Part shown: positions 1 through 15,714 of the stretch, piece after piece
Layout of the letters: each line of letters opens with the position of its first letter
Numbering within the stretch: the first letter of the stretch is position 1
Assembly (NCBI GenBank): GCA_016840035.1
Contig: JAEOTC010000197.1
Coordinates: 1-15,714, forward strand
Direction: 5' to 3'
Origin: Candidatus Hodarchaeota archaeon
Lineage (GTDB): Archaea > Asgardarchaeota > Heimdallarchaeia > Hodarchaeales > Hodarchaeaceae
Length of the DNA stretch: 15,714 bases
The notes under the pieces: model-generated
What the model was told of the DNA's origin: nothing
The model's database searches: none
Seen by the model: only the letters and a program-made list of their open reading frames with translations
Made by a program: the position numbers and the translations under genes

Positions 1-714
1 ATCAGTCACTATACTGGATGTGTAGGCTCTGCCTTCGCTGATCAATTTTATCTAGTTACAGGACATCAAGAAATTGCTGGTTCAGCCCTTGAATGGGCGA
101 AAAACAACATTCTTTATTTTAAAGAGGAATTAGAGTCGAAAGAAAAGAAAAATGTTTATGAAATCTTTGATGAATTAGTTTCTGATTGTCCTCCGGGTGC
201 TAAAGCAGCTGGTGGAACACATTTGATGTTTATGCCTTGGTTATACGGAGAAAAGTGTCCACTTGATGATGACAATGTTCGTGGGGGGTTAGTCAATTTA
301 TCATTAGATCATGATAGACGTCATTTACTGCGTGCTGTGTTTGAAGGGGTGGCGTTTAATGCCCGTTGGGCACTAGAAACTGTTGAAAAACTCTATTCAA
401 AGGTAGAATGGCTTTCAATTATTGGAGGAGGAGCTAAATCCAGAGTTTGGTGTCAGATTTATGCTGACATTCTGAATAGAAAAATTAGACGTGTTAAATA
501 TCCACAGGAAGCTGGAGCTCTAGGGTCAGCTTTAATCGCAAAAATGGCTCTGGGTGAAGTAACAGATCTGGATGAAATTAAGGAATGTTGTCACTATGAT
601 GATGAATTCACTCCAAATCCCGAATATCGTAAACTGTACGATAATCTTTTTGACGAATTTAAGAATCTCTATAAACAAAATAAGAAATGGTTCAAACGGC
701 TAAACCAGAAATGA
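1..714 (+). CDS. FGGY-family carbohydrate kinase (xylulokinase-like), C-terminal part; 5'-truncated by the window edge
   Basis: Frame 1 is open from base 1 (ISHYTGCVGSAFAD...AGSALEWAK...) into the listed ORF. FGGY_C motifs: LMFMPWLYGEKCP, RGGLVNLSL, LLRAVFEGVAF, IIGGGAKS..WCQIYADIL, EAGALGSA. Confidence 0.9.
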   Translation: MSHYTGCVGSAFADQFYLVTGHQEIAGSALEWAKNNILYFKEELESKEKKNVYEIFDELVSDCPPGAKAAGGTHLMFMPWLYGEKCPLDDDNVRGGLVNLSLDHDRRHLLRAVFEGVAFNARWALETVEKLYSKVEWLSIIGGGAKSRVWCQIYADILNRKIRRVKYPQEAGALGSALIAKMALGEVTDLDEIKECCHYDDEFTPNPEYRKLYDNLFDEFKNLYKQNKKWFKRLNQK

Positions 715-725
715 TTGTGGATAGA

Positions 726-1754
726 TTAAGAGGAAATTTTTATAGTTCTGAAATCATCTGGGTATTTTAATTTTAGATAAATTTGGATTTCAGTTTCATC
801 AATCGTTTCTAAAGCTGTTGCCTCATCGATAGTAGATCGCTGGAGTCTTGTCCAGTTAAGTAAATCTTTGCCAATTTTAAGGCTTTTTCTCATGGAATCT
901 GATTCATCAACAATGAGTATAACTGAAAAATCGGTTTCTTCTACTCGAACTAACTTATAATTTTCATCTAACTCTGAAGCACCAGTTCGTTTCATAAGAA
1001 TCTCTCTGACCCCTGCGCCCAATGAAGCTTGAGCAAAGGTATTCACTGCCGTAAACATACTTGTAAGCATGGAAGGATCATAAGTAACTTCATCTTCTTT
1101 GGCACTTGTACCAACAAGTAAGCCAGATTCAGTCTTATAAATACAAACATTGTGAATGTTGATTTTAGGGAGGATAACTTCACCAGTAAGTGTTTCAATG
1201 AGCCAATCGAACGCTTGATAGAAATTTACACCAGATTTTGCCGATAAATGGAAGATATTGACAGCTCGGAACTGTCCCTTTTGCTGAATTTCATACAAGT
1301 CAAAATGCTGTAATAACAAAACGTAGGGATCTACTCCTGAAAGATCTGCCTTGTTTGCTGCGACTAATAAAATTCCACCAGGTTTAATACTAGGAAGTGC
1401 ATTAAACAACGCTTTTTTGCTTTCCTCAAAGGTTTCAGGTGCTGAACAATCTATTACGAATACAACAGCGGTAGCAATACGCAGATAGTCTTCCCAAATC
1501 ATGTGAAAGGATTCTTGTCCACCTAAATCAAAGGCCTGAAAGTTTACATCCCGATATTCGAAAGAATCTACATTTAAACCCATTGTACGAACTGAATTGC
1601 CGTGAAATTCACCTGTCCGAAGTCTTTGTAATATTGTGGTCTTTCCTGCCATACCGAGACCAATAAATGTAATTAACTTTTCCCCGATTGGTGCTTTCGT
1701 GTCAATATCTTTGACTTTCTCTCTGCGCCGGAATAATCGTTTTAGTAACGACAT
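726..1754 (-). CDS. Arf-family small GTPase with an N-terminal amphipathic helix and a C-terminal longin-like domain
   Basis: G1 GLGMAGKT, switch I TMGLNV (Arf TIGFNV), G3 FDLGGQ followed by IWEDY, AVVFVID, G4 NKAD, G5 SAK, then FYQAFDWL. Residues ~199-305 show a longin-like pattern (IHNVCIYKTESGLLV; DPSMLTSMFTAVNTFAQ; three strands; helix). Confidence 0.9.
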   Translation of the reverse strand: MSLLKRLFRRREKVKDIDTKAPIGEKLITFIGLGMAGKTTILQRLRTGEFHGNSVRTMGLNVDSFEYRDVNFQAFDLGGQESFHMIWEDYLRIATAVVFVIDCSAPETFEESKKALFNALPSIKPGGILLVAANKADLSGVDPYVLLLQHFDLYEIQQKGQFRAVNIFHLSAKSGVNFYQAFDWLIETLTGEVILPKINIHNVCIYKTESGLLVGTSAKEDEVTYDPSMLTSMFTAVNTFAQASLGAGVREILMKRTGASELDENYKLVRVEETDFSVILIVDESDSMRKSLKIGKDLLNWTRLQRSTIDEATALETIDETEIQIYLKLKYPDDFRTIKISS

Positions 1755-1986
1755 GGAAACACTCCAAGAGTAAGAATGCGTGGAAACTTCTCTCTTTAAT
1801 TATTCTAAACACACATTTTAATTAAAGGTAACTAGTCAAAACTTCCGAAATCCAAAAATTTTCTTCAAATAATTTTTTTGTCGTTTTAGTTTTCGCAAAA
1901 ATATGGCGCTATCAACAGTTCATTCCTTATACAATCATTTTCTGGTTCATTATCTTCGGGGATACTGTTTCTTGTGAGAAAATTCT

Positions 1987-2002
1987 TAAAAGGGGCCTTT
2001 TA
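1987..2002. promoter_or_regulatory. Palindrome TAAAAGG-GG-CCTTTTA in the divergent intergenic region; candidate operator or promoter element
   Basis: Perfect 7-bp arms with a 2-nt centre, overlapping a TTAAAA TATA-like box, between the divergent GTPase and uDENN genes. Confidence 0.3.
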
Positions 2003-2119
2003 CTTACTTTTTTAAAGCTGGATTGCGCTATCTTAGATAAATAAAACAGTCAATTCTCAATTGTTAAAGTAGTCTAAATTCGGGTATAAACAATAAAATC
2101 AACTAGGATTGTATCCAGA

Positions 2120-2659
2120 ATGAGTACTGGTGAAGATTACCAAGGTATTTTGGTATATTCTGAATTTGATGGTAAGATCGGTCCAGTTGTGCGTGCACAT
2201 CATCCTGAAACTCTCTATCCAGATGAACTTAAGCTTCTTGCTTCTATGAGCATGCCAAACGTGGGACAACAAACCAATCTTGATCTAGCAGAGACCTCTG
2301 GGTTCCAAATCTTTACCCTTGATAATTCTAAAGTTGTTTATTGCTATTACAAGTTTCTTACAGGCGGTGTAAAAACCCTTACTGGTGCCTCTCTTGTATC
2401 TCTATCGTTTGTAACTGAACGTCTAATTAATCCGTTTCGGTTCAAACCATTCTTAGAACTAGTACTTTCTCCCCTCTTTCGGGTGGTGGTTGACTCTAAA
2501 GTGCTTCGTCAAATTATTGAATCAGTAGCTTCTACAGGGATGATCGACAAAGACATTTCATCGAAAGGCCCTGCTATCCGAGTAAAGGCACGAATTATTC
2601 AAGATTCTGAACTTCCTTTGTTTTATTACGAATTGGAGAAGAATCTCGGTAGATTGTAA
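2120..2659 (+). CDS. uDENN/longin-domain protein (NPRL2/C9orf72/SMCR8/folliculin-like N-terminal domain)
   Basis: N-terminal GILVYSEFDGKIGPVVRAHHPE matches the hydrophobic-strand-[EF]-F[DH]xxxGP...P signature of uDENN longins. It is followed by a helix ending in SMP, strands FQIFTL / VVYCYYKF / LVSLSFVT and a helix. Confidence 0.7.
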   Translation: MSTGEDYQGILVYSEFDGKIGPVVRAHHPETLYPDELKLLASMSMPNVGQQTNLDLAETSGFQIFTLDNSKVVYCYYKFLTGGVKTLTGASLVSLSFVTERLINPFRFKPFLELVLSPLFRVVVDSKVLRQIIESVASTGMIDKDISSKGPAIRVKARIIQDSELPLFYYELEKNLGRL

Positions 2660-2665
2660 ACGTAT

Positions 2666-3952
2666 TTATACGATTACACTGCGTTTATAGGTTATTTTAA
2701 ATAGTAAGATGAAAATCAGGCATAGAAATGCCACTATCCCTAGAAATAAGAAGCTAGTACCGAAATTATAAGTATCAGCTAAGTAACCAAACACCGTTGG
2801 TGCAATTGCTCCAGTCAGGGTCGCTCCTGAGAATAGTATTCCAAAAGCAGCACCCATATCTTTAGGAGAGATTTCACTCATAATGGTGGGAAGGATTGCT
2901 GCTCCAAGGAAGAAGAAAAAAGTCAGGATGAGGTATAGTCCCAATACGATGAGAGATAGATTATGAGGGATCAAAACTAATATTACTAAAAGCATTGTTG
3001 CGACTCCATTTGACAAAAACATAGAATTAACTCGGAAATTGATCCGAATATTCCTGCTTACTCCTTTTGATATCCGTCTATTATTCAGTTGTCCCATTAT
3101 GTATGTACCTAGGGCACCAATGCCTAGTACCACAGCAGTAAGTACTGATGCCTCTACTCTCGTAAAAGCAAAAGCGTCAGAAAATACAACAGTTGTAAAA
3201 TATGAAATACATCTGAATACAGGAGCGCGTGCGGCTGAAATTAGCACAACAAGGAGCATGAGAATAGAGATATTCTTTTTAATTACCCCCTCTTTTTTTG
3301 CTTCGTTATTTTTGGTATTCATAACATTTTCATGTAATTCAGACGTATTTGGAAAAAAAGTCCAGATTAAAAGACCAGTAACTATTTGGAATACTGCAAA
3401 CAACAAAAATGCAATTCGCCAATTCCATAAAACTGCAAAAAACATGGCAATTAATGGTGTTACCGCACTTCCTGAATTCCCAAAAACTGAGTTTATCCCC
3501 ATATTTCGGTCTTGATTCTTCATATTATTGATAAAAGCGAATGCTACAGGATGATACGTTGATAAGGAAATACCAAGAATAACAGTTGCAAGAGCTAGAT
3601 CAATAAATGTCGCTGCAAAGGACATTATGATACTAAATACACCTAGACCAATTGTACCTGTCCAGATGAGGTGTTTTTTTGAGTAAGGATATTTATCACC
3701 AATCCTACCGACTCCAGTCGATAACAAAACCAATAGTAGCATGGGAATTGAACCCAGTAGTCCCTCTTCTGTATGTGTTAATGGAATATCTGTTTGAAGG
3801 TAAATAAGAAGTGCTGCGGTCAGATAATTACCCACATGATTACTGAAATGACCCAAACCAGTCCATAGAAGGATTTTCTTTTCCAAATTCACGGGAGAAT
3901 TCACTATCACCCGAGAAAAATTTGAGCTCAAAAACCCTATCGAGCTCATCAA
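2666..3952 (-). CDS. Major facilitator superfamily transporter
   Basis: About 12 hydrophobic segments in two halves. MFS motif A-like GRIGDKYPYSKK; GHFSNH in TM1; YHPVA; APTVFGYLADTY near the C-terminus. Confidence 0.9.
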   Translation of the reverse strand: MMSSIGFLSSNFSRVIVNSPVNLEKKILLWTGLGHFSNHVGNYLTAALLIYLQTDIPLTHTEEGLLGSIPMLLLVLLSTGVGRIGDKYPYSKKHLIWTGTIGLGVFSIIMSFAATFIDLALATVILGISLSTYHPVAFAFINNMKNQDRNMGINSVFGNSGSAVTPLIAMFFAVLWNWRIAFLLFAVFQIVTGLLIWTFFPNTSELHENVMNTKNNEAKKEGVIKKNISILMLLVVLISAARAPVFRCISYFTTVVFSDAFAFTRVEASVLTAVVLGIGALGTYIMGQLNNRRISKGVSRNIRINFRVNSMFLSNGVATMLLVILVLIPHNLSLIVLGLYLILTFFFFLGAAILPTIMSEISPKDMGAAFGILFSGATLTGAIAPTVFGYLADTYNFGTSFLFLGIVAFLCLIFILLFKITYKRSVIV

Positions 3953-3954
3953 TT

Positions 3955-5100
3955 TTACTTTTCTGATTTATCAAAAAACTTTGTGAGGGCCAATCTTTTG
4001 TCTGTTTGGTCAGATTTTTCAAAATAGGAAGTGTAGTACCTGATATATTCCGTAAAAACTGTTGTATCTTGTCTTAAATTATCGAGAACATCTTGAATAA
4101 TCCTTATCTCATTATACTCCTTCTTAGTAAATGTGAACTTCTTAAGCTTCAGCAGTTCATCGAAAGACGTATCCTTGAATATACTCACATACTTGACTAT
4201 CGTCTGTTCTAAATGAGGAAGTAAATTGACTGGTTGAGGAGTAAAGAAGTGTCCAGTAATTCTTTCGTGAATTACCGTTTTACGGGGAAATTTTTCATAT
4301 CCTATTCCACGGATATTAAGTATTCGTGCGGCTGCAAGTGTACTACCTGTCCCTGCAAAGGGGTCTAGGATATTTGTTGCTCCAGTTAATTTGATACACT
4401 TATACGGAAGTTCGATGGGAAATGGTGCCTCGTGACCTTTTTTAATAGTACTTCCAGTTGTTCGAGTATAAGGAATAAACCAAACGTTTCCAGCATCTCG
4501 AAGATCTGATTGTGCATATCTTCCGATATTTGATTTATCTGCATATGGAATTCCAATCGCCTGGGGATTAATCTGATACTCCTTCCGATCTTTAACAAAG
4601 ATATAAATATACTCAAATATATTATTTAATCTCCTACTTCTACCAGAAGGTGTATAATGACCTCTACCTAGAAATGATTTTAACCAAATTATGGTTTGAA
4701 GGCGAATAAATCCACCTTGTGTTACTAGATCTGCAATCCGTTCTGAAAATCCCTGGTTATTCGCTGAATCACCAACGTTTAAGAAAAACATGCCTTTAGA
4801 GGAAAGAACTCTGTAACATTCTGACCAAACTTTTGAGAGTAAAGTTTCATACTCTTCTTCCGACTGTTGGTCATCATAAACATTTCCTTTGTCGTCCGAA
4901 TATACTTTACTCCTATTGTAGGGAGGGGAGGTCACAATTAAATCAATAGATAAGTCCTTAACCTCAGTCATGTCCTCTGAACTTTTATAGTAAATAACTT
5001 GTTGCCCAAATTTGTCTAAATCACTTTCAGGTTTCATAGGAATGCCAATTTTATTTTGGAAAATGGGATTGAGAGTACCTTTCTCTTCTGAAAAATTCAT
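3955..5100 (-). CDS. Beta-class N4-cytosine/N6-adenine DNA methyltransferase (orphan); start may be the downstream Met (MKPESD)
   Basis: Catalytic motif IV DLIVTSPPY precedes the SAM-binding motif ILDPFAGTGST (beta order). Also IIWLK, FEYIYIF, NVWFI, HEAPFP. Confidence 0.9.
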   Translation of the reverse strand: MNFSEEKGTLNPIFQNKIGIPMKPESDLDKFGQQVIYYKSSEDMTEVKDLSIDLIVTSPPYNRSKVYSDDKGNVYDDQQSEEEYETLLSKVWSECYRVLSSKGMFFLNVGDSANNQGFSERIADLVTQGGFIRLQTIIWLKSFLGRGHYTPSGRSRRLNNIFEYIYIFVKDRKEYQINPQAIGIPYADKSNIGRYAQSDLRDAGNVWFIPYTRTTGSTIKKGHEAPFPIELPYKCIKLTGATNILDPFAGTGSTLAAARILNIRGIGYEKFPRKTVIHERITGHFFTPQPVNLLPHLEQTIVKYVSIFKDTSFDELLKLKKFTFTKKEYNEIRIIQDVLDNLRQDTTVFTEYIRYYTSYFEKSDQTDKRLALTKFFDKSEK

Positions 5101-5276
5101 TTCTGATTTTAAGAATCTAATTGACCCGATATTCTGGATTAGATAAAAATTTTTGGTTTGCTTCTCTCTAGGTTGTGTGTTTTATTACCCTGAAATTGAA
5201 TCTGAATTCAAAAGGAACCTTTAATTACTAATTTTGATAATCCTTTGTTCAGTTTCAAGATATTATGCATTAAATA

Positions 5277-5290
5277 ACAAAAGCTTAATA
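5277..5290 (+). promoter_or_regulatory. Putative BRE/TATA promoter for the SSB transcript
   Basis: ACAAAAG-CTTAATA is a purine-rich BRE-like run followed by a TATA-like box, ~25-30 nt upstream of the structured leader at 5317. Confidence 0.4.
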
Positions 5291-5316
5291 TTTTAGTTTT
5301 TTTTTATCGTACAAGA

Positions 5317-5431
5317 CACGGAAAATACTTCTGTTCTGCATTACGAGAAAAATCTAATTCACATGATCTCCTCCGTCACCCTATATCTTGCTGAATAATT
5401 TTTTTCATGTTTGCATCAGAAAAAGTCCGTG
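5317..5431 (+). ncRNA. Candidate structured 5' leader (long imperfect hairpin) of the SSB mRNA
   Basis: Nested complementary segments: 5317-22/5426-31, 5329-33/5417-21, 5337-40/5412-15, 5345-53/5398-5406 (one G-U), 5357-61/5392-96, 5362-67/5385-90 (one mismatch). Confidence 0.5.
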
Positions 5432-5457
5432 AACCATTTCAAACTATCGTGAGAAAA

Positions 5458-6102
5458 ATGAACGAACATCAAGAATCTCAAGAAAACAAAGAGGAAGAAG
5501 AAACTCAAGAAGCTCAAGAAACCGAGAAATCTGAACCCTCTGAAAAAACTGAAGTATCTGAACCTTCCTCTGAAAGTCCACAGGAGACCGAGGAAACTCT
5601 CAATGTGATGAAAATCAGTGATTTGTCTCCTTTCGAAAGAAAACTTCAAGTCACATTTTGTGTTGTTGAAAAAGGCGAATCTCGAACAATTGTCAGCAAA
5701 AAAACTAATGAAGAACACAATCTTGCCGATTTAAAGGTAGGAGATGAGACAGGGACTATTACTTTGACTCTCTGGGATGAAACCATCGATCGGGTAACTG
5801 AAGGTGGTACTTTTGTCTTAAAGAACGGGTATGTAAATGTATTTCAAAGCCAGATGCGATTAGCGCTAGGTAAATGGGGCTCAATTGAGGATACTGAAGA
5901 AACAATTTCACTTGATGATGTCAATACAGAAAACGACCGATCCAAAGAACAACATGAAGACAGAAGACGACGAAGACGATCATATGATCGCGGTGGCGGT
6001 CAACGCCGATCCTCATATGGCGGTGGAAGATCCTATCGTGGCCGAGATAGTTCTGGCTATCGTGGAAAATCAGATCGTCAAGACCAACAAGAACGTTGGT
6101 AA
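5458..6102 (+). CDS. ssb: Single-stranded DNA-binding protein, single OB fold (crenarchaeal SSB/hSSB1-like), with an acidic N-tail and an Arg/Gly/Ser-rich C-tail
   Basis: KISDLSP...VTFCVVEKGE...VGDETGTITLTLWD...LKNGYVNVFQSQMRLALGKWGSI matches the Sulfolobus-type SSB OB fold. ATG 5458 is preferred over 5407, which lies inside the predicted leader hairpin. Confidence 0.88.
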   Translation: MNEHQESQENKEEEETQEAQETEKSEPSEKTEVSEPSSESPQETEETLNVMKISDLSPFERKLQVTFCVVEKGESRTIVSKKTNEEHNLADLKVGDETGTITLTLWDETIDRVTEGGTFVLKNGYVNVFQSQMRLALGKWGSIEDTEETISLDDVNTENDRSKEQHEDRRRRRRSYDRGGGQRRSSYGGGRSYRGRDSSGYRGKSDRQDQQERW

Positions 6103-6116
6103 ATAGATATCATCCA

Positions 6117-6145
6117 TTCTTTTTCTTTTTCTTTACTTTTTTTTT
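6117..6145 (+). terminator. Oligo-T archaeal-type terminator after ssb
   Basis: Long pyrimidine/T tract (ttctttttcttttctttactttttttt...) starting ~15 nt after the stop codon. Confidence 0.6.
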
Positions 6146-6382
6146 ACTCTCATTTGCTGATATCAGGCTAATCTAATTATTTGTTCGAAAAAAATTACTT
6201 AGCGATATTTTACACAATAAAATCTTGTATTTGTCCTGTTTGAAGATTGTTTCTACCATAATATTAAAAATTTTGAATTTATTTCAGATTTTTGGTGCTT
6301 AATCTTAATTATTTCAGTGAAATCTTCACAGATATCTACTCTAAAGGTAGTGTACTGAGAAGTTACCCTTATATTCGTTGAA

Positions 6383-7753
6383 ATGGATGAATCTAGAATC
6401 ATTATATCGGACGTACAAATTATGGGAAATGTAGTAGGAATACGCTTGGAAGATAAGAATAAATGGGAAAAAAGGACACCACTCGTTCCAGATCATGTGA
6501 GGGAACTAATATCTACAGAATCCTTGGATTTTGTCGTTCAGTCCTCACCTATTCGTGCATTCGATGATTCTGAGTATAAATCTGCTGGAGCTACCGTTTC
6601 ATCCGGTTTAGGTAATGCGAATATAATTTTCGCTATCAAAGAAATTCCAGTTAATCTATTAGAATCAAATAAGGTTTATATATTCTTCAGTCATACCGTG
6701 AAGGGCCAAAAATATAATATGCCCTTATTAAAACGAATGCTTGAATTGAATACTACATTGATTGATTATGAGAAGATAGTGGATGACAGAGGGTTTCGTC
6801 TTATTTATTTTGGGAACTATGCTGGATTAGCGGGTATGAATCAAGCTTTATGGGCCTATGGGGAACGAGTAAAGGAGCTAGAAGGTCTCAAAACTCCATT
6901 CTTAGACTTGAAACATACATATGAATATACCGACCTTGATAAAATGAAAGAAGCAATCTCCGAAATCGGAAGGGAAATCACAGAAAAAGGATTGCCTTCA
7001 GAATTAGTTCCAATGATTGTGGGATTTGCTGGATATGGGAATGTTTCACGTGGAGCACAGTCGATATTAGATCTCCTACCAGTAGTTGAGATAGATCCTA
7101 CGGAATTAAGGGATCTCTTTGTTAATAAACCAGATGAATTCTCTTCTAAACATGTATATAAAGTGGTATTCAAGGAAGAGCATATGGTAAAATCTAAAAC
7201 GGGAAAAGATTTCGATTTACAAGATTATTATCAACATGGGTCTGAAAAGTATATAGGAATATTTGAGGAATATATCGAATACTTATCGATCCTTATGAAT
7301 GGAATCTATTGGAGCGAGAAGTATCCTCGACTTCTTACTAAAGAACATGCCAAGAATATGTTCCAATCAAAAATTATGGTAAGATTACACGTAATTGGGG
7401 ACATATCATGCGATATTGAGGGAGGTATTGAACCCACCCTTATGGCTACAGAACCTGATAACCCTGCTTTTGTCTATAATCCATTTTCGGAAAAAGGAGT
7501 ACTAGGATTATCAGGAGAAGGTTTAGCAATAATGGCAGTTGATAATCTCCCCTGTGAGTTGCCCAAAGAATCATCTCGTAATTTTTCAACAACACTAAAA
7601 CCTTATATTCCAATAATAACCAAAGCCGATTATACAAAATCCTTTGATGAGTTAGGTTTGCCTTCTGTTATTAAGAATGCCGTAATTGCGCATCAAGGTC
7701 AACTTACTCCAAACTATGAATATTTAAACAAGTTTCTTGAACAAATAGATTAA
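6383..7753 (+). CDS. Lysine-ketoglutarate reductase (LKR/LOR; AlaDh/PNT fold), homologous to the N-terminal domain of AASS; probable start ATG 6422
   Basis: VGIRLEDKNKWEKRTPLVP, FFSHTVKGQ.YNMPLL, LIDYEKIVDDRG.RLIYFG.YAGLAGM, GYGNVSRGA, NGIYW...YPRLLT, DISCDIEG, MAVDNLPCELPKESS. Confidence 0.9.
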   Translation: MDESRIIISDVQIMGNVVGIRLEDKNKWEKRTPLVPDHVRELISTESLDFVVQSSPIRAFDDSEYKSAGATVSSGLGNANIIFAIKEIPVNLLESNKVYIFFSHTVKGQKYNMPLLKRMLELNTTLIDYEKIVDDRGFRLIYFGNYAGLAGMNQALWAYGERVKELEGLKTPFLDLKHTYEYTDLDKMKEAISEIGREITEKGLPSELVPMIVGFAGYGNVSRGAQSILDLLPVVEIDPTELRDLFVNKPDEFSSKHVYKVVFKEEHMVKSKTGKDFDLQDYYQHGSEKYIGIFEEYIEYLSILMNGIYWSEKYPRLLTKEHAKNMFQSKIMVRLHVIGDISCDIEGGIEPTLMATEPDNPAFVYNPFSEKGVLGLSGEGLAIMAVDNLPCELPKESSRNFSTTLKPYIPIITKADYTKSFDELGLPSVIKNAVIAHQGQLTPNYEYLNKFLEQID

Positions 7754-7760
7754 AGAATGT

Positions 7761-9125
7761 GTGATATTTATGAAGAAAGTATTAATTTTTGGTGCAGGAA
7801 TGGTTGCTGGTCCTCCTGTAAAGTATTTGTTAGAAAGAGAGTTTCAGGTAATTGTAGCCAGTCGTACACTACAAAAAGCCGAAGCATTGATTAATGATCA
7901 TCCTAACGGTATAGCGAAAGCTTTCGATATTACTCAAGCTACCGATGAGGAGCTTGAGACACTAGTTAAGGAATGTGATTTAGCTGTAAGCCTTCTACCA
8001 TATATTTATCATGTGAAAGTAGCAAAAGCTTGCATTAAACATAGAAAACATATGGTAACTACTTCATATGTGAGTCCAGAGATGAAAGCACTGGATACTG
8101 AAGCAAAAAATGCATCTGTTACGATATTAAATGAAATTGGAGTGGATCCAGGAATAGACCATATGTCAGCTCAGAAAATTATTGATGCAATCCATGATAA
8201 AGGAGGCAAAATACATTCCTTCACTTCCTACACAGGCGGATTACCTGCCCCAGATGCTAATAATAATCCCTGGGGATATAAACTATCATGGTCTCCTCGC
8301 GGAGTAATCTTAGCTGGACGTAATTCTGCTAAGTATCTAAAGAATGGGGAAGTGGTCGAGATTCCAGGTGAAGATTTATTTGATCATTATCTTCCATTTC
8401 CAGTACATGAAAAAGGACCTGGAGATTCTGAAGAACTCGGTTTATTAGAGGGATACCCTAATAGGAACTCAATTGAACCATATATTGACGTTTATGGTAT
8501 TCCTGAAACTAAAACAATGATTCGTGGAACTTTAAGAAATCCTGGGTGGTGTAATACTATGAAGAAGATAGCTGATATTGGTTATCTGAATTTAGAAGAG
8601 GAAGATTTTCCTTCAGGATTCACGTATGGACAATTGATAAATAAACTGCTTGATAAACCACTAGATTCAAATTCTAAAGAAAACTTAATGGCAAAGTTTG
8701 GTTTAGATTCCTCTGACGATGTCATCAAACGATTTGAATGGATGGGTTTACTAGGAGATGATACACTTCCAAAAACGAAGATCTCACCTCTTGATGCGTT
8801 ATGTTATCAATTTGAAGAGCACCTCCAATATGCTTCGGGTGAAAGGGACATGCTTGTGATGGTACATCAATTTGAGTATGCTACGGCGGACTCTAGCAAA
8901 GAGAAAATTACCTCAACGATGATTGATTATGGAATTCCGAATGGAGATACCTCCATGTCTCGAACTGTTGGCTTACCAGCAGCTATTGGAGTGCGGATGA
9001 TTTTAGATGGAACAATATCTGATCGTGGGGTATTAGTGCCTGTCAAAAAATCAATATATGAACCAGTTTTGAAAGAACTAGAAGAAATGAACATTGGTTT
9101 TAATGAAAAATTGGAGAAATTATAA
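7761..9125 (+). CDS. Saccharopine dehydrogenase (glutamate-forming)/saccharopine reductase, Lys9/AASS C-terminal domain type; probable start ATG 7770
   Basis: KKVLIFGAGMVA Rossmann motif, VSLLPY..H, MVTTSYVS, NEIGVDPGIDHM, SYTGGLPAP..NNNP.GYK.SWSPRG, YPNRNS, RGTLR, MSRTVGLPAAI. Confidence 0.93.
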   Translation: MIFMKKVLIFGAGMVAGPPVKYLLEREFQVIVASRTLQKAEALINDHPNGIAKAFDITQATDEELETLVKECDLAVSLLPYIYHVKVAKACIKHRKHMVTTSYVSPEMKALDTEAKNASVTILNEIGVDPGIDHMSAQKIIDAIHDKGGKIHSFTSYTGGLPAPDANNNPWGYKLSWSPRGVILAGRNSAKYLKNGEVVEIPGEDLFDHYLPFPVHEKGPGDSEELGLLEGYPNRNSIEPYIDVYGIPETKTMIRGTLRNPGWCNTMKKIADIGYLNLEEEDFPSGFTYGQLINKLLDKPLDSNSKENLMAKFGLDSSDDVIKRFEWMGLLGDDTLPKTKISPLDALCYQFEEHLQYASGERDMLVMVHQFEYATADSSKEKITSTMIDYGIPNGDTSMSRTVGLPAAIGVRMILDGTISDRGVLVPVKKSIYEPVLKELEEMNIGFNEKLEKL

Positions 9126-9145
9126 ACCTCTCGAATTTTTCCTTT

Positions 9146-9979
9146 CTATTTTTGTTTTAAATCACAGTATGTTGCGTAAATTGTCGTATCTTCCATAAAA
9201 CCTAATTTTTTATAAAGTTGAATAGCCGCATCATTAGATGATTCAACCCAGAGATAAATCTCTCTGATTAATCTGTCTATTAAGATTTCCTGACATAGTT
9301 TCGTCAATGTTTTATGTGAATATCCTTGTTTGCGTTCTAGAAGCCTAGTTTCAATACCCCTGACAATTGCAAATGAATGTGTTTCATTGTGTAACAGATG
9401 AGGTGCTGCGGCAAAACTGACAATGTCGTCATCTTTGAGATACCCATAAGCAATTCCTTCAGACAAATGCCTGTATCGTTTAGGAACTTTGATACGCTCA
9501 TGGGGGAAGCGTACGACAGAATGAAGGTCACTCCATCCTGGAGTGAATGTCTCAGTTGAAATTTTCAAGGTAATGTATGTATTATAGTTCGGTGTTTTTT
9601 CATTTGTCTCTAGAGATCTAAAATTTGTAAATCGCTGTTGGATACTAGGCCACAGGTTCTTATCATGGAACATTAACACAATATTCGTATCGAACCAACG
9701 AATCTGTTTCATTAAGGACCAGATATTATCACTCGAGAGGTGGTACTTGTTTTCATAGTGAACAATATAATCAAAGGGGTTCAGAGAATAAACATATTCG
9801 ACTTCCTCGCGTTTTTCACTTAGATACCAGTGTAAATAACATGTTTGCGACAAAGATTCTTGGTTCAGATATGAAAGAAATTTTTGATATCTCTTATTAT
9901 GGGAACTAGCAAATGGACGACGTAGTCGATCCCTGACCACATTATTAACCTCGAAATCCGTACTCAATCTTTGATACAT
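9146..9979 (-). CDS. GNAT-family N-acetyltransferase (C-terminal GNAT domain)
   Basis: VRGIETRLLERKQGYS (acetyl-CoA motif A, R/QxxGxG/A-like) and LWVESSNDAAIQLYKKLGF. Confidence 0.85.
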   Translation of the reverse strand: MYQRLSTDFEVNNVVRDRLRRPFASSHNKRYQKFLSYLNQESLSQTCYLHWYLSEKREEVEYVYSLNPFDYIVHYENKYHLSSDNIWSLMKQIRWFDTNIVLMFHDKNLWPSIQQRFTNFRSLETNEKTPNYNTYITLKISTETFTPGWSDLHSVVRFPHERIKVPKRYRHLSEGIAYGYLKDDDIVSFAAAPHLLHNETHSFAIVRGIETRLLERKQGYSHKTLTKLCQEILIDRLIREIYLWVESSNDAAIQLYKKLGFMEDTTIYATYCDLKQK

Positions 9980-9996
9980 TTATGAGTATTAATACT

Positions 9997-10887
9997 TCAC
10001 CCATCAAAGACTTTAGCCTTTTTGTTATTCTTCTCTGAAAGGGGATGACCGAGATCGTAGGATTTTCGTAAATGCTCCAAACTTACATGGGTGTACAATT
10101 GAGTTGTTGAGAGTGAGGCGTGTCCAAGTAGTTCTTGGATTACTCGAATGTCAACTGCATTAGCGAGTAAATGAGTGGCAAAAGCATGTCTCAAAGTATG
10201 AGGGGTAAGTTTCTTATCTTGTAAGTTGGCTTGCTCCCGATATTTCTTCACTAAGCGTTGGATAGATCGCGAGGTTAATCTATTCCCAGAACGATTCAAT
10301 ATCAAAGCAGAAGAGGAAGAATCATTACGTCTTTTCTCCAAATACTCCTCTAAGATTGGGATAAGAACATCAGGAAGAGGGATTAACCGATCTTTATTTC
10401 CTTTACCTCCAACGATTCTTAGCATACGACTATCCAGATCTATGCAATCAATGTCTAGGTTACTGAGTTCTGAGACACGCATTCCAGTCCCGTAAAGAAG
10501 AAACAGAATTGTTCGGTCTCGTAAATTATCAGGAGTCTTTAAAAGATGTAATGTTTCCTCTACAGAAATTGTTTTAGGAAGACTCTTTGGAATTTTGGGT
10601 GATTCTATATTTTCGGCTGGATTAGCAGATATATATGCTTCTTTTTTCAGAAATTTGTAGAATGACTTTAATGAGCAAATTTTTCTGTGTAAACTCCGTG
10701 GGGAGTATTGTTTATTTCGTTTTAGGTGTAAAAAGAATCGACGTAAATCGGTTGTGGTTCTCAATTCTATAGATCGTTCATTATTAAAATTATTGAACAT
10801 TTGAAGGTCATAAGCGTATTCTCGAATTGTCTTCGGTGAATATCCCTTTTCTACTTCGAGCCAGACCAAGTAATCTTGAATTAGCAT
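9997..10887 (-). CDS. xerA: Tyrosine recombinase XerA/XerC-XerD type
   Basis: N-terminal SAM-like domain (EKGYSPKTIREYAYDL; RKICSLKSFYKFL) and catalytic R-K-H-R-H-Y residues: GMRVSEL, GKGNKDR, TPHTLRHAFATHLL, IQELLGHASLSTTQLYTHV. Confidence 0.92.
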   Translation of the reverse strand: MLIQDYLVWLEVEKGYSPKTIREYAYDLQMFNNFNNERSIELRTTTDLRRFFLHLKRNKQYSPRSLHRKICSLKSFYKFLKKEAYISANPAENIESPKIPKSLPKTISVEETLHLLKTPDNLRDRTILFLLYGTGMRVSELSNLDIDCIDLDSRMLRIVGGKGNKDRLIPLPDVLIPILEEYLEKRRNDSSSSALILNRSGNRLTSRSIQRLVKKYREQANLQDKKLTPHTLRHAFATHLLANAVDIRVIQELLGHASLSTTQLYTHVSLEHLRKSYDLGHPLSEKNNKKAKVFDG

Positions 10888-10962
10888 AGTCTAGCTATTT
10901 GACGACATCCATTTTATTCCCCGATAGTACCCAGAGAATATGATTTCGACAGAAAAAATGCT

Positions 10963-11478
10963 CTATTCATAGATTCTGTTTACCAGATTTGCTTTCCCCA
11001 GCTCTTCATCATAATGAATCAATTCTGCCCGATGAAGTTCATGAAGTGAATGGAGAACGATTGCAGCGGAGAAACCAGTAGTTTTTGTCAGCTCCTCACG
11101 AGTCATCTCCGATTTATCTCCGTGTAATAAGTAAAGAATCTTAGCATGCGGTTTTCCAGTAAATACTTTTTCTAATAGGGTGATATAAATTCCTAATAAT
11201 TGTTTAATATCTAATGAGGTTTCCTGTTGCCCAGAAAGTTCTGTAAATAACTCGGAGATCTTTTTAAATTCTGTTTCAAGTGAAATATATTCAAACTCCA
11301 ACTGTTGTTTCTGGATATTTGCCTGATTCAATTTCTCTTCTCGTTCCCGTAGAGCGTTTTCTTTCTCTTCTAATTCCCTCTGAGAGTTGCTTAATCTGTT
11401 TTCCATTGAAACGATTGTATTTTTTACTCGTTCAATTGTGGGAATGATCTCTTCTATCTTTAGGGGGTCATCTTCCAT
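10963..11478 (-). CDS. Coiled-coil protein with a C-terminal winged helix-turn-helix
   Basis: Heptad-rich E/Q/K/L segment (aa ~10-85), then HAKILYLLH..KSEMTREELTKTTGFSAAIVLHSLHELHRAELIHYDE...L (wHTH pattern). Confidence 0.75.
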   Translation of the reverse strand: MEDDPLKIEEIIPTIERVKNTIVSMENRLSNSQRELEEKENALREREEKLNQANIQKQQLEFEYISLETEFKKISELFTELSGQQETSLDIKQLLGIYITLLEKVFTGKPHAKILYLLHGDKSEMTREELTKTTGFSAAIVLHSLHELHRAELIHYDEELGKANLVNRIYE

Positions 11479-11563
11479 ATTTTAATCCACCACTTTAACA
11501 GTATAACCGATTTTTTTCTAAAAATCTAATTATTAATTTTATGGTTGAGATAATAGGGTTAAG

Positions 11564-11586
11564 AAAACTTCGTGATAAGAAGTTTT
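11564..11586. repeat. Inverted repeat AAAACTTC-N7-GAAGTTTT
   Basis: Perfect 8-bp arms between the stop of the 11604 gene and the start of the wHTH-xerA-GNAT run. Confidence 0.45.
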
Positions 11587-11603
11587 ACTAAATTATTATT
11601 TCT

Positions 11604-12536
11604 TCAATATGGATTAAAAAGGATTAAATATCCTGGTACATTAAAAAAGTGTGGTAATGCATGAATAGGTTCTTCTTCCCAAACTCTACGAGTTGGATTA
11701 TGGACTAAAATAGATTCTGAATAGTTCCACGAGTGTTTCATCTCATTTGTTAATTCAACAACTGCCCTATTTGACTTATCACTAAGATTATAAAATCTAG
11801 CTAGCTTATAAAGCGAAATAAACAAAATCTCAACACTAAAAGTGGTTAATACTTTTTCAACCTCATGTAGAATTAAATCTTTAATTTCATTCAGATTAGC
11901 ATCCATATCAGGCCATTCTGGGGTAAAAATTTGCCTGTATTCAATGAAATCGCCAATATTTAGGCGAGAGATGTTAAAATTCTTGGGAAAGAAATCATTT
12001 GGATCTTTAACTACACCTGATGCTATCTTACGCTCAGAAGGAAAATCATTACCCAGTTCTAAAGACAATTCACTTGTAGCGGGTAGAAAGCTTGTACACG
12101 CATCTATATCAGGACCCTGAATTGAAGTCGGGTGGGAATTTTTGTCTGTTAGTAAAGAGTACTGCTGAAAGGGTTCAAAATCCTCTTTTATTGTTTGAGA
12201 CATAAATCGTAGTTTTGGTAATTCCGTAAAATCAAGATTAGTTCCAATTACGGAGAGATTCAGTTTTTTTGCGACGGGAAAAAAGAACTGAGCGGAATTC
12301 AGTGCCGTGGCACCGTCACAAATGAAGATCGTGTCTAAAGAGCACAAAAATTCTTTCTCTACATGAAACTCTTCAGTATATTTACGAGAAATAACGGAAT
12401 ACCGTGGAAAACCTAGAAATTCTCTGTAAAGCTTATGCTTATGTGTCCTAAAGAAAGTATAATCAGGCATACAGAGTAATTTTCTCTTTTCGGAAGAGGA
12501 AAAAATGCCTTGATCAATTAAGAGAGTTTCTAACAA
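11604..12536 (-). CDS. Hypothetical protein (weak hint of a degenerate Rossmann/SAM-methyltransferase-like fold)
   Basis: 310-codon ORF with a TTG start fills the gap between neighbours. IFICDGATA...VIGTNL only loosely resembles MTase motifs I/II. Confidence 0.65.
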   Translation of the reverse strand: MLETLLIDQGIFSSSEKRKLLCMPDYTFFRTHKHKLYREFLGFPRYSVISRKYTEEFHVEKEFLCSLDTIFICDGATALNSAQFFFPVAKKLNLSVIGTNLDFTELPKLRFMSQTIKEDFEPFQQYSLLTDKNSHPTSIQGPDIDACTSFLPATSELSLELGNDFPSERKIASGVVKDPNDFFPKNFNISRLNIGDFIEYRQIFTPEWPDMDANLNEIKDLILHEVEKVLTTFSVEILFISLYKLARFYNLSDKSNRAVVELTNEMKHSWNYSESILVHNPTRRVWEEEPIHALPHFFNVPGYLILFNPY

Positions 12537-12676
12537 AGTATGTCAGTTAATTCTCTGACTTTATTTAAATTCTTTTAGATCAATTTAGAGAGGGAATTGA
12601 TTTTTACGATGAATCTATCTCCCAGTTAGAGGTAATCTCGACCGTATTTAATCCGATAATACTGAGGGTCTTCTGA

Positions 12677-13690
12677 TTGAACAACTATGACTTAGAATTA
12701 AATCGAATTCTTCAAAAGATTAGAGAGAATAACTATAATTCCGTATTAGTACAATTTCCAGAAGGGATGTTAGATAAACCTCTCAGTAAAGTAAAGGAAT
12801 TTCTTTCTAAAGAAAATATTGAGGTTTTTGTTGTGGGAGATCCAAGTTATGGAGTCTGTGACTTGGCTGTAGACCTCGCGAAGAAACTTAGATGTGATTT
12901 ACTAATCCATTTTGGTCATTCAGATTTTGGATTTAGTCATCAAATAAGCTTAGCCAAAACGGAGTCAGTGGATATTATTCTAGTTCCTGCTTACTATAAT
13001 CCTCCACAGGAACCAGATTTGAATTTGATTCTCAATGAAATTAAGAAATACGGTTGGAAAACCATTGGTTTAGCTGCAACTGTTCAACATATGAGAACTT
13101 TAGAAAAACTTGAGCAGGACCTGAATGAAAATACGTTTAAATCAATTAGATATGATTCAGGTCAGGTAATTGGGTGTAATGTTACTACACTTCAGAAGGG
13201 AAGCAAAGAATGTGATGGATTTGTTAGTCTTCATGCGGGATTTTTCCATACACATGGAATTTTGTTGAATACAAAAAACCCACTAATCCAATACAATCCC
13301 TATACTACCGAAATTACAATCTATTCAGAGGAAGATCGAAAAAAAGCAATTCAACAGCGGTTTACAGTACTTTCCAGTGCAAAAAAGGCAATTAAATGGG
13401 GCATTCTTGGAAGTCCCAAACTAGGTCAACTTAATCAAAATTTTATATCAAGAGCTCATTTAATATTCACAGAAAATAATATAGATGCCTTAACAGTCAT
13501 TGCGGAGAATATTAATCCTCATATGGTAGCAAACTTTAGTGAAATTGATGCATGGGTAGTAACTGCATGTCCACGAATTGCGATAGATGATAAAATTAAT
13601 TATACAAAGCCTATTATCACGTTTAAAGAATTTTTATATCTTTTTGATTATCTAAACTGGGAAGATTTATTGGAACACGGTTTCTTCTAG
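12677..13690 (+). CDS. dph2: 2-(3-amino-3-carboxypropyl)histidine synthase (diphthamide biosynthesis Dph2/Dph1 family)
   Basis: VLVQFPEGM, DPSYGVCD, LIHFGHS, TVQH, GQVIGCN, FH, K.GQ, VVTACPRIAIDD. All three Fe-S cysteines are present. Confidence 0.93.
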   Translation: MNNYDLELNRILQKIRENNYNSVLVQFPEGMLDKPLSKVKEFLSKENIEVFVVGDPSYGVCDLAVDLAKKLRCDLLIHFGHSDFGFSHQISLAKTESVDIILVPAYYNPPQEPDLNLILNEIKKYGWKTIGLAATVQHMRTLEKLEQDLNENTFKSIRYDSGQVIGCNVTTLQKGSKECDGFVSLHAGFFHTHGILLNTKNPLIQYNPYTTEITIYSEEDRKKAIQQRFTVLSSAKKAIKWGILGSPKLGQLNQNFISRAHLIFTENNIDALTVIAENINPHMVANFSEIDAWVVTACPRIAIDDKINYTKPIITFKEFLYLFDYLNWEDLLEHGFF

Positions 13691-13820
13691 TTTTTTTCAA
13701 CTAGGTATCAAAAGATTGATCCTCGGATTGTTTTACTAGATCTATTTTTATATCGTGATGCTACATACTATATGTGTAATCGTTAGAATGAGAATAAACT
13801 GAAGCTGGAGATCGGAAGAT

Positions 13821-14774
13821 TTGACGGAAATACCAATAAGTGAGCTTTCTACCCTCAAATCGAAGAAAGACAAAATCATTCATCTGAAGTCAGAATCTCT
13901 TCGCGGATCCGATTTACTTATCATTCTTTCTGATGAGGGAGGGTTACCTGTTTATACGAAGTTCGTTCAAGTGAATGAATATGGTGATGTCACGTACAAG
14001 GATACTCCATCTACACGAGCTAGTAACGAAAACATTGTATTAGTTTCTGGTTTACTTGAAGCCATTATTCAACTTAAAGACATAATCAGACCAACCCTCA
14101 CAGAGCTAACTAGTAAACCAAATACCCCGATTTATGTCGACTATGCAAAAGCAGAGAATGGAATAAGCCTACTGTCAATGTCGACGACTCCAGAATTTCA
14201 GCAACTACCAGGCCACTTATTGAGTCAGTATGTACCTTTTCAATCTGGTACTAATTTCTCTGTTTCGGATTCTTGGGAAGAAAATTTTGAAGAAGCGATA
14301 GAGAGTCCATTAGGTGAGGATGCAGCTATTTACAAGCATATCCTCGGTAAAATCAAATTAGATTTAGCTGATTTTATATCTTTCATTCTGGTTTATGACT
14401 CCGAAGGTAATTATCTATTTTCTACAGCAAAGCAGCAGGAATTAAAGGGAGTAACAGACCCATTATTGAATTCAATCTCTCAATACATAAAGAGAGAATA
14501 TTTATTGCAGAAATATCGGGAAAATCTCACATTAATCGGAGCAAAACGACTCCATGATTCAGTGATTTGGCATTTCAAGTGTTTTGATAAGATTTTTGTG
14601 TTTTTTACATATCTTATTCCTGATCTTTATGATTTTGATACCCTAAAAACTGAAATGATCACTTTCATCACAAATAACTTAGAAAAGTTCATTAAAGCGA
14701 CTAAATTATACTCTTCACCCCCTGGATCCATTTCTAGTAATATTAAGACGACTCGTTTTACATTTTTGTCTTAA
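13821..14774 (+). CDS. Putative tandem longin/roadblock-like domain protein
   Basis: Two repeats of hydrophobic strand-turn-G-strand then helix: LLIILSDEGGLPVYTK...LVSGLLEAIIQL and FILVYDSEGNYLFST...PLLNSISQYI. Each is followed by beta strands and a helix. Confidence 0.55.
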   Translation: MTEIPISELSTLKSKKDKIIHLKSESLRGSDLLIILSDEGGLPVYTKFVQVNEYGDVTYKDTPSTRASNENIVLVSGLLEAIIQLKDIIRPTLTELTSKPNTPIYVDYAKAENGISLLSMSTTPEFQQLPGHLLSQYVPFQSGTNFSVSDSWEENFEEAIESPLGEDAAIYKHILGKIKLDLADFISFILVYDSEGNYLFSTAKQQELKGVTDPLLNSISQYIKREYLLQKYRENLTLIGAKRLHDSVIWHFKCFDKIFVFFTYLIPDLYDFDTLKTEMITFITNNLEKFIKATKLYSSPPGSISSNIKTTRFTFLS

Positions 14775-14875
14775 ACGATAGATATTGTGAAATTCGCAAG
14801 CTGAGAAATATTTTTAATGATGTAACGTCTTAATACAGAGTAATACTTCTAGAATGCGAAAAGAAATGAATTAGA

Positions 14876-15670
14876 ATGTCAAGTGAAAGATTAGATGATC
14901 CCAAAGTAGAATTTGCTAAGTCAGGACGCTCAACATGTCGTGGTTGCCATGAAAAAATCCCTAAGGATATACCTCGGATTGGAATTCCGTCCCCATTTAC
15001 AACACCCAAAGGAGAGGTGATCACCTCTTATCGATATTATCACGTAAAATGTACCCCACGTAATGAAGTTCCAAGTGTAGTTAATTATTTAACCACCAAT
15101 ACTCTTGATTCTTCAGATTTACAACAAGATACTTTAGCCATCCTGAATGAAATGTTGAAAGGAAAGTCATCAGAGGGGTCTTCGTCTGAACAACCCATTC
15201 AGAATCCCTTTCTGGAGTATGCAAAAAGTTCGCGTGGTAAATGCCAAGAATGCGAGGAAAAAATTGAGAAGGGAACAATTCGTGCTGCTCAACCTACAAT
15301 AATTGAATTAGATGATGGTAGGAAATTTGTGTCACAAAAATATGCACATATCGATTGTTTCCTTAACAAAGCTAGAGATCCCAAAGATATGCTAGAAAAA
15401 CTCTTTAAAATATCCCTCGAAAAGAAGACGATTTCTGAAGATGAGGAAGATCAAATACGTGTGAATTTTAGTGATCTAGATCAAAAATCTACTGGAGTAG
15501 ATGATATCATTGCCACTATTGGAAATGAACCAGTTGAGATAACGCAATTACGTGACCTATCAAAAGAACAAGGTGTAGATTATAAAATAGTCCAAAAAGC
15601 TATTGATAGAGGTTTAATGAGAGGGGAGTATTTTATGCCTACACCTGATACGGTGCAAAAATTGGATTAA
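14876..15670 (+). CDS. Tandem PARP-type zinc finger (2x zf-PARP) protein with a C-terminal winged helix; no catalytic domain
   Basis: VEFAKSGRSTCRGC...RIG...YYHVKC (C21,C24,H56,C59) and LEYAKSSRGKCQEC...IR...YAHIDCF (C123,C126,H158,C161). C-terminal VEITQLRDLSKEQGVDYKIVQKAIDRGLMRGEYFMPTPDTVQKL. Confidence 0.88.
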   Translation: MSSERLDDPKVEFAKSGRSTCRGCHEKIPKDIPRIGIPSPFTTPKGEVITSYRYYHVKCTPRNEVPSVVNYLTTNTLDSSDLQQDTLAILNEMLKGKSSEGSSSEQPIQNPFLEYAKSSRGKCQECEEKIEKGTIRAAQPTIIELDDGRKFVSQKYAHIDCFLNKARDPKDMLEKLFKISLEKKTISEDEEDQIRVNFSDLDQKSTGVDDIIATIGNEPVEITQLRDLSKEQGVDYKIVQKAIDRGLMRGEYFMPTPDTVQKLD

Positions 15671-15714
15671 TGAGTGGATGTAAATTCTTATCAGTCTATA
15701 AAACTGACATTCGG

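Follow-up and report, generated by a model that had tools for sequence, protein, structure and literature searches.

PARP-type zinc fingers are textbook eukaryotic sensors of DNA strand breaks, and the locus described here raises the question of what a pair of them does in an archaeon of the Hodarchaeales, an order put forward as the nearest archaeal relative of eukaryotes, and whether this pair is the forerunner of the one at the N-terminus of PARP1. The DNA studied (hereafter the window) is a whole 15.7-kb contig of 15,714 nucleotides, from a genome of 4.3 Mb that is 87% complete. Near its end, on the plus strand, a CDS at 14876..15670 (stop codon at 15668-15670) encodes a 264-aa protein that reads, from the ORF list and the translation, as a first finger, a linker, a second finger and a winged helix; small minus-strand ORFs (40-65 aa) within the gene were taken as chance. 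The original prediction, which had called the protein a stand-alone sensor, placed the end of the feature at 15400, so that both fingers fell inside it and the last 90 residues outside. The protein does stand alone in that a Pfam scan of its 264 residues returned no enzyme domain, no MCM, AAA or OB domain, and no match to PADR1 (Zn3), BRCT, WGR, the regulatory domain or the catalytic domain, but it is more than a finger pair, residues ~203-264 being a winged helix of MCM type. PF26927, a precomputed annotation on two homologues, was not reproduced by the Pfam scan. Two zf-PARP fingers joined to an MCM-type winged helix are a real, native, conserved and unstudied architecture, and the protein is a previously unstudied variant of the PARP-type finger proteins.

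The zf-PARP assignment of the original prediction was borne out by the PF00645 search, which matched the protein in two stretches (E 4.5e-24, 85.4 bits against a cut-off of 39.3), and a six-frame PF00645 scan scored the fingers apart at 42.7 and 45.7 bits. Finger 1 (residues 10-95; 14903..15160, plus strand) carries the ligands C21, C24, H56 and C59, and finger 2 (residues 111-197, with the best Pfam stretch at 114-168; 15206..15466, plus strand) carries C123, C126, H158 and C161. Each CxxC...HxxC unit is preceded by a variant of E[FY]AKSxR (EFAKSGR at residues 12-18, EYAKSSR at 114-120), and translation and alignment agree on both the ligands and these motifs, as had been predicted. All eight zinc ligands are invariant across 15 homologues of 46-64% identity, as are R18, R34, R120 and R136, the four arginines singled out beforehand, together with F41, G46, K15/S16, K117/S118, K30, K132 and Y156. 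In the phmmer alignment the finger-2 residues K117, S118, R120, K132, R136 and Y156 match K119, S120, R122, K134, R138 and W157 of PARP1 F2, which are DNA-contact residues there (Eustermann et al. 2011, PMC3094755). The same alignment pairs residues 10-165 with human PARP1 10-166 as one stretch (phmmer; 2n8a, E 7.8e-15), so the description of the two proteins as almost in register was accurate. The HMMER alignment sets F41 against S41 of PARP1 and not against F44; from the local sequence (SPF versus SPMF), it is nevertheless plausible that F41 is the equivalent of F44. Of the 87 positions in the Pfam model, each finger matches the first 55-57 and no more, and the helical half of these fingers is therefore divergent.

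Structural modelling agreed with this picture. An AlphaFold2 model of the 264-aa protein, built on the 15-sequence alignment, reached a mean pLDDT of 84, with finger 1 folded as a three-stranded sheet and two helices (62-74, 80-95) and finger 2 bearing helices at 159-164, 169-183 and 188-197. This secondary structure agrees with the zf-PARP fold, an antiparallel three-stranded sheet followed by two helices, in which the second ligand pair starts helix 1 (PMC3094755). Between the fingers lies a flexible linker rich in Ser, Gly and Glu (residues 96-110; 15161..15205, plus strand), whose alignment columns are poorly conserved and of which residues 97-108 are disordered in the model (pLDDT <50). 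Foldseek returned, as its best matches, the two PARP1 fingers on DNA (2n8a, E 2.2e-10) and 9mi8, then isolated Zn2, Zn1 and ligase III fingers; the probability was 1.00 to PARP1 Zn1, to Zn2 and to ligase III, neither Zn1 nor Zn2 being favoured. The spacing from first Cys to first Cys is 88-98 in bacterial tandems and mostly 95-123 in PARP1 orthologues, and the PARP1-like register of the archaeal protein arises because two domains of ~90 aa and a disordered linker of ~12 aa yield that spacing. Judged by sequence, both zf-PARP fingers are genuine and have kept their DNA-contact residues.

Such fingers turned out to be widespread, contrary to the expectation that zf-PARP is mainly eukaryotic. Among 301 Asgard genomes, each at least 70% complete, 95 encode zf-PARP: 19 of 21 in the Hod family itself, 23 of 31, 7 of 9 and 3 of 3 in three other families of the Heimdall class, and 41 of 77 in one family of another class, with no zf-PARP found in more than 20 further Asgard families of the same sample. 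An exhaustive profile search gathered 869 proteins at E <= 1e-3, and these include Pfam-verified PARP1s, plant ZDP multi-finger proteins (which rank high), a Heimdall family of 309-327 aa with Heimdallarchaeota LC_2 OLS28228.1, and many bacterial proteins of ~180 aa that consist of two fingers and nothing else. Stand-alone bacterial tandems occur in at least 101 genomes, mostly Myxococcota, and also in Planctomycetota and Obscuribacterales; one such gene adjoins a sigma-54 activator gene, and some JGI records name these proteins 'exonuclease VII small subunit'. In the LC_2-type family an OB domain of RPA/SSB type sits between the two fingers (F1 - OB - F2; profile versus PDB Replication factor A, E 1.4e-10), and UCE14218.1 combines F1, an Ssb-like OB, F2 and a winged helix with the same type of tail, its OB being 58% identical to the Ssb-like gene at 5407..6102 of the window. 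A further set of Asgard proteins of ~230 aa carries a single finger that the Pfam model matches over 86 of 87 positions (62-67 bits), behind an N-terminal domain for which an Atlas search gave no usable match. No description of PARP-type or zf-PARP fingers in archaea, Asgard or Heimdallarchaeota was found in the literature searched; Perina et al. 2014 (PMC4245714) report no PARP genes in archaea and do not discuss stand-alone fingers.

Evolutionarily, the central issue is whether the Hodarchaeales pair (Hod F1 and F2) is the PARP1 pair, that is, whether it and Zn1-Zn2 go back, in register, to one ancestral F1/F2 duplication and it stands for the PARP1 N-terminus as it was before fusion, as the original prediction had suggested. 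We extracted single fingers from all protein groups and placed 95 of them in a tree (IQ-TREE LG+C20+F+G4 PMSF, 74 columns), and built a second tree in which the tails were extended (to 87 columns) and a further five single-finger proteins of Asgard archaea were included; both finger alignments are short. The 95-finger tree has a 98/86 split with Hod F1, Hod F2, bacterial F2 and LC_2 F2 on one side and PARP1 Zn1, Zn2, ZDP, bacterial F1, LC_2 F1 and the Asgard single-finger proteins on the opposite side. In the 87-column tree both Hod fingers are separated from all eukaryotic fingers by a 99/91 split, and the eukaryotic fingers (Zn1, Zn2 and ZDP) are united in a single clade (100/97), whose neighbours are the Asgard single-finger families (91/80) and not the Hod tandem. 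Hod F2 groups with bacterial F2 and LC_2 F2 (98/96). The position of Hod F1 in the finger trees is unstable: it is placed on the F2 side (89/66; bootstrap 87-89%), yet scores best on F1 profiles (61.4 and 61.7 bits on those of bacterial and LC_2 F1). In a tree of concatenated tandems, the Hod pair falls with the LC_2 family (89/84) and not with PARP1. Taken at face value, the trees would derive Zn1 and Zn2 from an Asgard-like ancestor with a single finger, by duplication on the eukaryotic stem, and would make the Hod tandem a separate lineage.

The profile scores, the contrast in Pfam coverage between the Hod fingers and the Asgard single fingers, and the tandem tree agree with this separate-lineage reading. 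Hod F1 obtains 41.0 bits on a PARP1-Zn1 profile and 51.5 on the Zn2 profile, which for a first finger runs against shared register, and Hod F2 obtains 41.9 and 51.8; taken together, the profile scores show no register preference. PARP1 Zn1, for its part, reaches 73.5 bits with the profile of bacterial F1 and 40.7 with that of Hod F1. The 'finger-specific words' that had been read in PARP1 order, IPKD..R in finger 1 and EKIEKG..R in finger 2, lost their force when orthologues were compared, since they are not conserved among them. The position of P in human IPKD is A in 7, D in 5, E in 4 and P in 2 of 24 PARP1 Zn1 fingers, KD and KG stand at 10:10 in Zn1 and 11:8 in Zn2, and the P occurs in 3 of 22 Hod F1 fingers. 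On these counts, K-I-x-K-[GD]-x-x-R is a general zf-PARP motif, and the match to the human words in this sequence is coincidental.

In favour of in-register ancestry stand the unbroken alignment to PARP1 10-166, the host order, with its proposed proximity to eukaryotes, and a register-swap likelihood test on the concatenated tandems, which preferred the same finger order in all eight comparisons. Two of these comparisons alone gave a convincing swap result, Hod versus the bacterial tandems (delta lnL 36.7; fraction of bootstraps <=0, 0.011) and Hod versus all groups (33.5, 0.04), whereas the direct comparison of Hod with PARP1 yields a preference of just 12.5 lnL (fraction 0.20). AU tests do not reject the grouping of all F1 against all F2 (p 0.153 in the first tree set, 0.086 in the second), a clade of Hod F1 with PARP1 F1 (HOD_F1+PARP_F1, p 0.088), or Hod and eukaryotic fingers as one clade (p 0.254), and in-register ancestry is therefore disfavoured rather than excluded. 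Weighed together with the two splits that put the Hod fingers with bacterial and LC_2 second fingers, and with a eukaryotic clade nearest to the Asgard single-finger proteins, we consider it unlikely that the pair is the pre-fusion ancestor of the PARP1 N-terminus. In its boldest form the idea would make the tandem module older than eukaryotes and the Hod protein a surviving in-register relative of PARP1 Zn1-Zn2, one that works without ADP-ribosylation and couples the detection of nicks and gaps to MCM/Orc through a borrowed MCM tail, a scenario that we hold to be improbable.

The part of the protein beyond the original interval is a winged helix (residues ~203-264; 15482..15667, plus strand), which a second model resolves at pLDDT 88 and which is homologous to the C-terminal winged-helix tail of MCM. 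BLASTP pairs its last 63 residues, in an ungapped alignment at 27% identity and E 1e-4, with the final 63 of the MCM encoded in the same genome, an intein-bearing protein of 1149 aa identified as MCM by Pfam. A profile of the family's C-terminus matched the C-terminal end of a long finger-less ORF in 22 of 22 genomes of the genus (E 1.8e-7 for the source genome's own long ORF) and elsewhere gave only two weaker stray matches; these long ORFs are mostly 690-1345 aa, match at E 1e-9 to 1e-3, and are Pfam-confirmed as MCM in the source genome only. Structurally the domain is generic: VIA-align placed it closest to the P. abyssi Rpa2 winged helix (Z 8.7), followed by the MCM winged helices of S. 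solfataricus (2m45, Z 7.8) and M. thermautotrophicus (2ma3, Z 7.5), with Z-alpha, DprA and Fur within one Z unit. Foldseek with the isolated C-terminal model found none at E <= 1e-3, just weak winged-helix matches, and no PDB entry came out below E 0.2 in a profile search based on the C-terminal alignment; the fold assignment is based on VIA-align together with the sequence homology. The winged helix is a detached, paralogous copy of the MCM tail that is not attached to an AAA+ helicase core.

Functionally, we posit that the protein is a non-catalytic DNA-discontinuity sensor and adaptor of the Hodarchaeales, a reading that we regard as fairly probable. The two zf-PARP fingers, each folded round a CCHC zinc site and held together by the flexible linker, would grip the DNA backbone at nicks, gaps and ends through basic and aromatic residues, as in PARP1 and DNA ligase III, and both together would bind strand breaks or junctions of single- and double-strand DNA. 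Of the two fingers of PARP1, it is F2 on which the DNA affinity rests. The output would probably be carried by the C-terminal winged helix, the paralogue of the MCM tail, which may contact a replication or repair partner or may add affinity for double-strand DNA; break recognition would thereby be tied to the replication machinery. The winged helices of MCM and RPA2 serve as modules for protein interaction, and that of Sulfolobus MCM reportedly contacts Orc1-1. The sensor reading is supported by the zf-PARP score of 85.4 bits with its invariant ligands and contact positions, and by the sister proteins that hold a single-strand-DNA-binding OB between the same fingers; the adaptor reading is supported by the MCM-tail homology of the winged helix, a domain that is generic in fold and therefore could simply bind DNA. 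By analogy with the fingers of PARP1, ligase III and ZDP we infer that DNA binding would be break-selective, and we infer likewise that the winged helix acts as the adaptor. The earlier suggestion of a nick or break sensor is, on the sequence evidence, plausible.

A protein with a winged helix might instead be a sequence-specific transcription regulator, whose winged helix would recognise an operator and whose fingers would strengthen DNA binding or respond to a signal, and winged helices are indeed the commonest regulator fold in archaea, with Fur, PadR, IclR and MarR-type domains among the structural matches here (Z 6.4-7.5). By sequence, though, the MCM tail is what the domain matches across 22 genomes, with no regulator among the hits, the finger gene has no conserved divergent target gene or operon at its side, and in all studied cases zf-PARP fingers are structure-specific rather than sequence-specific (PMC3094755), so that we judge a regulator decidedly unlikely and retain the sensor and adaptor described above.

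The genomic setting leaves little doubt as to the origin of the gene. NCBI labels the nearest proteins as PARP-type zinc finger-containing protein of Candidatus Hodarchaeales, and 19 of the 21 other genomes in the genus encode a member of the finger family. At least 14 related Asgard genomes, among them two complete chromosomes (CP070695, CP070760), keep the gene order Dph2, unknown 317-aa protein, finger gene, GDSL, with finger-protein identity down to 31%. Upstream of the finger gene, an AT-rich intergenic spacer of 101 nt (14775..14875, plus strand, from a reading of the sequence) is a candidate location that may hold the gene's own promoter. Before the spacer lies the gene for the 317-aa protein (13821..14774, plus strand; synteny in 14 related loci, 51-86% identity), which is Asgard-only and always found immediately upstream on the same strand; it has no Pfam family, and a weak Roadblock/longin match was its only lead. 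The final 127 bases of the window overlap the end of contig C260, from which the downstream genes could be read as a convergent GDSL hydrolase gene, a hypothetical gene and a UbiA gene. The neighbours Dph2, the 317-aa protein and the convergent GDSL hydrolase provide no repair or replication context. As for the rest of PARP1, WGR (PF05406) was found in 0 of 22 genus genomes, and so was the PARP catalytic domain (PF00644), a weaker negative than that for WGR since the control genomes were likewise silent; a profile search limited to longer proteins returned eukaryotic PARP1s only.

Contamination of the bin with eukaryotic DNA, or a recent horizontal transfer from a eukaryote, both of which the original prediction had kept in view and which would fit PARP1, ligase III and ZDP being the best-known carriers of zf-PARP, can be set aside as extremely improbable, given that the gene order is preserved in 14 or more relatives among the Asgard genomes, complete chromosomes included, that GC is flat (0.33-0.38), and that introns are absent, the fingers fall outside the eukaryotic clade in the trees and the tail is derived from an archaeal MCM. 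The finger gene is native and archaeal.

A group of archaea put forward as the nearest to eukaryotes thus keeps a conserved, enzyme-free tandem-finger protein with an MCM-derived winged helix, and the family is a candidate link of break sensing to replication without poly(ADP-ribose). The evolutionary question has shifted at the same time: zf-PARP is common in Asgard archaea and in Myxococcota, and the family that the eukaryotic fingers adjoin in the best tree is the Asgard single-finger one (~230 aa) rather than the Hod tandem.

Among known systems, the closest comparison is with the F1-F2 pair of human PARP1 (2n8a, 4av1, 3od8, 3odc, 9mi8), which is the top match of the Hod protein both by sequence and by fold, at 26-30% identity. 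Both are tandem CCHC zf-PARP fingers on a flexible linker with near-identical spacing, and they have in common the K-S-x-R loop, the beta-sheet Arg and the aromatic contact residues. The Hod protein differs in having no Zn3/PADR1, BRCT, WGR, helical or catalytic domain and an MCM-type winged helix instead, and its fingers show no phylogenetic pairing with Zn1 and Zn2 in the best trees. The finger of DNA ligase III alpha (1uw0) is the same zf-PARP domain and matches Hod finger 2 at E 5.5e-6; however, the fingers of ligase III and of the plant ZDP 3'-phosphatase are parts of enzymes, being joined to a ligase and to a phosphatase, whereas the Hod protein has no enzyme domain. The bacterial tandems of ~180 aa, themselves unstudied, are likewise an enzyme-free finger pair, and their register is common with that of the Hod pair by the swap test cited above (delta lnL 36.7, 0.011), but they have no winged-helix tail, their first-Cys spacing is shorter (88-98), their hosts are bacteria, and the second-finger motif is A-P-S-G-R where the Hod family has [AS]-K-S-S-R. 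The Heimdall F1-OB-F2 proteins (the LC_2 type and UCE14218.1) share with the Hod protein its two finger types and their order, and differ from it in the RPA/SSB-type OB inserted between the fingers and, in the LC_2 type, in being without a winged helix. Finally, the C-terminal winged helix of archaeal MCM (2m45, 2ma3) has its fold in common with the Hod tail, which is in addition homologous in sequence to the tail of the organism's own MCM; in the Hod protein, however, this domain is separated from the helicase and fused to PARP-type fingers.

The contig encodes, in addition to the tandem zf-PARP protein, an Ssb-like OB-fold protein (window 5407–6102, + strand; PF21473), whose OB domain shares 58% identity (E 1e-47) with the OB located between the two zf-PARP fingers of P0021 (UCE14218.1, from Heimdallarchaeota bin272), a relative's protein in which the second finger is followed by a winged helix. 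P0021 is a natural fusion joining the Ssb-like OB and zf-PARP gene families. Likewise, in a Heimdall-class family of 309–327 aa, two zf-PARP fingers flank an OB fold of RPA/SSB type (PDB Replication factor A, E 1.4e-10); these proteins lack the winged helix, and examples are found at locus L008 (1489–2439) and in Heimdallarchaeota LC_2 (P0038, OLS28228.1).

Directly 5' of the finger gene lies a gene for a 317-aa protein (window 13821–14774, + strand; no Pfam family), and this placement is found in 14 related genomes. The neighbour is Asgard-only and, at 51–86% identity among relatives, more conserved than the finger protein itself; a weak lead connects it to Roadblock/LAMTOR2/longin proteins (Atlas 0.78–0.82). 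On the other side, the last 127 bases of the contig (window 15588–15714) match one end of contig C260 of the same genome (locus L017, 9874–10000) exactly, in reverse-complement orientation, and the two contigs therefore join. Gene order over this join (GDSL hydrolase, 262-aa hypothetical protein, UbiA, hydantoinase A/B) agrees with the synteny of relatives. The contig further encodes an N6/N4 DNA methylase (3955–5100, −), an AlaDH-like and saccharopine dehydrogenase pair (6383–9125, +), a GNAT acetyltransferase (9146–9979, −), a XerC/D-type integrase (9997–10887, −), a small ArsR-like HTH protein (10963–11478, −), and Dph2 (12677–13690, +). The genome's MCM (1149 aa; contig C25, with locus L018, 286–3735, and locus L119, 607–1830, covering the MCM–Orc1/Cdc6 region) contains an intein with LAGLIDADG domains, and its gene is directly 3' of an Orc1/Cdc6 gene that is highly conserved across the genus (78–99% identity); this genome has four further Orc1/Cdc6 paralogues.

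Beyond these architectures, Asgard proteins of ~160–235 aa (locus L003, 1030–1725; loci L134–L138) carry a single C-terminal zf-PARP finger after an N-terminal domain of ~95–165 aa that had no match in Pfam or Atlas, and are present in 23/31 and 41/77 genomes of Asgard families f3 and f11. In the careful IQ-TREE phylogeny of individual fingers, the fingers of this family lie closer to the eukaryotic zf-PARP fingers, taken together, than those of any other prokaryotic group (support 91/80). The third-ranked protein in the profile search, P0019 of the plant Mikania micrantha (KAD0585577.1; 1376 aa, 11 zf-PARP fingers), is an extreme example of the ZDP-like multi-finger arrays. Bacteria, too, have zf-PARP proteins: at least 101 genomes from Myxococcota, Planctomycetota and Obscuribacterales encode stand-alone tandems of ~180 aa (loci L035–L114, and P0168 on L019). 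The label "exonuclease VII small subunit" that some JGI records give them seems to be a mis-annotation. Against the profile of the bacterial-tandem first finger, PARP1 Zn1 reaches 73.5 bits, more than against any Asgard tandem profile.

What the first reader, a model, noticed from the sequence alone, without database searches (positions are those of the whole stretch)
15494..15670. Winged-helix adaptor replaces the PARP catalytic module: a possible ADP-ribosylation-free break-signalling system
Seen: no Zn3, BRCT, WGR or ART domain follows the fingers. There is only a ~58-aa tail with the pattern helix-PV.I..L......GV....V..AI......GEYF.P.P..V..L. Known: this resembles the C-terminal wHTH of archaeal MCM and RPA32-like subunits, which act as protein-recruitment modules in replication and repair. 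Inference: the protein may detect strand breaks and recruit or compete for replisome/repair partners (ligase, primase, Cdc6/Orc1) through the wHTH. I do not recognise this architecture from characterised proteins.
Basis: inference. Interest (0 to 1): 0.8.

Follow-up and report, generated by a model that had tools for sequence, protein, structure and literature searches.

The report
PARP-type fingers with MCM-type winged-helix tail
An Asgard (Hodarchaeales) archaeon encodes a small enzyme-free protein with two PARP1-type DNA-break-sensing zinc fingers and a tail that copies the winged-helix end of its own replicative helicase MCM, so it probably links nicks or gaps to the replication machinery, though no partner is known yet.

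Summary
Gene 14876..15670 (+) encodes 264 aa: two zf-PARP fingers and nothing enzymatic. Residues 207-264 (15494..15667) form a conserved, confidently predicted winged helix (WH).

- The tail profile finds the C-terminus of this genome's own MCM (E 1e-7).
- BLASTP gives a gapless 63-aa match (E 7e-7).
- hhalign against an MCM-WH alignment gives 97.5% probability (E 6e-12).
- The four best ESM-Atlas fold matches are MCM WH clusters.

No PARP catalytic or WGR domain was found in this genome. No PARP catalytic domain reached the Pfam cut-off in 400 Asgard genomes.

The finger-finger-WH layout is confined to one Hodarchaeales genus (19 of 21 genomes). One relative carries a copy of the SSB OB fold between the fingers, which ties the family to gapped or single-stranded DNA.

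"Replaces the PARP catalytic module" is not shown. Archaea have no PARP to replace, and Asgard fingers occur with several other partner regions. The adaptor function is inferred, and no partner was identified.

The fingers' presence in Heimdall- and Thorarchaeia is published (Eme 2023, supplement). I found no paper describing the WH tail. This scan has reached the same reading before on orthologues in other genomes.

The parts
14876..15670 (+). Complete gene, 264 aa: Zn1 - linker - Zn2 - winged helix, including the stop codon
   Evidence: ORF list and translation. Two zf-PARP matches. Full-length orthologues in 19 of 21 same-genus genomes.
14900..15163 (+). PARP-type zinc finger 1 (aa 9-96). 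Ligands C21, C24, H56, C59; followed by a helical subdomain
   Evidence: PF00645. Aligns to PARP1 F1. Ligands invariant or nearly so. Whole-model Foldseek best hits are PARP-1 F1F2 on DNA, 2n8a at E 2e-10 and 9mi8.
15164..15202 (+). Flexible inter-finger linker (aa 97-109). A relative carries an SSB-type OB fold at this site
   Evidence: pLDDT below 50 for residues 97-108. Mean pairwise identity 0.15. OB insertion in P0020 and G064.
15203..15475 (+). PARP-type zinc finger 2 (aa 110-200). Ligands C123, C126, H158, C161; followed by a helical subdomain
   Evidence: PF00645 best stretch 114-168. Aligns to PARP1 F2 and to the ligase III finger. Ligands invariant.
15494..15667 (+). C-terminal MCM-type winged helix (aa 207-264): H1 207-212, short strand 220-221, H2 222-232, H3 236-249, beta hairpin 252-262 with the motif G-x-Y-F-x-P...Q-K-L
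   Evidence: AF2 model. VIA-align Z 8.0 to P. abyssi Rpa2 WH, 7.5 and 7.4 to Sso and Mth MCM WH. Profile hit on the genome's own MCM C-terminus, E 1.1e-7. BLASTP E 7e-7. hhalign 97.5%, E 6e-12. Top four Atlas matches are MCM WH clusters, TM 0.74-0.78.

Best explanation
The gene encodes a non-catalytic sensor-adaptor for DNA discontinuities. The two PARP-type fingers bind nicks, gaps or ends, as PARP1 F1-F2 does. This is inferred from homology and from conserved zinc ligands, arginines and the stacking-loop phenylalanine. [quoted passage not shown] I infer that this WH is a protein-docking module. It would engage whatever the MCM WH engages: in Sulfolobus that is origin-bound Orc1-1, and alternatively it could be the MCM AAA+ tier or another replisome factor. 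The effect would be to couple, or competitively uncouple, damaged or gapped DNA and the helicase-loading or replication machinery, without ADP-ribose signalling. The domain identities are near certain. The docking role is moderately likely. The identity of the partner is open.
For: Fingers:
- PF00645 twice, 85.4 bits.
- In-register alignment to PARP1 F1-F2, E 1e-19.
- Foldseek best hits are PARP-1 F1F2 on a DNA break and PARP1 on nicked DNA.

Tail is an MCM-type WH:
- Evidence: - Like the MCM WH, it sits at the extreme C-terminus and ends in the same wing motif.

Tail is constrained:
- Mean identity 0.46, against 0.15-0.20 for the linkers.

Charge:
- The tail is not consistently basic: mean net charge -1.1.
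- The MCM WHs are -3 to -5.
- This fits a protein-binding surface.

Known roles of the closest WHs are protein docking or regulation:
- The MCM WH interacts with ORB-bound Orc1-1 (PMC12141716).
- The MCM WH modulates the MCM ATPase (PMC4357721).
- The Rpa2 WH binds primase and PolD (PMC11686378).

Link to gapped or single-stranded DNA:
- A same-genus orthologue (G064 / P0020) has an OB fold inserted between the fingers.
- That OB is 58% identical to the SSB encoded in this window, and the orthologue keeps the WH.

No enzyme:
- No PARP catalytic or WGR domain in the genome.
- No PARP catalytic domain over the cut-off in 400 Asgard genomes.
- The only longer relatives found are eukaryotic PARP1s.
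Against: - No partner is identified, and nothing here measures binding.
- Gene order (Dph2 - 317-aa unknown - this gene - convergent GDSL hydrolase) is conserved only within one genus and names no replication or repair partner.
- Some orthologues have a net positive WH of +2 or +3.
- Nucleic-acid-binding WHs (Z-alpha, SelB, MarR, DprA) score about as well as MCM and Rpa2 in the PDB fold searches, so DNA binding by the WH is not excluded.
- One documented role of the archaeal MCM WH is allosteric control within MCM itself, which would not transfer to this protein.
- DNA-break binding by these fingers is untested.
Confidence: 0.55

Rival explanations
1. The WH is a third DNA-binding module. The protein would act alone as a cap or protector of breaks or gaps, like the isolated PARP1 DNA-binding fragment, and recruit nobody.
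For: Winged helices are commonly DNA binders. Foldseek and VIA-align list Z-alpha, SelB, MarR/Fur and DprA WHs at scores close to those of MCM and Rpa2. Several orthologues have neutral or positive WHs. A relative adds an ssDNA-binding OB fold, so the family tends to gather DNA-binding modules.
Against: By sequence the tail is an MCM-type WH, a class described as truncated and regulatory or docking (PMC4357721, PMC12141716). Its mean net charge is slightly negative, and this window's copy is -4.
Confidence: 0.25
2. The protein is a DNA-damage-responsive or other transcription regulator. Fingers plus WH would recognise promoter DNA or a DNA structure.
For: Zinc finger plus winged helix is a common make-up for archaeal regulators. 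MarR, PadR and Fur-type WHs appear among the fold matches.
Against: zf-PARP fingers are known as structure-specific break sensors, not sequence readers. The WH matches MCM rather than any regulator family by sequence. No Pfam HTH family matches.
Confidence: 0.08
3. The WH acts within the protein or between copies of it, by auto-inhibiting the fingers or by oligomerising, with no external partner.
For: In MCM the WH acts in cis on the ATPase tier (PMC4357721). The whole-protein model has pTM of only 0.53, so the domain arrangement is undetermined.
Against: A weakly conserved, low-confidence stretch (aa 201-207; identity 0.20, and pLDDT dips to about 71 over aa 201-210) separates the WH from finger 2. 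Nothing in the data indicates a fixed contact.
Confidence: 0.07

Closest known systems
Human PARP1 N-terminal fingers F1-F2 (Zn1-Zn2; PDB 2n8a, 4av1, 9mi8)
   Same: Two tandem zf-PARP fingers in the same order. CCHC ligands, the AKSxR motif, the backbone-gripping arginines and the stacking-loop phenylalanine are conserved.
   Different: No Zn3/PADR1, BRCT, WGR, helical or ART domain follows. The output module is a 58-aa winged helix. No PARP enzyme was found in the genome or phylum.
C-terminal winged helix of archaeal MCM (Sso 2m45, Mth 2ma3; Pfam MCM_WH_arc / MCM_C)
   Same: Same fold: Z 7.5 and 7.4, Atlas TM 0.74-0.78. Profile-level homology to the lineage's own MCM WH (E 6e-12). Same extreme C-terminal position and same G-x-(Y/L)-F-x-P...QK(L/I) ending.
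   Different: It is attached to DNA-break-sensing fingers, not to an AAA+ lid. Identity to the genome's own MCM WH is only 27%. The Pfam MCM WH models detect neither the tail nor this genome's own MCM WH.
Rpa2/RPA32 C-terminal winged helix (P. abyssi 9f27/9f2a; human 1dpu, 4mqv)
   Same: Best VIA-align match (Z 8.0; Foldseek TMq 0.68 to 9f2a). It is a small acidic C-terminal WH that recruits primase, PolD or repair factors (PMC11686378). The OB-bearing relative (OB, then finger 2, then WH) recalls the OB-then-WH order of Rpa2.
   Different: No sequence-level match: RPA_C (PF08784) does not hit this gene. The Z scores tie with those of MCM and other WHs.
Other zf-PARP fusion proteins (DNA ligase III finger, 1uw0)
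   Same: A PARP-type finger serves as a nick sensor attached to a different output module.
   Different: In ligase III the output is an enzyme. Here no catalytic domain is present.

Membership tests
zf-PARP (PF00645) DNA-break-sensing zinc finger | Pfam score above the gathering cut-off, two copies | tested here: met
   85.4 bits against 39.3, two stretches. All 16 homologues match.
zf-PARP (PF00645) DNA-break-sensing zinc finger | CCHC zinc ligands conserved in both fingers | tested here: met
   C21, C24, H56, C59 and C123, C126, H158, C161 are invariant or nearly so.
zf-PARP (PF00645) DNA-break-sensing zinc finger | Preferential binding to nicked or broken DNA | not testable with these tools
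   Needs EMSA or anisotropy with defined substrates.
PARP enzyme family | ART catalytic domain (PF00644), with WGR | tested here: not met
   Absent from the protein. Neither domain was found in the 87%-complete genome. The catalytic domain was not found over the cut-off in 400 Asgard genomes. The PF00644 search had no positive control.
MCM C-terminal winged helix | Winged-helix fold resembling solved MCM WH domains | tested here: met
   Z 7.5 (2m45) and 7.4 (2ma3). Atlas top four rows are MCM WH clusters, TM 0.74-0.78 over all 69 residues.
MCM C-terminal winged helix | Sequence homology to MCM WH | tested here: met
   Tail profile against the genome's own MCM C-terminus, E 1.1e-7. BLASTP E 7e-7. 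hhalign probability 97.5%, E 6e-12. MCM C-termini of other same-genus genomes are also hit.
MCM C-terminal winged helix | Match to Pfam MCM_WH_arc (PF21120) or MCM_C (PF21100) over the cut-off | tested here: not met
   No hit on the tail at E up to 1. The same models also miss this genome's own MCM WH, so this failure says little.
MCM C-terminal winged helix | Attached to the MCM AAA+ lid | tested here: not met
   The tail follows zf-PARP finger 2. It is a paralogous copy, not part of an MCM.
Rpa2/RPA32 C-terminal WH (PF08784) | Sequence match to RPA_C | tested here: not met
   No match on this gene.
Rpa2/RPA32 C-terminal WH (PF08784) | Fold similarity | tested here: inconclusive
   Z 8.0 to 9f27 and 7.3 to 4mqv, tied with MCM, DprA and Z-alpha WHs.
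Z-alpha (Z-DNA-binding WH) | Fold similarity plus the Z-DNA contact residues | tested here: inconclusive
   Foldseek E 0.02-0.05 and Z 7.6 to ZBP1. Contact residues were compared only by eye against a motif recalled from memory and do not appear conserved. No formal test was run.

The most novel reading that the evidence does not exclude
The WH tail mimics the MCM tail to engage an Orc1/Cdc6-type loader (or MCM itself) at DNA nicks and gaps. That would give Hodarchaeales an ADP-ribose-free way to start, or to forbid, helicase loading at damaged DNA. It would be a pre-eukaryotic link between the PARP1-type break sensor and replication licensing.
Probability: 0.15. Interest if true: 0.8.

Novelty: new variant of a known kind. 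Interest (0 to 1): 0.55.

Why it matters
PARP1's finger pair is the standard eukaryotic DNA-break sensor. Its archaeal relatives have received only a few sentences in a paper supplement.

This work shows that in Hodarchaeales, close relatives of eukaryotes, the sensor is wired to a copy of the replicative helicase's own docking tail rather than to an enzyme. A sister species also adds an SSB OB fold.

That gives a concrete, testable hypothesis for how break sensing was coupled to replication before poly(ADP-ribose) signalling existed. It also gives biochemists a small, tractable protein with which to study PARP-type fingers without the catalytic machinery.

Tried and rejected
**Complex prediction.** I ran complex prediction with the WH tail (alignment A2), the Orc1/Cdc6 encoded next to GINS-MCM (alignment A4) and ATP. 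The result was no verdict (score 0.00, mark 0.32). This is evidence neither for nor against binding.

**Sequence searches on the tail.**
- Pfam on the tail alone gave nothing meaningful.
- phmmer of residues 170-264 against PDB sequences gave no hit.
- PF26927, listed for two homologues, is a faint Phage_SPbeta_YorH hit between the fingers and is irrelevant.
- In the tail-profile search, hits P0027-P0031, P0034, P0036, P0038, P0039 and P0041 match only about 26-aa repeat stretches. Of the four I scanned with Pfam, two carry TIR/NB-ARC and one CATRA, so I treated them all as unrelated.
- P0022 and P0026 look like fragments of full-length family members.

**The 'second copy'.** The match on contig C260 is only the overlapping end of the adjoining contig.

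**Literature.** Searches for archaeal or Asgard zf-PARP proteins found only two things:
- Perina 2014: no archaeal PARPs are known.
- A short paragraph in the supplement of Eme 2023 on zf-PARP in Heimdall- and Thorarchaeia.

I found nothing on the WH tail.

**Inter-finger insert in another family.** The insert in another Heimdall-class family's two-finger protein (L034) looked OB-like by eye. It shows no BLASTP similarity to the SSB or to the P0020 OB, and has no Pfam OB hit, so I do not call it an OB.

Full report
**The gene and the observation.** The finding's coordinates (15494..15670) are the last 58 codons plus the stop of a complete 264-aa ORF, 14876..15670 on the + strand.
- Pfam recognises two zf-PARP fingers (PF00645, 85.4 bits against a cut-off of 39.3) and nothing else of significance.
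- The fingers align in register with PARP1 F1-F2 (E 1e-19).
- The best Foldseek matches of the whole AlphaFold model are PARP-1 F1F2 on a DNA break (2n8a, E 2e-10) and PARP1 on nicked DNA (9mi8).
- No Zn3/PADR1, BRCT, WGR or ART follows the fingers.
- The protein is not truncated by the contig end. The last 127 bases of the window are identical to the end of contig C260, where the next gene is a convergent GDSL-type hydrolase. Same-genus genomes show the same arrangement.

**The host.** The genome is an Asgard archaeon.
- One close homologue is labelled Candidatus Hodarchaeales.
- The window carries an Arf-family GTPase and a Dph2 diphthamide-synthesis gene.
- Eme et al. report dph genes in all Hodarchaeales but in no other Heimdallarchaeia (PMC10307638 supplement).

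**Is the tail real and conserved?** Sixteen full-length homologues (46-64% identity) keep the tail, with I215, G250, F253, P255, Q261 and L263 invariant. Mean pairwise identity among 18 same-genus orthologues:

| Region | Mean pairwise identity |
|---|---|
| Winged helix | 0.46 |
| Zinc-binding cores | 0.58-0.59 |
| Helical halves of the fingers | 0.25-0.29 |
| Linkers | 0.15-0.20 |

The tail is therefore a constrained domain and not a spacer. AlphaFold2 on the tail alone (alignment A2) gives pLDDT above 90 over about 58 residues. The topology is helix, short strand, helix, helix, beta hairpin, which is a winged helix.

**What kind of winged helix?**

*PDB fold searches.* These confirm the fold but do not discriminate well.
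- VIA-align ranks P. abyssi Rpa2 WH first (Z 8.0).
- Next come DprA (7.7), ZBP1 Z-alpha (7.6), Sulfolobus and Methanothermobacter MCM WH (7.5 and 7.4), and RPA32C (7.3).
- Foldseek E-values are only 0.02-0.1.

*Sequence comparison.* This settles the question.
- A profile of the tail, searched against the whole genome, finds only itself, the overlapping contig end, and the extreme C-terminus of a 1149-aa ORF (E 1.1e-7).
- That ORF is the genome's intein-containing MCM, which sits in an Orc1/Cdc6 - GINS - MCM - Hel308-like cluster.
- BLASTP aligns tail and MCM C-terminus without gaps over 63 residues (27% identity, E 7e-7). Both end in ...VQK(L/I).
- hhalign of the tail alignment against an alignment of nine MCM C-termini gives 97.5% probability and E 6e-12.
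- The phylum-wide search hits MCM C-termini of other same-genus genomes with the tail portion of the profile.
- The ESM-Atlas fold search puts four MCM WH clusters first (TM 0.74-0.78 over all 69 residues), ahead of DprA.
- In a search of 1.8 billion representatives, the tail profile found outside its own family a PDDEXK nuclease with three tandem WHs that weakly match the Pfam MCM WH models. It also found short proteins (P0033, P0040) that align with the MCM C-termini.
- The Pfam MCM WH models detect neither the tail nor this genome's own MCM WH, so that negative result says little.
- RPA_C (PF08784) does not match.

The RPA32 resemblance is structural only.

**Distribution and architecture.**
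- The Zn-Zn-WH layout occurs in 19 of 21 genomes of the same genus. It was not seen elsewhere among 400 Asgard genomes.
- zf-PARP fingers themselves occur in 99 of those 400 genomes, with other partner regions:
  - a single C-terminal finger behind an unassigned N-terminal region of about 160 aa;
  - a finger followed by a region with a weak HROB-OB hit;
  - two fingers separated by an unassigned insert of about 125 aa.
- One same-genus genome (G064; also metagenomic P0020) has finger - OB - finger - WH. Its OB is 58% identical to the SSB encoded in this very window (5407..6102). G064 also keeps a stand-alone SSB.
- That fusion is the best contextual clue to function. It places the fingers and the WH at DNA that has a single-stranded part.
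- Longer relatives found by sequence are only eukaryotic PARP1s.

**ADP-ribosylation.**
- No PARP catalytic or WGR domain was found in this 87%-complete genome.
- No PARP catalytic domain over the Pfam cut-off was found in 400 Asgard genomes, including same-genus genomes up to 99% complete.
- That search had no positive control.
- The result agrees with Perina et al. 2014, who found no PARP in any archaeal genome (PMC4245714).
- One macrodomain gene exists, as in many archaea.
- Other ADP-ribosyltransferase families were not searched.
- The wording 'replaces the catalytic module' is therefore misleading. There is no sign that this lineage ever had one.

**Mechanism.**
- Shown: the domain identities, their conservation and the absence of an enzyme.
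- Inferred: the fingers bind nicks, gaps or ends as in PARP1, and the WH is a docking module.

Support for docking:
- The closest WHs work that way. The Sulfolobus MCM WH contacts origin-bound Orc1-1 (PMC12141716) and modulates the MCM ATPase (PMC4357721). The Rpa2 WH binds primase and PolD (PMC11686378).
- The tail is on average slightly acidic (-1.1; this copy -4), like the MCM WHs (-3 to -5).

Against docking:
- Some orthologues have positive tails.
- DNA-binding WHs score similarly in the PDB fold searches.
- Synteny points to no partner.

I put the sensor-adaptor reading at about 0.55. The rivals are a DNA-binding capping protein at 0.25, a transcription regulator at 0.08 and a cis or oligomerisation role at 0.07.

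**What is known already.**
- The supplement of Eme et al. 2023 states in a few sentences that zf-PARP homologues occur only in Heimdall- and Thorarchaeia among Asgard archaea. It says nothing about the tail or the architecture.
- No other paper in the searchable library addresses these proteins.
- Earlier follow-ups in this scan reached the same 'PARP-type fingers with MCM tail' reading on orthologues in other genomes. I reached it independently here.
- The note that the fingers were already published led me to look for, and find, the Eme supplement.

**Verdict.**
- This is a new domain architecture built from two known modules, in a lineage of evolutionary interest, with a testable but still unproven mechanism.

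Noticed in passing
window 5407..6102 (+): SSB-type OB protein (231 aa) with a glutamate-rich N-terminal low-complexity region and an arginine/glycine-rich C-terminal tail. Its OB fold is 58% identical to the OB inserted between the fingers of the zf-PARP orthologue in genome G064 / P0020.
   Followed up: partly
window 15588..15714 and contig C260 end (L005 about 1454..1580): The last 127 bases of this contig are identical to the reverse complement of the end of contig C260, so the two contigs join. The downstream neighbour is a convergent GDSL-type hydrolase.
   Followed up: yes
L010:2188-4317 (G000 contig C244): A UvrD-like superfamily-1 helicase (709 aa) ends in an MCM_WH_arc-type winged helix (32.1 bits, over the cut-off). 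MCM-type WHs therefore tail several DNA enzymes in this genome.
   Followed up: partly
L009:2864-10786 (G000 contig C25): Replication cluster: Orc1/Cdc6, a GINS-like protein, MCM interrupted by a LAGLIDADG intein (1149 aa), then a Hel308-type helicase. The genome has five Orc1/Cdc6 paralogues.
   Followed up: partly
P0025 (metagenomic protein, 368 aa): A PDDEXK/NucS_C-type nuclease domain followed by three tandem winged helices that weakly match the MCM WH models. This is another enzyme carrying this kind of WH.
   Followed up: no
L035:910-1605, L036:955-1695, L039:1375-2052, L040:528-1220 (other Asgard families): Proteins of about 230 aa with an unassigned N-terminal region of about 160 aa and a single C-terminal zf-PARP finger. 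They are widespread in two other Asgard families. The N-terminal region has no Pfam match.
   Followed up: no
window 13821..14774 (+): A 317-aa protein with no Pfam family lies directly upstream on the same strand. It is kept in that position in 17 of 20 same-genus loci, and is better conserved (46-86% identity) than the zf-PARP gene (31-64%).
   Followed up: partly
window 3955..5100 (-) and 9997..10887 (-): An N6/N4 DNA methylase and a tyrosine recombinase (phage-integrase family, XerC/D-like) lie in the same window.
   Followed up: no
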